Assembly (NCBI GenBank): GCA_963761705.1
Contig: CAVXHK010000001.1
Span: 259,140 to 323,139, forward strand
From: an uncultured Verrucomicrobiae bacterium
Lineage (GTDB): Bacteria > Verrucomicrobiota > Verrucomicrobiia > Chthoniobacterales > JAATET01
Length of the DNA stretch: 64,000 bases
Direction of reading: 5' to 3'
Shown: in pieces, positions 1-64,000 of the stretch
Position numbering within the stretch: the first letter of the stretch is position 1
How the letters are laid out: every line of letters begins with the position of its first letter
Notes under the pieces: model-generated
Database searches by the model: none
What the model was told of the DNA's origin: nothing
Seen by the model: the letters and a program-made list of their open reading frames with translations, nothing else
Position numbers and translations under genes: made by a program

Positions 1-1293
1 TCGACCGTCACCCCGCCCGCCGCGATCCGCAGCGGCTCGCCAACCCGCCCGCTCACGCTCAGGTCCAGCGCCCGCTTCGACCGCGACGGCAGGTGCCCGG
101 CGAAGCTCGCGCGCAACTCCCGGCCGAGCGCCGGGTCATCCGTTTTCCACACCCGGTCGCCGACCGACACTCCCGCCAGCTTCGTGCGGATCGGGTCGAA
201 TTCCACCCGCCGTCCCGCCACCCGCACGATCCGCCCACCGTTCTCCCGGTCCGTGTCGCCGCCCGCGTCGAAGACAATCCCGTCTCCCAGGCTCAGCGTC
301 AGATCCCCGTCCACCTCGACCCAATCCCGCCCGACCCGCGTCACCCGCCCGGCGAAAGGCCCCCGCTTCTTGCCGAACCTCGCCGGGACGAGCCGCTGAT
401 GGTTCACCCCGTGCATCCAGCCGGAAAAAAGCCCGCGCGAAAACGTCATCTCCAGCCGGTACCAATCGTCCGCCGTCACGGCGTGCGCCCGCGCGTCGAT
501 GGCCGCGTCCAGCGCCTTGCGGTACACGCTCGTCACCGCGGCGACGTATTCCGGCGTCTTGAGACGACCTTCGATTTTGAAACTTTTGATCCCCAGCGCG
601 ACCAAGTTCGGGATTTCCGCGACCGCCGCCAAATCCTGCGGCGACAGCAGATACCGCCGGTCTCCCAAGTCCCGCGTCTCCCCGTCGACGACCAATTCAT
701 ACGGCATCCGGCACGCCTGCGCGCACTCGCCCCGGTTCGCGCTCCGCTGCCCGAGCGACTCGCTGGTGAGACATTGACCCGAATACGCCACGCACAACGC
801 CCCGTGCACAAACACCTCCAACGGCACCACCGCCGGGTCAAATTTCCGGAACTCCCGCAGCGACAGCTCCCGCGCCAGCACGACCTGCCGCACCCCCAGC
901 TCCCGCGCAAACGCCACGCCCTCCGGCGAAGTGATCGTCATCTGCGTCGAGGCGTGAACCCGCAATCCGGGCGTGATCCGTCGCGCCAGGTCCGCCAGCC
1001 CCACGTCCTGAATGATCACCGCGTCCACCCCCGCGTCCTCGAAGCTCCCGCAGCTGATCCGCCGCCGCCGCCAGCTCATCGGTGAAGACTAGCACGTTGA
1101 ACGTAACGTACGCCTTCACCCCGTGGTTGTGCAGGAACGTCACCACCGCCGGGAGATCGTCGAAATTTTCCGCCCGCATCCGCGCGTTGAAAGTCGGCAG
1201 CCCGAAGAACACCGCGTCCGCCCCGCTCGCCACCGCCGCCCGCACGCAATCCCAGTCCCCGGCGGGCGCGAGAAGTTCAGGCAAAGCGGTCAT
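1..1293 (-). pseudogene. Peptidase U32 family protein, apparently frameshifted; C-terminal part runs off the left edge
   Basis: ORF 838..1293 reads MTALPELLAPAGDWDCVRAAVASGADAVFFGL...NVLVFTDELAAAADQLREL and then turns into Gly/Arg-rich junk. My manual translation of the +1 frame from 1040 downward gives EDAGVDAVIIQDVGLADLARRITPGLRVHASTQMTITSPEGV...ECAQACRMPYELVVDG...IKSFKIEGRLKTPEYV, a contiguous U32 core that continues to position 1. The frames switch at GAG CTT C (1047..1041). Confidence 0.6.
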
Positions 1294-1398
1294 CAGGATC
1301 TACCATGAACCAGGAAGGGCGTGAAAAACACGAAGGGATGAGAATTAAATGCATTCCCCCTTCCCGCTCCTCATCCCCTTCATGGTAGAAAAATCCCC

Positions 1399-1701
1399 AT
1401 GCCCACCGCACTCGCCCCCACCGTCGTCAACCGCATCGGCCACGAACTCGCCATCGCCTGGACCGACGGTGCCGAGACGTACTTCGAACTCGAGCGCCTC
1501 CGCCGCGCCTGCCCCTGCGCGGCCTGCGGGGGCGAACCCGACGTCCTCGGCCGCGTCATCCGTCCCGACGTCATCTACTCCCCCACCAGCTTCGAGCTGG
1601 CCGGCTGGGACTTCGTCGGCGGCTATGGCCTGCAGCTGCGATGGGGCGACGGCCACCGCACCGGCATCTACTCTTACGCTTACCTCCGCCGCCTCGCCTG
1701 A
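1399..1701 (+). CDS. DUF971 family protein (gamma-butyrobetaine hydroxylase N-terminal-like)
   Basis: 100-aa ORF with CPCAAC and GYGLQLRWGDGHRTGIYSYAYLR, as I recall for DUF971. Confidence 0.6.
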   Translation: MPTALAPTVVNRIGHELAIAWTDGAETYFELERLRRACPCAACGGEPDVLGRVIRPDVIYSPTSFELAGWDFVGGYGLQLRWGDGHRTGIYSYAYLRRLA

Positions 1702-1708
1702 CGCACCC

Positions 1709-2542
1709 TCACGCAAACGCCACCGCCACCAAAGGCGTCAGCAAGGCCAGGTCCGCCCACCCGCAAGTCCCATCCGCCCCCAGCCGCCGCTCCACCCACG
1801 GCGCGGCTGCGATCAACCCCGCTGACCCCAGCAGCGACAGCCCCGTCGCGCTCACACCTGCCACTCCCATGGCCGCCGCCACGGCGACCGCCAGCCCACC
1901 CGCCACCACCAGCGAGGGCCGCGCCCCCTCGCGAAACCGCACCGCGATCGACGTCTCCCCCCGCGCCAGATCCCGCTCCCGCTCCAGCCGCGCGATGAGC
2001 AAACAATTCGCGAAGCACACCACCGCAAATCCCACCGTCTCCCACGCGACCTCCCACGAGAACGCGTTCACCAACGGCACCAAGGCCGCCCCACCCGCGA
2101 AAACCAGACTCACCACGACCTCCTTCAACCACCCCCGCCCGAACCGCGAGCCCGCCAGTTGATTCCAGAAAAAATACCCCACCACCAGCGCCCCGAGCCC
2201 CGCACCAGCCGCTAACACCCGGCCCGGCAAAAACGCCAGAGCCAGCCACGCCTCCACGAGACACGCCACCCCGATTCCCACCACGAGAACTCCCGCGTGC
2301 CGCTGGCTAAACCGATGCCGCGCCGCCGTCGTCGGCCCCACTGACAGCCGGAATCCATCCAGCACCCGGTCCCCCGCGTAAATCACCCACACGGCCAGAA
2401 AAAGCGCCCCCACCTCCGCCGGATGCAACCCGTAGCCCGCCGTCCGGGCGAAAAGCCACTGCCAGGCAACCGTAATGAGCGGCGCGTCCAGGTTGAGCAC
2501 GTTCAGCCACAGATACCAAGGGATCGCCGACCGCTCCTTCAT
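1709..2542 (-). CDS. Polytopic membrane protein, UbiA-superfamily prenyltransferase-like (tentative)
   Basis: 277 aa, many hydrophobic helices, and an Asp-rich YAGDRVLDG motif after the second helix. Family assignment is from motif memory only. Confidence 0.4.
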   Translation of the reverse strand: MKERSAIPWYLWLNVLNLDAPLITVAWQWLFARTAGYGLHPAEVGALFLAVWVIYAGDRVLDGFRLSVGPTTAARHRFSQRHAGVLVVGIGVACLVEAWLALAFLPGRVLAAGAGLGALVVGYFFWNQLAGSRFGRGWLKEVVVSLVFAGGAALVPLVNAFSWEVAWETVGFAVVCFANCLLIARLERERDLARGETSIAVRFREGARPSLVVAGGLAVAVAAAMGVAGVSATGLSLLGSAGLIAAAPWVERRLGADGTCGWADLALLTPLVAVAFA

Positions 2543-2590
2543 TCAGCAAGACTTGTCGCTCTCGCCCCGCCACGCTACATCATTTCGGAT

Positions 2591-3778
2591 ATGTCAGCGG
2601 TATTAGCACTTGAGGACGGACGGGTTTTTCGAGGAGACGCGTTCGGCGCGAAGACCACGACCGTCGGGGAGATCTGCTTCAACACGGCGATGACCGGCTA
2701 CCAGGAGATCCTCACCGATCCATCCTACCGTGGCCAGATCGTCGCCATGACCGCCCCGCAGATCGGCAACTACGGGTCCAACGACCTCGACGTCGAGAGC
2801 GACGCCCCGCACGTCCGCGGCTTCGTGATCGAAGAACTCAGCCGCATCCCGAGCAACTGGCGCTCGCAGCTGAGCCTCGAAGACTTCCTGGAAAAAAATG
2901 GCATCCCGGGCATCGAATCCATCGACACCCGTGCCCTCACGCGCCACCTGCGGACCCGCGGCGCGATGCGAGCCTGCGTGTCGACCGAGGACCTCTCCGA
3001 CGACGCAGCGGTTGAGCGCGCCCGCGCGGCGAACTACTCCGCCGTCGATTTCGTCGCCGAAGTCACCCCCGCCGCACCCTACGAATGGGACGCAGCCGGC
3101 GAGCGCAGCCGGACCTGGGTGCAGGCAAAAGAAGTCGCCGCCAGCACGGGCGACGCCGACGCGATGGGCAACGTCTTCCAACCCGCCGTCCCCATCGAGC
3201 GCCACATCGTCGCCTACGATTTCGGGATGAAAAAAAACATCCTCCGACTCCTGCGAGCGGCCGGTTTCGGCGTCCAGGTGGTCCCCGCCCGCACCAGCGC
3301 CGCGGACGTTCTCGCGATGAAGCCCGACGGCGTTTTTCTGTCGAACGGCCCCGGCGATCCCGGCGTCCTCGACTACGCTCACGAGACCGCCCGCGAACTT
3401 ATCGGCAAGATCCCCATCTTCGGCATCTGCCTTGGCCACCAGGTTCTCGCCTACGCGTTTGGCGGCAAGACGTTCAAGCTCAAGTTCGGCCACCGCGGCG
3501 CAAACCAACCCGTGAAAGACCTCCGCACGGGTCGCATCGCCATCACCTCGCAGAACCACGGCTACGCGATCGACCCCGATTCACTTCCCGACAACGTCGA
3601 GGTCACTCACATCAATCTCAACGACAACACCGTCGCCGGCATCGCGCACAAAACCCACCCGGTCTTTAGCGTGCAGCACCATCCCGAGGCCTCTCCCGGC
3701 CCCCGCGACGCCGCGTATTTCTTTGACCAGTTCGCGAAAACTGTCGATGAATACCGCTCGATCTCCAAGCCCTCCTGA
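2591..3778 (+). CDS. carA: Carbamoyl-phosphate synthase small (glutamine amidotransferase) subunit
   Basis: MSAVLALEDGRVFRG...NTAMTGYQEILTDPSYRGQIV and GATase region PIFGICLGHQ...VQHHPE. I chose ATG 2591 rather than the upstream in-frame start at 2423, whose extension is Arg/Pro-rich. Confidence 0.93.
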   Translation: MSAVLALEDGRVFRGDAFGAKTTTVGEICFNTAMTGYQEILTDPSYRGQIVAMTAPQIGNYGSNDLDVESDAPHVRGFVIEELSRIPSNWRSQLSLEDFLEKNGIPGIESIDTRALTRHLRTRGAMRACVSTEDLSDDAAVERARAANYSAVDFVAEVTPAAPYEWDAAGERSRTWVQAKEVAASTGDADAMGNVFQPAVPIERHIVAYDFGMKKNILRLLRAAGFGVQVVPARTSAADVLAMKPDGVFLSNGPGDPGVLDYAHETARELIGKIPIFGICLGHQVLAYAFGGKTFKLKFGHRGANQPVKDLRTGRIAITSQNHGYAIDPDSLPDNVEVTHINLNDNTVAGIAHKTHPVFSVQHHPEASPGPRDAAYFFDQFAKTVDEYRSISKPS

Positions 3779-3782
3779 CCCG

Positions 3783-4292
3783 ATGAACAAGCTCCGCATC
3801 ACCCTCCCCGACGGCACGCCGCTCACCCACGACCTCGCCGAAGACCGTGTCAGCGTCGGCCGTCTGCCCGAGAACGACCTCCAGATCGAAGACGACTCCG
3901 TCTCCAGCCTCCACGGCGAGATCACCTACGACGGCACCGCCCACCAACTCACCGACCTCGGCTCGACCAACGGCACCTTCGTCAACGGCTCGCAAGTGAC
4001 GGAGGCAACCCTCTCGCCCGGCGATCAAGTCCGCTTCGGCCAGATCGACTGCGTCTACGAGGGCGAAATAGGCACTCCCGGGTCCGCGCCGATGCCCAAC
4101 TCCGGTCCGGCCACCGTCGCTCTCGGCGAGGGCAGCGCCCGCCCGCCCGGCTTCGTTAGCGCATCCCCTTTCCCGAAGCTTGCCGAGCAGAACGGCCCCA
4201 TCGCCAAAGTCGCCGTCGCCTTCGCGATCCTCGGAGCCCTCGCCTTTGCCGCCGCCGTCTTCATGACGGTCCAAATGCAAGCCCCCGTCTAG
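3783..4292 (+). CDS. FHA domain protein with C-terminal membrane anchor
   Basis: VSVGRLPENDLQIEDDSVSSLHGEI...LTDLGSTNGTFVNG is an FHA core. The C-terminal hydrophobic stretch is IAKVAVAFAILGALAFAAAVF. Start taken at MNKLRITL. Confidence 0.8.
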   Translation: MNKLRITLPDGTPLTHDLAEDRVSVGRLPENDLQIEDDSVSSLHGEITYDGTAHQLTDLGSTNGTFVNGSQVTEATLSPGDQVRFGQIDCVYEGEIGTPGSAPMPNSGPATVALGEGSARPPGFVSASPFPKLAEQNGPIAKVAVAFAILGALAFAAAVFMTVQMQAPV

Positions 4293-4400
4293 GTCCGCCC
4301 CGGGCCGAGGCATTTCGTCCCCGCACTGGCACCACGACGATCAGCAATTTCATCGTCGGGAGGTTGACAGCGCCCGGGATGACGGGAAACTCTTTCATCC

Positions 4401-5570
4401 ATGCCGAGTTCTTCGTTTTCCGTATTTGTCGAGGGACCGTTCTCGGCCGAGGCCGCCCGCACGGCGGCCGTTTCGCTCCGTGACCACCTCGGAGCCCCCG
4501 CGACCATCGCGTTCGCCTTCGTCACGCCCGACTACCTCGGCCACCTCGACGAATTTATCGACACCGTCCGCGTCGACGGTCACGTCGCCGAAGTCGTCGG
4601 TTGCACCGCCTCGACCCTCATCGCCGACGACGAGGAAAAGGAGGGCACCCTCGGGTTCGTGCTCATGGGCCTGCATTCCCCCGACTCGACGACCCGCATC
4701 GTCGACCTCTCGACGGACCGCATGGAGGCATCCACCGGCTCCGAGTCGTGGCACGACGAGGCCGCTGGCGTGAACGGCTGGGTCGTCCTCGGCAATCCCT
4801 TCGGCTTCCCCGCCGACCAGTGGCTCACCGAGTGGAGCGGCGTCACGCCGGAGACCCCCGTCATCGGCGGCCTCGCCAGCGGCGGAGAAGCCGAAGCCGA
4901 GGTCGCGGTCTTCCACAACTCCGTCCTCATCGATGGTGCGGTCGCCGTCGGTTTCTCGGGTGCGTTGCAGATCGTCCCCGCAGTGAGCCAAGGCTGCCGG
5001 CCCATCGGCGAAGCACTCCCGGTCACGAAAGCCGAGGACAACGTCGTCTTTTCGCTCGGCTCTCGCCCGGCCTACCAGGCCCTCGAGACGGCCTTCGAAT
5101 CGCTCTCGGAGAACGAGCGCTCCCACGCACAGGGCAATCTCTTCGCCGGTCTCGCGAACAACGAATACATCGACGAATTCCGCTCGGGCGACTTCCTCAT
5201 CCGCAACATCATCGGTGCCGATCCGAACTCCGGCGCGGTCGTCATCGGCGGCATTCCGCGCATCGGCCAGACGCTGCAATACCAGCTCCGCGACGGCGAA
5301 GCGGCCGACGCCGATCTGCGCGGCGTGCTCCAGGCCCTCCCGTCCGCCCACCCGAAGACTCCCGTGGCGTCACTCGTTTTCAGCTGCCTGGGACGGGGGA
5401 CCAACCTCTTCAGCGAACCCAATCACGACGCCGGCCTCGTTCAGCAAACGCTGCACGCCCACCCGTCGGCCGGCTTTTTCGGCAACGGCGAGATCGGGCC
5501 CATCGGCGGGAAAAATTGCGTTCACGGCTACACGGCTTCGTGCGCGCTCTTCTACGATCGAGCAGTCTAG
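4401..5570 (+). CDS. FIST-domain signal-sensing protein (FIST_N + FIST_C)
   Basis: 389 aa. The layout ...AFAFVTPDY...VVGCTAS... then ...SLVFSCLGRG...NHD...FFGNGEIGP resembles FIST N/C domains from memory. Confidence 0.55.
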   Translation: MPSSSFSVFVEGPFSAEAARTAAVSLRDHLGAPATIAFAFVTPDYLGHLDEFIDTVRVDGHVAEVVGCTASTLIADDEEKEGTLGFVLMGLHSPDSTTRIVDLSTDRMEASTGSESWHDEAAGVNGWVVLGNPFGFPADQWLTEWSGVTPETPVIGGLASGGEAEAEVAVFHNSVLIDGAVAVGFSGALQIVPAVSQGCRPIGEALPVTKAEDNVVFSLGSRPAYQALETAFESLSENERSHAQGNLFAGLANNEYIDEFRSGDFLIRNIIGADPNSGAVVIGGIPRIGQTLQYQLRDGEAADADLRGVLQALPSAHPKTPVASLVFSCLGRGTNLFSEPNHDAGLVQQTLHAHPSAGFFGNGEIGPIGGKNCVHGYTASCALFYDRAV

Positions 5571-5573
5571 ATC

Positions 5574-6680
5574 ATGGGCAAGAAATCCTCGATCGGACTC
5601 GTCTTTTTCTTCGCCGTCGTGCTCTGCGCGGTGGGCGGCGCGGCGTGGTTTTTCCTCCAGGGCGATTTGCTCGAGGCGGACGCCGACGTTCCCAGCGACC
5701 TCATCACCCAAGCCGAGCGCCGCGACATCGAATCGAAGCTTCTCCTCTCCGGGGAAGTCATCCCGGCCTTCCAGGTCGACGTGAAACCCGAGGTCGGCGG
5801 CAAGGTCAAATCCCTCGACGTCGAGACCGGGCAGGTCGTCAAAAAAGGCGACCTCCTCGCCGTCATCGACGACACCGATCTGCTCACTGAAAAAGCCGCC
5901 GCCGGCACCGAGATCGCCGGAGCCCAGCTCTCCGTCGACAAAAACCGCGGCAACTACCAACGCGCCAAAGCCCTCTTCGACGAGAAACTCATCAGCAAGG
6001 AAGTCTACGCCAACCTCGAAGCGGACATGCTCATCTCGGAGAACTCACTCCTCAAAGCCGAGAGCCGCATGCGCTCCGTCGAAGATCGCCTCAGCAAGAC
6101 CCGCATCGTCGCCCCCGCCGACGGTACCATTCTCAACATCCCCGTCAACGAAGGCCAGGTCGTCACCGCCGCCGCGAGCGTGAACTCCGGCACGCTCCTC
6201 ATGACCTTCGCCGACCTCTCCCGCCTCCTCATCGATACCCACGTCAACCAGATGGACGTCGCCAAAGTGAAGCCGAAGCAGGACGTCGACGTGAACATGC
6301 AGGGTGCCGACGCCCGCACGATCCAAGCCCGCGTCGAGTTCGTCGCCCCGCTCGCCACGGTCAAAAACAACATCAAGGGCTTCCAAGTCCAGGCCCTCAT
6401 CCTCGACAACGAAGGCCGCCTGAAGCCCGGAATGTCCGTGAGCATGACGGTCCCCATCGGCGAATCGAAAGCCGCCCTCAGCGTACCCATCGCCGCCGTC
6501 TTCAGCGAAGACGACGAGAATGTCGTCTACGTTAAGTCGTCCAAACAAGGCCAGATCGCCGACCGCCGCATCGTCACCGTCGGCTTGTCGAACCTGTCGT
6601 TCGCGGAGATCACCTCCGGCCTGGAGGAAGGCGAAGAAATTCTCCTCGTGAACCCACGCCTGCTCAAATCGAACTCCTGA
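5574..6680 (+). CDS. Efflux transporter periplasmic adaptor (HlyD/MacA family)
   Basis: N-terminal TM segment, lipoyl-like VKKGDLLAVIDD, a coiled-coil segment, and beta-barrel motifs RIVAPADGTILNIPVNEGQVV and LKPGMSVSMTV. Confidence 0.85.
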   Translation: MGKKSSIGLVFFFAVVLCAVGGAAWFFLQGDLLEADADVPSDLITQAERRDIESKLLLSGEVIPAFQVDVKPEVGGKVKSLDVETGQVVKKGDLLAVIDDTDLLTEKAAAGTEIAGAQLSVDKNRGNYQRAKALFDEKLISKEVYANLEADMLISENSLLKAESRMRSVEDRLSKTRIVAPADGTILNIPVNEGQVVTAAASVNSGTLLMTFADLSRLLIDTHVNQMDVAKVKPKQDVDVNMQGADARTIQARVEFVAPLATVKNNIKGFQVQALILDNEGRLKPGMSVSMTVPIGESKAALSVPIAAVFSEDDENVVYVKSSKQGQIADRRIVTVGLSNLSFAEITSGLEEGEEILLVNPRLLKSNS

Positions 6681-6681
6681 C

Positions 6682-7392
6682 GTGGCCACCGTCCTCGTCG
6701 ATCTCGAAAACGTCCGCAAGACCTACGTCCTCGGCGACCAGGAAATCCACGCTCTCGGCGGCGTGACCCTCCAAATCCACGAGGGGGAATTCGTCGCCAT
6801 CACGGGTCCCAGCGGCAGCGGCAAGTCGACGCTCATGCACCTCCTCGGCTGCCTCGACACCCCCACCTCCGGGCGCATGGAGATCTGCGGTCACGACATC
6901 GTCGCCGCGTCGTCCGACCGACTCTCGATGATCCGTAACCGCGAGATCGGGTTCGTCTTTCAATCGTTCAACCTCCTGCCCCGCCTCGACGTCGTCGAAA
7001 ACGTCGCCATGCCGATGATCTACGCCGGCGTCGGCCAGCGCAAACGCCGCGCTCGCGCCCGGGAACTCGTCGATCGCGTCGGTCTCGGCGACCGAGCGCG
7101 CAACCGCCCCACCCAGCTCAGCGGCGGCCAATGCCAGCGCGTCGCCATCGCCCGCGCTCTCGTCAACGACCCAAAAATCCTCTTCGGCGACGAACCCACC
7201 GGCAACCTCGACAGCACCACCGGCAAAATGATTCTCGGCATGTTCCGCGAACTTCACGACTCCGGCCGCACCGTCGTTCTCGTCACGCACGATCCGAGCG
7301 TCGCCGCCGTCACGGACCGCGTGATCGAGATCCGCGACGGCGTCGTCCACCGCGTCTACGACCCGCAGCAAGAGGGGAGGGAGGCGGCATGA
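6682..7392 (+). CDS. ABC transporter ATP-binding protein (MacB/LolD type)
   Basis: Walker [10 protein letters not shown], signature [15 protein letters not shown], Walker [16 protein letters not shown] start lies 1 nt after the adaptor stop. Confidence 0.9.
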
Positions 7393-8705
7393 TGTTTTGG
7401 ATCACCGTCGAAACCGGCGTCCGCGAGATTTTCTCGCATAAATTCCGGAGCTTCCTCTCGATGCTCGGCATCGTCCTTGGGGTCAGCAGCCTCATCGCAA
7501 CCCTGGCGCTCACGGACGGCATCGAGCGCAGCTCGCGCGAGTTCATGGCGAACATGGGCGGCATCGAGATGGTGAAGATCGTCGACAAGGACATCTCCGA
7601 CGAGAACCTCGATTTCTGGAATTTGTCACCCGGTCGCACCCTCCAGGACGCGGAAGCCATCCGCCGCTCAGCCCCACTCGTGTCCTACGTCTCGCCCGAG
7701 TTCGACGACGGCATGCCGGTCTCCGTCGGCGGGAACCGCATGCGAACGCGCGTGCGTGGTGTCTGGCCGGAATACGTCGAAGCCACCGACACGCAGCTCG
7801 CAGTCGGGCGCACGATCTCCGACCTCGACGTCGAGCGAGCGACCCGCACGGTCGCCATCGGAGCCTCGGTCGCCGCCCAGCTGTGGCCCTACCTCTCGCC
7901 CGAACAAACGCTCGGGAAACAAATTTTTCTCCAACAGACGCCATTCGAAGTGATCGGCGTCTTCCAGCTTTACCAGCGCGAAAGCGACAAGGAGGAGGAC
8001 AAGGATCAGAAAGCTCGGCGGGAAGCCCGCGGGGCCGGGAGGTCGGGGTGGGATCCCTTCCGCTGGAAGAACGAAGCCGTCGTCATCCCGATCACGACCA
8101 TGTTTCACGAATTTCAGTCCGGACTCTTTCCGGAGGATTCGATCGACACGGTGCGCATCCGCGACCTCACGTTTCGCGTGAGCGACTTAGAAAATTTCGA
8201 CGCGACCCTCGATCAGGTGCGCGCCGCCTTGAACAAAACCCACCGCGGCGTCGACGACTTCGGCTTCGATACGCGCGAGGATTGGTTCGACAACATGAAC
8301 GCCCAGATCGCCGCCACCCGCACGAGCGGTGGCCTCATCGCCGGCATCAGCCTGCTCGTCGGCGGCATCGGCATCGCGAACATCATGCTCGCCAGCATTT
8401 CCGAGCGCGTACGCGAGATCGGCATCCGCCGCGCGGTCGGCGCGCGCGGACGCGACATTTTTCTCCAGATCATCATCGAAAGCGTTTCGACCGCCCTCAT
8501 GGGCGGCGTCCTCGGCGTCTTCGTTGGCTTCGGCCTCATCGAGCTCATCGGCTACGTCGCCCCGAGCGACAGCCCGCCCATCGTTCAAGCCAGCAGCATC
8601 GTCCTCAGCGTCGCCTTCGCGGCCGTCGCCGGCGTCCTCTCCGGCATCTACCCCGCCATGCAAGCCTCGCGCCTCGATCCCATTCAGGCCCTCCGGTACG
8701 AGTAA
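7389..8705 (+). CDS. ABC transporter permease (MacB_PCD + FtsX domains)
   Basis: [34 protein letters not shown] at the N-terminus and FtsX-like C-terminus GISLLVGGIGIANIMLASISERVREIGIRRAVGA. ATG 7389 overlaps the upstream stop (ATGA). Confidence 0.88.
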   Translation: MMFWITVETGVREIFSHKFRSFLSMLGIVLGVSSLIATLALTDGIERSSREFMANMGGIEMVKIVDKDISDENLDFWNLSPGRTLQDAEAIRRSAPLVSYVSPEFDDGMPVSVGGNRMRTRVRGVWPEYVEATDTQLAVGRTISDLDVERATRTVAIGASVAAQLWPYLSPEQTLGKQIFLQQTPFEVIGVFQLYQRESDKEEDKDQKARREARGAGRSGWDPFRWKNEAVVIPITTMFHEFQSGLFPEDSIDTVRIRDLTFRVSDLENFDATLDQVRAALNKTHRGVDDFGFDTREDWFDNMNAQIAATRTSGGLIAGISLLVGGIGIANIMLASISERVREIGIRRAVGARGRDIFLQIIIESVSTALMGGVLGVFVGFGLIELIGYVAPSDSPPIVQASSIVLSVAFAAVAGVLSGIYPAMQASRLDPIQALRYE

Positions 8706-8758
8706 GCCCTCCGGCACGAGTCCGGGAATCCGCGGCATCGGCTTCCAGCTGATGGTGG

Positions 8759-10486
8759 CTACCGCATGAGGTAAACAACCTGCGTCCCACTCCGCGTCAC
8801 CGGCGGACTCATCTCGCCCAGTCGTTCTCGCCAAAAATCCGCCCGACCAGCCTCGGTGACCAACGCGACGCCAGCCCCCTCGCGCCAGATCTCCGCAAAC
8901 TGCTCGACCGTCACGTAACGATCACGCTCCGCCCCAAACTCCCGCGTCAGAAAATCGTCGTCCCCCTCCTGCCCGATGAGTAGCACCTCGTCGCCAACGT
9001 AGAAGAGCAGGCTGCTGCCCGTGTCGATTCCGCCGTCGTAGGCGATGCGGGTCCCGCGGTCCGCGAGTTCCCGGAGCGTTGGGGCCATCTCGGCGACGGA
9101 GAAATACGGCGCGACCCGCGCGTAACCCGCCATCGCGCCGAAGCTCAGACTTGCCGCCGCCAGGAACACGGCACGCAACGCAAACATTTGCCGGCCCCGT
9201 GCCAGCAGAACCGCCGCCAGCGCCAGGGCCACCACCGCGCAACCTAGACTTAATCGTCCCAACGTTGCGAGCGATCCCCAGACTTCCGCGTCCAACCCGA
9301 GCATCGTCGTCCACGCTGTCGACCGTTCCGCTACCGCCGCCGGGTCCGCCGCGCCACCCACGGTCGGCAAGACGAACAGTGCCCCAACGCAGACCAAACC
9401 AAAGGCAGCCACCCCAACCCACGAGATCCCCCGATCAACGAGCGCGGCCACCGCCAGAGCCAGCGCGGGCCAAGCCGCCAGCGCGTAATAATCCTGCCGC
9501 TGACCCGCCAACAGCACCGGCACGAAAACGACGACCGCCCAGACCCCCAAAAAAATCGCCCCACGCCTCCCGCCGAACACCGGGAGGTTCACCCGAGTGT
9601 CGACCTGTCGCGTTCGCACCGCGGCACGAATCCCTTCGGCGACACCAATGATCGACCACGGAAAAAGCCACGCGAGGTGCAGCAGAAGAAATTGTCCCCG
9701 CGGCACGTTCGTGTAGCTCGTCGCCGGAGCCGAGCTGCCCGCGACGTGGCCCCATTGCTCAACCCAGAAAAGGTTCGCCAACACACCCGGATAGCGGGTC
9801 TCGATGAACCAATACCAAGGCACGTTGATCGCCAGGAAAATGGTCGCACCCGTCGGCGACACCAGCCGCCGCGACCGCGCCCGCCATTCCGGCACCGCCA
9901 GCGCCGTTACCCCGACGATTGCCAGCGGGAAGAGCAATCCGTGCAGCCCCTTGGTGAAAACGGCCAACCCAGCCAGCACCCAGAAGCCGATCATCCAACG
10001 CCGATCCCGCGACTCGGCAAGCAACCCCCGCAGTCCGCAGTAAATCGCCCACGCGATGAACGCACAAAAGACCGGCTCCGGCATCACGATCCGCGCAAGC
10101 GTCGCCGTCCCCAGAAACGTCAGTAAGATCGCGCCCGCCACGAACCCCCGCCAGGCCCCGGCCATCAGCCCGCCAATCGCGAAGGTCGCCAGCACCCACG
10201 CCGTCACCCCCAGCGCGTTCGGCAGCCGGGCGGCAAATTCGCTCACCCCAAAGACGCGGAACGAACTCGCGATCATCCAATAGAGCAGCGGCGGCTTCAC
10301 GAGGCGCGGCACGCCGTTGTTCTGCGGGACGAGCCAGTCGCCGCCCCCGGCCATCACCCGGGCCGCGCCCGCGTATTGGCCGTCGGTCTCATTGTAAAGA
10401 GCGCCCCAACCCGCCGACTGGATCTGCAGCGCCGCGCAGAGCACGAGGAGAACGGCCGCGAACCCCGCGGTGGCGGACCATTTCAC
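8759..10486 (-). CDS. Glycosyltransferase family 39 (ArnT/PMT-like)
   Basis: NETDGQYAGAARVMAGGGDWLVPQNNGVPRLVKPPLLYWMIA plus many TM helices. GTG 10486 overlaps the stop of the upstream thioesterase (GTGA), which I prefer to the longer ORF start at 10579. Confidence 0.8.
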   Translation of the reverse strand: MKWSATAGFAAVLLVLCAALQIQSAGWGALYNETDGQYAGAARVMAGGGDWLVPQNNGVPRLVKPPLLYWMIASSFRVFGVSEFAARLPNALGVTAWVLATFAIGGLMAGAWRGFVAGAILLTFLGTATLARIVMPEPVFCAFIAWAIYCGLRGLLAESRDRRWMIGFWVLAGLAVFTKGLHGLLFPLAIVGVTALAVPEWRARSRRLVSPTGATIFLAINVPWYWFIETRYPGVLANLFWVEQWGHVAGSSAPATSYTNVPRGQFLLLHLAWLFPWSIIGVAEGIRAAVRTRQVDTRVNLPVFGGRRGAIFLGVWAVVVFVPVLLAGQRQDYYALAAWPALALAVAALVDRGISWVGVAAFGLVCVGALFVLPTVGGAADPAAVAERSTAWTTMLGLDAEVWGSLATLGRLSLGCAVVALALAAVLLARGRQMFALRAVFLAAASLSFGAMAGYARVAPYFSVAEMAPTLRELADRGTRIAYDGGIDTGSSLLFYVGDEVLLIGQEGDDDFLTREFGAERDRYVTVEQFAEIWREGAGVALVTEAGRADFWRERLGEMSPPVTRSGTQVVYLMR

Positions 10487-10908
10487 TTCGGATCGAAAGA
10501 AAAATGGTCGGGGAAGCCAGGCGGCAACCGGATCGGACGACCCTCGGGCATCCGCACCAGCGCAAGCGCCTGACGGCACGTCACGAGGAGCGCGTCGTCA
10601 CTCGGACGCACGACTTCGAACTCGCAGAAAAATCGCACTTTCGACGACTCCGCGATCCGCCCGTCGATCCGCAGTTTGTCACCAAGCAAGGCCGGACGCC
10701 GGTAGTCGATCTCGGTGCGCGTGACGACCGGGTGGACCTGCGTTCGCGCAATCTCCTCGAAGCTCATTCCCATCCGAATGGCGAGGTGCGTGCGCGTCGT
10801 CTCGATGAAGCGCAGGTAATTGATGTTGTTCACCACGCCCGCCGCGTCGGTGTCGAAATACATGACTTGAATCTCCGTGCTGATCCGCGTCTTCGGATTG
10901 TCGTCCAT
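10483..10908 (-). CDS. Acyl-CoA thioesterase, 4HBT/YbgC hot-dog family
   Basis: VMYFDTDAAGVVNNINYLRFIE...VVTRTEIDYRRPALLGDKL is typical of hot-dog fold thioesterases. Confidence 0.8.
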   Translation of the reverse strand: MDDNPKTRISTEIQVMYFDTDAAGVVNNINYLRFIETTRTHLAIRMGMSFEEIARTQVHPVVTRTEIDYRRPALLGDKLRIDGRIAESSKVRFFCEFEVVRPSDDALLVTCRQALALVRMPEGRPIRLPPGFPDHFSFDPK

Positions 10909-11096
10909 CGGGGGAATATGCGGCGGCGGTCTGCCGACTGTCGACTATCGAACAGCCCAGCCGCCCCGGATGTCATTCTTCACTTCGTTCAGAATGACAG
11001 GGACGACAAGAACGACGATCTCCCCTCCCCCAACTTGACCATTGACAACCCCGCACCCCTCTGGAAGGGTCCCCAACCCACAAATTCTCGACTCTC

Positions 11097-11270
11097 ATGA
11101 AACGCACCTACCAACCATCCAAGCGCACGCGCAAGCAACAGTTCGGCTTCCGGGCCCGGATGGCGACCAAAGGCGGTCGCGCCATTCTTTCCCGCCGCCG
11201 TCAGAAGGGCCGCAAGCGCCTCCTGCCGAAGGGTGCCGAGATCCACTTCAAGCGTCACACCGCTGCCTGA
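11097..11270 (+). CDS. rpmH: 50S ribosomal protein L34
   Basis: I translated this by hand because it falls below the ORF-track size cutoff: [57 protein letters not shown]. It has the canonical L34 core plus about 13 extra C-terminal residues. Confidence 0.9.
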
Positions 11271-11637
11271 TTCCCGACCGCTCCGGTTCACCCGGGCGGC
11301 TCGATTGAATCTGAGCCACGAATTTTCCGCCGTGCGCGAGCGCGGCGAGACGACTCAAGGCCGTTACTTCCGGGTAACGGTCCTTCGTTTTCCCGGCGAG
11401 GACTTCGCCCCCCGCATCGGCTTCATCACGTCCCGCCGCGTCGGTCCTGCCGTCGCCCGCAACCGGGTCCGCCGCCAGTTGCGCGAGATTTTCCGCCTCC
11501 TCCAGCACGAAGTCGCCCGCGGGGTCTGGATCGTCGTCGTGGGCAAGCGGGCCGCGACCGGGACCGACTACGGCACGCTGCGAGAGGAATGGTTGCGTCT
11601 CGCCAGGCGGCTTTCTATTGTCCCCCAGCTCGAATGA
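11233..11637 (+). CDS. rnpA: Ribonuclease P protein component
   Basis: [25 protein letters not shown]...[21 protein letters not shown], and its position directly after rpmH. The start is uncertain, because GTG 11233 overlaps rpmH by 38 nt. Confidence 0.8.
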
Positions 11638-11900
11638 AACACCTGCTTTTGGCCCTCATCTACGGTTACCGCCTGGCGATCGTCCCGGCGTTGCGGTTCA
11701 TCGTCGGACCCAGCGGCTCCTGCCGCTACCAGCCGACGTGCTCGCACTACGCCATCGAGGCCATTGAAGTCCACGGCGCCGCGCGAGGCGGCTGGCTCGC
11801 GCTCAAACGAATCTGCCGTTGCCACCCCTGGGGTGGTCTCGGCGCCGACCCGGTGCCACCGGTCGCCCCCGTCGATCATCGCCCCCTCCGGCAGGGCTAA
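11634..11900 (+). CDS. yidD: Membrane protein insertion efficiency factor YidD
   Basis: [20 protein letters not shown]...[41 protein letters not shown] 11634 overlaps the rnpA stop (ATGA). Confidence 0.88.
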
Positions 11901-11915
11901 ACCTCTCTTCACCAA

Positions 11916-13748
11916 ATGGATCGCAAAACCTGGGTCGCCATCGGCCTCTCCATCCTCGCCTTCATCGCTTGGCAGTATTACTACACCGCCACCTACGGCG
12001 ATTTCATCAAGCAGCAGCAACTCGAGCGCGTCCGCCAAGCCGAGGAGCAAGCGGCCAATCCAACGCCAGCACCGACCGCGACTGCGCCCGGGACGACGCC
12101 GGCGACTGCCGACGCGGCGCCGACGCCACTCGCGCCCACTTCGACGATGTCCGCGCAGAGCGAGACGGTCAGCGCGGGACCGGGCGCGGATTTCAAGTTC
12201 AACAACGACACTGGCGGCATCGACACCGCCATCCTTCTTCTGCACCTCGGCGAGGACCAGGAGGCCGTCGGGATCAATAGTCACACGTCCATTCCCATCG
12301 GCGCGCTGGCTTTCGAACCCGGGCAATTCATCGGTGGCTTCGAGATGCGGGTCGACCGCACGCGGCGGCAGGTCATTTTTACCAATCAGCAACCCGACGG
12401 ACTCGAAATCACGAAGACCTTTACCGTCTCCGACGCCAACGCCGAGGTCTACGACGAGGAAACCGCCACCGATCCCGACGCGCCGAAGAACGACCCCTAC
12501 GTCGTCGATCTCGACGTCACGTTCCGCAATACCGGCACCGCACCCGTCCAACGCGACGGCTACTTCCTGAGCACGGGCGGAGCCGAGCCGATCCACGTGA
12601 AGGATCTGCCGACCTACACGCGCTTCGATTGGTCGAAAGACGGCGAGATGGAGGACATCGACGTCAATTGGTTCGGTGGATCGAGCATCCCAGTCGTCGG
12701 GATTTCCCTGCGCGACTCCGCGAATCTTTACGCGGAGTCTGCGGAAGAGGTCCAATGGGCCGCCGTCACGAGCCAGTATTTTTGCACGATCATCACGGCC
12801 AAGGGCGACACGGTCGGCAAGATGGTCACCGCCCAGCGCTACGCTGTTCCGAACGACCAAGGTAAGACGATCTACGGGATCCGAGGCTCCCTCGGGATGG
12901 GTGCGTTCGAACTCGCTGCGGGCGAGGCGACCAGCGCGAAGTTCGAGATCTACGCCGGCCCGAAGGACCTCAACCGCCTCCGCTCCCTCGGCGGCAACCA
13001 CGAGGAGGTCATGAACTTCGGCATGTTCGGCTTCGTGAGCAAATTTCTGCTCTGGGCCATGAACCTTCTCCACGGCGTCCTCCACAGCTACGCCGCGGCC
13101 ATCATCGTCCTCACGCTCTGCATCAAGTCCGCCCTCTGGCCGCTGCAGAACAAAGCGACCCAGTCGATGAAGCGCATGTCGCTGCTCTCACCGAAGATGA
13201 CCGAGCTTCGCGAGAAGTACAAGGATGACCCGACGAAGATGAACACGGAGCTCATGGGGCTCTACAAAAAATACAGCGTCAACCCCTTCAGCGGGTGCCT
13301 CCCGATGCTCGTTCAGATCCCGATTTTCTTCGGTTTCTACTCGATGCTCGGGACCGCCATCGAGCTTCGCAACAGCTCGTTCCTGTGGATCAACGATCTC
13401 TCGCAACCCGACACGGTCGGCCATTTCCTCGGCTTCCCGATCAATCTCCTCCCGCTCCTCATGGCCGGCTCGATGGTCTGGCAGATGGGAATCACGCCAA
13501 AGACGGGCGACAAGATGCAACAGCGCATGATGATGTTCATGCCCGTCATCTTCGTCGTCTTCGCCTACAACTACGCATCGGGCCTCTCGCTTTATTGGAC
13601 AACGCAGAACATCTTTTCTATCGTTCAGCTCTACCTCACGCGGAACCAACCGCTGCCGACGCTGGAGGAGAAAAAAAAGCCACCCGTTGCGCGCACCGGC
13701 GGCTCCTCGACGACGGCAAAAAGTCGAAAAAAACGCTCAAAACCATGA
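11916..13748 (+). CDS. yidC: Membrane protein insertase YidC
   Basis: 610 aa with a large periplasmic domain and a conserved 60-kDa-IMP core: LQNKATQSMKRMSLLSPKMTELREKYKDDPTKMNTELMGLYKKYSVNPFSGCLPMLVQIPIFFGFY. Confidence 0.93.
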   Translation: MDRKTWVAIGLSILAFIAWQYYYTATYGDFIKQQQLERVRQAEEQAANPTPAPTATAPGTTPATADAAPTPLAPTSTMSAQSETVSAGPGADFKFNNDTGGIDTAILLLHLGEDQEAVGINSHTSIPIGALAFEPGQFIGGFEMRVDRTRRQVIFTNQQPDGLEITKTFTVSDANAEVYDEETATDPDAPKNDPYVVDLDVTFRNTGTAPVQRDGYFLSTGGAEPIHVKDLPTYTRFDWSKDGEMEDIDVNWFGGSSIPVVGISLRDSANLYAESAEEVQWAAVTSQYFCTIITAKGDTVGKMVTAQRYAVPNDQGKTIYGIRGSLGMGAFELAAGEATSAKFEIYAGPKDLNRLRSLGGNHEEVMNFGMFGFVSKFLLWAMNLLHGVLHSYAAAIIVLTLCIKSALWPLQNKATQSMKRMSLLSPKMTELREKYKDDPTKMNTELMGLYKKYSVNPFSGCLPMLVQIPIFFGFYSMLGTAIELRNSSFLWINDLSQPDTVGHFLGFPINLLPLLMAGSMVWQMGITPKTGDKMQQRMMMFMPVIFVVFAYNYASGLSLYWTTQNIFSIVQLYLTRNQPLPTLEEKKKPPVARTGGSSTTAKSRKKRSKP

Positions 13749-14194
13749 TCCAAACGCCCAAGGAAATCCTCGACACGATCCTGGGCTACCTTGGTTTTGT
13801 GGTCGAAATCAAGGAGATGGAACGCGACGGCGCTCGGGTCCTCCAAATTTACACCCAGGACGCCGAGGCGTTGATCGGGCGGCAGGACCAGACGCTGGGC
13901 GACCTGCAATTCATCGTCAACCGCATCCTGCACATTCAGCAGCCCGACTCGCCGAAGATCGTCGTCGACGTCGAACACCACCGCGACATGCGCGACGACG
14001 CCCTCGTTCACAAGGCGCAGCAACTCGCCGAGACCGTCCGCCACGGCGGCCACGCGGTTCAGACCGAGCCGCTCAATTCCTACGATCGCCGCATCGTTCA
14101 CAACGTCTTTGCCGAAGACGCCGACCTCGAAACCTACAGCCCGCGGAGCGCCGACCGGGTCAAACGCATCACCATCCGCCGCCGGCGGTCGTAA
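13745..14194 (+). CDS. jag: RNA-binding protein Jag (KH + R3H domains)
   Basis: MIQTPKEILDTILGYLGF... and an R3H-type C-terminus EPLNSYDRRIVHNVFAED. ATG overlaps the yidC stop. It sits in the canonical position after yidC. Confidence 0.75.
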   Translation: MIQTPKEILDTILGYLGFVVEIKEMERDGARVLQIYTQDAEALIGRQDQTLGDLQFIVNRILHIQQPDSPKIVVDVEHHRDMRDDALVHKAQQLAETVRHGGHAVQTEPLNSYDRRIVHNVFAEDADLETYSPRSADRVKRITIRRRRS

Positions 14195-14300
14195 GTCCGA
14201 ATCGGGCACGCGCCGCGGGCACCCACGGCAACGCCAATCTGCTTAGACCGATTCTCATCATTCAGCGGACGAATTTTATCGGCTGGCAGCCGACGGTGCT

Positions 14301-15206
14301 CTAATTCGGCAGCTCTTTCATCCGGCGGATGAGGGTGTCGGCCATGTCGGCGGGGGTCTCGGCGACGGCAATCCCCGCGTCTTTCAACGCTTCGATCTTC
14401 GCGGCAGCCGTTCCTTCGCCACCACTGACAATCGCACCGGCGTGACCCATCCGGCGTCCCGGAGGAGCGGTCGCTCCGGCGATGAAGGCGGCGATGGGTT
14501 TCTTGCAGTTGGCCTTCGCCCAGGCGGCGGCTTCTTCTTCGGCGGTGCCACCGATCTCACCGATCATGATGATCGCTTCGGTCTCGGGGTCGTCGTTGAA
14601 CATTTCCAAGACGTCGCGGTGCGAGGTACCATTGACTGGATCGCCGCCGATGCCGACGCAGGTGCTCTGGCCAAGGCCGCGGGTCGTCAGTTGCCAGACG
14701 GCCTCGTAAGTCAGCGTGCCGGAGCGCGAGACGACGCCGACGTTGCCGCGCTTGTGGATGTAGCCGGGGGCGATGCCGATGCGGCAACCGCCGTGGGAGT
14801 TCTCGCCGGTGCCGGGAGTTACGATACCGGGACAGTTCGGGCCGATGAGGCGGGTTTTCGATCCCTTGAGCGCCTGCTTCACGCGAACCATGTCGTTAAC
14901 CGGGATGCCTTCGGTGATGCAGATCGCAAGGTCGAGGCCCGCGTCCATGGCTTCGAAGATGGCGTCCGCGGCGAACGGCGGCGGGACGAAGATGACGGAG
15001 ACGGTCGCTCCGGTCTCGGCGACCGCGTCACGGACGGTGTCAAAGATCGGCACGGTGTCGGCGAAGGTCTGACCGCCCTTACCGGGCGTGACGCCAGCGA
15101 CGATCTGGGTGCCGTAGTCGAGGCTGAGCTGCGCGTGACGGGCACCGAAGCTGCCGGTGATGCCCTGAACGAGGACTTTGGTTTCGGGAGTGACGAGAAT
15201 GGCCAT
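14301..15206 (-). CDS. sucD: Succinate--CoA ligase subunit alpha
   Basis: [21 protein letters not shown]...[11 protein letters not shown]...SRSGTLTYE...[11 protein letters not shown]. Confidence 0.95.
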
Positions 15207-15250
15207 TTGGAGAATTTTCGAGCTTGGGATCTCGGTTTTCGAGTGGTGAG

Positions 15251-15630
15251 TTACGCGGGCGATTGTTGGTCGCTCGGTTTGCGTTTGTGAATGATGAGGA
15301 TGTTGCCGTCGGGATCTTTGACCATCGCCAGGTCGCAGACGGGGGTCTCGAAGGGTTCCAGGTGGAAGGGGACTTCGTCGGCTTTGAGTTCGGAGATCGC
15401 GGTTTCAAAGCAGTCGACCTCCAGACCAACGGAGCAGCCGTCGCTGGAAGATTTCCAACCCGGGGCTTTGCCGATGCTGAGCGTGCCGGGGCCGATGTCG
15501 TATTCAACCCAGTGACCGCCTTGCGTCTCGTGGTCCAGCGTGCATTCCAGGCCAAGGATTCCTTCGTAGAAGGCCTTGGCGCGGGGCACATCCGTGACCG
15601 GATAGCAGGAAAACGCGATCTCTTGGATCT

Positions 15631-15634
<4 letters not shown>
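15251..15634 (-). CDS. VOC/glyoxalase family protein
   Basis: 127 aa. [29 protein letters not shown]...[14 protein letters not shown] is a glyoxalase-fold signature. ATG overlaps the sucC stop. Confidence 0.75.
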
Positions 15635-16827
<1,193 letters not shown>

Positions 16828-16988
16828 GCGTCAGGCCGCCGCGCCGAGTTGACGGTCGTGGCGGGGATCATGGGATATCGGAAGGTCTTGTCGTTGGCAA
16901 GGTTGGAGCGGATCGCTGGCAGGGTCACCGCATCGGGAGCGTGAGCCGGAGACGTTTCGCTTCGCTCAATCTGCCAGGTGGGTTCGGA

Positions 16989-19052
16989 TTACCTGGGTTC
17001 GTCGGGCGAAGGTTGGGGTGCGTCCCCGGCACGGCGGCGATATTCGGCGGCTTTGGTGGGGTCGGGATCGACACCGATGCCGAGTGCGTAGGCTTCGGCC
17101 ATGAGGCTGGCTCCGGCGGCGCTCCCGTCGTTCTCGGCCATGGTGGCGTATTTGATAAAAAGCGATGGCTCGGCCTCGCGGTAGCGGGTGGCGAGCAGGA
17201 GTTGGGCGGATTCGGAATGGGCTTCGGCGGCTTGCTGGAGGGGATCTTCGAGGTCGGCGAAGTCTTCGTCGGTGAGCGGCTCAAGGCTGATGGCGGCGGC
17301 GAGACGCTCCATTTCGGCGGGAAGATCTTCGTCGGAGCGGTCGCGCTCCCAAGCTTGCGCGAGAACGTCGAGGGCGACGCCCGGGCGGTCGGCGGCAGCG
17401 AGGGAGCGGGCGCGCTCAACGGTCGAGTTAGTGGGAGTGGCGGTCGGCTCGGGGGAATCGGTAGCGAACGGATTGGGCGTTGGGGTCGCGGAGGCAGGGG
17501 TCGGAGTCGGGCGGGGCGTCGGGTCTGGTAGCGGCGCGGGCGGAGGGGATTGAACTGAAAAAAGGAGGTACAGAAGAATGAGTCCGGCGAGTCCAACGAG
17601 TGCGCCGACCCAGGCCGGGACCCGGCGGCGGGGGGCGCGAGCAAGTTCGACTCGGTCGATGCGGGGGGTGCTCTTCCCGGGCGGAGGGATGACGACTTCA
17701 TCGGCGGCGGGTGCGCTGACGACTCCGCACGGGTCGCCAACGGCGTCGCCAAGGTCGGCAACGAAGGCGACGGGCGACGGGTGGCTTTTGTTCGGATCGA
17801 GGGCACGGCGGAGCACGCGGTTGGCCGCTGCGGAAAGGTCGGGGATCGGCTGGAACTCCGGGCCGCATTCGCAACCCGGATGGCCGGAGAGCATTTCGTA
17901 AGCGATGATGGCGAGACTCCGGGTCGAGTCGGCGGCGGGTTCGCCGATCTCGAATTGTGGTTGGAGCGCATCGGGTGGGAGTAATTTAACCCGCGCGGAC
18001 GCCATCTTGGGAGCTGGCTGCCCGGCTCGGCGGAGAGCCTCGAGGCCGCCGGCGAGCGAGGTGAGAATCGTCATCGCCGCGGCGACTGAGAGCGATCCCT
18101 CGCGTTCGACGGTCTCGCGAATCGACGGCGCGGTGGTCCATTCGGGCGTCGGCTCGCGGAAGATCGACGGATGGCGGACGTCGCGGATGCTGGCGACGCA
18201 TTGGGCGACGATGACCCGGAGATCGGCGGGCGTCTGCGGGCGTAGAGCGGGGTCTTTCTCCAGCATGATGCGCAGGAGTTTGACGATGGTGGGGGGTTGA
18301 TCGCCGAGGGGCGCAAGCGGGGCGGCCCGGTGGAGATGCTGGCTCATCACCTGGGCGACGGAGCCGCTGAAGGGGGCCTTGCCGGCGAGGAGGTAGTAGA
18401 GGGTGACGCCGAGCGAGTAGATGTCGGAGCGAACGTCGAGTTCGGTTTCTTCGAGCTGCTCGGGGCTGGCGAAGTGCGGGGTGCCGAGGAAGCCTCCCTG
18501 CGTGATGGTGGCGGCGTCGAAGCCGGAGTCGCGGTCGGCGGCTTTCGCGAGGCCGAAGTCGATGACGCGGACGCGGATGTCGTCGGGATCGTGCTCGTCG
18601 TCGCGGGTGAGCATGAGATTCGACGGTTTGATGTCGCGGTGGACGAGGCCTCGTTTGTGCGCGGCGGAGAGGGCGCGGGCGACTTGATCGACGATGTCGA
18701 GGGCGAGGAGCGGTGGGAGATTTCCCTCGCGGACCATGAAGTCCTCGACCGTCTCGCCGTCGATGAACTCCATCGCGTAAAAAAACGCGTCGTCGGCCTG
18801 GCCTAGGTGGAAGACGGTGGCGACGTTCGGGTGGCGGATCGCCGCGGCGGCGCGGGCTTCGCGGAGAAATCGGGCGCGGGCGTTGTCGCTCGTGAGGGTG
18901 GTGGCGTTGATGACCTTCAGCGCGACGGCGCAGTGGAGGCTGGTGTCGTGGGCGCGGTAGGTGATGCCCATGGCGCCGCGGCCGAGTTCCCAGAGCGACC
19001 CGTCGGCACGGCGAAGCACCTCGTAGTGCTCGAACCGAACCGATTCCGCCAT
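16989..19052 (-). CDS. Membrane Ser/Thr protein kinase with extracytoplasmic Pro/Thr linker and Sel1-like repeats
   Basis: Kinase motifs GRGAMGITYRA, AVALKVI, HRDIKPSNLML, DFGLAK. TM segment VPAWVGALVGLAGLILLYLLF. PT-rich linker. C-terminal Sel1-like segment AEAYALGIGVDPDPTKAAEYRRRAG. Confidence 0.88.
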   Translation of the reverse strand: MAESVRFEHYEVLRRADGSLWELGRGAMGITYRAHDTSLHCAVALKVINATTLTSDNARARFLREARAAAAIRHPNVATVFHLGQADDAFFYAMEFIDGETVEDFMVREGNLPPLLALDIVDQVARALSAAHKRGLVHRDIKPSNLMLTRDDEHDPDDIRVRVIDFGLAKAADRDSGFDAATITQGGFLGTPHFASPEQLEETELDVRSDIYSLGVTLYYLLAGKAPFSGSVAQVMSQHLHRAAPLAPLGDQPPTIVKLLRIMLEKDPALRPQTPADLRVIVAQCVASIRDVRHPSIFREPTPEWTTAPSIRETVEREGSLSVAAAMTILTSLAGGLEALRRAGQPAPKMASARVKLLPPDALQPQFEIGEPAADSTRSLAIIAYEMLSGHPGCECGPEFQPIPDLSAAANRVLRRALDPNKSHPSPVAFVADLGDAVGDPCGVVSAPAADEVVIPPPGKSTPRIDRVELARAPRRRVPAWVGALVGLAGLILLYLLFSVQSPPPAPLPDPTPRPTPTPASATPTPNPFATDSPEPTATPTNSTVERARSLAAADRPGVALDVLAQAWERDRSDEDLPAEMERLAAAISLEPLTDEDFADLEDPLQQAAEAHSESAQLLLATRYREAEPSLFIKYATMAENDGSAAGASLMAEAYALGIGVDPDPTKAAEYRRRAGDAPQPSPDEPR

Positions 19053-19064
19053 CGTGGTGTCGGC

Positions 19065-20672
19065 CTACGCCATCGTGACGGCTGCGCGGTCGTCGACGGC
19101 GGCGCTCTTTTCGATGAAGTAGTCGTAACCGCCGGGATACGGGATGATCTGGCCGCCGTTCACGTGGAGGACTTTACTCGCGAGCTGGCGGATGAAGTGG
19201 ACGTCATGCGAGATGAAGACGAGCGTGCCGTCGTATTCCTTGAGCGCCAGGATGAGCGACTCGACGGTGTGGATGTCCAAGTGGGTCGTCGGCTCGTCCA
19301 TGAGGAGAAGGTTTGGTGGGTCGACGAGAAATTTGATCAGGTTAAGTCGGCTTTTTTCGCCGCCGCTGAGGACCGCCGTTTTCTTGTAGATCGCGTCCTT
19401 ACGAAAAAGGAAGGTGCCGAGAATGCCGCGGGCGTCTTCTTCGCGGATGCCGTTGCCAGCTTCGAGGACTTCTTCGAGGATCGTTTTTTCGGGGTCAAGC
19501 GTATCGGCGCGGTGCTGGCTGAAGTAGCCGATCTTCGCGTTGTGACCTTCGTTCACGCGCCCGCTGCCGGGCTGAAGGACGCCGGCCAGGAGCTTGAGGA
19601 GAGTGGATTTGCCCGCACCGTTCGGGCCGACGAGAACGGTGCGCTCGCCGCGTTCGACGGAAAGGCTCAGGCCCTCGTAGACGACGTGGTCGCCGTAGGC
19701 AAAGTCGACGTCCTCGAGCGAGATCGCGCGCTGACCACCGCGCTCGGGCTGCGGGATCTGGAATTTGAAGGGCTTCTTGGGCGGCATCGGCTTCTCGACG
19801 AGTTCCATGCGCTCGAGTTCTTTCTGGCGACTCTGAGCCTGCGCCGCCTTCGACGAGACCGATCGAAATTTATCGATAAATTCGTTGAGCGCCTTGATCT
19901 GCTTTTGCTGATTTTTGTAGGCCGCGATGTTGTTTTCGTAGTTCGCTTGGCGCTTCTCGAGGAACTCGGTGTAGTTCGATTTGTAGGCGACGAGACGCTG
20001 GTTCTCGATCTCGTAAACGGTCTGCGCGAGTTCATCCATGAAGTAGCGGTCATGCGAGATCAGGAGGACCGCGCCGGAGTAGCTCTTGAGGTATTCCTGG
20101 AGCCAGATGAGCGAATTGAGATCGAGGTGGTTGGTCGGTTCGTCCAGCAGGAGGAGGTCGGGTTGCATGACGAGGAGGCGGGCCAGGTGGGCTCGCATCA
20201 CCCAGCCGCCGGAGAGCTCCTTCGCCTTTTTGGTGTAGGTCTTCTCGTTGTAGCCGAGGCCGGCGAGGATGGACTTCGCCTTGGCCTCGACCTGCGGGTC
20301 GTTGAGCGCCTCGAACTGCATGTTCGCCTCGTTGTAATCCGGGCTGTCGACGTTGCCGTCCTGCTCGAAGGCGCGGAGTTTTTTGTCCAGAGCGTCGATC
20401 TCGCCCGCGCGTCCGGTCGCGATGTCCATGACCGTTTCCTCGCCGACGGCTTCGCCCTCCTGAGGCAGGTAGCCGACCATCGTCCACTCATCGCGGTCGA
20501 CGTGGCCGGAGTCGGGGGTGTCGTGTTTGAGAATGATCGAGAAGAGCGTGGATTTCCCGGCGCCATTTGGCCCGACGAGCGCCACCCGCTCGCCGTAGTT
20601 CACCTGCATCCCGGCTTTCTCGAACAGCACGCGCCCCCCATGGCTCTTTTTCAGATCACGAATCGTTAGCAT
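19065..20672 (-). CDS. ABC-F family ATPase (two ABC domains, no TM)
   Basis: Two Walker A motifs (GPNGAGKST twice), two LSGG signatures (LSGGWVMRAHLARL and LSGGEKSRLNLIKFL), and a charged linker between them. Start taken at MLTIRDLKK. Confidence 0.88.
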   Translation of the reverse strand: MLTIRDLKKSHGGRVLFEKAGMQVNYGERVALVGPNGAGKSTLFSIILKHDTPDSGHVDRDEWTMVGYLPQEGEAVGEETVMDIATGRAGEIDALDKKLRAFEQDGNVDSPDYNEANMQFEALNDPQVEAKAKSILAGLGYNEKTYTKKAKELSGGWVMRAHLARLLVMQPDLLLLDEPTNHLDLNSLIWLQEYLKSYSGAVLLISHDRYFMDELAQTVYEIENQRLVAYKSNYTEFLEKRQANYENNIAAYKNQQKQIKALNEFIDKFRSVSSKAAQAQSRQKELERMELVEKPMPPKKPFKFQIPQPERGGQRAISLEDVDFAYGDHVVYEGLSLSVERGERTVLVGPNGAGKSTLLKLLAGVLQPGSGRVNEGHNAKIGYFSQHRADTLDPEKTILEEVLEAGNGIREEDARGILGTFLFRKDAIYKKTAVLSGGEKSRLNLIKFLVDPPNLLLMDEPTTHLDIHTVESLILALKEYDGTLVFISHDVHFIRQLASKVLHVNGGQIIPYPGGYDYFIEKSAAVDDRAAVTMA

Positions 20673-20735
20673 CGGCGGACCGTAGCAGAAGTTTCCCACC
20701 CGGGAAACGGGCATGTGGGAACCCGTCGAAAAACC

Positions 20736-22085
20736 TCAGACCGCCCGTGACGCCGCCAGCCGCCGCTGCGGATTGTCGGCCCAAAACGCCGCGATCGTCA
20801 GCGTCGCCGGCACCACAGCCGTCGCCAAAAATCCCACGTGATAGCTCCCGAGCCAATCCTTCGACAGGCTGAAGGCAAACGGCCCCACCGCGCTCGCCAG
20901 CACGATCGTCGACATGTTTAACCCGCTGATTGCCCCCAGGTGAGTCCGCCCAAAGTACCGCGGCCACACCAACCCGATGCACGTCTGAAACGCCCCGCCC
21001 GATGTCCCCAACCCCGCGATGAGCAGCCACCGGCCGATCGGCTCCGCCATCCACGCCATGCCCAAGCCCGCCGCCGTCAGTCCGGTCGTCAGCAGCATGA
21101 GCACGTATTTCGCCCTCGTTTTATCGGCCACCCAGCCAGAGAAAAAATTCGTGAAGACCCCCACCATCGCCATCGGCAGAAAAAGCCCCAGCACCGCCGA
21201 TTTATCCAACCCCGCCTCCTCACCGATCGACACCACGTGAAACGTGTAGGCCGTGATCGCCAGCGCCTGCCACGCCGTTGCGAAGTTGAAGGCCCAGAAA
21301 GAAAACGTCCGTACCGCCTCGGCCCGCGTGAGGTCCCGCACGATCAATCGGTCCGGATTTTCCGGCTTGCCCGTCGCCTTCCCCGGCCCACCGTCCATCT
21401 CCAGTCCGCATTCCTCCGGATTGTCGCGAAACACCGCCCAGGCAAATCCCGCGACGACCACGACCATCACGCCTCCCATCCCCAGGTAAGCCCCGCGCCA
21501 ACCCACCGCCTCGATGAGGGAGTTCAGCGGTTGCGGAGCCGCCGAAAAAGAAAAGGAAATCGCCACCCCGCTCACCGCGAGAACCAACCCCCGCCGCCGG
21601 TCGAACCATTTCCCCAGCATCGTCCGCGACGTCACCGTCACCATTCCCTGACCCAGAAACCGGACGAGGAAAAATCCCACCGCCATCACGACCAGCGACA
21701 CGGGCCACAGCTCACTCGTCCCCAGCGCCGCCCGGACCCCGCGAGCCACCGAGTCACTCGCCGCCATGAGCGCCAGCACCCCGCCGAAGAGCACCGTCGC
21801 CACCGTCATCGTCCGCCGCGCTCCGAACCGGTCCAGCAGCCGCCCGCCCCGTGGCAGCAGCAGCCCGCTGCCCGTCGTCCCGATCAGGTACGCGAGGCTC
21901 AACTGCACTCGCGTCAGCTCGAGGTTCGCCATGAGCGATTCCGTAAAAACGCTCACCCCCATCGTCTGCCCGGGCAGGCTCGCCACGATCCCGACCGTCG
22001 CCGCAATCAGGATCATCCAGCCGTAAAAGATCGGAAAGCGCCCGGGTCGAAACGGAAAATCCGTGCTCCAAAATCTCGCCCCCAT
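20736..22085 (-). CDS. MFS transporter
   Basis: About 12 hydrophobic helices and an MFS loop motif LLPRGGRLLDRFGARR. The start is uncertain: the ORF extends to 22172, and I prefer MGARFWS at 22085. Confidence 0.75.
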   Translation of the reverse strand: MGARFWSTDFPFRPGRFPIFYGWMILIAATVGIVASLPGQTMGVSVFTESLMANLELTRVQLSLAYLIGTTGSGLLLPRGGRLLDRFGARRTMTVATVLFGGVLALMAASDSVARGVRAALGTSELWPVSLVVMAVGFFLVRFLGQGMVTVTSRTMLGKWFDRRRGLVLAVSGVAISFSFSAAPQPLNSLIEAVGWRGAYLGMGGVMVVVVAGFAWAVFRDNPEECGLEMDGGPGKATGKPENPDRLIVRDLTRAEAVRTFSFWAFNFATAWQALAITAYTFHVVSIGEEAGLDKSAVLGLFLPMAMVGVFTNFFSGWVADKTRAKYVLMLLTTGLTAAGLGMAWMAEPIGRWLLIAGLGTSGGAFQTCIGLVWPRYFGRTHLGAISGLNMSTIVLASAVGPFAFSLSKDWLGSYHVGFLATAVVPATLTIAAFWADNPQRRLAASRAV

Positions 22086-22227
22086 TTTTCGTGAGCCGCG
22101 ACCCTCGTCGCGCGGCTCCGGACGCGCAAGCGCCGAGAAATGCGCGACCGACCCAAGTTTCGCCATTGACACACTCAGCGAAACGTCATTGACGCACCTT
22201 CACACCACTCTTATTGACAACTCCTTC

Positions 22228-23166
22228 ATGAAAACTCAAATCGCTTGCGCCATGGTCCTCTCGGCCCTCGCGCTCTTGACCGTCTCGAATCTCCCGGCGC
22301 AGCAGCTCGCCACCTACGAGTTCGACGGCAACTTCGACGCCGACCCCGTCGACCCGAGCATCACCGCCGGACCGTTCGGTAGCTTCGGGTCGGAAGCCCA
22401 GGTGGGTATCGGCGTCATGGAAGGAAAAAGCTACGGCTACATCCTCCTCAAAGAACGCTCGAAAGACTCCAACGCCAGCCGCTCGAACCAGCAATACGGC
22501 CAATTCACGCTCACCCGTAAGTTCGGCTTTCAGGCCCGCATTTTCAGCATCAGCTTCAAAGCAGCCGCCGCTGGCCAGTTCGATGATGTCACGAACGGCC
22601 TTGCCCTCCGGTGGAGCTTCGACGGCTACAACAGCGACCTCGGGAACTTCACCGTCAACAACGGCCCGCTGAACTTCCGCACGTTCACGATCAATTTCGA
22701 CCAGCCTCCGCTCTTCAACGACTCGGTCACCTTCCGCCTCTACGCCTTCAGCGGTCGCAACGGCCAGTCGATGCGCTTCCAGGATCTGAAAATCAACGGC
22801 GACATCATCCAAAATCCGCCCGATCTCGGCCCGCCGACCGTGACGGTCTTCGGCAACTCGCTGAACAAGAAGACGCGCAAGCGCCGCTACACCCTTTCCG
22901 GGAGTGCCAAGGACGAGAACACCGTCCGGATCGTCCAGATCTCGCCGAACCGCAACGGACCCTATGAAGCCGTCCAAGGCACCGACCGCTGGAGATTCAC
23001 GACCATCCTCGCCCGCGGCAAAACGCGCTTCTTCGTCCGCGCCATCGATTTCGCCGAGAGCGTCTCCAAGCCGATCAAAGTGACCGTTCGCCGCCGCGCC
23101 ATGCGCACCGGCCCGCCACCGACGCCGACGCCGATTCCGACGCCGACTCCGTTCCCGCAGCGGTAA
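22228..23166 (+). CDS. Secreted hypothetical protein with C-terminal Pro/Thr tail
   Basis: Signal-peptide-like MKTQIACAMVLSALALLTVSNLPAQQ. No family recognised. Ends PPPTPTPIPTPTPFPQR. The next gene starts 15 nt downstream. Confidence 0.6.
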   Translation: MKTQIACAMVLSALALLTVSNLPAQQLATYEFDGNFDADPVDPSITAGPFGSFGSEAQVGIGVMEGKSYGYILLKERSKDSNASRSNQQYGQFTLTRKFGFQARIFSISFKAAAAGQFDDVTNGLALRWSFDGYNSDLGNFTVNNGPLNFRTFTINFDQPPLFNDSVTFRLYAFSGRNGQSMRFQDLKINGDIIQNPPDLGPPTVTVFGNSLNKKTRKRRYTLSGSAKDENTVRIVQISPNRNGPYEAVQGTDRWRFTTILARGKTRFFVRAIDFAESVSKPIKVTVRRRAMRTGPPPTPTPIPTPTPFPQR

Positions 23167-23181
23167 ATTCGGATTTCGCGA

Positions 23182-24312
23182 GTGAAAATTCTCGCGCTCA
23201 TTTTCCTCGTCGTTGGGTTTCCGGTCCTCACCTTCGGGCAAGAACGGACGATAACGGACCGCCACGGCAGCGACCTCGGGTCGCTCGCTTCACACGTTCG
23301 CACCGCCCTCGCTGCCGGGGACGCACCCGTCCAGCTCACGCTCGACGCCGGACTCCAGGCCGAGGTCGAGCGCATCCTCGGTCAAGTCGAACGCGGGGCC
23401 GCCATCGTGATCGATCCAGCGACGGGCGACATCCTCGCGATGGTCTCCGTTCCCGGTAGCGGATGGCCCAACCGCGCGATCACCGCCTACGCGCCCGGGG
23501 CCGCGTTCCTTCCGGTCACCGGATTGGTCGGCCTTTCGCGGGGACTCGCCGACCGCAAATTCACCTGCACCGGCGGCGTCAGCTACGGCAACTCCTACCT
23601 GAAGTGCTGGATCGCCAGCCGCGGTTCGCACGGCCCGCTCACTCTCACCGAAGCGCTCGCCGCCTCGTGTGGTCCGTTCTTTTTTCAATCCGGCAACGAC
23701 GCCGGCATCGACGCCTTCACGGCCCTTGGCTCCCGACTCGGCTTGGGAAAAATGACCGGCGTTCCGTTGCTCGGCGAATCAGCCGGCATCCTCCCCGACC
23801 CCGCCTGGCTGGCCAAGCGCTATCCCCGCGACACTTGGCGCGACGGCTACACGGCGAACGTCTCGATCGGCCAGGGATTCGTTCTCACAACGCCCCTCCA
23901 ACTCGTCGGCGTCACCGCGACCATTGCCAACGGTGGCACCGCCCGCCCGCCGCGCCTCCTGCTCACCGACCCCATCGCGGCCGGCGACGACCTCCTCGAC
24001 GACACCCTTACCACCGCCGCCTTCGAACGGGTTCGCCGCGGCATGTGGGAGACGGTCAACGGCTCCGGCTCCGGGAAGTTGGCCCGCATCGACGGGTTCG
24101 AAGTCGCCGGCCGCACCGGCAGCGCGCAAAATCTCCTCCGCCGCCCCGACGGCCAGGTCGTTAAAGACAACCACGCTTGGTTCCTGGCCTTCGCTCCCTA
24201 CGAGGACCCGAAGTTCGCCGTCGTCGTCTTCGTCCAAGGCGCAAAATCCGGTGGCCAAGTCGCCGCCCCCCTCGCCCGCGAGATCCTCGAAGCCGCCCTC
24301 CCCAACCGGTAG
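23182..24312 (+). CDS. Secreted penicillin-binding-protein transpeptidase-fold protein with degenerate catalytic motifs
   Basis: It aligns by eye to the PBP2/FtsI transpeptidase domain (VIDPATGDILAMVSVP, NRAITAYAPG, VSIGQGFVLTTPLQL, AWFLAFAPYEDPKFAVVVFV). The catalytic motifs differ: SxxK reads AAFL, SxN reads SCG, and KTG reads RTG. Confidence 0.75.
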   Translation: MKILALIFLVVGFPVLTFGQERTITDRHGSDLGSLASHVRTALAAGDAPVQLTLDAGLQAEVERILGQVERGAAIVIDPATGDILAMVSVPGSGWPNRAITAYAPGAAFLPVTGLVGLSRGLADRKFTCTGGVSYGNSYLKCWIASRGSHGPLTLTEALAASCGPFFFQSGNDAGIDAFTALGSRLGLGKMTGVPLLGESAGILPDPAWLAKRYPRDTWRDGYTANVSIGQGFVLTTPLQLVGVTATIANGGTARPPRLLLTDPIAAGDDLLDDTLTTAAFERVRRGMWETVNGSGSGKLARIDGFEVAGRTGSAQNLLRRPDGQVVKDNHAWFLAFAPYEDPKFAVVVFVQGAKSGGQVAAPLAREILEAALPNR

Positions 24313-24444
24313 GGCAACCAGTCTCCGCCCGCCCTGCTATTTCCAAGTGCTTCCCGCGGGCGTTTCGGTCGGAGAGTCATGGCGCGAAGCTCACAACGAG
24401 CCAAGACTCCGCAACTTGGCGCGCGCATCCGGGTTTCATTCCGC

Positions 24445-24966
24445 ATGAAAGCCCTCCTCCTCGCTACCAGTCTCCTCCTTTTCGTCACGTCCAGCCAAGC
24501 CAAGCCCCAACCGCCACCCAGCCTGCTCGACGGACGCCCGCCCATGACCGGCGGCCCCTTCAACAAGCTCCCGGACGAACTCCGCGACCGCGTCGAGGCG
24601 GCCCAGCGTAAGGCGATTGAAGAACCCGGCATCCGCGAAGCCCGGGAGAAGATCGCCGAGGAAGCCGCCGCCCTGCGTGACCGCGTGCGCGACGCCATCT
24701 TCGAGATCGACCCCGGTCTTCGCGACGCGATCAAAGCAGAAATGCCCAACGCCAAGCTCGGCGACGAAACCAAGCCAAGACCCGACGGCATCGCCGCCCT
24801 CGAGCCGGAAAAACGCCAGAAGCTCCTGGCCGCCCGCGAAGCCGTGAAAGACGACTCAGCCGTCGTCACCGCCCGCGAAGCCCTCGACCGCGCCAACACC
24901 CCCGAGGACCGCCGATCCGCCGGAGCCGCCTACCGCGCCGCCATGGCCGCGGCGCTCGAGAAATAA
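24445..24966 (+). CDS. Secreted helical hypothetical protein
   Basis: Signal peptide MKALLLATSLLLFVTSSQA followed by charged Ala/Glu/Arg-rich sequence. No family recognised. Confidence 0.55.
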   Translation: MKALLLATSLLLFVTSSQAKPQPPPSLLDGRPPMTGGPFNKLPDELRDRVEAAQRKAIEEPGIREAREKIAEEAAALRDRVRDAIFEIDPGLRDAIKAEMPNAKLGDETKPRPDGIAALEPEKRQKLLAAREAVKDDSAVVTAREALDRANTPEDRRSAGAAYRAAMAAALEK

Positions 24967-24970
24967 TCCA

Positions 24971-25044
24971 GCCGCAAAAAAGGCGCAAAGGGCGCAAAAG
25001 AATTTATTCTCATCGCTTTTGCGCCTCCCGCACCTCTTCGCGGC
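24971..25044. repeat. Gene-less hairpin of the GCGCCTCT-GCGG inverted-repeat family (purine-rich arm, 15-nt loop, pyrimidine-rich arm)
   Basis: GCCGCAAAAAAGGCGCAAAGGGCGCAAAAG, loop aatttattctcatcg, then CTTTTGCGCCTCCCGCACCTCTTCGCGGC. This is an imperfect inverted repeat related to the arms at 42385..42414 and 42797..42826. Confidence 0.7.
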
Positions 25045-25047
25045 CAA

Positions 25048-26226
25048 TTAATAAAACGCCGCAATCGCCCCGACGACCTCGCCGATCTCGTCCTCGCGCA
25101 GCTCCGAGAAGATCGGCAACGCGATCGTCTCCAGCGCCGCGCGCTCCGACTCCGGCAGGCTTCCCTCTCCGTGACCCAGATACGCGAAGCACTCCTGCCG
25201 GTGCAGCGGCACCGGGTAGTAAATTCCATGGCCGATCCCGCGCGCGGCGAGGTGCCGCGAGAGTTCATCCCGCCGCGGAGCGCGCAACACGTATTGGTGG
25301 AAGATGTGATCGCTCGCGACCTGGCCCGCGAATGGCCGGGCGGGCAGCGTCAGCCGATCCGACAATTCCACCGCCGCAAAAGCCTCGCCGTAGCGCTCGG
25401 CGTTTTGCCTCCGCTCCGCGTTCCAGCCGTTCACGTGCGGCAGCTTCACCGACAGGATCGCGGCCTGCAGCGAATCGAGGCGAAAATTCCCCCCCACCTC
25501 GCGGTGGAAATATCGCTCTTCCATCCCGTGGTTCCGCATCAGCTTCAGCCGCCCCGCGTCCTCCGCGCTGGCGCAAGTCGACAGCCCGGCGTCGCCGTAA
25601 GCCCCGAGATTCTTCGCCGGAAAAAAACTGAAATACCCGCTGTCCCCGATGGCCCCGGCCTGGACCGTCCCCGCCGCGCCCGGATACTCCGCGCCGACAG
25701 CCTGCGCGGCGTCCTCGACGACCTTCAACCCGGCCTCCCGCGCAATCCGCATGATTGCATCCATCTCGCAGACCAATCCGAACAGATGCACCGGCACGAT
25801 CGCGCGCACCCGGTTTCCCTTCGGCGTGAAAATTTCCCCACCCTCGCCGCGCCGCATTCCAGCCAGCCGCTCCTCGAGCCGGGCCGGGTCGAGGTTGTAA
25901 GTGCCCGGGTCGATGTCGACAAAAACGGTCTCGATCCCCAGCCGATGCACGCACCCGACGGTCGCGAAAAACGTGTAGGGTGTCGTGATGATCGCGTCCC
26001 CCGGCCCCCAGCCTTCCGCCATCAGGATCGCCAGCCACGCGTCGGTGCCGGACGACATGCCGACCGCGTGACCGCAGCCGGTCGCCTCGACGAACGCCGA
26101 CTCGAGCGCCTCGACCTTCGGGCCGAGGATGAAGGATTGCGACGCGACGACGGATTCGATTTCCGCCGCAACGGCGTCTTTGATTCGCGCGTGTTGGCGC
26201 GAGAGGTCAAGCAGGGGAACGGCCAC
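25048..26226 (-). CDS. DegT/DnrJ/EryC1/StrS family sugar aminotransferase
   Basis: VPLLDLSRQHARIKD...GCGHAVGMSSGTDAWLAIL...GDAIITTPYTFFATV...FFPAKNLGAYGDAG. The ORF extends to 26292, but that would overlap pal by 59 nt. GTG 26226 lies 7 nt after the pal stop. Confidence 0.85.
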   Translation of the reverse strand: MAVPLLDLSRQHARIKDAVAAEIESVVASQSFILGPKVEALESAFVEATGCGHAVGMSSGTDAWLAILMAEGWGPGDAIITTPYTFFATVGCVHRLGIETVFVDIDPGTYNLDPARLEERLAGMRRGEGGEIFTPKGNRVRAIVPVHLFGLVCEMDAIMRIAREAGLKVVEDAAQAVGAEYPGAAGTVQAGAIGDSGYFSFFPAKNLGAYGDAGLSTCASAEDAGRLKLMRNHGMEERYFHREVGGNFRLDSLQAAILSVKLPHVNGWNAERRQNAERYGEAFAAVELSDRLTLPARPFAGQVASDHIFHQYVLRAPRRDELSRHLAARGIGHGIYYPVPLHRQECFAYLGHGEGSLPESERAALETIALPIFSELREDEIGEVVGAIAAFY

Positions 26227-26233
26227 GCTCGCC

Positions 26234-26740
26234 CTAGCGAATGACGCCGAACTCCGCCCGGCGGTTTGCCGCCCAAGCCGCGTCGCCGCCACCCGCGTCG
26301 GCCGGCATCTCCTCGCCGAAGCTCACGGTCTGGATGCGCTGACCGCTGATCCCCATGCCGATGAGCGCCTCGCGGACGGCCTGCGCGCGTCGCTCGCCGA
26401 GGCCACGATTGTATTCTTCCGTCCCGCGTTCATCCGTGAAGCCGGCGATGATGATGTCGCTGTCGATGCCCTGCATCGACGACGCCACAGTGTCGAGCGT
26501 CGTGAACTCCGAGTCCGCCACCTCGACGCTGTCGTAGCCGAAATAAACGGGCGGGAACTGGCTGCGGTTCACCGTCGAGCCGAAGAAATTCGACCCCTCG
26601 ATGCGATCCGGCAGCGGCGTCCCGGTCACGTAGTCGCCGTCGACCCCGACGTAATCGCCGTCGTTCCCGCGTTTGTTCGCGCAGGACGTGAGGCCGACCG
26701 CGACCGCGGTGGTGAGAACCAGAGAAAGAAATCGCTTCAT
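26234..26740 (-). CDS. pal: Peptidoglycan-associated lipoprotein (OmpA-like domain)
   Basis: Lipobox LTSC and OmpA-like core VYFGYDS...IIIAGFTDERGTEEYNRGLGERRAQAVREAL...NRRAEFGVIR. Sits immediately downstream of tolB. Confidence 0.88.
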   Translation of the reverse strand: MKRFLSLVLTTAVAVGLTSCANKRGNDGDYVGVDGDYVTGTPLPDRIEGSNFFGSTVNRSQFPPVYFGYDSVEVADSEFTTLDTVASSMQGIDSDIIIAGFTDERGTEEYNRGLGERRAQAVREALIGMGISGQRIQTVSFGEEMPADAGGGDAAWAANRRAEFGVIR

Positions 26741-26789
26741 GCCGCTATTGAAAACGCCGTTTCGCCCGAAAACTCAATGCTTATCGGAG

Positions 26790-27944
26790 CTACCGCGACC
26801 ACGTCGGCTCCGACACCTTGCCGAGACCCGACACGATCGTAGTCGGACGTCCACTCTGCGTATCGAGTAGAATGATCGCCGATCCCGAGCTGTAGACGAC
26901 GTGGCGCGAGTTGGCACCCCACTCCGGATTTTCCCCGGAAGCGAGGACGCGTGAACTGCCCGACGCGAGGTCAACCATCGCGATGGAAAATCCGCCCGTC
27001 CGCGCCGTGAAGGCGATTTTTTTTCCGTCCGGCGACCAGCTCGGCTCGGTGCAATACCCGAAGCCCGCCCCGATCTTGCGACCCTGTCCGCCACCCGAGC
27101 CGATGCTATACAGCTGCGGACTCCCGCCCTCATCGGATGAGTAAACGATCTCGCTGCCGTTCGGCGACCACGAGGGCGACGACTCCACTCCGCGGGTGCG
27201 GGTGAGCCGCTTCGCGCCACCGCCGTTGGCGCCGACCACGTAGAGCTCGGGATTGCCGTCCTTGCTGATCGAGCACGCGATGCGACCCCCGTCCGGCGAG
27301 AAGGCTGCGCCGCTGTTCGTGCCGGGAAAATTGATGATCTTGTTCCGCGCTCCGCTGCCGAGTTCGACGAGATAAATGTCTGCGTAACCGCTCTGGTAGC
27401 CGGTGTAAGCCAGCTTCCGACCGTCGGGGCTGATCGCCGGGGCGACGCTGATCACGCCGTCGCGCGTGAGCTGCTTCACGTTCGCGCCGTCGTAGTCCGC
27501 GGTGTAGATCTCTTTTTTCCCGGTCTTGGTCGAGACGAACGCGATGGTCGACGACGCGATGCCCGGGTTGCCCGTGATCGTCTCGACGATCTCGTCGGCA
27601 AACTGGTGCGCCCGCTCGCGCGGCGTCCCGGTGTACGTCCCGCTCAACACGCTCGCGCCGCTTCGATCCTTCACCGTCCCGCTCAGCGATCCGCCCGAAG
27701 CCGAGCCCGACACCACGTAGGACGCACTGCCCGGCGACGACATCGAGAACCAGCCCGCGAGCGAAAGATCATTTTTCAACACGGACTCGACCGCCGCCCC
27801 GTCACCTCCGCCGATCCCCTCGACGGCGAGACTCACGGCATCGCTTTTCCGAACGGTGATGGTTGGCGTGTCCTGCGCGACGAGCGTCGGTGCGATCAGA
27901 AGAGCGAAGACGGTAAAAAGAGAGGAGAGCCGGACGGTATTCAT
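26790..27944 (-). CDS. tolB: Tol-Pal system beta-propeller protein TolB
   Basis: Signal peptide MNTVRLSSLFTVFALLIAPTLVAQ and repeated propeller motifs (PAISPDGRKLAYT, AAFSPDGGRIACS, PSWSPNGSEIVYS, PSWSPDGKKIAFT). Confidence 0.88.
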   Translation of the reverse strand: MNTVRLSSLFTVFALLIAPTLVAQDTPTITVRKSDAVSLAVEGIGGGDGAAVESVLKNDLSLAGWFSMSSPGSASYVVSGSASGGSLSGTVKDRSGASVLSGTYTGTPRERAHQFADEIVETITGNPGIASSTIAFVSTKTGKKEIYTADYDGANVKQLTRDGVISVAPAISPDGRKLAYTGYQSGYADIYLVELGSGARNKIINFPGTNSGAAFSPDGGRIACSISKDGNPELYVVGANGGGAKRLTRTRGVESSPSWSPNGSEIVYSSDEGGSPQLYSIGSGGGQGRKIGAGFGYCTEPSWSPDGKKIAFTARTGGFSIAMVDLASGSSRVLASGENPEWGANSRHVVYSSGSAIILLDTQSGRPTTIVSGLGKVSEPTWSR

Positions 27945-28102
27945 GCGGAGATCGGGGGTGGGTTCGGCCCCGGAACGGTCGTCGCAAATCCCTCCCGCGT
28001 TTGCAATCCTCAAAGCGTCGTGGCACACCAGAGCGGCACATGGGCCGACACCGCGCTTTGAATTTCGACGAACCCGCAATCCGCTCGCCCGACTCCGGTG
28101 GA

Positions 28103-30670
<2,568 letters not shown>

Positions 30671-30692
30671 CCGCTCCCGCGCCGGTCTCGCG

Positions 30693-31100
30693 TCACGCGT
30701 CGAGACCGGCGTCTTCGAGCACCTTCTGCGCTCTTTTCACGTCGCTCACACTCAGGATCAGCAGCCCCTTCTTCGCCGTCGGCAGCGTCGCGAGGTAAGC
30801 GTAGTCGATGTTCACTTTCTTCTTCGCGAGGGCCTTCACGATCGCGGAGAGCCCACCCGGTTTGTTCGATCCCTCGAGCATGAGCACGTCGCTTTCGATC
30901 ACGAGCGTCCCCCGCTCCTCGAACAAATGCAGCGCGCGCCGCGGATCACTCAAGACCAGGCGGATGACCGCGTAATCCGACGAGTCCGCCACGCTCAGCG
31001 CGTAGATGCTGATCCGCTCCGCCGCCAAAGCATCGCAGACCGCCGCGAGGGTTCCGGGTTCGTTGTCGAGGAAGAGCGCGAGTTGTTCGACGATTTTCAT
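30693..31100 (-). CDS. ACT domain-containing protein
   Basis: 135 aa. Two ACT-like halves: LALFLDNEPGTLAAVCDALAAERISIYAL and MLEGSNKPGGLSAIVKALAKKKVNIDY. Confidence 0.65.
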   Translation of the reverse strand: MKIVEQLALFLDNEPGTLAAVCDALAAERISIYALSVADSSDYAVIRLVLSDPRRALHLFEERGTLVIESDVLMLEGSNKPGGLSAIVKALAKKKVNIDYAYLATLPTAKKGLLILSVSDVKRAQKVLEDAGLDA

Positions 31101-31151
31101 GGAGCGAGTAGGTTTCGTCGAAATTAACGGCAGCGACCCGAAACGAAAATC

Positions 31152-31832
31152 TTAAAGATCGATCGTTTCCCCGATCTCCGGAAGCAACAACGTCCGCCCG
31201 GCCCGCTCGAAGACGTTGACCGCCTTGGCCTGATCGATCTCGATCGGCGGGAACGTGTCGTAATGCACCCCGACCACCCGCTCGCACCCGACGAACTCCG
31301 CGGCCCGCGCCGCGTCTTTCGCTCCCATCGTGAAATGATCGCCAATCGGCAGCACTGCGAAGTCGAGCCGAAATTCATCGCCGATCAGCTTCATGTCCAT
31401 CGTGAGCGCCGTGTCGCCGGAATTGTAAAACGTCCCGTCTTTCGTCGACACCACGAAGCCACCCGGATTGCCCGCGTATTTTCCGTCGGGGAAGCTGCTG
31501 GAATGGACCGCCGTCGTGTACTTGACGCGGCCAAACTCGAACTTCGCCGCCCCCCCGTGGTTCATCCCCCGGGCGTCCTCCACGCCCTCCTGCTCCAACC
31601 ATTGCGCGATCTCGAAGTTCGTGATCACCGGGGCCTTCGTCCGCTTCGCGATGTCGACCGCGTCGGCCACGTGGTCGATGTGCGCGTGGGTGATAAAAAC
31701 GAAGTCCGCCGCGATTTTCTTGGCGTCGATCGTTTTCGCCAAATCGTTGGGCGTGATGAAGGGATCGAAAAGCAGCGTTTTGCCGCCAGCGCGGACGGAG
31801 AAGCAGGAGTGGCCGTAGTAGGTCAATTTCAT
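31152..31832 (-). CDS. Metal-dependent hydrolase, MBL fold (UPF0173-like)
   Basis: MKLTYYGHSCFSVRAGGKTLLFDPFI...FVFITHAHIDHVADA. Start taken at ATG 31832. The upstream in-frame extension is Arg-rich junk. Confidence 0.8.
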   Translation of the reverse strand: MKLTYYGHSCFSVRAGGKTLLFDPFITPNDLAKTIDAKKIAADFVFITHAHIDHVADAVDIAKRTKAPVITNFEIAQWLEQEGVEDARGMNHGGAAKFEFGRVKYTTAVHSSSFPDGKYAGNPGGFVVSTKDGTFYNSGDTALTMDMKLIGDEFRLDFAVLPIGDHFTMGAKDAARAAEFVGCERVVGVHYDTFPPIEIDQAKAVNVFERAGRTLLLPEIGETIDL

Positions 31833-31884
31833 CTGGAAAGTAGATCGAAGGTTGCCGAAATTTTGCGGGTATCCCCCGCGAAAC

Positions 31885-32817
31885 TCAAACCCGAACGGTC
31901 CCCGGACGCCGAATCTCCGGCGTTCCGCACCACCGCTTCGACAGATCCACCGGATCCCCCACCCGCACCTCCGCCGCGTCGACCTGGTAAGACCACACCT
32001 CGAACTTCGACAGAATCGCGCTGCCGAAAAACGTGCCAAACGCGCAGTTCACCGCGTCGTAGCCCGCGCAGATCCGGATGCGCGCCGTCCGCGGATCCGC
32101 GAATCGCGCGTCGAACACCTGCCACCGCCCGCCCATGAACACTTCGAAATAAGCGTGGAAATCCATCGGCGTTCCGGGATCCTCGCAGCCGATGTCCGGC
32201 ACGTAACCGCTCACGTAACGCGCCGGCAGATTAAACGTCCGGCACAGCGCCACGCCGGCGTGCGCCAAGTCGCGGCACACTCCGTAACCCCGCTGGATCG
32301 TCTCCCACGCCGACGTGTTCGCGCTGTAGGTCCCCGTCCGATACTCGATGTGCTCGTGCAACCACCCGCAGATCGCGCGGATGCGGGCCAGCCCCTGCGG
32401 AAGGTGGCCAAATTTTTCCCAGGCAAAGTTGAGGAGTTTGTCCGAGTCGCAATATCGCGTTGGCACCGTGTAGCGCAGGATCGACGCCGGCAGCAGGTGG
32501 GGCGGGTGCGGCTGGTCGAGCCAGAGAAAATCCTCACGCGCACTCGGCACGTTAACCAGCGCGTCGTAGCGCATCGCGGTATGCCCCGGCTGCAAGATCA
32601 TCCGGTAGACGATGTTCTCGTGATCGTCTTCGAACTCCGCGGCGTGCGGCTCTGGATCGAACGACACGGCCTCCTGCCGGATCGACTGAAACGGATCCTG
32701 CCGCGGCTTGAGCGTCACCAGAGCCGGCGTCGCCGCGGACGTCTCGTAGGTGATCTCGTAGCCCACCCGCACGGTGAGATCGAGATCAACAACGGGCAGA
32801 TCGGCAGTGATTTCCAT
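31885..32817 (-). CDS. Transglutaminase-like family protein (Bact_transglu_N + transglutaminase core)
   Basis: GYGVCRDLAHAGVALCRTFNLPARYVSGY...HAYFEVFMGGRWQVFD matches a Cys-His-Asp core arrangement. Confidence 0.8.
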   Translation of the reverse strand: MEITADLPVVDLDLTVRVGYEITYETSAATPALVTLKPRQDPFQSIRQEAVSFDPEPHAAEFEDDHENIVYRMILQPGHTAMRYDALVNVPSAREDFLWLDQPHPPHLLPASILRYTVPTRYCDSDKLLNFAWEKFGHLPQGLARIRAICGWLHEHIEYRTGTYSANTSAWETIQRGYGVCRDLAHAGVALCRTFNLPARYVSGYVPDIGCEDPGTPMDFHAYFEVFMGGRWQVFDARFADPRTARIRICAGYDAVNCAFGTFFGSAILSKFEVWSYQVDAAEVRVGDPVDLSKRWCGTPEIRRPGTVRV

Positions 32818-32911
32818 ACGTCGGTCAGGTTAAGGTGACCTAGCATCGCACGAGCCAGGTTCGGTGGATGTCCCACGCGTTCCCGTTCCCTCTCCCGATG
32901 TTTTTTCCACC

Positions 32912-33799
32912 ATGAGCTGGTTTCAGATTAATCACGAAACGATTTACCGCTACCGCGTACCCGTTCGCTTCGCTTCGCATCGCCTCGTGCTCCGCCCCCG
33001 CGAGGGTCACGACATTCACGTAACCGAGATGCGTCTCACGATCTCACCCGAGTTCGAAATCGAGTGGCGGCGCGACGTTTTCAGTAATTCCGTCGCTCTC
33101 GTCCATTTGCTCGACGAAGCCGACGAACTGCTCATCCGCAGCGAATGCGTTGTTCACCAAACGAGCGACTTCCCGACCATCAAGCGCCCGCCGTCGCGCC
33201 ACGCGCCCTTCCCGCTCGTGTTCGACGACCGCGAGCTGATCGTCGCCTGCGCCTACCGCCAGACCACCTTCCCCGACGACCAGGCCGCCGTCCGTGATTG
33301 GGTCGAAACGGTCGACCTCCCCGCGCGACCGAACGCCGACGATGTCGTCGACACCCTCAACCGCGCCGTCCACGATCGCATCCGCTACAACCGCCGCGAA
33401 GCCCGCGGCGTCCAGTCTCCCGGCCAGACCCTCACCCTCGGCACCGGCTCCTGCCGCGACGTGTCCGTCCTCCTCATGGAAGGCCTGCGCAGCCTCGGCT
33501 TCCCGGCCCGATTCGCGAGTGGCTACCTCGATTGCAGCGCCTCCGAAGCCGGCCGAGCTTCGACCCACGCCTGGGCGGAAGCGTACCTTCCAGAAACGGG
33601 TTGGATCGGTTTCGACCCGACAATGGGCCTCCGCACGTCGAACCGCCACGTCGTCCTCGGCGTCAGCAATCATCCCCGCGGCGTCATGCCCATCACCGGC
33701 TCCTATTTTGGCGAGTCCGCCGATTTTCTTGAAATGACCGTTGCCGTCCAGACCGAGCGCCTCACGGAACCCCCGGTGCTCGTCGGCACCACCGAATGA
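32912..33799 (+). CDS. Transglutaminase-like family protein
   Basis: MSWFQINHETIYRYRVPVRFASHRLVLRP...GTGSCRDVSVLLMEGLRSLGFPARFASGY...HAWAEAYLPETGWIGFDPT. Divergent from the previous gene. Confidence 0.8.
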   Translation: MSWFQINHETIYRYRVPVRFASHRLVLRPREGHDIHVTEMRLTISPEFEIEWRRDVFSNSVALVHLLDEADELLIRSECVVHQTSDFPTIKRPPSRHAPFPLVFDDRELIVACAYRQTTFPDDQAAVRDWVETVDLPARPNADDVVDTLNRAVHDRIRYNRREARGVQSPGQTLTLGTGSCRDVSVLLMEGLRSLGFPARFASGYLDCSASEAGRASTHAWAEAYLPETGWIGFDPTMGLRTSNRHVVLGVSNHPRGVMPITGSYFGESADFLEMTVAVQTERLTEPPVLVGTTE

Positions 33800-35025
33800 A
33801 CGCCGCCGATCTCACCGCCGCCTGCGAGGGTCACCTCCCCGCGACCCTCGACCTACTCGAGCGACTCGTCGCGGTCAACAGCTTCACCACCAACCGCGAC
33901 GGCGTGCGCCAAACGGCCGAACTCACCGCCGCCGCGTTTGCCCCGTTCGGTTTCGAGGCCGAGTTCGTCCCGCCGGCCAATCCAGCACACGGCCCGCACC
34001 TCGTCCTCCGCCGCGCCGCGACCGCAACCCCAGCGCCGACCCTCGCACTCATCTCGCACAGCGACACCGTCTTCCCCGAGGAAGAAGAGCTCCGGAACGA
34101 CTTCGCGTGGCGGCGAGAAGGCAACCGGATCTACGGTCCCGGCACGAACGACATCAAGGGCGGCACCGCCGGGATCTTGCTGCTCCTCCACGCACTCCAC
34201 GACACCGACAAAGCGCTCTTCAACGCCACGAATTGGGTCCTCCTCTTCAACGCGTGCGAAGAAGTCGACTCGCACGATTTCGGACGCCTCTGCCACCGCG
34301 TCCTCCCCGCCGACACCCGCGCCTGCCTCATCTTTGAAGCCGACGGCAGCTCGCCGGCCGAGTCCGACCTCGTCGCCGCCCGCAAGGGCCGGGCCTCCGC
34401 CCGCATCGACGTCTCCGGCCACGCCGCCCACGCCGGCGGTGGCCACGCCTACGGAGCCAACGCCATCGTCGAACTCGCCCGAGTCGTCGCGGCTGCCAGC
34501 GACCTCACCGATTACTCCACCGACCTCACCGTCAACGTCGGTCGCATCGAAGGCGGCACCGTCACCAACCGAGTCCCCCACGCCGCCCACGCCCGCCTCG
34601 AGCTCCGAGCCTTTGACCCCGCGAGCTACGAAACCGCGAAAGCCCGGCTGCTCGAACTCTCCGGCCCGGGCCGGATCGAAACCCAGGACGGTACCCACCG
34701 GACCTGCGAGATCACCGTCACCATCGAAGACGAGACGCAACCCTGGCCCATCAACCCCGGCACCGACTCGCTCATCGCGATCTGGAAAGAAGCGGGGCGA
34801 CAGCTCGGTCATCCGGTCCGTGCGGTCCCGCGGGGCGGTCTGAGCGACGGCAACGTGCTCTGGGCAGCCTTCCCCACCCTCGACGGCCTCGGCCCCAGCG
34901 GAGAGAACAGCCATTGCTCCGAGCAAAGCCCCGACGGCACCAAGCAGCAGGAATGGGTCGACTCAACGTCCTTCGTTCCAAAGACGGTCCTGAACGCGGT
35001 CGCAATTGCCGCCATTCTCCGGTAG
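33796..35025 (+). CDS. M20 family metallopeptidase (carboxypeptidase G2-like)
   Basis: LISHSDTVFP, GPGTNDIKGG and a GHAAHAG-type region. ATG overlaps the upstream stop (ATGA). Confidence 0.75.
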   Translation: MNAADLTAACEGHLPATLDLLERLVAVNSFTTNRDGVRQTAELTAAAFAPFGFEAEFVPPANPAHGPHLVLRRAATATPAPTLALISHSDTVFPEEEELRNDFAWRREGNRIYGPGTNDIKGGTAGILLLLHALHDTDKALFNATNWVLLFNACEEVDSHDFGRLCHRVLPADTRACLIFEADGSSPAESDLVAARKGRASARIDVSGHAAHAGGGHAYGANAIVELARVVAAASDLTDYSTDLTVNVGRIEGGTVTNRVPHAAHARLELRAFDPASYETAKARLLELSGPGRIETQDGTHRTCEITVTIEDETQPWPINPGTDSLIAIWKEAGRQLGHPVRAVPRGGLSDGNVLWAAFPTLDGLGPSGENSHCSEQSPDGTKQQEWVDSTSFVPKTVLNAVAIAAILR

Positions 35026-35105
35026 CCGCCGAGCGAAATTGTCCGGTTCCGGTTGCCCTTCCCCCATTCCACCCGTATCATCCTCGCTCCTCGCAACCGA
35101 CCAAC

Positions 35106-35483
35106 ATGACTGCAATCACCACCACCTTCGGCACTCTCCTGATCCTCCTCGGCCTCGGGGGCTACTTCGGCACGGGAGCGGAGAGTCCGACCGCTTTGAT
35201 CCCGGCAGCATTTGGGATCGTTTTAATCATCTTCGCGGCTCTGGCCCGACTTGGTCGCGTGATGAATCTCATATTTGCCCATCTTGCCGTCCTCTTCGGA
35301 CTGTTTGGCGGGGTTTCCGGACTGGTCATGTCCATCCCGAAGCTCTTTTCCGATCAGGAAAAACTGACCAACGTCGCCGTTTACCTCCAGTTCGGGATGG
35401 GCCTCATCCTCGTCGTCTACGTCATCTTCTGCGTTCGTTCGTTCATCGCCGCCCGCAAAGCCCGCACGGCCAACGGCTCTTAA
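35106..35483 (+). CDS. Small integral membrane protein
   Basis: 125 aa with four hydrophobic helices. No family recognised. Confidence 0.55.
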   Translation: MTAITTTFGTLLILLGLGGYFGTGAESPTALIPAAFGIVLIIFAALARLGRVMNLIFAHLAVLFGLFGGVSGLVMSIPKLFSDQEKLTNVAVYLQFGMGLILVVYVIFCVRSFIAARKARTANGS

Positions 35484-35490
35484 TTCACCC

Positions 35491-36438
35491 ATGAAAAAAC
35501 CCCACCTCTCCGTAGCCGGTAACGCCGCCTACTCCGCCATCGTCCCCATCATCGTCGTCCTGGCGTTCATCCTGTTTCTAGTGGCCGGCGCGTTCGTCGT
35601 CGTCCAAGCCGGTCACGTCGGCGTCGTCAAACGCCTCGGTGCCGTGCAAACCGACGCGCTCTCGGAGGGACTTCATTTCAAGCGACCGTTCATGGACGTC
35701 GTCGAGCAGATCGACATTCGACTCATGCCGACCAACGCGAAGTCGACCGCCGCTTCCCGCGACCTTCAGACCGTTTCAACGGAAGTCAACGTGACGTATT
35801 CCGTCAACGGCGAACTCGCTCCCCTCATGTTCCAGCGGATCGGCGACACGCGCAAGGTTGCCGCCGCTCTCGTCGAACCCGCCATTCAGGAGTCGGTCAA
35901 AGCCGTCACCGCGCAATACACCGCCGAAGAACTCGTCACCAAGCGAGCGGAAGTGAAAATCGCCATCCAAGGAGCGATCGAGGAATTCATCGCCAAAACG
36001 CTCGCCGAAAAAGACATCGCTAACGGTGTCCGTCTCGCCAACGTCGCGATCACCGACTTCGTCTTCAGCGAGGAATTCAACAAAGCCATTGAGTCCAAGG
36101 TCAAAGCCGAGCAAGAAGCTCTCCGCGCCAAAAACGAATACCTCATGCGAGTCACCCAGGCCGAAGCCGGCGAAGCCGAGGTCAAGCTCGCCGCCGACGC
36201 GAAAGCCTACTCGACCCAGGTCGAGTCCGAAGCCCGCGCCAACGCGATCAAAGTCGAGGCCGCCGCCCTCCGCGACAACCCCGCCATCATCGAACTCCGC
36301 GCCATCGAGCGTTGGGATGGAGCGCTTCCCAAGCTCTCTGGCACCAGCGCCGTCCCGTTCCTCAACCTCGAAACGATGACCGATGACGAACCATCAGCGG
36401 CCCCCAAGCCCACCCAAAGCAGCTCCTTCCTCAGGTAG
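35491..36438 (+). CDS. SPFH/band-7 (prohibitin-like) family protein
   Basis: N-terminal TM segment, then VVQAGHVGVVKRLGAV...LHFKRPFMDVVEQIDIR...TKRAEVK and a coiled-coil tail. Confidence 0.8.
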   Translation: MKKPHLSVAGNAAYSAIVPIIVVLAFILFLVAGAFVVVQAGHVGVVKRLGAVQTDALSEGLHFKRPFMDVVEQIDIRLMPTNAKSTAASRDLQTVSTEVNVTYSVNGELAPLMFQRIGDTRKVAAALVEPAIQESVKAVTAQYTAEELVTKRAEVKIAIQGAIEEFIAKTLAEKDIANGVRLANVAITDFVFSEEFNKAIESKVKAEQEALRAKNEYLMRVTQAEAGEAEVKLAADAKAYSTQVESEARANAIKVEAAALRDNPAIIELRAIERWDGALPKLSGTSAVPFLNLETMTDDEPSAAPKPTQSSSFLR

Positions 36439-36533
36439 ACCAACGGGGAGCGCAGGCTTCCAGCCTGCCGTCCCGGGCTTCCAGCCCGGGACACACGCGT
36501 AGGATCAGAGCCGAACGGGCGAACAATCTCTGC

Positions 36534-37403
36534 ATGCAAACCCTCGGCCGCCCAGCCTGGGAAGCCCGCCAAACCGCCCATCACGCCCGGGTCGACGCGT
36601 GGATTACCCCGCACCTCGCCCGCACCAGCCGCGGCGAGAAGCATCCGGTCCACGACTTCCTTTTCGACTACTACCACCACCGTCCCTCCCACCTTCGGCG
36701 CTGGCACCCCGGCCTCGGCTTTACCCTCGAGGAAGCCACCGAATTTTCCGACCGGCCATTCTACCGGACGACGCCCGGAGGCCTCACCACCGCCACCCCC
36801 ACCGAACTCAATCCCAACCGTCGCGAAGCCGTCGACTGGATCGCCAATCTCCTGCGCTCCATCGAAGCCCGCCCGCCCTTCTACGGCTGCGCCGGCTTGC
36901 ACGAATGGGCGATGGTCCACCGCTCGGATGATCTCCGTCACGCGGCCCACCCGCTCCGGCTCACCGCGGACGCCGTCGCCACCGTCGTCGAGTCGCATCC
37001 GATCCGGTGCACGCATTTCGACGCCTTCCGATTCTTCACCCCGACAGCCCGCCCGCTCAATCGCTTGCAACCCGCCCGCGAGACGGTCCCCGATCTGGAA
37101 CAAAGCGGCTGCCTCCACGTGAACATGGACCTCTACAAATGGGCGTTCAAACTCAATCCGTTCACGCCCTCCGAACTCGTCGCCGACACGTTCGCCCTCG
37201 CCCGGGACATCCGCGAGATCGACATGCGCGCCAGCCCCTACGACTTGACGGCCCTCGGCTTCGATCCCATCCCCATCGAATCCCCCGCGGGCCGCGCAAC
37301 CTACGAGACCCACCAACGCGACTTCAGCGCACGCGCAATCCCCTTCCGCCGTGCACTCATCACCGTCTGCGAGCGAATCCAGGCCCAGCTCACCGCGGCC
37401 TGA
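36534..37403 (+). CDS. Conserved hypothetical protein (a family I recall being annotated as 3-methyladenine DNA glycosylase; unverified)
   Basis: 289 aa. ARVDAWITPHLARTSRGEKHPVHDFLFDYYHHRPSHLRRWHPG resembles a conserved N-terminus seen in that family. From memory only. Confidence 0.35.
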   Translation: MQTLGRPAWEARQTAHHARVDAWITPHLARTSRGEKHPVHDFLFDYYHHRPSHLRRWHPGLGFTLEEATEFSDRPFYRTTPGGLTTATPTELNPNRREAVDWIANLLRSIEARPPFYGCAGLHEWAMVHRSDDLRHAAHPLRLTADAVATVVESHPIRCTHFDAFRFFTPTARPLNRLQPARETVPDLEQSGCLHVNMDLYKWAFKLNPFTPSELVADTFALARDIREIDMRASPYDLTALGFDPIPIESPAGRATYETHQRDFSARAIPFRRALITVCERIQAQLTAA

Positions 37404-37421
37404 CCCATCCGCGAAAGCGGC

Positions 37422-39311
37422 TCAACCTCCCCGGAACATCTCGCGGATCAACCCCGCGTAGCGATCGGCAATGACGTGCCGTTTGAGTTTGAGCGTCGCC
37501 GTCATTTCGTCCCCGATCTCAAACGCCTTCGGAACGAACCGCCACGCCACCACCCGCTCGAACGACTTGAACCCCGTGTCCGCGCAAACCAAGCGCCGCA
37601 CCTCCGCCGTCACCATTTTTCGAGCCACCTCGTCCGACGTCACCGCCTCGACCGTTTCCAGACCGGCATCCGCAAAGCCTGCCAGCGTCGGCACAATCAA
37701 CGCCCCGAGACACTTCTCGTCCTGCCCGACGACCATGCACTGATCAATCAGATCGGACTGCATGAGCTTGCCTTCGATCGGCACCGGCTCCACGTTTTCG
37801 CCACTCTGGAGAACGATCGTGTCCTTCGACCGACCGAGGATCTTGAGGCAGTCGTTGAACGTCACCATCCCGATGTCTCCCGTATCCAACCAGCCATCGC
37901 GCAGGACGAGCGCCGTATTCTCCGGGTCTTTGTAGTATCCCTTCATGATCTGCGGCCCGCTCGCGTGGATGCCGCCGCGCAGGCCGCGACCCCCACCCCG
38001 CCGCGACGGATCGGGGTACAACACCGCACCCGTTTCCAGGTCGACGATCCGGATCTTCGTCTCCGGATACGGCGCTCCGACCGAACCAATCACCAGATTA
38101 TCCCACGTCCGCACGGCCAGCACCGGCGTCGTCTCCGTGAGCCCGTAACCTTCAAGCACGGGAATCCCGATGAAGTTGAAAAATTCGTCCACGTGCCGTT
38201 GCAGAGCTCCGCCACCGCTGATCGTGCCGCGAAATTCCCCCCCGACAATCGCGCGAATCTTTTTCAAAACGATCGGATCCAACACCCGGTGCGGAACGGT
38301 GAAAATCGCGAGGTTCAACGCGTGCCCGAGTCCGGCGACCGCCTTCCGCCGCAACGATAATCCCGTCACGTCAAGCTGCTGTCCGACGAAGAACCGCTCG
38401 GCGCGATGGACCTTCTCCGTGCTCGCTGTCGCCAGTCGAAAGAGCGCTCGACGCAGCGGCGAGGCACTCGCGACGTTCGCCATGATCTTGAGGTAGAGGC
38501 TCTCCCAGAGACGAGGCGTCGAGACCATGATGTTTGGCCGCACCGTTTTCAGATCCGCCGCGATGTGCCGCAGGCTCGTGTAGTAAGTGCAGACGCCCCA
38601 GCTCATCGCGAGCGTTTCGAAGACCCGCTCGTAACTGTGCCAGATCGGCAGGATCGAAAGCGACCGGTCACCAACCCGAAACGGGAACGGCAGATTGCGG
38701 ATCTGCGACACCATGTTTGAGTGCGTGAGCTGCACGCCCTTCGGCGTCCCGGTCGTCCCCGACGTGTAGATGATGGTGAACAGATCGTCCGGCTGGATCC
38801 CCGCCATCCGTTCCTCCGCCCGCCGGTCGCCCGCGTCCCGCAAGCGGCGCCCGGTCGCCCGCACCTCCGCCAGAGTCCGCGCCCCACCGCCCTCCATCAC
38901 GATCACCTCGCGCAGCCGCGGCAGATCCCCCGCGCGAACCTTCGCGAGGATCGCCGCATTCTCGACGATCGCCACCTCCACGTCCGCGTGTTCGAGGATG
39001 TATTGCACCTCGCCCACCGTGATGTCCGTCCCGCGCGGCACATCGACCGCCCCGGCGATCTGCACCGCGCAGTCGCAGATCATCCACTCGAGCCGATTGT
39101 CCGCGAGCAGCCCGACGTGTTGCCGCGCCTCGACGCCCAGCTCGATCAGTCCAGTCGCCAATTCCAGCCCTGCCTGGAAAAGTTCGGCGTAGCTACATTT
39201 CGAAAAATTGCCGTCCGCATCGCGCGAAGCAAACGCCGCGTGATCCCCAAACGCATCCGCCCCCAACCGAAAAAGCTCGGCGACGTTCGGGGGAACAACC
39301 TGGCCGGTCAC
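37422..39311 (-). CDS. Long-chain fatty acid--CoA ligase (AMP-binding family)
   Basis: AMP-binding motif IIYTSGTTGTPKGVQLTH and later GYGLTET, GWLDTGDIG. 629 aa. Confidence 0.85.
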   Translation of the reverse strand: MTGQVVPPNVAELFRLGADAFGDHAAFASRDADGNFSKCSYAELFQAGLELATGLIELGVEARQHVGLLADNRLEWMICDCAVQIAGAVDVPRGTDITVGEVQYILEHADVEVAIVENAAILAKVRAGDLPRLREVIVMEGGGARTLAEVRATGRRLRDAGDRRAEERMAGIQPDDLFTIIYTSGTTGTPKGVQLTHSNMVSQIRNLPFPFRVGDRSLSILPIWHSYERVFETLAMSWGVCTYYTSLRHIAADLKTVRPNIMVSTPRLWESLYLKIMANVASASPLRRALFRLATASTEKVHRAERFFVGQQLDVTGLSLRRKAVAGLGHALNLAIFTVPHRVLDPIVLKKIRAIVGGEFRGTISGGGALQRHVDEFFNFIGIPVLEGYGLTETTPVLAVRTWDNLVIGSVGAPYPETKIRIVDLETGAVLYPDPSRRGGGRGLRGGIHASGPQIMKGYYKDPENTALVLRDGWLDTGDIGMVTFNDCLKILGRSKDTIVLQSGENVEPVPIEGKLMQSDLIDQCMVVGQDEKCLGALIVPTLAGFADAGLETVEAVTSDEVARKMVTAEVRRLVCADTGFKSFERVVAWRFVPKAFEIGDEMTATLKLKRHVIADRYAGLIREMFRGG

Positions 39312-39317
39312 GGGGAC

Positions 39318-39560
39318 CTACCGGCGTTGCCGCGGCGGCCGACCGCTTTCGCGGAAGGTGATCCGCGCCTTCGTCAGGTCGTAGGGAGAGAGCTCGATCG
39401 TCACCGCGTCGCCCGGAACGATCCGAATGAAATGCTTGCGCATCTTCCCGGAGATGTGGGCCAGAACGAGGTGACCGTTCGGCAGTTTCACACGAAACAT
39501 CGTGCCGGGTAACACGTCGGTCACGACGCCTTGACTGGTAATTGCTTCCTCTTTTGCCAT
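39318..39560 (-). CDS. infA: Translation initiation factor IF-1
   Basis: [70 protein letters not shown] plus a short basic tail. Confidence 0.93.
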
Positions 39561-39574
39561 GCGGGAGCGGACTT

Positions 39575-40663
39575 CTAATCGCAAACCATTTCGAAATCAA
39601 CCCACTTTACGAGCGAAGCTAAATTCCCCGCTCCCTCCGCGTGCCACGTCAGCGGCGGATTCTGCATCCGCCCGAGCGCACAGACGCGCGACACCGGCAG
39701 CCCCGCGACCAGCGTCGCGTTTGCCTCCGAGACCGGCCAGATCCCCGCCGCCGCCAGCCAATGCGCCACCGGAGCCAGCGCCATTCCGAGGTCGCCCGGC
39801 AACGGCTTCACGAACACGACGCGATTCAGCGGTGACGTCGCGAACCACGGATCCTCCTCGTAGATGACCGTCCAATCCGTCCCTCCCTCGCTGACCCACA
39901 ATTGCGTCCGCACGTCCCCCGCCGAGCGGAACGCGTAGCTCGCCCGCAGATCCACGATCTCCGCCGCCTCGCCGATCCCGAGCTTCCGCCGCGGAGTGTG
40001 CGCGTTAAACGCCGCCATCTCCCGAGCCAGCTCCGCCGCGAATCCGCGGGCCGTCAACCCGCCTCCCTCGGCCACAAAGAGGCAATGTGGCGAGAGGCAC
40101 CCCTGCTGGTCAAACAACGAGACGTCCCGCGCGGCCCGCCGCGCCGCCTCCGCGCCGTCACCGAACACGATTCCCAAGCTCACCCGGTGCCCGTGCGCCT
40201 GAAACGGCACCCCGTTTGGCGTCCGCCGTCGGAACTCCGCCACCGTCTCGTCGCTCCCAAACACGATCACCGCCCCCGCGTCCCGCAGCCACCCGTCCGG
40301 CAAGATCTCCGCCGTCTCGACCGACTGCCGCAGGCCGTCCGGCAACGCCTCGACGAACGCCGCGACCTCCGGCAATCCGCCCGTCGGTAGTTTCACCCGG
40401 TTGCGCGACCCGAGCAGCAGGCCTCGGATGAGACTCTGCAGCGCTCCGTGCGGCGTGTTCCCGCTCACCACGTGCAGAATCACCTCCGGCGGGACGGCCC
40501 GCGCCCGGTGCGATCCGTAGTCCGCAAACCCATCGAGAATCTCCGCGTTCCCCAACTCCAGCCGAATCACCTCCAACAGATCCGGCGAAGTCACCGATCC
40601 CAACAAATCAGCGACCACCCCCGCCGCTCCCGCGATTCCGTCCGCCCGTTCTCTCGTTTTCAT
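39575..40663 (-). CDS. Acyl-CoA reductase, LuxC-like (aldehyde dehydrogenase superfamily)
   Basis: [32 protein letters not shown] and [14 protein letters not shown] (candidate catalytic Cys). Start taken at MKTRER, because the upstream extension looks non-coding. Confidence 0.55.
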
Positions 40664-40732
40664 GATCCGCCACCAGTAGCGCAAGCATCCTGCTTGCGCG
40701 ACCCTGTCCATCGCGGCAAACCTACCCGTCCC

Positions 40733-41344
40733 ATGCCGGAAAACATCCACACCGAATTCCACCGCTTCCTCACCCCCGCCGACAAGGAGCGCCTGCTCGG
40801 TCAGCGAGGCGGCGTCTTCTGGATGGTCGGCCTTTCTGGTTCCGGCAAATCCACCATCGCCAACGCCGCCGAGCGCACCCTCCACGACGCCGGGCGCTTC
40901 ACCACCATCCTCGACGGGGACAACCTGCGAAGCGGGTTAAATTCCAACCTCGGCTTCACCGACGACGACCGCCGCGAGAACATCCGGCGCACCGCCGAGG
41001 TCGCCCGGCTCTTCGCCAGCTCGGGCGTCATCACCTTGGTCTCCCTCATCACCCCCCGCGAGGCCTTCCGCGCGATGGCCCGCGAGATCGTCGGCCCCGC
41101 TTACCAAGAGATCTACGTCCGCGCCTCGTTCGAATCCTGCGCCGCCCGCGACCCCAAGGGCCTCTACCAGAAAGCCGCCACCGGAGCCGTCGCCAACTTC
41201 ACGGGCAAAGACAGCAGCTTCGAAGCGCCGGAAAATCCCGACCTCCTGCTCGATACCGAGAGCGACACCGCCGAATCGTGCGCCAAGCGGCTGATCGACT
41301 TTGTCGAGTCGAAGGTGATGGGGTCCAAAGTCGGAAAGTCTTAA
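40733..41344 (+). CDS. cysC: Adenylyl-sulfate (APS) kinase
   Basis: GGVFWMVGLSGSGKSTIANAAERTL...LDGDNLRSGLNSNLGFTDDDRRENIRR...RDPKGLYQKA. The last codons (SKVGKS) are encoded by 8-mer repeat units. Confidence 0.92.
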   Translation: MPENIHTEFHRFLTPADKERLLGQRGGVFWMVGLSGSGKSTIANAAERTLHDAGRFTTILDGDNLRSGLNSNLGFTDDDRRENIRRTAEVARLFASSGVITLVSLITPREAFRAMAREIVGPAYQEIYVRASFESCAARDPKGLYQKAATGAVANFTGKDSSFEAPENPDLLLDTESDTAESCAKRLIDFVESKVMGSKVGKS

Positions 41345-41365
41345 GGTCGGAAAGTCCGGGAACCC

Positions 41366-41413
41366 GCGCCAAAGGCAATCACCTTTTGGCGCCCTTTGCG
41401 CCTCTTTGCGGCC
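41366..41413. repeat. Gene-less hairpin / pyrimidine-rich arm of the same inverted-repeat family
   Basis: GCGCCAAAGG, caatca, then CCTTTTGGCGCCCTTTGCGCCTCTTTGCGGCC. The last 20 nt match the arm at 42805..42824. Confidence 0.6.
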
Positions 41414-41480
41414 AATCCTCACCGCCATTTCGACCTTTGACATTCGTCCTTCCGACTTTCAGACTCACCCGCTTTTTCCG

Positions 41481-42387
41481 ATGCCCGACTACAATCTAAG
41501 CCATCTCGATCAACTCGAGGCCGAGGCCATTTTCATCCTCCGCGAGACCGCCGCGCAGTTCCGCAAGCCGGCCCTCCTCTTTTCCGGCGGCAAGGATTCC
41601 ATCCTCATGGCGCACCTCGCGCACAAGGCGTTCTGGCCGTCGAAACTTCCGTTCCCGCTCGTCCACGTCGACACGGGACACAATTTCGACGAGACGATGA
41701 CTTACCGCGACGCTTACGTTGAAAAGCTCGGCGCCGAGCTCGTCGTCGGCTCCGTCCAACGGTCCATCGACGAGGGCCGCGTCGTCGAAGAGAAGGGCAT
41801 CAACGCCTCTCGCAACAAACTCCAGACCGTCACCCTCCTCGACACCATCGAGGCCAACCAATACGACGCCTGCCTCGGCGGCGGTCGCCGCGACGAAGAA
41901 AAGGCCCGCGCGAAAGAACGCTTCTTTTCCCACCGTGACGAGTTCGGTCAGTGGGATCCGAAGAACCAACGTCCCGAGCTTCTGGAATCTCTTCAACGGG
42001 CGCAAGAGCGAGGGCGAGCACTTCCGCGTCTTCCCGCTGTCGAACTTCACCGAAATGGACGTCTGGCTCTACATCCAGCGCGAGAAGATCGACCTCCCGT
42101 CGCTCTACTTCTCCCACGAGCGCGAAGTCTTCGTTCGCAACGGCACGATGCTGGCCGTCACCGATTTCCTCAAGCCGCAGGACAACGAACTCGTCGAGCG
42201 CAAGGTCGTGCGGTTTCGCACCATCGGCGACGCCACCTGCACGGGCGCGGTCGAATCCCGCGCCTCGACCCTCGACGACATCATCGAAGAAGTTGCCGCC
42301 TCCCGGCAGACCGAACGCGGCACCCGCTCCGACGACAAACGCTCCGAGACCTCGATGGAAGATCGGAAGAGGGAAGGTTATTTTTAG
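41481..42387 (+). pseudogene. cysD: Sulfate adenylyltransferase subunit 2, interrupted by an apparent +1 frameshift
   Basis: Frame A reads MPDYNLSHLDQLEAEAIFILRE...LLFSGGKDS...HRDEFGQWDPKNQRPEL up to 41981. Frame B, from TGG 41983, reads WNLFNGRKSEGEHFRVFPLSNFTEMDVWLYIQ...DRKREGYF, ending at 42387. The two parts total about 301 aa, the normal CysD length. The extra base lies within GAG CTT C TGG (41976..41985). Confidence 0.75.
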
Positions 42388-42826
42388 CCGCAAAGAGGCG
42401 CAAAAGGCTCAAAAAATGACCGATAAGGAGGTGTTCGCTCTTTGTGACAAGGTTCGCGAGACTTCGTTCTCGTTGCATCGCTTTTTACGTTTTGGACATC
42501 TGGAGAAAGTCTACGAGCGGGGAATGAAAAACCGCCTCAAGAAATCCGGTATCCAAGCCGCGTCGCAGTATGCCATCCCAGTCCGTGATGAAGACGGCAC
42601 GCTTTTGGGAGATTTTTTCGCAGACTTATTCGTTGAGGAGATGCTGCTAGTTGAAATCAAGGCAGCCCGCAGTCTCGCAGCCGAGCACACCGCCCAGATC
42701 CTCGGCTACCTCAGAGCCACTGGCATCGAGCATGGTCTCTTGATCAACTTTGGAGCGCCCAAGTTGGAAATAAAGAAATTCGCCCTATCAAAACCCTTTT
42801 GAGCTTTTTGCGCCTCTTTGCGGCTA
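42385..42826 (+). mobile_element. Inverted-repeat-flanked GxxExxY gene cassette inserted between cysD and cysN
   Basis: The left arm 42385..42414 is TAGCCGCAAAGAGGCGCAAAAGGCTCAAAA. The reverse complement of the right arm 42797..42826 is TAGCCGCAAAGAGGCGCAAAAAGCTCAAAA, a 29/30 match counted by hand. The left arm begins with the cysD stop codon. The right arm ends 7 nt before the cysN ATG. Confidence 0.7.
42416..42802 (+). CDS. GxxExxY family protein (PD-(D/E)XK nuclease-like fold)
   Basis: 128 aa with GHLEKVYE (GxxExxY), ADLFVEEMLLVEIK (D...ExK) and C-terminal GLLINFG. Confidence 0.8.
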   Translation: MTDKEVFALCDKVRETSFSLHRFLRFGHLEKVYERGMKNRLKKSGIQAASQYAIPVRDEDGTLLGDFFADLFVEEMLLVEIKAARSLAAEHTAQILGYLRATGIEHGLLINFGAPKLEIKKFALSKPF

Positions 42827-42833
42827 AATAACC

Positions 42834-44078
42834 ATGGACATTCTACGTTTCACCACCGCCGGCTCCGTCGACGACGGCAAATCCACCCTCATCGGCCGCC
42901 TCCTCTACGACTCGAAGAGCATCTTCGAGGACCAGATGACGGCCATGGAGGAAAGCTCCAAACGCCGCGGCGACGCCTCCGTCAACCTCGCCCTCCTCAC
43001 CGACGGCCTCAAAGCCGAGCGCGAACAAGGCATCACCATCGACGTCGCTTACCGCTACTTCGCCACGCCCAAACGCAAATTCATCATCGCCGACACTCCC
43101 GGTCACATTCAATACACGCGAAACATGGTCACCGGCGCCTCCACGGCGAACCTGGCCATCATCCTGATCGACGCCCGCAAAGGTGTCATCGAGCAGACCA
43201 AGCGTCACACCTTCATCGCCGATCTCCTCAAGATCCAGCACGTCGTCGTCTGCGTGAACAAGATGGACCTCGTGGACTACGACGAAGCGGTCTACACGCG
43301 CATCGTCGAAGATTACAAATCCTTCGCTTCCCGCCTCGACAGCCTCGTCGACATCACGACCATCCCGATCAGCGCGCTCAACGGCGACAACGTCGTCGAT
43401 AAATCCACCACCATGCCGTGGTATCAGGGTCCCTCCCTGCTCTATTTCCTCGAAACGGTCTACGTCGGCGGCGAACACAACCACGTCGACGCGCGCTTCC
43501 CCGTTCAGTGGGTCATCCGCCCGCAATCCAAGGAGCACCACGACTACCGCGGCTACGCCGGTCGCGTCGCCGGCGGCGTCTTCAAGCCCGGCGACGACGT
43601 CGTCTGCCTGCCCTCCGGCTTCAAGACCACGATCAAAGGCATCCACTCGGCCGACGGCGACCTCGACGAAGCCTTCGCGCCCCAGTCGACCACGCTCACC
43701 CTCGCCAACGAAATCGACATCTCGCGCGGCGACCTGATCGCCAAACCCAACAACCCACCGAAAGTCTCCCAGGACATCGAGGCCATGATCTGCTGGTTCT
43801 CGCAGACCCCCATGCAGCCTCGCGGCAAGTACCTCATCCGCCACACGACTCGGGAGACCCAGGCCGTCGTCCGCGAGGTCCGCTACATCACCGACATCAA
43901 CACCCTGCACAAGTGCGAAGGCGATCGCACCTTCGAGATGAACGACATCGGCAAGATCCTCCTCCGCACCGCCGCACCGCTCATCCACGATTCCTACCGC
44001 CGCAACCGCATCACCGGCTCCTTCGTTCTCATCAATCCCCAAACGAACGAAACCGTCGCCGCCGGCATGATCGTTTGA
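42834..44078 (+). CDS. cysN: Sulfate adenylyltransferase subunit 1 (GTPase)
   Basis: LRFTTAGSVDDGKSTLIGRLL, DTPGHIQYTRNM, NKMDL; 414 aa. No APS-kinase fusion. Confidence 0.92.
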   Translation: MDILRFTTAGSVDDGKSTLIGRLLYDSKSIFEDQMTAMEESSKRRGDASVNLALLTDGLKAEREQGITIDVAYRYFATPKRKFIIADTPGHIQYTRNMVTGASTANLAIILIDARKGVIEQTKRHTFIADLLKIQHVVVCVNKMDLVDYDEAVYTRIVEDYKSFASRLDSLVDITTIPISALNGDNVVDKSTTMPWYQGPSLLYFLETVYVGGEHNHVDARFPVQWVIRPQSKEHHDYRGYAGRVAGGVFKPGDDVVCLPSGFKTTIKGIHSADGDLDEAFAPQSTTLTLANEIDISRGDLIAKPNNPPKVSQDIEAMICWFSQTPMQPRGKYLIRHTTRETQAVVREVRYITDINTLHKCEGDRTFEMNDIGKILLRTAAPLIHDSYRRNRITGSFVLINPQTNETVAAGMIV

Positions 44079-44088
44079 GGCCGCCACG

Positions 44089-44856
44089 ATGATCGAAGAC
44101 CTCATCCAAATCGCTCGGGACGCTGGCGCGGTCATCCTCACCCACTACGGCCAACCGATCCCGGCTGAGAAAAAGGCCGACAACTCGCCGCTGACCATCG
44201 CCGACCGCGCGGCCCACACCCACATCGTCACGGCTCTCACGGCGCTCACTCCAGCCATCCCGATCATCTCGGAAGAAGGCGAACCCCCGTCCCCCGCCGA
44301 GCGCGCGGACTGGACGCGCTTCTGGCTCGTCGATCCGCTCGACGGCACCAAGGAATTCATCAAGCAAACCGGCGAGTTCACCGTGAACATCGGCCTCATC
44401 GAGGACGGTATCCCGACCGTCGGTGTCGTCTACGCTCCGGCCACCGGCCTGCTGTATTGGGCCAGCCATGGGACCGCTTGGAAGCAACTTCCCGACCGCG
44501 ACCCCACGCCAATCGACGGCGGAACCTACCGCGAGGGCGATTTCCCCACCTTCGTCGCCAGCCGCGACCACGCCGGCCCCGCCGTTCAAGCCCTCGCCGA
44601 CCGCCACCCGAACGCCGCGTTTCGCAGCCTGGGCAGTTCGCTCAAGTTTTGCCTGGTCGCCGAAGGGGCCGCCGACGTCTACCTGCGCGACGTCCCCACG
44701 ATGGAATGGGACACCGCCGCCGCTCACGCCCTCGTCTTGGCGAGCGGAGGCACCCTCCGTCAACTCGACGGCGCGCCCCTGGCCTACAACAAACCCGAAC
44801 TCAGAAACCCGGCGCTCGTGACCTTTCGCGCCGGAGCCAACCGGCTGCTGGCGTAG
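44089..44856 (+). CDS. cysQ: 3'(2'),5'-bisphosphate nucleotidase
   Basis: ISEE...WLVDPLDGTKEFI...WDTAAAHALV are inositol-monophosphatase-family motifs, and it sits in a cys operon context. Confidence 0.85.
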   Translation: MIEDLIQIARDAGAVILTHYGQPIPAEKKADNSPLTIADRAAHTHIVTALTALTPAIPIISEEGEPPSPAERADWTRFWLVDPLDGTKEFIKQTGEFTVNIGLIEDGIPTVGVVYAPATGLLYWASHGTAWKQLPDRDPTPIDGGTYREGDFPTFVASRDHAGPAVQALADRHPNAAFRSLGSSLKFCLVAEGAADVYLRDVPTMEWDTAAAHALVLASGGTLRQLDGAPLAYNKPELRNPALVTFRAGANRLLA

Positions 44857-45039
44857 GGGAATCCCCGAAATTGCATTTTTTAACAAATCTAGGCTTTGGA
44901 TCGGCACGTTTTACGCTACGAGTCACCGCCAACCAGCGGTCCGCCCGAAACGGCCGGTCTGCCTCGATTGAGAACAGATCAGCAATCGGACCTTGACGAA
45001 ACCAACTGACAGCCTTACCAACTTAAACAGCCAACGATT

Positions 45040-45519
45040 ATGAAAAAACTCGCCGCACTCCTTCTCATCACGGCCTTCGCCGTGTCTTTCGCACCGGTTA
45101 CGGCCAGCGCTCAAACCAGCAAAGAGGACAAAGACAAGAAAAAGACCCAGAGGTTCTTCACGAAACTCAAGAAGCTGCCCAACGCCCGCACCCGCCCGGC
45201 CAAGGTCATCAGTCTGGCCCGCAAGTTGGTGAAGCTGGACCCGAAGAAAGCCAAGCGTTACTACAAAACAGCGACCATCAAGTTCCTAACGGCGTTCGCC
45301 GAGCGCAAGGCGATCCAGCTCGACGGTATCTACACCCGCTTGCTCTCTCGGGCCGCCGTTCAAGGGCAGATCACCAACTCCATCGCGAAGCGCAACATCC
45401 GCCAGGTCGAGAAGATCCTTGCCCGGATCGTCCTTCGCAACGAGCCAACGCCGACGCCGATCCCGACGCCAACCCCTTACCAGGCTTCGGCCTCGGAACT
45501 TCGGACCATCACCGCGTAA
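45040..45519 (+). CDS. Secreted lysine-rich hypothetical protein with Pro/Thr tail
   Basis: Signal peptide MKKLAALLLITAFAVSFAPVTASA, a Lys-rich body, and the ending EPTPTPIPTPTPYQ... Confidence 0.6.
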   Translation: MKKLAALLLITAFAVSFAPVTASAQTSKEDKDKKKTQRFFTKLKKLPNARTRPAKVISLARKLVKLDPKKAKRYYKTATIKFLTAFAERKAIQLDGIYTRLLSRAAVQGQITNSIAKRNIRQVEKILARIVLRNEPTPTPIPTPTPYQASASELRTITA

Positions 45520-45550
45520 GCGGAACCAAAGCGAAACCCATTGAATTGGA

Positions 45551-45578
45551 GAAGGGCGGGGCCGATTCCCCGCCCTTC
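45551..45578 (+). terminator. Putative intrinsic terminator hairpin
   Basis: GAAGGGCGGGG ccgatt CCCCGCCCTTC is a perfect 11-bp stem. It is followed by TCTTGT, which is only weakly T-rich. It lies 30 nt after the stop of the preceding gene. Confidence 0.55.
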
Positions 45579-45738
45579 TTCTTGTCCAAATCGTTCATTT
45601 CGTGTTCCGAAACCCCACGCGCCCGGGGATGCCAACCTTCCCGGCCGGTAACCGGACACCCTTCCCGGACTCCTTCGACGGAGTCTGGTGTTGCGAAACC
45701 CTCGCGCGGGTGATCCCCTCGTCTCTCCGTCTTCCAGC

Positions 45739-46359
45739 ATGTCTAAATTTGTATCCGAAACGCTCGCACTAGCCGCCATCGGTTCGGTGGCTTTCCTGTT
45801 GTCGGGCTGTTCCGCACCCATCCAGAAACGGCAGATCACCATCGAACCCGCTGCCGCATCCGAAAAGCGTGGCAATTACCAACTCGGTCCCGGCGACGTG
45901 GTCCAGGTCACCATCTTTCAAGAGGTGGACATGACGGCTGAGCAACGCCTCGGTCAAGACGGCTCGATCAATTTGCCACTCGTGGGCCGGGTTGCGATCG
46001 GCGGGATGACCGTCGACTCCGCCGGGCAGGCCATCGCCACCCGCCTGAAGGCCGGCTTCCTCGTCAATCCGCAGGTCACCGTGAGCGTCCTGGAGTACGC
46101 GCCTCGTCGATTCACGATCTTCGGGCAGGTCAATGCCGCCGGGAGCTTCGAAATTCCCAGTGAGGAACGAGTCACGCTCCCAACGGCGATCGCGATGGCC
46201 GGCGGCAACACCCGAATCGGGAATTTGCGGGCCGTGGCGGTCACCCGGTCCAGCGACACCGAGATTACCGAATACCGGGTGAACGTTCTCAGTGCCGAAG
46301 GTCGCCAGTTCGTGATCCAAGACCGGGACCTCATCACCGTGCCGGAGAGCCTATTTTAA
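45739..46359 (+). CDS. Polysaccharide export lipoprotein (Wza/EpsA-like, Poly_export + SLBB)
   Basis: Lipobox LLSGC, YQLGPGDVVQVTIFQ, GSINLPLVGRVAIGGMTVDSAGQAIATRL, VTVSVLEY. Confidence 0.8.
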   Translation: MSKFVSETLALAAIGSVAFLLSGCSAPIQKRQITIEPAAASEKRGNYQLGPGDVVQVTIFQEVDMTAEQRLGQDGSINLPLVGRVAIGGMTVDSAGQAIATRLKAGFLVNPQVTVSVLEYAPRRFTIFGQVNAAGSFEIPSEERVTLPTAIAMAGGNTRIGNLRAVAVTRSSDTEITEYRVNVLSAEGRQFVIQDRDLITVPESLF

Positions 46360-46362
46360 ACG

Positions 46363-48591
46363 ATGCCAGCAAACTTTGAGAACGAGCGGGATGCTCCGCG
46401 CCACGCTTACCCCGAGACCGTCGACGAGGAGGAGGGGATCTCCATCGACTTCGGTCGCATTCTGGGTGCCCTGCGCAAATACTTCTGGGTCGTTCTGCTC
46501 TTCCTGGTCGCTGGAGCCATCGCTGCCGTTACCTACCTCAACGTGGCCACGCCAATCTACCAATCCAACGTCCTCATCAAGATCGAGCAGCGGGTGCAGG
46601 ACGCGTCGCCTCTCGCCGGCGCGACGACCAGTGCGGTGGAGGATCTCCGCGCCATGGAAATGCTGGGCACCATCCAGCGCGGATTTCTGAGTCGGACGCT
46701 CATGGAGCGAGTCGCCGAGAAGCTCAACCTGGTCGACCGCCCGGAATTTCTCGGGGAAGACGTCCCCGCCGAAGATCGCACGGAAGCCGCGTGCGTGGGC
46801 CTGCTACTCGAGAACACCGAAGCGACCGTCGTCCGCGGAACGCGGTTGATCCAAGTCACCTTCGATCATCCGAACGAAGATCTCGCGACGGAGGTCGCCG
46901 GCGCGCTCGTTCGGGACTACGTCGCCCTCGATGGCGAGCAGCGTCTCCGCAGCGCGGGCTCGAACATCAGCTATCTCATCAACGAGAAGGACGCGCTCGA
47001 AAGCAAACTCCGCGAGTCCGAGCAGGAATTGGCTCAATATTCGCAATCGCTAGACAGCGTGTCCGTCGACAGCGAACTCAACATCATCGCGGATCAGTTG
47101 CGGGAACTCAATTCCCGCCTCACCGTGGCGAAGGCGGATCGGCTCAAACTCGAAAGCGACTTCGAGCAAGTTCAAAACGTCCGCGACGATCCCGCCGCGC
47201 TCGTTCAGATCTCGAGTGTGGCCCAACTGCCCGAGATTCAGAGTCTCCGCACCCAACTGAACGACCTGGACGCCCAGATCAGCGCCCAAAGGAAACGGTA
47301 CGGTGCCCGCAATCCCGCCATCATCGAACTCGAAACCCAGCGGAATTCCCTTCGGGAAGCCCTCCAGGCGGAGGCTCTCCGCGCGCCCCGGACACTCGAA
47401 ATCTCGTTGCGAGCCGCTCGTCAGAACGAGACGAGCCTCGAACGCGAGACCAAGGCCCAGGAAAAGAAGACGCTCAACGTCAAAAAATTGGCCATCCAAT
47501 CCTCCGTCCTCGAACGGCAGATCGAAGCCGATAAGCTTGCCTTCCAAGCGGTCCTTCAGCGGTTGAGTGCGGAGTCCTCGCAGGCGAGGAGTCCCACGGT
47601 CTTCGTCCAGACGGTTGACGCCGCTTCCCCGGCCTACCGGGTCAAGCCGAAGCCGTTGATCGTCATCGCTCTGGCGACTGTCGGGTCACTGGCCCTGTCG
47701 GCGGCGACCATTTTCCTGCTTGCGATTCTGGATACTTCGATCAAATCCGTCGACGAAGCCGAGTCCGCGCTCGGTCTGCCGGTTTTGGCTGCCATCCCCG
47801 AAATGTCGGCGTTCCCTTCGGGTAAGAAAGCGAAAACTGGGACCGCGAAGGCGGGGGATGGCGGATTTCGTCTGCCGCTGCTGGAAGATGCCCACTCGAC
47901 GGTCAGCGAAGCTTTCCGAACGTTCCGAGCGTCGATCCTCATGTCGGAAGTTGATCACAAACGAATGCTCATCACGAGCGCGGTGCCGGGTGAGGGGAAG
48001 TCGTTCTGCTCGATCAACGCCGCGGTCGCACTCGCCCAGCAGGACACCGACGTGCTGCTCATCGACTCGGACCTTCGGAAGCCGATCGTCGAGAAACGTC
48101 TTTTCGGGGAAGGCTCGTCCGCTCCGGGTCTCGCCGACTTCTTAACGGGGCGGGCGGAGTTCGACGACATCGTGAGGCCGTCGCAGGTGCCCCGACTCTT
48201 CGTCATCACGGCTGGCCGCGGCTACTCCAATCCTTCCGAATTGCTCTCCCGCAAGGAACGGATGACCGACCTGCTGGAGCGCGCGGAACAACGTTTTGGG
48301 CGGATCGTGGTCGACTCCGCGCCCGTTCTGGCGGTCAGCGACACACTCAGCCTGGCTCCGCATTTTCCCTTCATCACGGTGGTGATTCGATCTCACAAGA
48401 CGGGGCGGAAATTTGCGAAGCGGGCCACCGATTTGCTTGCCCGCACCGGGCACCCCGCCAGTGGGGTGGCCCTCAACATGGTGCCCGCCAAGGGAGCGGC
48501 CTATTACTACTACTACACCCACGGAAAAGACGGCCAAGCCTACGGCGACCCGGCCGCCCGAGGCACCCCGCCGCCCGCTTCGGTCTCGTGA
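46363..48591 (+). CDS. Polysaccharide chain-length determinant / tyrosine autokinase (Wzc/GumC-like)
   Basis: Wzz-like N-terminus with TM and a long coiled coil. Walker A SAVPGEGKS, A' LLIDSDLRKP, B IVVDSAPVLAVSD. C-terminal Tyr cluster AAYYYYYTHGKDGQAYGD. Confidence 0.85.
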   Translation: MPANFENERDAPRHAYPETVDEEEGISIDFGRILGALRKYFWVVLLFLVAGAIAAVTYLNVATPIYQSNVLIKIEQRVQDASPLAGATTSAVEDLRAMEMLGTIQRGFLSRTLMERVAEKLNLVDRPEFLGEDVPAEDRTEAACVGLLLENTEATVVRGTRLIQVTFDHPNEDLATEVAGALVRDYVALDGEQRLRSAGSNISYLINEKDALESKLRESEQELAQYSQSLDSVSVDSELNIIADQLRELNSRLTVAKADRLKLESDFEQVQNVRDDPAALVQISSVAQLPEIQSLRTQLNDLDAQISAQRKRYGARNPAIIELETQRNSLREALQAEALRAPRTLEISLRAARQNETSLERETKAQEKKTLNVKKLAIQSSVLERQIEADKLAFQAVLQRLSAESSQARSPTVFVQTVDAASPAYRVKPKPLIVIALATVGSLALSAATIFLLAILDTSIKSVDEAESALGLPVLAAIPEMSAFPSGKKAKTGTAKAGDGGFRLPLLEDAHSTVSEAFRTFRASILMSEVDHKRMLITSAVPGEGKSFCSINAAVALAQQDTDVLLIDSDLRKPIVEKRLFGEGSSAPGLADFLTGRAEFDDIVRPSQVPRLFVITAGRGYSNPSELLSRKERMTDLLERAEQRFGRIVVDSAPVLAVSDTLSLAPHFPFITVVIRSHKTGRKFAKRATDLLARTGHPASGVALNMVPAKGAAYYYYYTHGKDGQAYGDPAARGTPPPASVS

Positions 48592-48704
48592 CGTTCGCCC
48601 CGGGTGGCAAGCGCCTTCCGGCCGGGCGATGATTTTCAACTCACCGGCCAGACGCCGGTGCACCGAAACGACCTCGCCGCCTGGTTGATCACCAACCGTT
48701 CGTC

Positions 48705-50186
48705 TCAGCTTCCTTCGCCGTCCGTACGTCGCGCCATTAAACTCCAACCCAGAGCGATCCAGATCAGAAAGTAAAACTGCAGGGACATGATCTGCATCGG
48801 AAAGTCGACCAGGGCGTGCAGCGCCGTGGTGGAGATCGCGATGACGCCTCCGACCGCGACCATCGGAGCCCTCGCGTCGGGCAGGGCCGTCCAAGCTTGG
48901 CGGACGTGTTCGCGCCAGCCAAAAGCGTAACTGTCGTCTCCACCGGACGGGTCCCGTGCGCGCCCCGTCGAACGGCGAAGCAGCGCCCACGTCGGGACGA
49001 CGAACAGCAAGCCCCAGAGCACCGTCCCGCCGTAGCCCCACTCCACCACCGTCTGAAGATAATCCTGGTGGGCGACCCAGAACGCCGCCCGCCGCATCAC
49101 GCGGTCGTCGCCGACGTAGTCCCAGTAAGCCAGTTGAAAGCTCCCGGGGCCGAAGCCGAGCCACCCGGCGTCGGGCAACATTTGAACGAAATACCCGTAA
49201 GCCACCGCGCGCGGGTTGGAGTGGATGTCCCGCGCCTGGAGGTATTCCCATCGGTTCTGGGGAATGGCGAACGCCAGGGAGACGGCGATCACCACGACGG
49301 GCACAAGACCGCCGATGACGGCCACCGGAGACAAGCGCAGCCCCCGCCAACCCCGCGATCGCCAACGGGCGACCGCCAAGAGAACGCCGAACAGAACGAG
49401 TCCGACGACCGCAAGCACGTTCCCAGCCTTGGACACGTTCAGAAACAACGCGGCGAAGACCAGCAGCGCCCCGCCGAGCCAAACCGTCCATCCCCGGGCC
49501 CGGTGCGCGAACGCCGTGTGGGCCGCGAGCGCCGCGAGGAGCGGCCAGGTCAAATTCAAGTACGAAGCCCCGTTCCCCCAGTATCGAAACGTCGCGAAGC
49601 TGAGCGTCACCCGAGGATTCACGTTGCTCGGCAGCAGAAATGGGCCGCCAAAGGCCCGTTGCAGATAGAAGAAAACCACCATCCCCAAGGCGGTGAGGGC
49701 CAGCGTCAAAAACAGCGCTCGAGACCAGTTTCGCGAGGAGAACAGGTCCACCGCCACGAGGAACCCCCCCAGCAGGGCACTCGTCCGCCAAGCTGCCCCG
49801 ACGGCGAGATCGAAATCGAACGCGCCGAACAAAATCCACCCGTCCAACCAAAGTGGATACTCCGGCGCGAGGTCGTAGAGGTGAAGGTCGAGCCAAGCCA
49901 GACCGACCGAAGTCCAGCCAACGCCGAGCACGCCCGCGGCGAGTCCCCACGCGGACCAGGGGATCACCGGCCGGCGAGGGAGCAAAACGTGACCGACCCC
50001 CCACGCGGCGAAAGTCCAGCCCAACCACTGGGTGAAAAAATGGATCGTCGTCTCCCGGGTCAGGCCATAGGCCACCGAGGCGATCACGACCCCGGCCAGG
50101 AGGCTCCCCCTCGCCAGTTGCACGGCCGTCGCTCCAATCCGTTCGCGCATTGGAGCGGAGCATCTCGTCAGGCGGAGCGCCCGCAA
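48705..50186 (-). CDS. O-antigen ligase-like (Wzy_C) polytopic membrane protein
   Basis: 493 aa with more than 10 TM helices and a loop segment GFGPGSFQLAY...AHQDYLQTVVEWGYGG typical of the O-antigen ligase family. The start within the first 15 codons is uncertain. Confidence 0.65.
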   Translation of the reverse strand: MRALRLTRCSAPMRERIGATAVQLARGSLLAGVVIASVAYGLTRETTIHFFTQWLGWTFAAWGVGHVLLPRRPVIPWSAWGLAAGVLGVGWTSVGLAWLDLHLYDLAPEYPLWLDGWILFGAFDFDLAVGAAWRTSALLGGFLVAVDLFSSRNWSRALFLTLALTALGMVVFFYLQRAFGGPFLLPSNVNPRVTLSFATFRYWGNGASYLNLTWPLLAALAAHTAFAHRARGWTVWLGGALLVFAALFLNVSKAGNVLAVVGLVLFGVLLAVARWRSRGWRGLRLSPVAVIGGLVPVVVIAVSLAFAIPQNRWEYLQARDIHSNPRAVAYGYFVQMLPDAGWLGFGPGSFQLAYWDYVGDDRVMRRAAFWVAHQDYLQTVVEWGYGGTVLWGLLFVVPTWALLRRSTGRARDPSGGDDSYAFGWREHVRQAWTALPDARAPMVAVGGVIAISTTALHALVDFPMQIMSLQFYFLIWIALGWSLMARRTDGEGS

Positions 50187-50315
50187 GTCTATTTTCCGAT
50201 TTTTCGCGGGGGAGGCGGACCCACCGGAGCAGATCGACCACTATCCCTTGCCGAAAAGCTTCCCCGTTAGTATCTTTTCACCCACCGTCAAGACACCCCG
50301 ACGGGCGATCACCCC

Positions 50316-52382
50316 ATGAGCAAACCAACGACCCCGACTCGCAAGAAACAAAAGCTGACGATCGTTCAGCGGGCCGCCGCCTTCTACGGAAAGCTCAGCC
50401 TCTGGAACAAACTCGCCCTCCTGGCCCTCGTCCTGGCCTTGCCGGCGGGTTATGGGGCTTTGTTGCTCCTGAAGCCGGTCTACAAGAACTGGCGCGCGCA
50501 CAATGCTCTCCAAATGGCCGCTTCCGCGATCGAGTCCGGTGACCAAAATGCGGCGTCTCTCGCCTTCCGGACGGCGATTCGCTCGAGACCAAAGGACCCC
50601 CAGGTCTGGCGGAAGGTCGCGCAATTTCTCGACGAACTGAAATCTCCCGAGTCCTTCTCGGTTTGGTCCCGAGTCGTGAAGATGGAACCCGACGACCTCC
50701 CGGCTCGCTTCGCCCTCGTCGACAGTGCCCTCGCGGGCGGGCGCGTCGAACAAGCCTCCGAAGCTCTCGCGGGTGTTCCGGAATCCGCCCGCACCGGGGC
50801 TGATTATCTCCGGGCCGCCGCCGCCATCGCGATCGCTTCGAACCAGCCCACCGAAGCGGAACGCCATCTCGTCGCTCTCGAATCCCTGGAGCCGGAATCG
50901 GATCGCGTTTCCTGGGACTTGGCGCGGGTCCGGTCCGTCAGCACCGACGAGTCGTCCCGAGCCGCCGGACTCGCGGCGGTGGAAGCCATCGCGACCGGGG
51001 AAAACCCCTTCGTCGCCGACGCCCAGCGGCACTTAGTCCGCCTCGCTCTGTCCCGTCAGGATTTCTACACCGCGAATCGATGGGCGGAGAAGCTCGTCGC
51101 GCGACCCGACGCGACCGCTGAAGATCAGATCCTTTTTTTGGACACCGAGTTCGCCTCGCAGAGTTTCACCCTCCCAGGCACGATCTCGGAAACGTTCGAG
51201 CACGCGCGAGATCGCCCCGAAGACGCACCCCTGATCATCGCTTACCTGACAGCGCGGGGATTGGCCGACCGGGTCGCCACCTGGTTCGAGCAACTCCCAC
51301 CGGACGTCCGCTCCGACCAGTCGATGCAACTGGCGTCGTTCGATTTTGCCCTGCAAACCGGCGATTGGAGCCTCGTTTTCGAGATTCTACGCGGCGAGCA
51401 CGCGCCGCACACGTTGAGTCCCGAGTTCGTGGACGCGACGGAGACAGGGTTGGCTGATCATCGCCGGGGCGACCCGGAAGCGATCGCCGCGTGGCAGGAG
51501 GCCATCCGCTCGTCCGGCGGGGATCCGGCCTCCACTTACCTTCTCGCCTCGATGGCGAAGGCGGCGTCGTGGCCCCAGGCAAACCGGGCGGCTCTCTGGC
51601 GACTCACCGAATTGGTGGGACAAAATCCCAAGATCTGGCTCGAGGTCCTGAAGCTCGAGCTGCAAGCCAAAGACTCCGTCGGCATCCTGCGGGCTTTGTC
51701 GGGAGCCGTCCGGGCTGACCCCGACGATCGACAGGTTCGCAACGACTGGATTCTCCTCAATCTTCTCCTGGATCAAGGTAACCCGGATGATTTGCTGAAA
51801 CTCGCCGCGGACAACGCCTCGTTCGCCCCCGACAATTTCTTCTACACCTCGACCCACGCAATGGCGCTTTCGACCGTCGGACGTCACGCCGAAGCCGTCG
51901 CCGCCATCGAACTCATCGACCCAGCCGACCAAAATCGACCCGAGCGGGCCCTCTACGTCGGCACCGTTCTCGTCGCCGCGGGGGAGTTCGAGCGGGCCCA
52001 GCGGTACCTCGATCTGGCGGAATCGGCCCGCGGGAGCTTTCTCCCGGAGGAAGAGGCCATGCTGTCGCGCGGTCAGGCCGTCGCCTCCGGCGCGGCCTCC
52101 GTCAGCGACGAGGTTGCCCGCCTGACCACTCGCCGGGAGATGACCGAGTCGGAGGCCGCCGAGTTCGCCGCGACCCTGCAAGCCCAACGCCGCGCCGGCG
52201 AGGGTTTGGACTCGGAAGAAATTGCCCAATCGCTGCGGGAAGCAGCGGACCGCGGCCAGCGTTCCCCCGAGGAAATCGAGCAAATTCTCCAGGGCATCCG
52301 CGGGGAATCGGCACCGGGTGCGTCCACCCCCGAATCAGCTTCGTCCGAAGCATCCGCGAACGGAGGGGAGACCTCCCGTTAG
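50316..52382 (+). CDS. TPR-repeat protein with N-terminal membrane anchor
   Basis: 688 aa. TM segment LALLALVLALPAGYGALLLL followed by repeated Ala/Leu-rich helical-pair periodicity. Confidence 0.6.
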   Translation: MSKPTTPTRKKQKLTIVQRAAAFYGKLSLWNKLALLALVLALPAGYGALLLLKPVYKNWRAHNALQMAASAIESGDQNAASLAFRTAIRSRPKDPQVWRKVAQFLDELKSPESFSVWSRVVKMEPDDLPARFALVDSALAGGRVEQASEALAGVPESARTGADYLRAAAAIAIASNQPTEAERHLVALESLEPESDRVSWDLARVRSVSTDESSRAAGLAAVEAIATGENPFVADAQRHLVRLALSRQDFYTANRWAEKLVARPDATAEDQILFLDTEFASQSFTLPGTISETFEHARDRPEDAPLIIAYLTARGLADRVATWFEQLPPDVRSDQSMQLASFDFALQTGDWSLVFEILRGEHAPHTLSPEFVDATETGLADHRRGDPEAIAAWQEAIRSSGGDPASTYLLASMAKAASWPQANRAALWRLTELVGQNPKIWLEVLKLELQAKDSVGILRALSGAVRADPDDRQVRNDWILLNLLLDQGNPDDLLKLAADNASFAPDNFFYTSTHAMALSTVGRHAEAVAAIELIDPADQNRPERALYVGTVLVAAGEFERAQRYLDLAESARGSFLPEEEAMLSRGQAVASGAASVSDEVARLTTRREMTESEAAEFAATLQAQRRAGEGLDSEEIAQSLREAADRGQRSPEEIEQILQGIRGESAPGASTPESASSEASANGGETSR

Positions 52383-52575
52383 ACCAATCCGACCGATTCA
52401 TTTTTTCTTGAACGATTTGAATCCGCCAGTCTACTGGTAGTCGGGTGGAGCGTTTCGGCGTCACGAATCTGTGTTCAATGCGAGGTGCCGGCTCCCGTCA
52501 CCACGGGCGGCAGCATCGCAACAAGGGGCCCCGTGAGGGGTGGGGGAGTCCGCGGTGAGTTCGGTGACCGTAGAA

Positions 52576-53085
52576 ATGTCCGGACAGTCCGCCGAAGCGC
52601 CAACGGACCGGATTCAGGAATTTCAGCTCGAATGCATCGAGCTATTCGCTCACGCTGCCCGCGCCCTGGCCTTGCCGAAGTCGGTCGGGCAGATCTACGG
52701 GTTGCTCTTTTCCAGCCAAACCGACTTGAGCCTCGACGAAGTGGCGCTCAAACTCAAAATCAGCCGGGGCTCGGCGAGTCAGGGCCTGCGCTGGCTCCGC
52801 GACATCGGGGCCGCGCGGCTGAGCTTCGTGCCCGGAGACCGGCGGGACCGCTTCACCGCCGAAACCGAGCTTCGCCGGCTGGCCACGGGATTTCTCCGGG
52901 AGACCGCCGAACCTCACCTCCGCAACGGCGAGGACCACCTGGCGCGATTGCAAGAATCGTGGAAGGAAATGGCCCCAAGCGAGGAACGTGAATTCTCCAA
53001 GAACCGCATCTCGAAGCTGCGCCGCTGGCACAAATTCGCCAACCAGACCCTCCCGCTCATCCTCAAGGTCGCGGGGAAATTCTAA
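52576..53085 (+). CDS. GbsR/MarR-like winged-helix transcriptional regulator
   Basis: LPKSVGQIYGLLFSSQTDLSLDEVALKLKISRGSASQGLRWLRDIGA looks like a wHTH. The start is ambiguous between GTG 52540 and ATG 52576. Confidence 0.55.
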   Translation: MSGQSAEAPTDRIQEFQLECIELFAHAARALALPKSVGQIYGLLFSSQTDLSLDEVALKLKISRGSASQGLRWLRDIGAARLSFVPGDRRDRFTAETELRRLATGFLRETAEPHLRNGEDHLARLQESWKEMAPSEEREFSKNRISKLRRWHKFANQTLPLILKVAGKF

Positions 53086-53179
53086 ATTGCTCGGAAGGTC
53101 CCTGGTCAAAAAGTTATTTGAGAATCGTTGGAGCGATTGATTTCGAACCGTCGATCCTCCTCCGCCGACCTTTGACGTC

Positions 53180-53315
53180 CCGACCTTCCGACCTTCCGAC
53201 CTTCCGACCTTCAGACCTTCAGACCTTCAGACCTTCAGACCTTCAGACCTTCAGACCTTCAGACCTTCAGACCTTCCGACCTTCCGACCTTCAGACCTTC
53301 CGACCTTCCGACCTT
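53180..53315. repeat. 17 tandem copies of the 8-bp unit C[C/A]GACCTT, ending 2 nt before the gmd ATG
   Basis: Counted by hand: 4x CCGACCTT, 8x CAGACCTT, 2x CCG, 1x CAG, 2x CCG. The array occupies exactly 53180..53315. Confidence 0.9.
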
Positions 53316-53317
53316 TT

Positions 53318-54370
53318 ATGAAAACAGCAATGATCACCGGGATCACCGGTCAAGACGGGTCCTACCTCGCCGAGCAACTTCTCGCGAAGGGATACGAAGT
53401 CCACGGCATGATCCGCCGCTCCAGCAGCTTCAACACCGAGCGGATCGACCACCTCTACCGCGACCCGGAGATTCTCGACAAAAAGCTCTTCCTCCACCAC
53501 GGCGACCTCACCGATTCGTCCAACCTCAACCGTCTGCTCGAGAAGATCGGCCCGGACGAGATCTACAACCTCGGTGCGCAGAGCCACGTGAAGGTTTCGT
53601 TCGAAGTCCCGGAGTACACCGCCGAAGTCGACGGGATCGGCACCCTTCGCTTCCTCGACGCCATCAAAGAGGTCGGTCTCAAGGACAAGGTCCGGTTTTA
53701 CCAGGCCTCGACCAGCGAGCTCTACGGCCTCGTCCAGGAGGTCCCGCAGACCGAGAAGACCCCGTTTTATCCCCGCTCGCCCTACGGCGTCGCCAAGCTC
53801 TACGGCTATTGGATCATCGTCAACTACCGCGAGTCCTACGGGATCCACGCGTCGAACGGCATCCTCTTCAATCACGAATCTCCCCGTCGCGGTGAGACGT
53901 TCGTCACCCGCAAGATCACCCGCGCCGCCGGTCGCATCAAGGAAGGTCTCGAAGATTGCCTGTTCATGGGCAACATCGACTCCCAGCGCGACTGGGGCTA
54001 CGCGCCCGAATACACGGACGCCATGTGGCACATCCTCCAGCAAGACGAACCCGGCGATTACGTCGCCGCCACGAACGAGATGCACTCCGTTCGGGAGTTC
54101 ATCGACGAGACGTTCAAGCACCTCGGCATGGAACTCGAGTTCCGGGGCGAAGGCGTCAACGAGACCGGCGTCGAGAAATCAACCGGTCGGACGCTCTTCC
54201 GCATCGACCCCAGCTACTTCCGCCCCGCCGAAGTCGAACTCCTCATCGGGGACGCCACCAAAGCCAAGGAAACCTTCGGCTGGGAACCGAAAACGAAATT
54301 CGCCGAACTGGTCAAGATCATGGCCGACGCCGACTGGAAGCTCGCGCAGAAAGAGCGAAGGAATAAGTGA
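53318..54370 (+). CDS. gmd: GDP-mannose 4,6-dehydratase
   Basis: [47 protein letters not shown]...YGVAKLY...[10 protein letters not shown]. Confidence 0.95.
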
Positions 54371-54558
54371 GTCGCAAGGTCCAAGGTCGAAGCGTCAGGT
54401 CAGAATCGCTGGTGCGATTGAAGCTGGGGAGCGCACGCGTCCCCGCGTGTGAGATGCGGCGTCCCGCCGCATCGCAGCAAGCACTTTGGTAGGGCAGGCC
54501 GTCCGCGCCCACCGCCATCCCTACGGCCCATCAAAAAAATCGCACCAGCGATTCAATC

Positions 54559-54667
54559 CCGACCACTCCGACCACTCCGACCACTCCGACCACTCCGACC
54601 ACTCCGACCACTCCGACCTTCCGACCTTCCGACCTTCCGACCTTCCGACCTTCCGACCTTCCGACCC
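54559..54667. repeat. Tandem array of 6x CCGACCACT (9 bp), then 6x CCGACCTT (8 bp) plus a partial unit, ending 11 nt before the exosortase ATG
   Basis: Counted by hand: 9-mers span 54559..54612, 8-mers span 54613..54660, and a partial CCGACCC follows. Confidence 0.9.
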
Positions 54668-54678
54668 GAGAACATCCC

Positions 54679-55599
54679 ATGCAACCCCCCGAAACCATGA
54701 CCCAACCAAAGAACCGCGCCCACACCGTCGCGTTTCCGGAGTGGGCACCCTTCGCGATCATCACGTTAATCTGGCTGCCGGCGCTGATGCGATTCAGCGT
54801 CGAGTGGTCGATCAATCCGCAGTATTACTACGGTTGGTCGGTTCCGCTGCTTTCGGCCTACCTGATCTACGATCGATGGTTGGCGCGGCCGACACCGGTC
54901 CCGCCCGAGCGGATACTGGTGCCGGCGATATTGATTATCCTGTGCGCCTTGCCGCAGTTGCCCCTGCGTCTGGTCGGCGAGGCGAACACGGATTGGCGGT
55001 TCGTTTCCTGGATCATGGGGCTGAACGCGTTGGCGATCGGCCTCGCGATCCTCTACATCCAAGGCGGTTGGCGGTGGCTGGGCTTCTTCGCTCTCCCAGT
55101 TCTTTTTCTGCTCACCGCCATCCCGTGGCCGTCCGGTGCCGAGAAGCTGCTGGTTCAGGGCCTGATGCGCGTCAACGCCGAGATCGCCGCCAACCTCGTC
55201 GGAATCGTCGGCATCCCGGCGGTCGCTCAGGGCAACGTGATCGAGGTGCCCACCGGGGTGTTGGGCGTCAACGAGGCCTGCAGCGGCATCCGGTCTCTTC
55301 AATCCACCCTCATGGCCGCCGCCTTCTTGGGATTGCTTTACCGACGGTCTTTGATCGGCCTCGGCTGCCTGATTTTCCTCGGTTCCCTCATCGCGTTCGT
55401 CTGCAACGTCATCCGCACAACGTTCCTCACCTACCAGGGAGCCACGAACGGCATCGAAGCCGTCGACAAGTGGCACGACTCAGCCGGATTCTTCATTCTC
55501 GGCGTCGTGCTCGTGTGTCTGTGGGGGATGAGCCAGTGGCTCGAGCGCTCGGAAAGGAAAGGATCTGAACGAAAGAGTGCTGAGGAAGCAAAGGTCTGA
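54679..55599 (+). CDS. Exosortase (Xrt family transpeptidase)
   Basis: Polytopic membrane protein with YYYGW near the N-terminus, the catalytic-Cys region VNEACSGIRSL, a later NVIRT, and His in DKWHDSAGF. Confidence 0.85.
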   Translation: MQPPETMTQPKNRAHTVAFPEWAPFAIITLIWLPALMRFSVEWSINPQYYYGWSVPLLSAYLIYDRWLARPTPVPPERILVPAILIILCALPQLPLRLVGEANTDWRFVSWIMGLNALAIGLAILYIQGGWRWLGFFALPVLFLLTAIPWPSGAEKLLVQGLMRVNAEIAANLVGIVGIPAVAQGNVIEVPTGVLGVNEACSGIRSLQSTLMAAAFLGLLYRRSLIGLGCLIFLGSLIAFVCNVIRTTFLTYQGATNGIEAVDKWHDSAGFFILGVVLVCLWGMSQWLERSERKGSERKSAEEAKV

Positions 55600-55712
55600 A
55601 GATGCATTGAAACCCACCCGGTGTGGCTGGAGTCTGGCTCGACCTGAATAGGATTCGTGTCATCCGGCGGACCGAAAGGGGGTGGCTTTCAATCCAATCG
55701 AAGCTAAATTGC

Positions 55713-56042
55713 ATGACAATGCTGCAACAACGCGACGAGCAGCGAAGGCAAACGCGCCTCGAGCTTTTCGACGAGACCCGGCGAACGCTTTTTGCCGAGC
55801 TTCGTGCCCGGCTCCCCCGCGGGACGGTGGTATGGATCTTTGGCTCGTTGGCTCGACGAGGAGTCTTCAACGCAGCTTCCGACGTCGACATCGCTCTGGA
55901 ATGTGAGCCAGCGGGGTCGAGTTGTTTTCGCCTGAGTTCCGAGTTGGACGAAGCTGTTGGCCGCCCCGTCGATGTGGTGCTGCTGAATGAAAGTCGGCTG
56001 GCCGCTCAGATCCAAAGCGCGGGAGAAAAATGGACGCTATAG
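55713..56042 (+). CDS. Nucleotidyltransferase (MNT-type antitoxin)
   Basis: VWIFGSLARRGVFNAASDVDIAL matches the GS-x-RG...DxD minimal nucleotidyltransferase motif. It overlaps the next gene by 13 nt. Confidence 0.75.
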   Translation: MTMLQQRDEQRRQTRLELFDETRRTLFAELRARLPRGTVVWIFGSLARRGVFNAASDVDIALECEPAGSSCFRLSSELDEAVGRPVDVVLLNESRLAAQIQSAGEKWTL

Positions 56043-56512
56043 GCTTGGCCACGCTGCATCGGGAAATGCAGGAGGATGTGCGCGTGATGCACGACGCGTT
56101 CGATCTTGCGACGGAGCGTTTTTCCCACGCTGGAGCGATGGGCTTGGAGTCGACGGCGCATCATTTATGCCGGTTCTACAACGCGTGCGAACAAATGGCT
56201 TTGCGAGTGGCGAAGGCATTCGAAAATCATATCGATGACGACCGAGGATGGCACACCGCTCTCCTCACGCGGATGAGCCTGGAGATCGGAGGGATTCGCC
56301 CGGCCCTGATCCCGTTGGATCTCAAACCCGATCTCCAAGAGTTGAAAGGGTTTCGACACGTTTTCGTTCATGCTTACGAGTTGCGGTTGGACGAAGAAAA
56401 GCTGCGATTGCTTATCCAATACGCCGGCCGGGTGAATGCGCGGTTGGATGAAATGATCAAAGTCTTCGCGGATCGTGCTTTCGAAGACGCAGATCCGGAT
56501 TCTACATCGTAG
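56030..56512 (+). CDS. HEPN-type (HepT-like) putative ribonuclease toxin
   Basis: Helical 160-aa protein with an R-x4-H motif in GFRHVFVHAY. Paired with the upstream MNT gene. Confidence 0.6.
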   Translation: MDAIGLATLHREMQEDVRVMHDAFDLATERFSHAGAMGLESTAHHLCRFYNACEQMALRVAKAFENHIDDDRGWHTALLTRMSLEIGGIRPALIPLDLKPDLQELKGFRHVFVHAYELRLDEEKLRLLIQYAGRVNARLDEMIKVFADRAFEDADPDSTS

Positions 56513-56674
56513 AAGTCGAGTGAACGGGTAGCTGGTAATACTAACGAGCAACCAGCAACTCACATCCGGGAAGCTCGCAGAGCTCCTCCCCAGCGCGGAT
56601 GAAATCATGAATTCCGCGATGTTCCTCGGGACAAACATCGCGACGATCAAGAGCGTCGTGAGGAGCTTTTGATT

Positions 56675-57413
56675 CTCGCGCAGAGGCGCAGAGGCGCAGA
56701 GATTGATACAAATGGCGATGGGTTTCACGCAAAGAGCGCTAAACCTACAGATCAGCTGTTTCCAAAAACAAAAACTCAATAACTATCACCTGTATCTCAG
56801 CCCTCAGCGCCTCCGCGCCTCTGCGGGAGAAAAGCATTCAATACAGGAACTCGCGCAACCGAAGGCTCGGGGGAGCCGAAGGTAGACGAAAAGCCCGAAG
56901 GGTGACCGAGCTGGGTTGCGAGGGAATCAAAGACGCAGAGGCGCAGAGATTGATACAAATGGCGATGGGTTTCACGCAAAGAGCGCTAAACCTACAGATC
57001 CGCTAATTCCAATAACTAGTAACTGTATCTCAGCCCTCCGCGTCTCTGCGCCTCTGCGGGCTAAAAGTATCAATACAGGGACTCGCGCAGAGACGCAGAG
57101 GCGCAGAGATTGATACAAATGCGGATCAGGAAGAGCTGAGAGAGAAGAACGGATGAAAGCCAAAAAAGCTAAATCTTAAAAAGAATCCCCTCCGCGTCTC
57201 TGCGCCTCTGCGGGCTAAAAGTATCAATACAGGGACTCGCGCAGAGGCGCAGAGATTCATACAAATGCGGATGAGAAAAGGCTGAAAGAGAAGAACAGGG
57301 GAAATTAAAGGAAGCTGAATCTTCTAAAGAATCCCCTCCGCGTCTCAGCGCCTCTGCGCGATTCATCGTATTATGCAACCAGAGGGTGAGGTTCGCGCGG
57401 AGGCGCGGGAAGA
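56675..57413. repeat. Mosaic palindromic-repeat zone 1 (hairpins plus B/C/D modules)
   Basis: An R arm lies at 56675..56701. Hairpins lie at 56801..56948 (with a D insert), 57034..57108 and 57187..57254, plus a degenerate one ending at 57413. Confidence 0.85.
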
Positions 57414-57469
57414 GTGTTAGTTGTTGGCTGGACGGTGGACATGACGAAACTACATGATATGTTTTTCGG

Positions 57470-57721
57470 ATGAGTGAATCGACATTGACCGAACGGGGAC
57501 AGGTATCCATCCCGGCGAAAATACGTAAATCCATGGGGTTGAAAGCTGGGCAACGGCTGCAATGGGAGCAGGTGTCCGCTCTGGAGTGCCGTATCTCCGC
57601 AATCGAGCCGCACGGTGACGGTCCACTTTCTGTATTGGGGTATGCCGCAAGGATTCGGGAGAATTCCGGACGTTCGACCGACGATTGGATGAAAGAGTTG
57701 CGAGCGGGCGAGATGCAATAG
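57470..57721 (+). CDS. AbrB/MazE/SpoVT-type antitoxin
   Basis: LTERGQVSIPAKIRKSMGLKAGQRLQWE is a swapped-hairpin DNA-binding motif. A PIN gene starts 4 nt downstream. Confidence 0.75.
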   Translation: MSESTLTERGQVSIPAKIRKSMGLKAGQRLQWEQVSALECRISAIEPHGDGPLSVLGYAARIRENSGRSTDDWMKELRAGEMQ

Positions 57722-57724
57722 CCC

Positions 57725-58147
57725 ATGTGGATTGTTGACACCTGCATTGTCCTCGATGTGTTCGAGGATGATCCCGAGTTTGGGAGAAAATCGGCGAACC
57801 TGCTTGAAAAACTATGTGGCGAAGGACTCTGCATCTGCCCCGTAACCATGGTCGAGCTGTCTCCAGCCTTTCAAGGCGATCTCTCGGAGCAGAAAAAATT
57901 CCTCTCGCTTGCCCGCATCTCGTTTTCCGCGAATTGGTCAGTTTTGGATACCGAAACGGCCCATCAGGCGTGGAGTGATTATGTCCACCTCCGCCGTCGC
58001 GAGGTCACACCAAGACGCCCGATCGCGGACATCCTGATCGGGGCATTCGCGTCAAATCGAAAAGGTTTGGTGACTCGGAACGCCAAAGACTTTCGACCTT
58101 GGTATCCCAAACTTGCCATCCAGGAGTCCGGCGCATCCTCCGGGTAG
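57725..58147 (+). CDS. PIN-domain toxin (VapC-like)
   Basis: MWIVDTCIVLDVF (first acidic residue), VTMVELS, IADILIGAFA, LVTRNAKDF. Confidence 0.8.
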   Translation: MWIVDTCIVLDVFEDDPEFGRKSANLLEKLCGEGLCICPVTMVELSPAFQGDLSEQKKFLSLARISFSANWSVLDTETAHQAWSDYVHLRRREVTPRRPIADILIGAFASNRKGLVTRNAKDFRPWYPKLAIQESGASSG

Positions 58148-58769
58148 CTAATAACCAGTAACCAATAACTGTATCTCAGCCCTCCGCGTCTCCGCGCCTC
58201 TGCGGGCTAAAAGTATCGATACAGGAACTCGCGCAGAGGCGCAGAGACGCAGAGATCGATACAAATGCGGATGATGAAGAGCTGAAAAGAAGAACGGATG
58301 ATATCCAAAGAAGCTAGATCTTAAAAAGAATCCCCTCCGCGCCTCTGCGCCTCTGCGGGCTAAAAGTATCAATACAGGAACTCGCGCAGAGGCGCAGAGA
58401 TTGATACAAATGCGGATGATGAAGAGTTGAAAAGAAGAACGGATGAAAATCAAAGAAGCTAAATCTTAAAAAGAATCCCCTCCGCGTCTCTGCGCCTCTG
58501 CGGGCTAAAAGTATCAATACAGGAACTCGCGCAACCGAAGGCTCGGGGGAGCCGAAGATAGACGAAAAGCCCGAAGGGTGACCGAGCTGGGTTGCGAGGG
58601 AATCAAAGACGCAGAGGCGCAGAGATTGATACAAATGAGGATGAGAAGGAGCTGAAACAGAAGAACGGATGAAATCCAAGGAAGCTAAATCTTAAAAAGA
58701 ATCCCCTCTGCGCCTCTGCGCCTCTGCGGGAGAAAAGTATCAATACAGGAACTCGCGCAGAGGCGCGAG
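58148..58769. repeat. Mosaic palindromic-repeat zone 2
   Basis: Includes the hairpin at 58332..58399, about four hairpin units in total, and D copy 58530..58596. Ends with a truncated R arm. Confidence 0.85.
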
Positions 58770-58832
58770 TCATTCCGAATCACGCAACTGATCCAAGTTG
58801 ACCGGGTTAAATGATCGCGTTACGATATCAAA

Positions 58833-59048
58833 ATGAAATCAATTCTCATCCGAAACGTCTCGCCCGAGACCGTTCAGCGGCTGAAGGCCAACGCCCGCGC
58901 TAATCATCGCTCGTTGCAAGGCGAGCTTCACGCATTGATTGAAGCGGGGATCGGCGTTCCCGACTCGTCGGAGCCCGAGTTCGAGCTGCGAACGGTGCGA
59001 ACCGATGGAACGCAGCGTTGGACCCGGGAAGAAATGTATGCGGATTGA
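58833..59048 (+). CDS. Ribbon-helix-helix (Arc/FitA-like) antitoxin
   Basis: MKSILIRNVSPETVQRLKANARANHRSLQGELHALIEAG is the typical RHH plasmid-stability N-terminus. It overlaps the downstream PIN gene by 11 nt. Confidence 0.7.
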   Translation: MKSILIRNVSPETVQRLKANARANHRSLQGELHALIEAGIGVPDSSEPEFELRTVRTDGTQRWTREEMYAD

Positions 59049-59511
59049 GCCGGGATCTCGGGTGAGTCTCGACACCAATGTCCTGCTAGACGCAACTGAC
59101 GAGGGTCGCGCTCGACACGGCGTTGCCATGCGACTCTTGGTCGAATCCCAGAGCCGTGGAATCGGCCTCTTCGTCGCAGCGCAAGTGATCCGCGAATATC
59201 TCGTAGTCGCCACCCGACCTCTTACGGCGAACGGTCTCGATCTTTCCATTGACGATGCGCTTTTCAACGTCCGGCAGTTGACGCGCCAAACCACCCTCCT
59301 CTGGGAGACCGTCGGGGCCTCCCAACTCTTTCTCGACTGGGCCCGGGAGCTTGGCGTTACGGGCACGAAACTTCACGACCTCCAGATCCTTGCCACGACT
59401 CACAGCGCTGGCATCCCGTGCCTCGTGACCTCGAACATCGACGATTTTCCGTCCAGAGTCGGCCCGCTCGTCTTCCCTCTCGGCGAATTGGACTGGGGGA
59501 ATGGGGACTAA
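59038..59511 (+). CDS. PIN-domain toxin (VapC-like)
   Basis: VSLDTNVLLDATDEG, AAQVIREYLVVATR, HDLQILATTHSAGIPCLVTSNIDDF. Start taken at MRIEPG. Confidence 0.75.
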   Translation: MRIEPGSRVSLDTNVLLDATDEGRARHGVAMRLLVESQSRGIGLFVAAQVIREYLVVATRPLTANGLDLSIDDALFNVRQLTRQTTLLWETVGASQLFLDWARELGVTGTKLHDLQILATTHSAGIPCLVTSNIDDFPSRVGPLVFPLGELDWGNGD

Positions 59512-59629
59512 GGATCCATTAGGTTCAGTCGGGTCAGGGCCCGTGCCCGTCTCCCGCCTCGAGGACAGGTTTCAACAATTACCCCGACGAGTCCTTGGCC
59601 CGTCAGTTCGATCCTGCCGTTTTCTAATT

Positions 59630-60263
59630 CCTCTCTGCGTCTCAACGCCTCTGCGGGAAAAAAGTATCGATACAGGAACTCGCGCAACCGAAGGCTCGGG
59701 GGAGCCGAAGATAGACGAAAAGCCCGAAGGGTGACCGAGCTGGGTTGCGAGGGAATCAAAGGCGCAGAGGCGCAGAGAATGAAGATGCTGGTGGGTTTCA
59801 CCCAAAGAGCGCTAAACCTACAGATCAGCTAATTCCAATAACTATCAACTGTATCTCAGGCCTCCGCGCCTCCGCGCCTCCGCGGGCTAAAAGTATCAAT
59901 ACAGGGACTCGCGCTGAGACGCAGAGGCGCAGAGAATGAAGATGGCTATGGGTTTCACGCGGTTCCTGCACGAAGAGCTACTGATTAGATATTTCCAACA
60001 ACAAAAACTCAATAACTATCAACTGTATCTCAGCCCTCCGCGTCTCTGCGCCTCCGCGGGAGAAAAGTATCGATACAGGGACTCGCGCAGAGGCGCAGAG
60101 GCGCAGAGAATGAAGATGGCGATGGGTTTCACGCAAAGAGCGCTAAATTTACAGATCAGCTAATTCCAATAATTAGTAACTGTATCTCAGCCCTCCGCGC
60201 CTCTGCGCCTCTGCGGGAGAAAAGTATCAGTATCAATCCAGGAACTCGCGCAGAGACGCAGAG
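59630..60263. repeat. Mosaic palindromic-repeat zone 3
   Basis: Four hairpin units, three C modules, and D copy 59683..59749. Confidence 0.85.
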
Positions 60264-60285
60264 AGTGGTGAAGGGTCCTTGAAAA

Positions 60286-60669
60286 ATGACGGAGAATGAG
60301 ATCGGAACGAAGGTTCTGGAGGTATCGATTGAAATCCACAGGGAGCTGGGTCCCGGGCTGCTTGAAACGGTTTACGAAGTGGTTCTGGCAAAGGAACTGT
60401 CTTTACGTGGCCTGATTGTGCAGCGCCAGGTGCCGGTGCCAATCCTGTGTCGCGGAACTCGGTTTGATGAAGGTTTTCGCGCTGATCTGATTATTAACCG
60501 GACCGTCCTTCTGGAACTCAAATCTGTCGAAAAGGTAATCCCTGCCCACAAGAAGCAAGTGCAGACCTACCTGCGACTCACTGGTATCAAGCTGGGTTAT
60601 CTTTTGAACTTTGGTGAGTCTGTTCTGAAAAGTGGGATCACTCGCTGCGTCAATGGCCTCGAATCATGA
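60286..60669 (+). CDS. GxxExxY family protein (PD-(D/E)XK nuclease-like fold)
   Basis: GLLETVYE, RADLIINRTVLLELK, GYLLNFG. An R arm ends 22 nt upstream and an L arm starts 3 nt after the stop. Confidence 0.8.
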   Translation: MTENEIGTKVLEVSIEIHRELGPGLLETVYEVVLAKELSLRGLIVQRQVPVPILCRGTRFDEGFRADLIINRTVLLELKSVEKVIPAHKKQVQTYLRLTGIKLGYLLNFGESVLKSGITRCVNGLES

Positions 60670-60672
60670 ATT

Positions 60673-61115
60673 CCCTCCGCGCCTCTGCGCCTCTGCGGGC
60701 TAAAAGTATCAATCCAGGAACTCGCGCAGAGGCGCAGAGATTGAAGATGCGATGGGTTTCAAGCGGCCCTCGAGCGAAGAGCGGCAGGTCTACAGATCAA
60801 CTGCTCCCAATACCCAATAACTATCACCTGGATCTCAGCCCTCAGCGCCTCCGCGCCTCTGCGGGCTAAAAGCATTCAATACAGAAACTCGCGCAACCGA
60901 AGGCTCGGGGGAGCCGAAGATAGACGAAAAGCCCGAAGGGTGACCGAGCTGGGTTGCGAGGGAATCAAAGACGCAGAGACGCAGAGATTCATACAAATGC
61001 GGATGAGAAAAGGCTGAAAGAGAAGAACAGGGGAAATTAAAGGAAGCTGAATTTTGTAAAGAATCCCCTCAGCGTCTCAGCGCCTCTGCGGGAGAAAAGT
61101 ATCAATACAGGGACT
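60673..61115. repeat. Mosaic palindromic-repeat zone 4
   Basis: Hairpin at 60673..60739, a C module, a hairpin with D copy 60892..60958, a B module, and a final L arm plus linker. Confidence 0.85.
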
Positions 61116-61160
61116 CGTTTAAGAATCGCGCAAGGTAGAGTCTTGCGCTAACATCCAGCA

Positions 61161-61478
61161 ATGACAACGATAGATATAGCCGCGAAGATCGCCCACCGAC
61201 TGATTGGCGGGCTGCCGGCTGAGCAAGTCTGGCTGTTTGGCTCGCAAGCCAGGGGCGATGCCTCGCCTGATAGTGATTTGGATATTCTCGCGGTCGTTGG
61301 CGAAGCAAAGCCGTCCCGGATACGGCAGACCGTTGAGGCCTATTCCCTCGTGGCAGACATCCATGCTCCCAAAGACATCATCATTCTGACTCGCGACCAG
61401 TGGACGCGACAGAAAGGCGTCGTAAACACGATTCCCTACCTTGCTCTCAAAGAGGGCATCCCGCTCCACGAGGGGTGA
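61161..61478 (+). CDS. Nucleotidyltransferase (MNT-type antitoxin)
   Basis: VWLFGSQARGDASPDSDLDILAV is the GSxxRG...DxD motif. Confidence 0.8.
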   Translation: MTTIDIAAKIAHRLIGGLPAEQVWLFGSQARGDASPDSDLDILAVVGEAKPSRIRQTVEAYSLVADIHAPKDIIILTRDQWTRQKGVVNTIPYLALKEGIPLHEG

Positions 61479-61484
61479 CTCAGG

Positions 61485-61913
61485 ATGACCCAAGAATACT
61501 TGCAAGTGGTTGAAGCTTGGTTGGCGAAGGCCGGGTCGGATCTTGCATCAGCCAAATTGTTGATCGAAAACGACGATCCGCATCTCGATACCGGCAGTTA
61601 CCATTGCCAGCAAGCCGCAGAAAAGGTCCTCAAAGGCTGGCTGACTGCTAACAAAGTCGAATTTCGCAAAACCCACGACATCTCTGAGCTTCTCGGCCAA
61701 TGCATTCAAATCGAGGTCAGCTTCCGAGCGTTCGAAGATGCCGGACGTTTCCTCCTGCCATTCGCCACCCAATTCCGCTATCCCGGAGACGTCTTCGAAC
61801 CGTCGCGGGATGAGGCTTTGGAAGCGTTCGAGTCAGCAGCCTCGATTGACTCCTTCGCTCCCGCTCATCTCGCCCTGCGGGCTACGCCGCAGAGCCGCCG
61901 TAGTCTGCCCTGA
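61485..61913 (+). CDS. HEPN domain protein (toxin partner of MNT)
   Basis: AWLAKAGSDLASAKLL...YHCQQAAEKVLKGWL...FRKTHDISELL...QFRYPG is a classical HEPN layout. It starts 6 nt after the MNT gene. Confidence 0.78.
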   Translation: MTQEYLQVVEAWLAKAGSDLASAKLLIENDDPHLDTGSYHCQQAAEKVLKGWLTANKVEFRKTHDISELLGQCIQIEVSFRAFEDAGRFLLPFATQFRYPGDVFEPSRDEALEAFESAASIDSFAPAHLALRATPQSRRSLP

Positions 61914-62035
61914 GGCGTCCCACGCCTCCGGTGCTCTCGACGCGGTTTGGTTTGACTTGAATGCGAAATTTCCGGGCCAGCTTGAATAAGGAAGCCCTTT
62001 GGACCCGCCTCGAATTTTAGACAGCTGACCGTTGC

Positions 62036-63081
62036 CCTCCGAGCCTCTGCGGGAAAAACACATCAATACAGGAACTTGCGCAACCGAAGGCTCGGGGGAG
62101 CCGAAGATAGACGAAAAGCCCGAAGGGTGACCGAGCTGGGTTGCTAGGGAATCAAAGGCGCAGAGACGCAGAGAATGATATAAATGCGGATGAGGAAGAG
62201 CTGAAAAGAAAGAACGGATAAGATCCAAGGAATCTAATCTTCAAAAGGATTCCCTCCGCGCCTCCGCACCTCTGCGGGCTAAAAGTATCGATACAGGAAC
62301 TCGCGCAGAGGCGCAGAGGCGCAGAGATTGATACAAATGCGGATCAGGAAGAGCTGAGAGAGAAGAACGGATGAAAGCCAAAGAAGCCAAATCTTCAAAA
62401 AAATCCCCTCCGCGCCTCTGCGCCTCTGCGGGCTAAAAGTATCAATACAGGGACTCGCGCAGAGGCGCAGAGGCGCAGAGATTGATACAAATGCGGATCA
62501 GGAAGAGCTGAGAGAGAAGAACGGATGAAAGCCAAAGAAGCCAAATCTTCAAAAAAATCCCCTCCGCGCCTCTGCGCCTCCGCGGGATAAAGTATCAATA
62601 CAGGAACTCGCGCAGAGACGCAGAGGCGCAGGAAGCTCGAGAAGGGAATTCGTAATACCAATACAGGGACTCGCGCAACCGAAGGCTCGGGGGAGCCGAA
62701 GATAGACGAAAAGCCCGAAGGGTGACCGAGCTGGGTTGCGAGGGAATCAAAGGCGCAGAGGCGCAGAGAATGAAGATGGCGGCGGATTCATCACGCAAAG
62801 AGCGCTAAACCTACAGATTAGCTGCTTCTAATAACTAATAACAAATAACTATCAACTGTATCTCATTCCCTCCGCGCCTCTGCGCCTCTGCGGGATAAAG
62901 TATCAATACAGGAACTCGCGCAACCGAAGGCTCGGGGAAGCCGAAGATAGACGAAAAGCCCGAAGGGTGACCGAGCTGGGTTGCGAGGGAATCAAAGGCG
63001 CAAAGGCGCAGAGAAGGAAAACCCGCTACCCAGTACCCGTATCTCATCGCCATTCCCTCTGCGCCTCCGCGCCTCTGCGGG
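62036..63081. repeat. Mosaic palindromic-repeat zone 5 (longest)
   Basis: About seven hairpin units and three D copies (62079..62145, 62674..62740, 62919..62985). Ends with a lone L arm at 63055..63081. Confidence 0.85.
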
Positions 63082-63240
63082 ATAATCACTCAGAACCTCA
63101 GAACGCACCTCCCCTCCCATGAAAAAAACAGTAATCATCGTTGCCTCCCGCTCGCCCGAGCGTGTCGCCCTACGGGCTGTCGCTCCACTCCAGGCTACCC
63201 CGACCGTCCCCATCGGTCCGGTGTTCTCTTCCACAAAAGC

Positions 63241-63930
63241 ATGAAAAAGTCACTTATCGTTCTTTTTTCCTCCGTCATCGGTTGGTTCGTCGTGTCCGAG
63301 GCGGCCACCGAGGCTTGGTACCGTTGGCACGAGATGCGGGCCGAGACGTCGGCGGAGTGGCAGGTCACCTGGCCGGACGAACCGGAATCGGATTGGGCCG
63401 TGCAGGATTTCACAGAGTTTCCAACCTCCGATCAAGTGCAGGAAGTTCTGCGCTACGACGAAATGCGCGGTGCCCGCTGGGTTGATCCCGCGTCCCGGGT
63501 CGCGTGGAACGTCAACTTCATCGAATGGGAGCCGGATAAGGATCTCAACGGCATCAATGCCGTTCACAACCCCACGATTTGTCTGCCGAGCGCTGGGATG
63601 CAGCTCGTCGAGACCCTGGGAGAACGGACTCTTGAGGTCGGTGGCCAGACGATCTCCTTCCAATGCTTCATCTTCGAGACCCAGGGTCGCCAACTCTACG
63701 TCTTCTCCGCTGCGAATCAGGAACTGAAATTGAAACCTGCAGACATGGAAGGTGCCGACTTCGGGCGAGCGAATCGCCTGGATACCGTGAATTCCGCCAA
63801 CCGCCAGGGTCCGCGCCAGGTCATGCACATCTACCTCATGGGGCCGCGCAGCTTCGACGAGGCGCTCGCGGAGCTGAAATCCGGACTCCAGAAGCTCGTG
63901 GAGGCGCAGCCCGCCCGGAAGAGCGCGTAG
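63241..63930 (+). CDS. EpsI family exosortase-associated protein
   Basis: N-terminal TM segment SLIVLFSSVIGWFVV and the hallmark segment AVHNPTICLPSAGMQLVE, followed by QLYVFS. 229 aa. Confidence 0.75.
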   Translation: MKKSLIVLFSSVIGWFVVSEAATEAWYRWHEMRAETSAEWQVTWPDEPESDWAVQDFTEFPTSDQVQEVLRYDEMRGARWVDPASRVAWNVNFIEWEPDKDLNGINAVHNPTICLPSAGMQLVETLGERTLEVGGQTISFQCFIFETQGRQLYVFSAANQELKLKPADMEGADFGRANRLDTVNSANRQGPRQVMHIYLMGPRSFDEALAELKSGLQKLVEAQPARKSA

Positions 63931-64000
63931 CGAGTGAAGGGTAGCGGGTCGCGCGTGGCGAGTGGGCGGTGGTTTCAGTGGGTGACAATAGGCGCAGAGG

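Follow-up and report, generated by a model that had tools for sequence, protein, structure and literature searches.

A conserved, catalytically degenerate PBP2-type protein of Verrucomicrobiota with a possible role in ligand binding

We analyzed a gene at positions 23182..24312 of a 64,000-nucleotide window (the whole stretch of DNA under study; all features described below lie on its + strand) from a soil verrucomicrobium and found it to encode a probably exported, catalytically degenerate protein of 376 amino acids with the transpeptidase fold of penicillin-binding protein 2 (PBP2), as judged from the open reading frame, the Pfam family PF00905, an AlphaFold2 model, Foldseek searches and dN/dS. 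On balance we believe the protein to be a functional, noncatalytic descendant of PBP2, a free-standing exported module in which reversible binding would replace acyl-enzyme chemistry. The copy is dead yet selected, and the same dead module is found as the outer domain of BlaR1-type sensors; ligand binding or sensing, not catalysis, is therefore its most likely function. A binding, sensing or scaffolding role had been preferred over catalysis in the initial annotation of the sequence, and this preference is supported by dN/dS values of 0.18-0.21, by the conservation of the substitutions and by the place of the module in BlaR1-type M56 transducers.

Results

The open reading frame starts with a GTG codon, and residues 107, 162 and 311, central to the analyses below, have their codons at 23500, 23665 and 24112. 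PF00905 was the sole domain detected by Pfam and covers the protein at E 5.8e-47, from profile position 1 to 299 of 299. The model TIGR03423 (pbp2_mrdA) aligned with its C-terminal half only and scored 268 bits, less than its cut-off of 455 bits, while the top solved structure by sequence was MrdA of Pseudomonas aeruginosa (7kis, E 7e-38). The AlphaFold2 model had a pLDDT of 94.2 and a pTM of 0.91, and its best Foldseek matches were transpeptidase domains of class-B PBPs (E about 1e-28, TM 0.73-0.80), with 7rcz ranked first. The nearest family is PBP2/MrdA, by sequence and by fold, and the earlier assignment to PBP2/FtsI-type transpeptidase homologues is borne out by the PF00905 match, the alignments to MrdA structures and the predicted fold. 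Identity to the PBP2s of Chthoniobacterales is 47-52%, and the protein appears, judged by similarity, to descend from the verrucomicrobial PBP2 lineage; its 376 residues compare with 700-770 in those enzymes.

Residues 1-20 (MKILALIFLVVGFPVLTFGQ; 23182..23241) form a hydrophobic leader of Met-Lys and 18 uncharged residues, followed by G-Q-E, and were modeled by AlphaFold2 as a low-pLDDT helix. Comparable leaders with AxA-like ends are found in 16 family members, and the leader is probably a Sec signal peptide taking the place of the transmembrane anchor of PBP2. Behind it, at residues about 21-66 (23242..23379), the family alignment reveals a remnant of the N-terminal (pedestal-linker) boxes of class-B PBPs, reading I-T-D-R-H-G ... 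L-T-L-D-A-G-L-Q; the boxes visible in the alignment are IxDRNG, YPFxALAAH and LTLDARIQ. Of the head and anchor subdomains nothing is left. The pedestal had been described as absent, and this holds insofar as Pfam gives no match to PF03717 (PBP_dimer pedestal) and no transmembrane anchor is present, but the linker-box remnants persist. The same headless arrangement is matched contiguously in three relatives fused to an M56 domain (P0232, P0233 and P0235).

All three catalytic motifs are replaced. In motif 1, A107-A-F-L110 (23500..23511) stands in place of S-x-x-K, so that neither the nucleophilic Ser nor the general-base Lys is left; in motif 2, S162-C-G164 (23665..23673) replaces S-x-N/D, the Ser being retained and the Asn/Asp gone; and in motif 3, R311-T-G313 (24112..24120) replaces K-T-G on strand beta3, followed by a conserved S314-A-Q316. 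In the HMMER alignments to MrdA structures, the paired segments of the 376-aa protein and the reference read 'aYaPGaaflP'/'lYpPGStvKP', 'aaSCGpfFf'/'imSCDtyFY' and 'aGrTGsAQ'/'aGKTGTAQ'. In the AlphaFold2 model each motif occupies its canonical location: A107 sits at the N-terminal end of helix 106-119, S162 falls in the loop that connects helix 155-161 with helix 164-174, and R311-T-G forms part of strand 309-320. The three replacements had been read by eye at exactly these coordinates, and both the alignments and the structure-based comparison with AlphaFold2 and Foldseek confirm the register.

We then considered whether other residues could take over the catalytic roles and found no in-register substitute motif in the alignment or in the model. 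The only other Ser-x-x-Lys, SYLK at residues 138-141, is out of register: it belongs to a strand of a beta-hairpin, and most relatives have Lys where it has Ser. KSG at 355-357, a potential KTG, belongs to a loop that canonical PBP2s also have beside their true KTG, and SGN at 170-172 is out of register. Since the nucleophilic Ser and the Lys of motif 1, the Asn/Asp of motif 2 and the Lys of motif 3 have each been exchanged, and nothing in register could stand in for them, acyl-enzyme chemistry is impossible, as had been argued from the loss of the Ser and the Lys. The protein is predicted neither to bind beta-lactams covalently nor to have DD-transpeptidase activity.

The substitutions are shared by relatives of the protein. 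We compared 25 degenerate sequences with 85 canonical PBP2s and found the first and last residues of motif 1 to be A (frequency 0.96) and L (0.88) in the former and S and K (both 1.00) in the latter, and the first residue of motif 3 to be R (0.92) and K (1.00), respectively; S162 and C163 do not vary in either group. The replacements in motifs 1 and 3 go together: where the motif-1 Lys is kept, motif 3 has K in 110 of 112 sequences and R in none, while sequences with Leu in motif 1 have R in motif 3 in 24 of 35 cases. The coupled change of K to L in motif 1 and of K to R in motif 3 would keep one positive charge in the cleft.

Outside these sites the domain has changed little, S162 and the T-G-S/T-x-Q stretch of beta3 being among the parts kept as in true PBP2s. 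In total, 72 positions are identical and at least 90% conserved in both groups, a pattern that could stem from fold stability alone. Within the transpeptidase domain, consistent switches occur only at catalytic sites or beside them (S107A, Y109F, K110L, K311R and, in part of the degenerate group, N164G), with two more, at residues 38 and 304, outside the motifs. The switches end in Ala, Leu, Phe, Arg or Gly, and no newly conserved polar residue was found in the degenerate group. The 72 positions include a Cys3His site across the beta-hairpin region (23566..23670), formed by C129 (23566-23568), C142 (23605-23607), H150 (23629-23631) and C163 (23668-23670), all invariant or nearly so in degenerate and canonical relatives. 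These residues align with D350, D365, H371 and C384, the Zn ligands of Acinetobacter baumannii PBP2 (PMC9974482), and the counterpart of C163 in canonical PBP2 is a solvent-shielded structural Zn ligand (PMC9974482). From conservation and this alignment, the 376-aa protein probably binds a structural Zn.

To assess selection, we compared the gene with its orthologues in two sister genomes (L008 and L009) and obtained dN/dS values of 0.18 and 0.21, respectively, figures that are rough because dS, at 0.9-1.0, approaches saturation. Purifying selection acts on the gene, which is not decaying. The protein is 65-71% identical among the three species, compared with 93-95% for the neighboring ABC-F and Pal proteins. 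The contigs that carry the degenerate L008 and L009 also encode canonical PBP2s with STYK/SCN/KTG motifs (L013 and L011), L013 being set in an mreB-mreC-(mreD)-mrdA arrangement; since the sister genomes have a canonical mrdA, the gene is an extra paralogue. The protein is a pseudo-enzyme in the operational sense of the word: a clear homologue of an enzyme family that has lost its essential catalytic residues and is held by purifying selection. A scan of species genomes with the degenerate-group profile was dominated by canonical PBP2s (77 of the best 80 loci by similarity), and a motif-specific DNA scan of metagenome contigs (A-P-G-A-[AT]-F-L-P-[VI]) yielded mostly chance matches, with one true homologue (L173) among the 120 loci listed.

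The gene is the middle one of a cluster of three. Upstream and co-oriented lies a gene (22228..23166; "up312") for an exported protein with a beta-jelly-roll, an Ig-like domain and a Pro/Thr-rich tail; it ends at 23166 and the gap is therefore 15 nt, exactly as noted in the initial annotation. It is adjacent in the window, in L008 and in L009, with 70-81% identity and dN/dS of 0.16-0.19, and has 9 relatives among 5.8e9 proteins. Searches of Pfam, NCBIfam and PDB sequences gave no match for it, and its AlphaFold2 model (pLDDT 78.5) had only generic Foldseek matches (CBM, MAM, FN3). Downstream, starting 66 nt past the gene, a small leader-bearing protein rich in Glu, Arg and Ala (24379..24966; "down195") keeps its position in L008 and L009 (66-70% identity, dN/dS 0.19-0.31) and likewise had no match in Pfam, NCBIfam or PDB sequences. 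A scan of 21900-25200 for promoters and terminators found nothing beyond shuffled expectation. The suggested pairing with the upstream gene is real, the cluster being conserved in three species, but it extends only to some close relatives and not to the family as a whole.

The other neighbors in the window are unrelated exported proteins, an MFS transporter, ABC-F, DegT and Pal/TolB; the mreBCD/rodA context is missing here, while the canonical copy in a sister genome has an mreBC context. A partner conserved across the whole family was rejected, because the neighborhoods vary between subgroups. A candidate synteny of M20 peptidase and transglutaminase genes between the window and the subgroup of P0067 and P0124 failed as well: the M20 genes are nonorthologous (27% identity over partial length), and one transglutaminase-like gene, at 36% identity, is too weak a match for synteny.

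The 376-aa protein belongs to a family, new here, of short leader-bearing PBP2-type modules whose motifs grade from intact to completely degenerate. Some 25 relatives, likewise short and leader-bearing and with 40-73% identity, have the motifs A-x-x-L / SC[GN] / RTG. The survey of orthologues proposed in the initial annotation thus found the substitutions conserved both in orthologues and in these more distant relatives.

We made an exhaustive search with the short-protein profile and examined the best 150 representatives. In 51 of these, an M56 domain is combined with a pedestal (remnant or full) and a PBP2-type transpeptidase domain, the match being contiguous behind M56. At least one catalytic residue is missing in 33 of the 51 fused proteins, compared with 4 of 62 PBP2s of canonical architecture (Fisher p = 3e-11, kinship ignored), while the HExxH protease motif is present in 49 of the 51. 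Several fused domains have the same motif pattern as the 376-aa protein (P0235, AVFL/SCN/RTG; P0269, ATFL/SCN/RTG; P0241, AAFL/SCH/QTG), and across the fused relatives the replacements vary at both the Ser (A, G, V, Q) and the Lys (L, M, T, V, N ...) positions. A neighbor-joining tree grouping the free-standing and M56-fused modules had bootstrap support of 0.3-0.5 at its deeper nodes, and we therefore make no claim on common origin versus convergence of the degenerate state.

One free-standing member, P0007, is flanked by genes for a BlaI-type repressor and an M56 protein, an arrangement reminiscent of a split BlaR1. This reading is weakened by the M56 protein, which is truncated and has RELIH instead of HExxH, by the closest relative, P0009, which lacks such neighbors, and by the other loci: no M56-like open reading frame was found in the 64-kb window, no BlaI-like one in the window or the sister loci, and neither M56 nor BlaI at 11 other loci with free-standing members.

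Discussion

The comparison with active PBP2/MrdA (7kis, 8zpc, 6tii, 6g9p) separates what the protein has kept from what it has lost. Both share PF00905 from end to end, the signatures GxTANxSIGQG, TPLQ and TGTAQ, and the Zn-ligand positions. Unlike the enzymes, the 376-aa protein has no transmembrane anchor, only remnants of the PF03717 pedestal and altered SxxK, SxN/D and KTG motifs; it scores below the TIGR03423 cut-off, lies outside the mreBCD/rodA context and coexists with a canonical mrdA in the sister genomes. The Zn-binding class-B PBPs of A. baumannii (PBP2; PMC9974482) and Clostridioides difficile (PBP2/SpoVD; PMC9334274) have four ligands, two on the beta-hairpin, a His and the x residue of SxN, at positions that our protein shares, but these are active transpeptidases with Asp/Asp/His/Cys ligands, whereas the putative site here is Cys/Cys/His/Cys.

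BlaR1 of Staphylococcus aureus combines a Peptidase_M56 domain with a penicillin-binding sensor domain (PMC9834060). The BlaR1 sensor resembles class-D beta-lactamases, and signaling proceeds by acylation of its Ser. The likeness to BlaR1/MecR1 lies in the use of a domain of penicillin-binding fold outside the membrane as a sensor, a position that homologues of the 376-aa protein occupy. The protein itself, however, has no M56 domain and no blaI neighbor, and its module is of the PBP2 type (class B) with a pedestal remnant and not class-D-beta-lactamase-like; with Ser replaced by Ala, BlaR1-style signaling by acylation is impossible. The M56-fused relatives show what the module works like, but not that the 376-aa protein is a BlaR1. 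Sensor-less, "atypical" BlaR proteins are described for P. aeruginosa (PvmS), Mycobacterium tuberculosis and Mycobacterium abscessus (bioRxiv 10.64898/2026.08.03.742534), and there M56/BlaI modules work with sensing other than beta-lactam acylation (bioRxiv 10.64898/2026.08.03.742534). Although the window has no such M56 gene, a free-standing sensor could in principle serve a sensor-less M56 transducer in trans, which is pure conjecture. The literature on naturally inactive PBP homologues and on M56-PBP2 fusions contained nothing relevant that we could find, which is absence of evidence only.

We propose that Sec export would place the protein in the periplasm, where its retained substrate cleft, with the charge of Arg311 and the backbone of beta3 holding a terminal carboxylate, would bind a D-Ala-D-Ala-type stem peptide or a related small molecule noncovalently. 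From the retained cleft residues we infer that the ligand would be a stem peptide; the muropeptide-like ligand of the initial annotation is likewise an inference. Protein contacts would then relay the information, with the M56 protease and a BlaI-type repressor as partners in the fused relatives; in the case of the free-standing copy, the two exported proteins co-conserved in the three-gene cluster are the strongest candidate partners. Only tentatively do we extend this to the family as a whole, which may consist of nonacylating receptors of PBP2 fold that read the status of the cell wall, not antibiotics, through the reversible binding of un-cross-linked D-Ala-D-Ala stem peptides or released muropeptides. 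Ser/Lys/Lys would have been retooled to Ala/Leu/Arg, and the receptors would either be fused to M56, driving cleavage of the BlaI-type repressor, or act in trans as free periplasmic proteins.

The same retained cleft could serve a regulator or scaffold associated with peptidoglycan, the dead domain docking on nascent pentapeptide-rich peptidoglycan and recruiting, activating or shielding the co-encoded exported proteins, hydrolases or L,D-transpeptidases. EnvC and NlpD, catalytically dead LytM factors that control amidases, offer a precedent by analogy: they, too, are exported homologues of peptidoglycan enzymes that have lost their catalytic residues yet are conserved and presumably act by binding, although their fold and family are unrelated to ours. 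The cluster with two exported proteins kept in three species fits such a role, as do the CBM- and Ig-like beta-sandwich domains of up312, typical of binding or adhesin modules, the location of P0008 near genes for YkuD (L,D-transpeptidase) and bactofilin, and the fact that most free-standing members have no M56 or BlaI gene nearby. Against it, no gene for a hydrolase or a synthase is a constant neighbor, the nearest noncanonical relatives by profile score are signal transducers, and the head and anchor subdomains, through which class-B PBPs contact MreC and SEDS partners, are deleted; we regard this explanation as rather unlikely. That the protein is a decoy, its dead cleft binding beta-lactam-like antibiotics or a competitor's wall-targeting toxin noncovalently and so shielding the true PBPs in the manner of an immunity protein or a sponge, strikes us as improbable. 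It is an exported soluble copy of a drug-target domain with cleft architecture and probable Zn site retained, and the soil and freshwater Verrucomicrobiota in which the family occurs live among antibiotic producers, but PBP enzymology leads us to expect a low affinity for beta-lactams without acylation, which would make stoichiometric sequestration costly, and toxin, secretion-system or resistance genes are not consistently adjacent.

Two further explanations concern the cleft and the gene themselves. The beta-lactamase/PBP fold has repeatedly given rise to new hydrolytic activities, and the invariance of S162 and C163, together with a probable metal site beside the cleft, might suggest a hydrolase or esterase working through another nucleophile, such as one of these two residues, or through the metal. 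Yet S162, C163 and the Cys/His ligands are just as invariant in canonical PBP2s, the degenerate group has gained no conserved polar residue, and the diversity of the Ser and Lys replacements in the fused relatives argues against a defined new catalytic set, leaving a new enzyme very improbable. Least credible is a nonfunctional relic, a duplicate of mrdA that has been truncated and inactivated and is in the process of being lost. It would account for the loss of every catalytic motif, the deletion of the N-terminal module and the faster evolution relative to the housekeeping neighbors, but is already contradicted by the intact frame in three species with dN/dS about 0.2, by the same replacements in about 25 relatives down to 40% identity, by the 72 positions conserved as in active PBP2, by the confident AlphaFold2 model, and by the recruitment of the module into M56 receptors with intact protease motifs.

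Domains of penicillin-binding fold are familiar in two roles, as enzymes and, in BlaR1/MecR1, as sensors that require acylation by a beta-lactam. Our results suggest a third use: a PBP2-type domain stripped precisely of its catalytic residues but retaining the remainder of the cleft, a probable zinc site and one positive charge. This domain occurs in two forms, one free and exported, the other forming the outer part of many BlaR1-type proteases. Proteins like the one described here are routinely auto-annotated as "penicillin-binding protein 2", which inflates PBP counts and misassigns drug targets in metagenome-derived genomes. If such domains do bind cell-wall peptides reversibly, they would offer direct access to the way in which the little-studied Verrucomicrobiota of soil and fresh water monitor their own wall, and they would explain what the many BlaR1-like receptors outside Firmicutes sense, beta-lactam acylation being excluded as the signal. 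If the reading of the family as receptors is true, it would represent a previously undescribed pathway of cell-envelope sensing in Verrucomicrobiota and other PVC-type bacteria.

Results

The window protein, encoded by the PBP-like gene (window 23182–24312, plus strand; GTG start, 376 residues), covered the full PF00905 profile in the Pfam search (E = 5.8e-47), and its top NCBIfam family was TIGR03423 (pbp2_mrdA), matched over the C-terminal half only with 268 bits, below the cut-off of 455 bits. MrdA/PBP2 structures ranked first in a phmmer search against PDB sequences (7kis, E = 7e-38). An AlphaFold2 model built from a 53-sequence alignment (pLDDT 94.2, pTM 0.91) was compared with the PDB using Foldseek, and the top matches were all class-B PBP transpeptidase (TP) domains (E ~1e-28, TM 0.73–0.80), including SpoVD 7rcz, Escherichia coli PBP3 7ono and Pseudomonas aeruginosa PBP2 7kis. 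Judged by its sequence, the protein is homologous to PBP transpeptidase domains far beyond chance, and the PF00905, TIGR03423 and Foldseek matches bear out the PBP2/FtsI-type assignment of the initial annotation.

In the phmmer alignments to PDB MrdA/PBP2 sequences, YAPGAAFLP lies under YpPGStvKP at the first catalytic motif (SxxK), AASCGPFFF under imSCDtyFY at the second (SxN) and AGRTGSAQ under aGKTGTAQ at the third (KTG). The motif positions read earlier by eye were exact, with residues 107, 162 and 311 at nt 23500, 23665 and 24112. The model predicts A107 at the N terminus of helix 106–119, S162 in the loop joining helices 155–161 and 164–174, and R311-T-G on strand 309–320; this structure-based check, proposed in the annotation, places all three where PBPs carry their motifs. 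We scanned for an in-register SxxK elsewhere and for other substitute motifs. SYLK at 138–141 lies on a β-hairpin strand and its Ser is replaced by Lys in most relatives, and KSG at 355–357 belongs to a loop also present in canonical PBP2s, beside the true KTG; neither rescues catalysis. With AAFL/SCG/RTG at the aligned positions and no substitute in register, every residue needed for acylation is lost, and acyl-enzyme chemistry is ruled out as had been claimed.

The leader resembles a Sec signal peptide, in line with the earlier description. The suggested lack of a pedestal held in substance: the Pfam scan and the sequence of the window protein gave neither a PF03717 match nor a TM anchor, but vestiges of the N-terminal boxes of class-B PBPs persist at residues ~21–66. 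The preceding ORF ends at 23166, leaving the reported gap of 15 nt ahead of the GTG. A 6-bp GC-rich hairpin, CGCGAG-TGAAAATT-CTCGCG (23177–23196, plus strand), spans this start codon; it could affect translation initiation or may be meaningless. Around the gene, a hairpin scan found terminator-like sites at the chance rate (4 versus 4.0 expected).

Four residues, C129, C142, H150 and C163 (codons within 23566–23670, plus strand), are invariant or nearly so not only in canonical PBP2s of Chthoniobacterales but also in the degenerate family, in which catalytic residues are replaced. They align with D350, D365, H371 and C384 of Acinetobacter baumannii PBP2, the ligands of a structural Zn that ties the β-hairpin to the SxN motif (PMC9974482), which suggests that Verrucomicrobiota, too, have Zn-binding bPBPs.

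The proposed ortholog survey found the identical AAFL/SCG/RTG pattern in two loci, L008 (71% identity) and L009 (65%), each from a species-representative metagenome-assembled genome annotated as uncultured Verrucomicrobiae. Both share a three-gene cluster with the window, in which the PBP-like gene lies between genes for uncharacterized proteins of 312 aa (22228–23166, plus strand) and 195 aa (24379–24966, plus strand), with ABC-F on one flank and DegT/Pal/TolB on the other wherever enough sequence was fetched. Nei–Gojobori dN/dS estimates, which are rough at dS of 0.6–1.2, were 0.18 and 0.21 for the PBP-like gene, 0.16–0.19 for the upstream and 0.19–0.31 for the downstream gene, and 0.05–0.12 for ABC-F, Pal and DegT. 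The PBP-like gene is maintained under purifying selection and is not a wreck. In these two sister genomes, canonical full-length PBP2s with STYK/SCN/KTG occur on the same contigs (loci L013 and L011), the former following mreB, mreC and what is probably mreD, so the degenerate protein is an additional paralog and does not serve as the sole PBP2 of the cell. By the operational definition it is a pseudo-enzyme.

Database searches and motif tables delineated a family of short, leader-bearing proteins (~355–480 aa) without PF03717, assigned to Chthoniobacterales or another verrucomicrobial group wherever the source names a taxon. Their motifs form a gradient from intact (STFK/SCN/KTG; P0033, P0154, P0159 and P0161), through proteins classed as having one motif altered (P0013, STYK/SCG/KTG; P0145, ATYK/SCG/KTG), loss of the Lys (STF[MT]/SCG/KTG; P0016, P0128 and P0131) and its loss together with a K-to-R change (SAFL/SCG/RTG; P0121), to about 20 fully degenerate sequences (A-x-x-L/SC[GN]/RTG). 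The four intact proteins, which are short, leader-bearing and pedestal-less, could be DD-peptidases that are soluble in the periplasm, and the degenerate family may have begun from them; gene fragments may be present among such short intact sequences. Between 25 degenerate sequences and 85 canonical PBP2s, the only consistent switches within the TP domain were S107A, Y109F, K110L and K311R, joined by N164G in some of the degenerate sequences; two more, at residues 38 and 304, fell outside the motifs. Seventy-two positions, S162, T312, G313, S/T314, Q316 and the four putative Zn ligands among them, were identical in both groups and at least 90% conserved. The change is thus surgical, with the chemistry removed and the architecture kept. 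Databases annotate such degenerate proteins as "penicillin-binding protein 2."

When 1.84 billion representatives were searched exhaustively with the HMM profile of the degenerate group, the entire short-protein module, headless N-terminal remnant included, matched contiguously within much larger proteins, starting at about residue 340–365 or 560–640. These form a large BlaR1-type class whose Pfam architecture is Peptidase_M56, the BlaR1 protease, followed by a pedestal (remnant or full PF03717) and PF00905. Among the 150 best representatives, at least one catalytic residue was missing in 33 of the 51 M56-fused proteins (65%; drawn from P0232–P0372) versus 4 of the 62 PBP2s of canonical architecture (Fisher p = 3e-11, shared ancestry ignored), while HExxH was kept in 49 of the 51. 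Several fused domains share the window protein's own motif pattern: P0235 (AVFL/SCN/RTG), P0269 (ATFL/SCN/RTG), P0268 (SAFL/SCN/RTG) and P0241 (AAFL/SCH/QTG). Free-standing and fused degenerate modules grouped only weakly in the trees, with support of 0.3–0.5, too low to speak for a single origin. The TP module recurs as extracytoplasmic domain in transducers of the BlaR1 type whose protease motifs are intact. Across all architectures, and ignoring shared ancestry, proteins keeping the motif-1 Lys had Lys in motif 3 in 110 of 112 cases and Arg in none, and those with Leu had Arg in 24 of 35; this coupling may reflect retention of one positive cleft charge for a carboxylate as the catalytic pair was removed.

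Neighborhoods were subgroup-specific, and no family-wide partner gene was found among the loci compared. Those of P0067, P0124 and P0129 have NuoE/NuoF upstream and, in two of the three, M20 and transglutaminase genes next; P0003 and P0123 lie with PSCyt/PSD1 genes and NAD synthase, P0008 with an overlapping T2SSE ATPase and nearby YkuD and bactofilin genes, and P0121 with a large protein giving a faint CsgG match. P0007, a free-standing degenerate TP protein, is encoded just after a BlaI-type repressor and is followed first by an M56 gene and then by two ankyrin-repeat genes (L005:6498–10504, contig k141_1640685). It is a weak example of such an operon, because the M56 protein is truncated and reads RELIH in place of HExxH. 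In P0234 (1270 aa) a GAFL/SCG/RTG TP domain is fused directly to ankyrin repeats; with the P0007 locus, this indicates that TP module, M56 and ankyrin repeats associate recurrently.

The upstream protein belongs to a very narrow family: a search of 5.8 billion proteins gave only 9 hits, and the Pro/Thr-rich C-terminal tail (PTPTPxP) is conserved in all of them. No Pfam domain was found in it, and its model shows a β-jelly-roll, an Ig-like domain and the tail, with generic structural neighbors only (CBM/MAM/FN3). Searches of Pfam, NCBIfam and the PDB with the downstream protein detected no relatives.

Farther out, a 687-aa protein (16989–19052, minus strand), with an N-terminal Ser/Thr kinase domain (PF00069, E = 9e-45) and an uncharacterized C-terminal 400 aa, adjoins the ABC-F ATPase gene (19065–20714). 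Immediately downstream of pal (OmpA family; 26234–26740) and tolB (26790–28079) comes a DegT/DnrJ-type aminotransferase gene, all on the minus strand within 25048–28079, an order recurring in L002 and L008; as listed, the aminotransferase ORF overlaps the pal start by ~59 nt and therefore probably begins at a more internal codon. A hybrid histidine kinase with PAS, HisKA, HATPase_c and receiver domains (28001–30670, plus strand) is divergent from tolB and kept at the same place in L002. A transglutaminase-like gene (31885–32817, minus strand) shows 36% full-length identity to one in L004/L210, two genes downstream of a degenerate PBP-like gene, which may be a faint synteny remnant or coincidence; the M20 peptidase genes close by are not orthologs of each other.

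Discussion

We lean towards a binding or sensing role, and the earlier proposal to that effect gains from the purifying selection, the extra paralog and the same module on BlaR1-type transducers. Sec export would deliver the protein to the periplasm, where a Zn-stabilized cleft could reversibly bind a ligand with a terminal carboxylate; since the cleft derives from PBP2, D-Ala-D-Ala or another stem peptide would be an obvious choice. Output would pass through protein contacts. In the fused relatives M56 would be activated and the repressor cleaved, as happens in BlaR1 although with no acylation step, and for the window protein the best partner candidates are its two co-conserved exported neighbors. 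No M56 gene was found within the 64-kb window. A sensor-less M56 protein encoded elsewhere in the genome is a conceivable partner in trans, because "atypical" sensor-less BlaR proteins are known (bioRxiv 10.64898/2026.08.03.742534).

The nearest rival, a peptidoglycan-docked regulator or scaffold, is unlikely. The other readings are less likely than this one: a decoy is improbable, an alternative chemistry very improbable and, for a gene under purifying selection, a relic hardly credible.

Although homologous to PBP2/MrdA, the window protein falls short of that family on each functional hallmark: the motifs, the pedestal and TM anchor, the equivalog score and the gene context. By analogy, its closest functional counterpart would be the BlaR1/MecR1 sensor domain. 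The window protein has, however, no M56 domain and no blaI neighbor, is class-B where the BlaR1 sensor is class-D-like, and cannot be acylated, and is therefore not a BlaR1.

In the literature searchable here, we found no description of naturally occurring degenerate PBP2-type TP domains or of M56–PBP2 fusions. The window gene is a clean, conserved pseudo-enzyme, and non-acylatable PBP2-fold sensors on BlaR1-type receptors would be surprising to a specialist and are directly testable.

Follow-up and report, generated by a model that had tools for sequence, protein, structure and literature searches.

The junction between cysD and cysN in the window analysed here (the whole 64-kb stretch of DNA from an uncultured Verrucomicrobiae bacterium) carries a 446-bp unit consisting of one GxxExxY gene enclosed by terminal inverted repeats, which we explain, at a probability of roughly 50%, as a mobile selfish single-gene cassette that would be copied by a nuclease-driven process and insulated from its operon at the RNA level. 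That the unit is a mobile or selfish insertion of some kind is very probable: the initial annotation had proposed that a small selfish element has inserted between genes that are normally neighbours, and empty sites as well as arms in relatives support that proposal. A nuclease-driven mechanism of movement at the DNA level is a tentative assignment with the odds slightly against it, and RNA-level insulation by the arm stem is held with the same reserve. The features of the locus are:

41481..42387, plus strand: cysD, the host gene upstream
42376..42833, plus strand: predicted span of the full closing stem (37 bp, -61.4 kcal/mol), host bases GGTTAT and ATAACC included
42383..42414, plus strand: left terminal arm, TTTAGCCGCAAAGAGGCGCAAAAGGCTCAAAA, with three ~9-nt CRCARAGG-type units and the cysD stop TAG (42385-42387) inside
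42416..42802, plus strand: GxxExxY (PDDEXK_3) ORF of 128 aa, starting 1 nt past the left arm
42797..42828, plus strand: right terminal arm, TTTTGAGCTTTTTGCGCCTCTTTGCGGCTAAA
42834..44078, plus strand: cysN, the host gene downstream

The two arms pair at 31 of 32 positions (97%; 42383-42414 with 42797-42828). The slightly shorter match described initially, 29 of 30 between 42385-42414 and 42797-42826, was reproduced together with all coordinates given for it: the left arm so delimited does open with the cysD stop (TAG, 42385-42387), and the cysN ATG at 42834 does lie 7 nt after 42826, i.e. 5 nt beyond the end of the longer right arm (42828). RNA duplex prediction lengthens the pairing to 37 bp (42376-42415 with 42796-42833), the extra pairs being formed by GGTTAT, the last cysD codons, and ATAACC immediately 5' of the cysN ATG. 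The stop codon of the GxxExxY ORF (TGA, 42800-42802) falls within the right arm, and a TAA in the same arm (42825-42827) is a candidate for the original cysD stop, now displaced. As the inverted repeat is the second-longest within the 64-kb window, as the arm core is found 3 times where 0.29 occurrences are expected, and as the arms are conserved in relatives, they are not considered a product of chance. The GC content is 0.50-0.54 in the cassette and 0.59-0.64 in the flanks. The cysD gene of the window shows a +1 frameshift near 41980 relative to the related loci L081 and L082.

A GxxExxY gene occupies the cysD/cysN position in four related lineages, and filled sites are present in the window, L081, L082 and L103; the comparison covers a metagenome scan for close relatives, with 9 loci only, and a species-representative collection that did not include the window's own genome. 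Empty sites, which the initial annotation had proposed to look for, were found in L101 and L102, whose CysN is 92% identical to that of the window and whose 12-nt spacer gives the junction …TAC TTT TAA ttttaatcatcg ATG (L101-type empty-site sequence, TACTTTTAATTTTAATCATCGATG), and in L004, where the spacer measures 7 nt. Since the relatives that bear the gene at this junction also have the arms, an ancestral gene order without repeats, named at the outset as the observation that would speak against an insertion, is not what the relatives show. On this comparative evidence, the cys cassette has inserted at the stop codon of cysD and does not reflect ancestral gene order. The 172-nt geneless spacer of L105 has no recognisable arms and is therefore not callable as a footprint. 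An ancestral hairpin as the target was considered and rejected, most empty cysD/cysN spacers being unstructured (z near 0); gene-less periodic hairpins occur at this junction in a few genomes (L003, L060 and L033).

The divergence data demonstrate that the cassette has been gained, lost and replaced in close relatives and that its history is not that of the flanking genes. Among three sister lineages, the GxxExxY alleles at cysD/cysN are mutually 65-67% identical, whereas CysN is 84-96% identical. Between the window and L081, the cassette has diverged by 2.7% at the nucleotide level and its flanks by 8.2% (p=1e-5), with a dS of 0.085 for the cassette versus 0.435 for cysN, i.e. 5-fold lower; between the window and L082 the relation is inverted, with 28.5% versus 10.4% (p=3e-19) and a dS of 1.88 versus 0.55, i.e. 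3-fold higher. The left arm differs at 1 of 32 positions and the 5' part of the gene at 35%. The anomaly is limited to 42383-42828, and the flanks show no co-conversion in the comparison of the window with L081. Further states of the element include a fossil left end of the cassette kept in L103, a frameshifted GxxExxY copy in L037, and nested or serial arms in L095/L096. Cassette turnover is faster than that of the host genes.

The same combination of arms and gene is found, by homology, at many other co-directional operon junctions. Homologous arms flank 55-72%-identical GxxExxY genes at nuoD/nuoE, at etfB/etfA, at an ABC-transporter junction and on unrelated metagenome contigs; a second GxxExxY subfamily with (CGCAGAGG)n arms is located at purL/purQ, and distant members with periodic arms of 25-30 nt lie at fabD/fabG (Sphingomonas) and after radA (Bacteroides). 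At every cassette site, of which there are at least 13, the gene is co-directional with both neighbour genes. The arms are built from three ~9-nt CRCARAGG units, and this unit accompanies GxxExxY genes across Verrucomicrobiota, Bacteroidota and Alphaproteobacteria, with 53 occurrences oriented as expected and 4 reversed (~16-fold over background), counted with a motif that was defined after inspection of part of the same data; in four-helix-bundle cassettes it occurs 0 times. The proposed check whether most GxxExxY copies have these arms came out in favour, with the unit in the expected orientation in 16 of the 19 cassettes examined; L110/L112 are without one arm, and L094 and L107 without any detectable arm. 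By these counts, the arm unit proves specific to the GxxExxY gene family across phyla, and the family appears in the form of compact cassettes whose periodic inverted repeats are cognate to the gene, placed on stop codons that separate subunit genes in core operons (cysDN, nuoDE, etfBA, purLQ and fabDG).

The position on stop codons is reflected in the ends of the element. Its 5' end, TA|GCC, provides the TAG that serves as the cysD stop, and a TAA follows its 3' end; at four independent sites (cysD, L087, L090/91 and L095) the TAG of the element terminates the upstream gene, and cysC in L082 likewise ends with it. Most copies have TA at each end, and the reconstructed empty site would fit a TA target; as TA is palindromic, it is indistinguishable from an inverted-repeat end and may belong to the repeat, and no direct-repeat target duplication was found at the cassette ends beyond this ambiguous TA. 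No transposase was seen adjacent to any cassette locus inspected.

Profile searches assigned the cys-cassette ORF to TIGR04256 (108 bits, cutoff 35, residues 9-122) and to PF13366 (99.5 bits, cutoff 22, 2e-28). In an alignment of 42 GxxExxY sequences, the name-giving G-x-x-E-x-x-Y motif in the second helix (G27, E30, Y33) is invariant, as are D70, E80-x-K82 and Q94-xxx-Y98 together with E30; the active site D…ExK…QxxxY is intact by this alignment, and a nuclease is predicted. As a PDB search by sequence gave no solved-structure match, the fold rests on a predicted model: the AF2 model (pLDDT 91.6; order H H E E E H E E) contains the alpha-beta-beta-beta-alpha-beta core, and Foldseek returned Cas4 SSO0001 (4ic1) as best match (E=8.5e-5, TM 0.56), with lambda exonuclease, LHK-Exo, AdnAB, MGME1 and RecE as further matches. 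The nuclease-type fold claimed in the initial annotation is thus borne out by model, structural matches and invariant catalytic residues, and the cys-cassette ORF is predicted to encode a minimal Cas4/RecB/lambda-exonuclease-like nuclease. An assignment to Cas4 proper was rejected, the invariant columns including no conserved Cys quartet for an Fe-S cluster, the protein measuring 128 aa and the neighbours being metabolic operon genes. The substitution pattern (omega 0.07-0.12) indicates that the ORF is under purifying selection. PADLOC defence models matched neither the GxxExxY nor the four-helix-bundle protein, and phage carriage was rejected, IMG/VR viral contigs containing no relative. The GxxExxY/PDDEXK_3 family comprises 23,209 representatives at 50% identity, 8,351 of them at E<=1e-10, and the searchable literature holds essentially nothing about its function, in agreement with the earlier statement that its mechanistic role is not established.

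Related units recur elsewhere in the window:

24970..25045, plus strand: complete gene-less copy, arms AGCCGCAAAAAAGGCGCAAAGGGCGCAAAAG / CTTTTGCGCCTCCCGCACCTCTTCGCGGCC, loop of 15 nt
41366..41415, plus strand: eroded gene-less copy in the cysC/cysD spacer, a small hairpin plus right-arm-type CTTTGCGCCTCTTTGCGGCCAA
56679..63090, plus strand: array of ~18 R-content-L units of related arm type, all genes on the plus strand
60246..60703, plus strand: second cassette, R-type arm, GxxExxY ORF (60286-60669) and L-type arm, with (CGCAGAGG)n arms

Derivatives that have the same arms but no gene are present: the complete copy begins 3 nt past a TAA stop, its other end lying 2 nt short of the stop codon of a convergent gene, and L082 carries a fuller gene-less hairpin at cysC/cysD, whose TAG is the cysC stop codon. 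The array units are mostly gene-less with an inner part of ~100-128 nt; MazE/PIN, RHH/PIN or MNT/HEPN pairs are present in some and GxxExxY in one, and the content varies among close relatives. The second GxxExxY gene, reported initially at 60286-60669 between R- and L-type arms, was confirmed by its arms and by PF13366 (1e-37; 129 bits in the family profile search). With only two GxxExxY copies in the 64-kb window, 33% identical to each other, there is no sign of a recent burst. The view that the cys arms are variants of the array arms holds in part: at 27/38 identity, the two have the core TGCGCCTCT..GCGG.CTAAA and their repeat unit in common.

The junction is also a hotspot for cassettes of the same architecture that carry the four-helix-bundle "23S rRNA IVS protein". 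PF05635 genes occupy cysD/cysN in 7-8 of 78 loci with flanking inverted repeats of 30-41 nt, and in L112 a PF05635 gene directly adjoins the GxxExxY gene. The arm octamer unit of L001 is also present as plain intergenic repeats in the window. The stop-codon fusion rule was looked for in the four-helix-bundle cassettes and does not hold there. GxxExxY genes themselves are reported, in the TIGRFAMs family note, to occur in rRNA intervening sequences. PF05635 is a protein family known from rRNA intervening sequences (PMC11270868, PMC10053308), and no relevant prior description of inverted-repeat-flanked IVS-type genes or of tandem-repeat arms was found in the literature.

At the RNA level, the predicted fold closes the cys insert (fold z-score -3.4), and arm duplex energies range from -46 to -61 kcal/mol. 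In a mismatch test on 20 arm pairs, G.U (25) and A.C (26) mismatches were balanced, giving no signal of selection on the sense-strand RNA, and an Rfam search at gathering thresholds, run over the full window, gave 0 RNA family matches. A consensus scan of 41300-43000 found no promoter- or terminator-like site, a weak negative given that Verrucomicrobiota promoters may differ from the consensus.

Taken as a mechanism, the preferred reading would make the cys unit the "autonomous-type" member of an element family, with a minimal nuclease gene inside inverted repeats of three CRCARAGG-type 9-mers. The nuclease would recognise or cut DNA at its cognate arms, or at the hairpin or cruciform that they form, and repair would then place a copy of the cassette in sites that have arms or in empty ones, by homing or gene conversion that stops at the arms; this protein would also act in trans on gene-less and cargo-bearing units, and first arrival at a new site would take place at a TA within an A/T-rich stop-codon context. 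The cassette would lack a promoter of its own and be co-transcribed with the operon, its arms forming a ~37-bp stem in the mRNA that host RNase III probably cleaves, in parallel to 23S rRNA intervening sequences and Correia elements; an insert placed between cistrons would then be of little harm. For a possible role of the protein in moving or maintaining the unit, as the initial annotation proposed, the specificity of the arm unit for this gene family across phyla gives indirect support, and its alternative, excision of the unit from RNA in the manner of rRNA intervening sequences, has circumstantial support from the PF05635 genes of like architecture at this junction. Several observations count against parts of this scheme. 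A 128-aa nuclease alone cannot account for integration at a naive site, and the four-helix-bundle cassettes share niche and architecture without a nuclease, so that the architecture does not need one. Arms also flank toxin-antitoxin cargo and gene-less units, for which a trans-acting host or transposase factor would fit as well, and classical homing is at odds with the raised window-L081 identity that ends at the cassette and leaves the flanks unconverted.

Such a trans-acting factor is central to one alternative, which we consider unlikely: a non-autonomous mobile insertion cassette whose arms are recognised by an unlinked transposase or recombinase, with GxxExxY as a passenger, e.g. a nuclease of the addiction or defence type. 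Mobile insertion cassettes that hold passengers are already known, and this explanation would accommodate unrelated cargo in identical architecture (PF05635, and the MazE/PIN, RHH/PIN and MNT/HEPN pairs of the array), the abundance of gene-less units, the L001 octamer recurring as a plain intergenic repeat, and related cys and array arms in one genome although the proteins are 33% identical. However, CRCARAGG tracks GxxExxY across Verrucomicrobiota, Bacteroidota and Alphaproteobacteria and is absent from four-helix-bundle cassettes, which is unexpected for a host-specific transposase; no transposase lies beside any cassette, no PADLOC defence match was obtained, and no target duplication of the DDE-transposase type is seen. 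Quite improbable, in our assessment, is an element acting at the RNA level only, as the mRNA counterpart of the 23S rRNA intervening sequence, in which RNase III excises the stem without ligation and releases a small mRNA, with DNA spread left to ordinary recombination or conversion between arm-bearing copies. The long, stable stems, the PF05635 cassettes in the same junction, the adjoining genes of L112 and the gene-less hairpins of L003, L060 and L033 would agree with this, as would the intercistronic and rRNA-helix positions, where unligated excision should be harmless. Against it stand the missing G.U excess, the conservation of the arm sequence itself (1/32 differences) beside a gene saturated at synonymous sites, a catalytic motif of metal-dependent DNA nucleases (Cas4/RecB type), and the DNA-level insertion step required to reach many unrelated junctions in unrelated genomes.

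Two further readings have far less in their favour. If the arms were attC-like halves, the 56.7-63.1 kb array would be an integron without integrase and the cys copy would sit at a secondary site. The array does resemble chromosomal integron arrays in its co-oriented, apparently promoterless small genes including toxin-antitoxin genes, in the ~75-nt imperfect hairpins between them, and in content that varies between close relatives. Yet at cys, nuo, etf, pur and fab the arms lie symmetrically around the gene and the ORF is followed by no complete hairpin, the GGCTAA end lies on the loop side of the array hairpins, which is the reverse of the attC R''/R' geometry, the arms consist of tandem 8-9-mers, and an integrase was seen neither among the window ORFs inspected nor beside any locus; the integron identity is very improbable and was rejected on geometry and on this search for an integrase. 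Practically negligible is the idea of an ancestral cys-operon member, e.g. a sulfate-activation accessory factor with incidental repeats: the shared position in four related lineages speaks for it, but it is already contradicted by empty sites in close and distant relatives, by alleles that are not orthologous by divergence, by the same gene and arms in nuo, etf, pur, fab and ABC-transporter operons, and by the lower GC of the cassette.

No prior description of a GxxExxY operon cassette was found in the searchable literature. GxxExxY is annotated in thousands of genomes; the locus and its relatives give the family a concrete biology and place the likewise obscure family of "23S rRNA intervening-sequence proteins" in the same niche. 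The data suggest a general rule by which such elements persist where transcripts tolerate cutting without rejoining. Returning to the preferred reading of a mobile cassette, if the nuclease is the engine of mobility, few known DNA elements that mobilise themselves would be as small, and the element would be a source of mini-nucleases with sequence or structure specificity. Going further, GxxExxY and its CRCARAGG arms could represent an unrecognised class of autonomous mobile elements with stop/TA targeting between cistrons, mobilisation in trans of gene-less and toxin-antitoxin-bearing relatives and RNA "excision without ligation" by way of the inverted repeats, unified with the ORF-bearing rRNA intervening sequences (PF05635, GxxExxY) and having as sole protein a predicted ~125-aa Cas4/RecB-like nuclease; we regard this extended proposal as rather unlikely. 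In practical terms, the cassettes split operons in annotation and seed repeat-driven misassembly, and they may change the stoichiometry of the flanking subunits.

Several known systems invite comparison. Homing genes such as the free-standing seg/mob genes between conserved phage T4 genes, or the PD-(D/E)XK enzyme I-Ssp6803I, as a rule have no terminal inverted repeats and leave tracts of co-conversion in the flanking DNA. The cys cassette is similar in that a small predicted-nuclease gene lies sporadically at one site between conserved co-directional genes, with a decoupled history and signs of re-invasion and degeneration (the frameshifted L037 copy, the fossil end in L103); it differs in its terminal inverted repeats and in a divergence anomaly that stops at the arms. 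Mobile insertion cassettes (MICs) hold passenger genes between IS-type inverted repeats and are mobilised in trans. Like MITEs and MICs, the cys cassette has terminal inverted repeats, filled versus empty sites and multiple copies, and it shares with MICs the enclosure of one or few non-transposase genes and the presence of gene-less (MITE) relatives in the same genome. Unlike in MICs, no cognate IS or transposase is known here and target duplication is not evident; the cargo is always of the same family and correlated with the arm sequence, which suggests that the GxxExxY "cargo" is the active protein.

REP/REPIN elements, mobilised by RAYT, resemble the present repeats as abundant, genome-specific and partly clustered intergenic palindromes at gene ends, but a RAYT (Y1 HUH) gene was not seen, the arms consist of tandem 8-9-mers, and REPINs do not come in gene-carrying versions. 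With 23S (and 16S) rRNA intervening sequences bearing PF05635/TIGR02436 (Avd-like) ORFs, the cassette shares a small ORF within a long stem and a setting in which unligated excision is tolerated, whereas it lies in the mRNA spacer between cysD and cysN and not within an rRNA helix, and its gene belongs to another family. Correia/NEMIS elements, MITEs of Neisseria, have terminal inverted repeats of ~26 nt, insert at TA next to or between genes, are co-transcribed, form mRNA hairpins that are bound or cleaved by RNase III, and are polymorphic in presence or absence between strains (PMC2649163). The cys cassette, too, is a short unit bounded by terminal inverted repeats at a TA-compatible site with filled/empty polymorphism; Correia elements, however, are gene-less, whereas the loop of the cys cassette is filled to the nucleotide by a selected, predicted-nuclease ORF, its arms are tandem 9-mers whose unit tracks one gene family across phyla, and cleavage by RNase III is here a prediction.

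The junction between cysD and cysN carries a compact cassette with a predicted nuclease gene, bounded by inverted repeats, of a kind that has cognate arms and gene-less relatives and is gained, lost or replaced at operon junctions. Sequence reading of 42200-43000 together with a repeat finder gave an inverted repeat of 32 nt (97%) with arms 382 nt apart; the 30-nt arms described in the initial annotation held at 29/30 matches on re-reading.

42383-42414: left arm, TTTAGCCGCAAAGAGGCGCAAAAGGCTCAAAA (repeat finder)
42385-42387: TAG ending the C-terminal cysD frame
42416-42802: GxxExxY ORF (PF13366, 2e-28; TIGR04256 'GxxExxY', 108 bits, cutoff 35)
42797-42828: right arm, TTTTGAGCTTTTTGCGCCTCTTTGCGGCTAAA (repeat finder)
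42834: ATG of cysN

The ORF starts 1 nt past the left arm and its stop TGA falls within the right arm, leaving zero spare bases. Profile matches assigned the surrounding genes to APS kinase, CysD (in two frames), CysN and a CysQ-type phosphatase. One extra base at 41975-41985 (CCCGAGCTTCTGG in the window, CCCGAAC-TCTGG in the relatives L081 and L082) puts cysD in two reading frames, which stems either from an error in the assembly or from a very recent inactivation. The cysN gene is intact, and its omega of 0.06 indicates constraint. The GC content of the insert is 0.50-0.54 compared with 0.59-0.64 in the flanks, and the window contains 3 occurrences of the arm core where 0.29 are expected. 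In the predicted fold of 42360-42850, a single stem closes the entire insert, and the predicted arm duplex (37 bp, -61.4 kcal/mol) includes GGTTAT, which belongs to the final cysD codons, and ATAACC ahead of the cysN ATG.

The initial annotation had read this arrangement as an insertion and had proposed comparing the junction in relatives. Among 80 CysN-relative loci (best from Verrucomicrobiota, 71-81% identity), the cysD-to-cysN gap spans 3-160 nt in most. Closer relatives obtained by protein search and contig look-ups revealed an empty site in L101/L102 (CysN 92% identical; …GGC TAC TTT TAA ttttaatcatcg ATG), while a 128-aa GxxExxY with an arm on either side occupies the site in L081 (CysN 96%), L082 (94%) and L103/L104 (87%). 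As both filled and empty sites occur in close relatives, the cassette is polymorphic, which bears out the insertion and rules out the cassette gene as part of an ancestral gene order. The empty site of L101 (2480-2500, CTAC TTTTAA TTTTAA TCATCG) contains a tandem 6-nt duplication including the stop codon, which may be either a footprint of excision or the product of simple slippage. Another kind of insert at this junction is found in two Akkermansiaceae MAGs, namely a ~430-440-aa ORF with a signal-peptide-like N-terminus (L005 2592-4000, L010 2675-4000).

Relative to L081, the window shows differences at 12/446 cassette positions versus 129/1568 in the flanks (Fisher p=1.3e-5), with third codon positions differing at 6/128 in the cassette versus 47/222 in cysN and dS values (Nei-Gojobori) of 0.085 versus 0.435. 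For L082, divergence amounts to 28.5% in the cassette versus 10.4% in the flanks (p=2.8e-19; dS 1.88 versus 0.55 in cysN), despite which the left arm differs at merely 1/32. The GxxExxY residents of cysD-cysN in three sister lineages share 65-67% mutual identity (CysN 84-96%), which does not exceed their identity to cassettes from different operons in different organisms (55-73%). Directly upstream of the current left arm, L103 (1953-2012) and L104 keep a fossil made up of an older left arm and the opening codons of an older GxxExxY ORF (TAGCCGCGAAGAGGCTCAG, then GTGGATGAGGATAA as the ORF start), which is evidence that one site was occupied successively. The divergence contrasts, the non-matching residents and this fossil end indicate that a fixed site was invaded, or its occupant replaced, more than once, with the arms as the boundaries of the exchange. 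No co-conversion of flanks was seen.

Arms and gene also occur together at other junctions.

nuoD-nuoE: GxxExxY cassette (L083-85), arms GGGTTTGCCGCAAAAAGGCGCAAAAATTTT / AAAAATTTTGCGCCTTTTTGCGGCTAACCC
etfB-etfA: GxxExxY cassette (L096-100), >24 contigs
ABC transporter, between binding-protein and permease genes: GxxExxY cassette (L095)
Unrelated soil and freshwater contigs: GxxExxY cassettes (L086-L093)
fabD-fabG, Sphingomonas: distant GxxExxY, arms CGCGAAGGCGCGAGGACGCGA (25 nt, 92%)
After radA, Bacteroides finegoldii: distant GxxExxY, arms CACAGAGGACGCAGAGGACACGGAG (30 nt, 90%)

Homologs at the nuo, etf, ABC-transporter and soil/freshwater sites show 55-72% identity, and the arms at all of them take the form (T)AGCC[G/A]CAAA[A/G]AGGC[G/A]CAAAAG; the distant members come from annotated replicons (30-39% identity). 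The second GxxExxY copy of the window is 33% identical to the first and has relatives at purL-purQ (L111), with (CGCAGAGG)n arms, and at a CoA-transferase-aminotransferase junction (L110, L112), with a left arm only. The gene is co-directional with both neighbours at all of the at least 13 distinct sites. Counting the arm unit (CRCRRARR or CRCRARRG) in the flanks of 19 cassettes gave 53 occurrences oriented as expected versus 4 oriented the opposite way, with 1.39 per flank where the background is 0.085 per 70 nt, and 0 around seven four-helix-bundle cassettes (PF05635/TIGR02436 genes between inverted repeats in other genomes), an enrichment that is indicative and no clean test, since the pattern was picked after viewing part of the same data.

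The window itself also holds copies lacking the gene.

24970-25045: complete gene-less copy, 31-nt arms and 15-nt loop, fitting between the stop codons of two convergent genes
41366-41415: eroded copy in the cysC-cysD spacer

Nesting was observed in L095 (2229-2500 and 2888-3198), where one GxxExxY gene sits onion-like inside four tandem ~62-nt left-arm units and at least 3 right-arm units, and in L096, where a gene-less arm pair is lodged between the gene and its own right arm. Each L095 arm unit has a G/C-rich extension (GACCCGACCTCGGCCCC / GGGGGCGAGGTAGGGGG). The array at 56679-63090 (56.7-63.1 kb) comprises ~18 units of content between R and L arms in strict alternation; most have an inner part of ~100-128 nt, and the remaining ones hold MazE/PIN, RHH/PIN, MNT/HEPN or the second GxxExxY gene, the cargo being toxin-antitoxin pairs and a single GxxExxY gene. 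Between the array L arm and the cys right arm, 27/38 positions are identical. The equivalent array in the 96% relative (L109) differs in its gene set, which implies rapid turnover of the array. Neighbouring array units are connected by a constant linker of ~25 nt (GGCTAAAAGTATCAATACAGGAACT).

Long tandem octamer runs, (GACCTTCM)n, and related repeats were noted at 53142-53339, 54374-54403, 54559-54670 and 41430-41470. The long runs are found immediately upstream of both a gmd-like gene and the gene after it, and AAGGTC-type units in inverted orientation come right behind the gmd stop. Ahead of cysD, the window, L081, L082, L101, L103 and L105 have similar GACCTT/TTTGAC repeats. The octamer also forms the arms of a four-helix-bundle cassette in L001, and these repeats look like a lineage-wide class of periodic intergenic repeats. 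Another repeated intergenic element is the palindromic motif GAATCGCTGGTGCGATT / AATCGCACCAGCGATTC (54404-54420 / 54541-54557), which encloses ~120 nt of GC-rich sequence in the spacer that separates gmd from the next gene and resembles a motif at 53125-53143.

Among the 80 CysN loci, the cysD-cysN gap contains a TIGR02436/PF05635 gene in L001, L002, L009 and L011 (Verrucomicrobiota), in L021, L032 and L044 (Bacteroidota) and probably in L034, and a frameshifted GxxExxY in L037. Each of these gap genes lies between inverted repeats of 30-41 nt, which are built from tandem 7-9-nt units specific to the lineage. The frequency at cysD-cysN was 8/78 versus 6/~425 at the remaining junctions of these loci (odds ratio ~8, p=3e-4). 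In L003, L060 and L033 the gap contains periodic hairpins without a gene, and most empty cysD-cysN spacers are unstructured. In L112 (2001-2751), a PF05635 '23S rRNA IVS protein' gene follows within 2 nt after the GxxExxY gene; this second cassette seems to have inserted right after codon five of the aminotransferase gene downstream (ATGACCACGCAAACC, with periodic AT-rich arms following). PF05635 is an uncharacterised Avd-like family from rRNA intervening sequences, which RNase III removes without ligation (PMC11270868, PMC10053308).

Elements of the cys-type subfamily start TA|GCC and end GGC|TA. The TAG formed at the element start serves as the stop of the upstream gene for cysD (four lineages), L087, L090/91 and L095, and as the cysC stop in a gene-less copy of L082; TAA or TGA follows the right end in most copies. 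Judging from the empty site of L101 (TTT TAA …), the most economical reconstruction has the element inserting at a TA that lies in A/T-rich sequence around a stop codon. At the element ends, a TA duplication and a palindromic repeat end look alike, and no direct repeat longer than TA is present. Because the CysD C-terminus (…GYF*) is conserved, the insertion spot has to read TAYTTYTAA, which may help make the cysD end a recurrent target in GC-rich genomes.

The GxxExxY family comprises 23,209 representatives at 50% identity, with G27, E30, Y33, D70, E80, K82, Q94 and Y98 invariant in a 42-sequence alignment, and the protein is functional, as omega values of 0.07-0.12 indicate. A sequence search gave no PDB relative. 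The confident AlphaFold model (pLDDT 91.6; helix-helix-strand-strand-strand-helix-strand-strand) retrieved Cas4 SSO0001 as top Foldseek match in the PDB (E=8.5e-5, TM 0.56), followed by lambda exonuclease, LHK-Exo, AdnAB, MGME1 and RecE, with tRNA-splicing endonucleases and Hjc scoring more weakly. An assignment to Cas4 proper was rejected, as the Fe-S cysteines and cas neighbours are missing. Some representatives of 250-295 aa carry two tandem GxxExxY domains (e.g. P0262, P0296, P0297, P0301, P0308) and represent either neighbouring cassettes that have fused or genuine two-domain proteins.

We propose that the predicted nuclease acts on its own arms at the DNA level, and would thereby favour cassette copying from one arm-bearing site to another or into TA sites not occupied before. 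This mechanism is limited by the four-helix-bundle cassettes, which manage without a nuclease, by the arms that also bracket toxin-antitoxin cargo, and by the absent flank co-conversion. Transcription would proceed by read-through from the operon, since a scan found no promoter- or terminator-like site for the cassette and its orientation always follows the neighbours. The arms may form a long RNA duplex for which RNase III cleavage would be expected, Correia elements being a documented precedent for such cutting of inverted-repeat mRNA duplexes (PMC2649163); a cut of this kind might render the insertion nearly harmless between cistrons, like intervening sequences in rRNA. A G.U versus A.C mismatch test on the arms was neutral (25 vs 26).

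The searchable literature mentions GxxExxY only incidentally and yielded no prior description of this architecture for GxxExxY genes, of the arm unit or of the cysD-cysN hotspot; that the cassette constitutes a distinct class of nuclease-driven element seems less likely than not. An integron cassette was rejected for its wrong geometry and an rRNA intervening sequence by location. By analogy, the cassette would work like a cross of three known systems: a Correia-type MITE, with which it shares the inverted-repeat hairpin in mRNAs and TA sites, a mobile insertion cassette, which likewise places a gene between inverted repeats, and a free-standing homing-endonuclease gene, similarly a sporadic nuclease gene at a fixed intergenic site.

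Follow-up and report, generated by a model that had tools for sequence, protein, structure and literature searches.

An octamer minisatellite in front of gmd in an uncultured Verrucomicrobiae bacterium, probably the expanded arm of a dispersed palindromic repeat

The stretch of DNA analysed here (64,000 nucleotides from an uncultured Verrucomicrobiae bacterium, hereafter designated the window) carries the gene for GDP-mannose 4,6-dehydratase (gmd) between a gene for a small putative regulator and a gene for an exosortase (Table 1). The regulator had no Pfam match, and it matched the GbsR/CudC-type NCBIfam models weakly, at 41 bits, far below the curated cut-off of 218. By ORF reading, no in-frame start codon lies between the previous stop codon and the gmd ATG at 53318, and no Rfam family was detected at E <= 1 in the region 52000–56000. 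Two tandem arrays of an octamer, one ending just ahead of gmd (array 1) and the other ending 11 nt ahead of the exosortase ATG at 54679 (array 2), directly precede genes of this exosortase/EPS locus. Arms of the purine-rich type are designated A and those of the pyrimidine-rich type S.

Table 1. Positions of the genes, arms and palindromes in the window.
Feature	Position	Strand	Basis or remark
A arm of element 3, overlapping the end of the APS kinase gene cysC, stop codon included	41327..41356	+	
S arm of element 3, with CAGACTCA at its end; the cysD-like ATG 41481 follows after some 20 nt	41432..41464	+	
Small putative winged-helix regulator; possible start ATG 52576	52540..53085	+	ORF and profile search
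Vestigial purine-rich A arm, CGGAAGGTC CCTGGTC	53092..53107	+	Direct reading
Palindrome AATCGTTGGAGCGATT, one-mismatch copy of AATCGC-N4-GCGATT	53123..53138	.	Pattern match
Pair of degenerate units bordering array 1 on its 5' side	53165..53179	+	Direct reading; TRF period-24 row from 53165
Array 1, an S arm of 17 perfect units, C[C/A]GACCTT	53180..53315	+	Direct reading, pattern matching, TRF
gmd, GDP-mannose 4,6-dehydratase	53318..54370	+	Pfam PF16363 (E = 3.8e-152; alignment begins at residue 5)
A arm of element 2, GTCGCAAGGTCCAAGGTCGAAGCGTCAGGTCAG	54371..54403	+	Begins directly after the gmd stop
Palindrome AATCGCTGGTGCGATT, reverse complement of the 54538 copy	54404..54419	.	Sequence reading
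118-nt centre of element 2, containing two GC-rich hairpins	54420..54537	+	Sequence and folding
Palindrome AATCGCACCAGCGATT	54538..54553	.	On the minus strand a T-run follows; scores terminator-like
Array 2, which forms the S arm of element 2 (6 x CCGACCACT and about 7 x CCGACCTT)	54559..54667	+	TRF, pattern matching
Exosortase gene (EpsH/XrtA-like)	54679..55599	+	Profile search

Direct reading and pattern matching agreed with an earlier note on this DNA that array 1 consists of 17 head-to-tail 8-mers (136 bp) in the block order 4 CCG, 8 CAG, 2 CCG, 1 CAG and 2 CCG. Specifically, CCGACCTT begins at 53180, 53188, 53196 and 53204, CAGACCTT fills 53212–53275 in eight copies, CCGACCTT follows twice at 53276–53291, CAGACCTT once at 53292, and CCGACCTT twice at 53300–53315. 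It is a long and pure short-unit tract, for which TRF gave a period of 8, 16.8 copies, 96% matches and a score of 219; the two-unit pattern, with up to two mismatches allowed, matched 23 times in the window against 0.13 expected, a number reached in none of 100 shuffles. The degenerate sequence at the 5' edge, read as CCGACCTT TGACGTC or, from 53167, as GACCTTT and GACGTCCC, brings the array to 19 units if both additional units are counted. Over its 136 nt the array contains 43% C and 12.5% G. Two nucleotides, TT, separate its end from the gmd ATG, and the purine-rich Shine-Dalgarno (SD) sequence is absent there, both as first noticed; this absence is unremarkable in the window, where an SD-like 4-mer occurs at positions -20 to -1 in 3 of 24 ATG-start genes. 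Since such motifs are rare, an array abutting the start codon need not disrupt initiation.

The remainder of the regulator–gmd spacer contains further parts of a larger unit. A vestigial A arm begins 7 nt past the regulator stop codon (TAA, 53083–53085), and at the same spot fuller A arms occur in two orthologous loci, L004 and L202. The hairpin AATCG-TTGGAG-CGATT, also described earlier, was recovered as a near copy of a recurrent palindrome, AATCGC-N4-GCGATT, which occurs once before gmd and twice, at 54404 and 54538, before the exosortase gene. A 67-aa ORF (53118–53321) spans the array and ends in ATGA over the gmd start, and translational coupling through it would make the unit number matter modulo 3. 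This candidate was rejected because the ORF has a TTG start and is not conserved, since five TAG units in L004 stop all three frames with no start codon after them.

Three elements in the window have a common layout, that is, purine-rich (AAGGTCNG)n at the upstream stop codon and pyrimidine-rich (CMGACCTT)n before the next start, with A-type followed by S-type core clusters at 41327/41432, 53065/53167 and 54376/54615. Array 2 and the third element went beyond what had been listed before, as did the reverse-complement units after the upstream stops. Element 2, between gmd and the exosortase gene, opens directly after the gmd stop (TGA, 54368–54370), and its centre is about 45 nt longer than that in L004. 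Element 3 (41327–41464), between cysC and cysD, is degenerate. The arms of two of these elements enclose the AATCGC-N4-GCGATT palindrome. The complete elements are predicted to form stem-loops, with z = -3.3 against shuffles for the cysC–cysD element and z = -6.1, -7.6 and -6.9 for the gmd–exosortase element in three species, whereas the regulator–gmd spacer gave z = +0.29, +2.34 and +1.16 in the three array-bearing species. A role as intrinsic terminators was not adopted because the array ends generally have no T-runs after them; the minus-strand palindrome at 54538 is the only one with such a run.

Comparison with orthologous loci revealed differences in array 1, which is present in L004 (gmd DNA identity, 90%) and L204 (87%), reduced to a vestige in L202 (87%), and absent from six further loci (L201, L203, L205, L206/L207, L208 and L209; 82–84.5% gmd identity), whose leaders are likewise G-poor. 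In the window, L004 and L204, array 1 has 19 (17 + 2), 17 and 14 units, corresponding to 152, 136 and 110 nt with the degenerate units included, while array 2 has 13, 3 and about 10 units across the three species, which have kept arrays before both gmd and the exosortase gene. Moreover, a different variant unit forms a run in each lineage: CAG, eight times, in the window; TAG, five times, in L004; and CCGACTTT, four times, in L204. The equal number of 17 perfect units in the window and 17 in L004 might be taken as a length constraint, a reading weakened by counting the degenerate units. Orthologous spacers with and without the element have diverged too far to be aligned. These comparisons indicate that the gmd array is a lineage-specific gain with turnover of its units.

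The octamer was also found far outside this locus. A scan of 596 Gb gave at least 120 genome loci with three or more GACCTT-type units, against a chance expectation for the three-unit pattern that we calculated to be well below one match, and these loci belong to Verrucomicrobiota, Bacteroidota, Gemmatimonadota and other phyla. The family is multi-copy within genomes, with three elements in the present 64 kb and 5–9 loci from single MAGs. Viral contigs gave just 3 matches among 2.9 million, and the repeat is therefore not a phage feature. A palindrome of the AATCGC-N4-GCGATT type precedes the arrays in L004, L018 and L065, of which the latter two are unrelated loci sharing the module of palindrome, CAAWC and array; inverted termini TGAGTC...GACTCA were present in 14 of 117 arrays, mostly Verrucomicrobial.

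The arms follow a nearly fixed order. Among the arrays listed, the upstream side of the pyrimidine array held purine-type cores in 68 instances and the downstream side in 11, and two or more such cores lay upstream in 20 arrays versus downstream in 2. Genes were defined crudely here, by a greedy choice of the longest ORFs, of which at least one, at L075, is spurious. On these calls, and with the arms read along the strand of the neighbouring gene, 25 of 44 purine arms among these arrays started no more than 15 nt past a stop codon (median, 11 nt) versus 3 of 38 pyrimidine arms (median, 115 nt). The gene context was convergent in 16 and divergent in 4, either orientation relative to the neighbouring genes occurred, and gene starts were preceded with similar frequency by purine-rich (antisense) and pyrimidine-rich arrays (32 versus 26). 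Many of the ORFs behind the stop-codon rule are 600–1600 aa long. Genes downstream of sense arrays are functionally diverse, including those for rpsT, cysC, ugd, corA, an SNF2 helicase, a response regulator and an aminotransferase among others, and at rpsT, cysC, ugd and some others the array lies 5–19 nt ahead of the gene start.

These data bear on the proposal, made in the earlier note, of slipped-strand phase variation. Slippage itself is supported on the evolutionary scale by the lineage-specific runs and the different sizes between species; no mechanism by frame shift or promoter spacing was apparent. The tract lies outside any conserved ORF, and a scan confined to sigma-70-type promoters detected no hexamer pair at 52400–54800, so that a promoter of this type inside the array was also rejected. 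An on/off switch of either kind at the gmd array is unlikely. A milder version, in which gain or loss of 8-bp units acts as a 'volume knob' that changes the expression of gmd, and of the exosortase gene, heritably and reversibly and thereby diversifies the surface polysaccharide, would fit the length and purity of the tracts (96% matches), their lineage-own units and numbers, and their position immediately ahead of genes of the exosortase/EPS locus. Family members are, however, found beside housekeeping genes, before or after them and in either orientation, rather than being restricted to surface or host-interaction genes (rpsT, cysC, ugd, corA, the SNF2 helicase and others); six related orthologous loci have the same operon layout but no array, and the sole same-protein assembly pair, L206/L207, comes from a species without the array. 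We regard this version as unlikely, although deserving some weight. As a separate observation, GACCTT...TCAGA bears a possible resemblance to the -35/-10 elements of ECF type.

A second proposal, that the array serves as a binding platform for the adjacent regulator, was not supported. A multimeric operator, in which the octamers or the AATCGC-N4-GCGATT palindrome would bind the winged-helix protein and control gmd and the exosortase gene, would be in keeping with the regulator gene immediately upstream in the same orientation and with the palindromes before both genes, and tandem arrays of 7–8-bp operators occur in the met boxes of MetJ and the heptads of omega. The usual sites of winged-helix dimers are dyads, however, to which direct 8-bp repeats are ill suited. 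In addition, just 2 of the 120 array loci listed have a homologue of the regulator within 8 kb, and no such array was found downstream of the regulator homologues (<=50% identity) at 80 metagenome loci. The palindrome-plus-array module is shared by unrelated loci, and there are orthologous regulator–gmd pairs that have no array. Array 1 is unlikely to be the operator of its neighbour, and for the scheme as a whole, including control of the exosortase gene, we see very little probability.

The gmd tract is most likely a genuine octamer minisatellite generated by replication slippage and not a device specific to gmd. Furthermore, we think it probable that the tract is the slippage-expanded arm of a REP/MITE-like palindromic intergenic repeat whose partner has decayed, leaving an unstructured leader with, if anything, a quantitative effect. 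A copy of such an element starts with a purine arm (AAGGTCKG)n at the upstream stop codon or no more than about 10 nt from it, continues in the Verrucomicrobial copies studied here often with the small palindrome AATCGC-N4-GCGATT, with or without a central insert, and ends with the pyrimidine arm (CMGACCTT)n ahead of the next gene; complete copies are predicted to form long nested hairpins. At the regulator–gmd locus, the 5' arm appears to have decayed to about 2 units and the 3' arm to have grown to 17–19, so that array 1 is left without a pairing partner. In a read-through transcript it would then be a G-poor, C/U-rich, structureless and SD-less leader reaching up to the gmd start, while slippage would let the number and type of units drift. 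We infer that, if the array affects gmd at all, it probably does so quantitatively, through the length of the leader, an open initiation region or the exposure of C-rich RNA.

The earlier note had also offered an unstructured C/U-rich translation leader. This is compatible with the spacer, which folds no better than its shuffles, or worse, in three species; it fails as the general purpose of the octamer family because the family is distributed without regard to orientation. A selected leader is a stronger claim, holding that the C/U-rich repeat is kept as an adaptive enhancer, to hold the SD-less gmd start open or to recruit ribosomal protein S1, rather than tolerated as an expansion. Leader foldability below that of shuffles in all three species, the scarcity of SD-like motifs in the window, the G-poor leaders that array-free relatives keep, and the arrays close before rpsT, cysC, ugd and other starts would all suit it. 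On the other hand, antisense purine-rich arrays precede gene starts about equally often (32 versus 26), some 20–30 nt would suffice for an open initiation region, with the rest of the 136 nt left over, and the six related loci manage without an array. We therefore rate selection as a leader as rather doubtful, although the persistence of arrays before both gmd and the exosortase gene in three species, like the low foldability of the leader in all three, could mean that the array is selected and not merely tolerated.

The same composition raises the question of Rho entry. An unpaired and untranslated C-rich RNA of 136 nt may load Rho, as in a rut site, with the number of exposed units setting the degree of attenuation, and gmd transcription would then depend on how fast ribosomes initiate at the adjacent ATG. 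A rut site calls for some 80 nt or more of untranslated RNA that is rich in C, poor in G and free of structure. The array is predicted to supply such a stretch, since its composition is 43% C and 12.5% G, structure was predicted in none of the three species, and it is crossed by no conserved ORF. Moreover, if exposed C-rich RNA is avoided, this would explain why inverted pairs place the purine arm first almost without exception. The octamer family, however, shows no orientation bias relative to the flanking genes, and rut function therefore cannot be its general role, and relatives without the array also have G-poor leaders. An attenuator of this type is improbable at gmd.

A wider and similarly improbable idea is that the octamer arrays form an undescribed cross-phylum class of REP-like elements with a fixed purine-first grammar, running from a purine arm that begins at the stop codon to a closing pyrimidine arm, and in which the balance of the arms tunes the expression of a downstream polysaccharide gene. 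With the arms in balance, a stable stem would form and protect or process the upstream cistron, whereas a pyrimidine arm over-expanded by slippage, like the one at gmd, would expose a C-rich, G-poor single strand that could act as an adjustable Rho-entry and translation-initiation leader. If so, the expression of downstream polysaccharide genes would be heritably tunable.

The searchable literature yielded no description of GACCTT/AAGGTC octamer arrays, and the exact repeat strings were unmatched there. Among known systems, the REP/BIME extragenic palindromes of Enterobacteria and Pseudomonas are concentrated after gene 3' ends and inside operons; Liang, Rudd and Deutscher reportedly found in 2015 that, for many REPs of E. 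coli, the nearest stop codon is no more than 15 nt away. The octamer elements resemble them in being short, multi-copy and intergenic, in the stem-loops predicted for complete copies, though not for the regulator–gmd copy, and also in their preference for the 3' ends of genes, with 25 of 44 purine arms no more than 15 nt past a stop and 16 convergent versus 4 divergent contexts by the same crude gene calls. They differ in having arms made of tandem 8-bp arrays that expand asymmetrically to more than 130 bp, in the spread of one octamer unit across several phyla, and in showing no GTAG/CGTC head at the arms or at the AATCGC palindrome when the window sequences are read by eye. REP super-families have been surveyed (PMC3733652).

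The octamer element may also be called MITE-like, a label that refers solely to its inverted arms, its dispersal and its pattern of presence and absence. The purine and pyrimidine arms are inverted around a variable centre in dispersed copies, the element is present or absent at orthologous sites, the 14 of 117 arrays with TGAGTC...GACTCA represent a mainly Verrucomicrobial subfamily with defined inverted termini, and insertion next to genes would have the potential to alter expression. The Correia elements of Neisseria are MITEs, and eukaryotic foldback elements have long terminal inverted repeats composed of short tandem subrepeats. Unlike in MITEs, the arms here change by slippage, and the association with stop codons is tighter than random intergenic insertion predicts. 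Neither target-site duplications nor empty sites with exact boundaries were identified in the orthologous spacers, which are too diverged to align.

Contingency loci outside ORFs include hmw1A/hmw2A (hmwA) of H. influenzae, with 7-bp repeats in the promoter region, and uspA2 of M. catarrhalis, with AGAT repeats in the 5'-UTR. Array 1 is similar to these in being a long, pure, non-triplet repeat before the start of a surface-related gene, with a lineage-dependent unit number. However, its variation is that between species, as read from sequence comparison, the organism is a free-living soil Verrucomicrobium and not a host-adapted pathogen, and the repeat flanks housekeeping genes in both orientations and is one arm of a palindromic element. 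The gmd tract looks like a switch yet is better explained as an unbalanced arm, a caution against over-calling phase variation. Of wider interest are the occurrence of one 8-bp unit in several phyla, the purine arm that almost always comes first, and its position at the stop codon. Should these rules hold in complete genomes, the elements would be an unstudied class of post-stop-codon RNA/DNA elements in little-studied phyla, several of which have been reported to use SD motifs little, and the arrays before gmd and the exosortase gene would be well suited to testing how arm imbalance affects downstream expression.

Intervening-sequence cassettes of 23S rRNA, which are cut out by RNase III, have long stems enclosing a small ORF (PF05635 or PDDEXK_3). 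The gmd–exosortase element likewise consists of a stem plus cargo, here the non-coding 118-nt centre. The octamer elements differ from the cassettes in lying outside rRNA, in being known here from sequence, and in that the gmd array has no partner arm. Two further observations recall the cassettes: a PDDEXK_3 gene in the window (42416–42802) is enclosed by inverted tandem arms, purine-first and pyrimidine-last, and L003, another locus, has a GACCTT array 14 nt ahead of a PF05635 gene.

The octamer array before gmd, the GDP-mannose 4,6-dehydratase gene (hereafter array 1), consists, just as the earlier note had described, of 17 head-to-tail 8-mers in blocks of 4 CCG, 8 CAG, 2 CCG, 1 CAG, and 2 CCG units (TRF score, 219; matches, 96%), followed by TT and the gmd ATG at 53318, and two degenerate units adjoin it on the 5′ side. 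A two-unit probe gave 23 matches in the window, against 0.13 expected. The downstream ORF was identified as GDP-mannose 4,6-dehydratase, with a Pfam alignment beginning at residue 5, and no in-frame start exists earlier than ATG 53318; array 1 is therefore outside the coding sequence. The hairpin reported upstream of the array is real, as is the lack of any Shine-Dalgarno (SD) motif before gmd, but the latter is ordinary here, since an SD-like 4-mer occurs at −20 to −1 in just 3 of the 24 ATG-start genes of the window. The array region matched no Rfam family and contained no sigma-70-like promoter pattern. An ORF of 67 aa, starting at TTG, spans the whole of array 1 and stops at the TGA of the ATGA across the gmd start; it was rejected as a translational coupling device, because TAG-containing units close all three frames in the array of L004, an orthologous locus from another genome, and the ORF is not conserved.

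Positions of array 1 and related features (window coordinates unless another locus is named)
Feature	Position	Details
Regulator gene	52540-53085	putative winged-helix, upstream of gmd
A arm before gmd	53092-53107	about two units, CGGAAGGTC CCTGGTC
Hairpin	53123-53138	upstream of array 1
ORF	53118-53321	67 aa
Array 1	53180-53315	17 clean units; 2 degenerate ones adjoin on the 5′ side
gmd stop codon TGA	54368-54370	directly followed by GTCGCAAGGTCCAAGGTCG
Array 2	54559-54667	6 x CCGACCACT + about 7 x CCGACCTT (13 units); ends 11 nt 5′ of exosortase ATG
Element 3	41327-41464	degenerate arm pair between cysC (APS kinase) and cysD-like gene
PDDEXK_3 cassette	42386-42833	gene (GxxExxY-type) at 42416-42802, inside inverted tandem arms GCCGCAAAGAGGCGCAAAAGG ... 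CCTTTTGCGCCTCTTTGCGGC
Repeat-dense region	56500-63200	146–154-bp repeats
Regulator gene, L004	7232-7708	
Post-gmd element, L202	4042-4320	directly 3′ of gmd stop

Array 1 is one of three related structures within the window, of which the other two had been overlooked in the first reading. Each of the three has reverse-complement-type units (AAGGTC or AAAGTC cores; A arm) at the stop codon of the upstream gene and sense-type units (GACCTT or GACTTT; S arm) ahead of the next start. The purine arm of element 3 codes for the final residues and stop codon of cysC, and about 20 nt separate the next ATG from the CAGACTCA that closes its pyrimidine arm. A single copy of the palindrome AATCGC-N4-GCGATT, carrying one mismatch, precedes gmd; the spacer from gmd to the exosortase gene holds two copies that are reverse complements of each other. 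For complete elements, long nested hairpins are predicted (fold z = −3.3 for the cysC-cysD spacer; −6.1 for the gmd-exosortase spacer, with −7.6 in the orthologous locus L204 and −6.9 in L004), whereas the regulator-gmd spacer has no such fold (+0.29; +2.34 in L004 and +1.16 in L204), because its A arm is reduced to about two units against 17–19 S units. Array 1 is a single arm of a dispersed palindromic element, partnerless at the gmd locus, and is predicted to be unstructured.

The Gmd search returned about a dozen proteins forming one clade (93–96% identity); most belong to soil MAGs that were built from long reads and carry the label Verrucomicrobiae or Chthoniobacterales. At the nine orthologous loci compared from this search, together with L004 from the DNA scan, the gene order TPR protein, regulator, gmd is kept throughout. 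With window gmd as the DNA reference, L004 (90% identity) has 17 units in array 1, including 5 x TAGACCTT, and three in array 2; L204 (87%) has 14, mostly with GACTTT cores, and about 10, respectively. L202 (87%) retains the A arm and a degenerate palindrome before gmd and has lost the S arm, and its array 2 position is occupied by a different inverted-array element with GCGCAAAAAG-type units. L201, L203, L205, L206/L207, L208, and L209 (82–84.5%) have neither array, the L208 contig stopping about 175 nt past gmd; judged by eye, the leaders of array-less loci are still poor in G and rich in C/A/T, and they lack an SD motif. Thus, array 1 was gained in one subclade, and gmd does not need it. 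It alters by unit gain, loss, and replacement, and these loci indicate that it persisted through species-level divergence with its units homogenised and replaced, as slippage predicts; this part of the earlier interpretation is borne out. The phase variation linked to it is unproven: an array acting as a volume knob would suit the pure tract and the sizes varying between species, but no frame or spacing mechanism is visible and the octamer family is not tied to contingency genes, so that we consider it unlikely.

In the post-gmd element of L202, GCAAAAAGTC-type units are followed by a nested palindrome CCTGTAGCCAC...GTGGCTACAGG and then by (CTTTTTGCGC)n; the difference reflects either the replacement of one unit family by another at that post-stop site or in-place turnover of the units. 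L201–L206 represent six related genomes from one long-read soil assembly (ENA ERZ25039505), with 79.5–86.4% mutual gmd DNA identity and different sets of intergenic repeats in the same operon, and form a natural comparative set for the turnover of such elements; L004 may share their sample (MAG names MFD03250). The regulators of the window and L004 are 59% identical, against 96% for Gmd and 85% for the exosortase, indicating that the regulator evolves much faster than its neighbours.

A scan of 596 Gb (one genome per species) with three consecutive C[A/C]GACCTT units found at least 120 loci, where chance predicts <1 match by our own arithmetic. The matches listed were mostly from Verrucomicrobiota (Akkermansiaceae, Luteolibacter, Haloferula, Prosthecobacter), Bacteroidota, and Gemmatimonadota, with a few from Phycisphaerae, Calditrichota, Patescibacteria, and other groups, several MAGs carrying at least 5–9 loci apiece; viral contigs gave just 3 matches in 2.9 million. 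About 100 other 6–10-bp arrays of diverse units occurred at the same listed loci, so the host genomes are generally minisatellite-rich. Among these matches, purine-type cores lay upstream of the pyrimidine array far more often than downstream (68 vs 11; 20 vs 2 for arrays with at least two such cores). By crude ORF calls on the same matches, convergent contexts outnumbered divergent ones (16 vs 4), the arrays favoured neither orientation with respect to flanking genes, and purine-type arrays began ≤15 nt past the neighbouring stop, in gene sense, in 25 of 44 cases (median, 11 nt, vs 115 nt for pyrimidine-type arrays). Many ORFs ending at purine arms are 600–1600 aa long. The junction often reads TGA/GTC(G/T)GAAGGTC (slash, end of stop codon), of which the terminus of a Verrucomicrobial subfamily, GACCTTC(C/A)GACTC(A), is the reverse complement. 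Unrelated loci in another MAG carry the module of palindrome, CAAWC, and array as well, and sense-oriented arrays directly precede genes such as rpsT, cysC, ugd, corA, and those for an SNF2 helicase, response regulator, aminotransferase, and 23S-rRNA-IVS protein.

These data bear on the remaining alternatives. A binding platform for the adjacent regulator, as the earlier note had proposed, would fit its proximity and the palindrome copies, but array and regulator co-occurred at 2 of the 120 array loci listed and 0 of 80 regulator loci, making an operator very improbable. Rho entry at array 1 as a candidate attenuator, which its composition and lack of structure fit, is doubtful given the orientation-neutral family. 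An unstructured leader is plausible from the folding predictions; that it was selected to stay open for gmd, as its weaker folding than that of shuffled sequences, in three species, could suggest, seems quite unlikely, since purine-rich arrays precede starts about equally often and six related loci lack the array. We lean toward array 1 as an unpaired arm of the dispersed element that would be transcribed as the gmd leader, probably on a TPR-regulator-gmd-exosortase transcript, with an effect that may be quantitative. Among known systems, REP/BIME-type extragenic palindromes and foldback-armed MITEs appear to be the closest functional analogues of the element; it departs from REP proper in that the GTAG/CGTC head was not visible at its arms or palindrome in the sequences inspected. 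Nor was a target-site duplication seen, the orthologous spacers with and without the element being too diverged for alignment. The likeness of array 1 to the hmwA and uspA2 repeat systems is confined to its position. Array 1 itself holds moderate interest, and more intriguing are the rules emerging from the family (one unit across phyla, purine arm first, stop-codon adjacency), which merit a proper census.

IVS-type hairpin cassettes share the stem-plus-cargo shape of the octamer element, and examples occur elsewhere in the window. At the intergenic site orthologous to the PDDEXK_3 cassette, the relatives L003 and L084 carry a GACCTT array in its place, that of L003 lying 14 nt 5′ of a 23S-rRNA-IVS-protein gene. 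The repeat-dense region has lower GC (0.53–0.57 vs about 0.64), and its repeats have triple-octamer arms, (GCGCAGAG)3 and (CCTCTGCG)3. Small nuclease and toxin-antitoxin-type genes (MNT/HepT, MazE/PIN, PIN, PDDEXK_3, HEPN) are interspersed among these repeats; the region resembles a series of gene cassettes bounded by hairpins, and related repeats occur in L004 at 80–95% identity.
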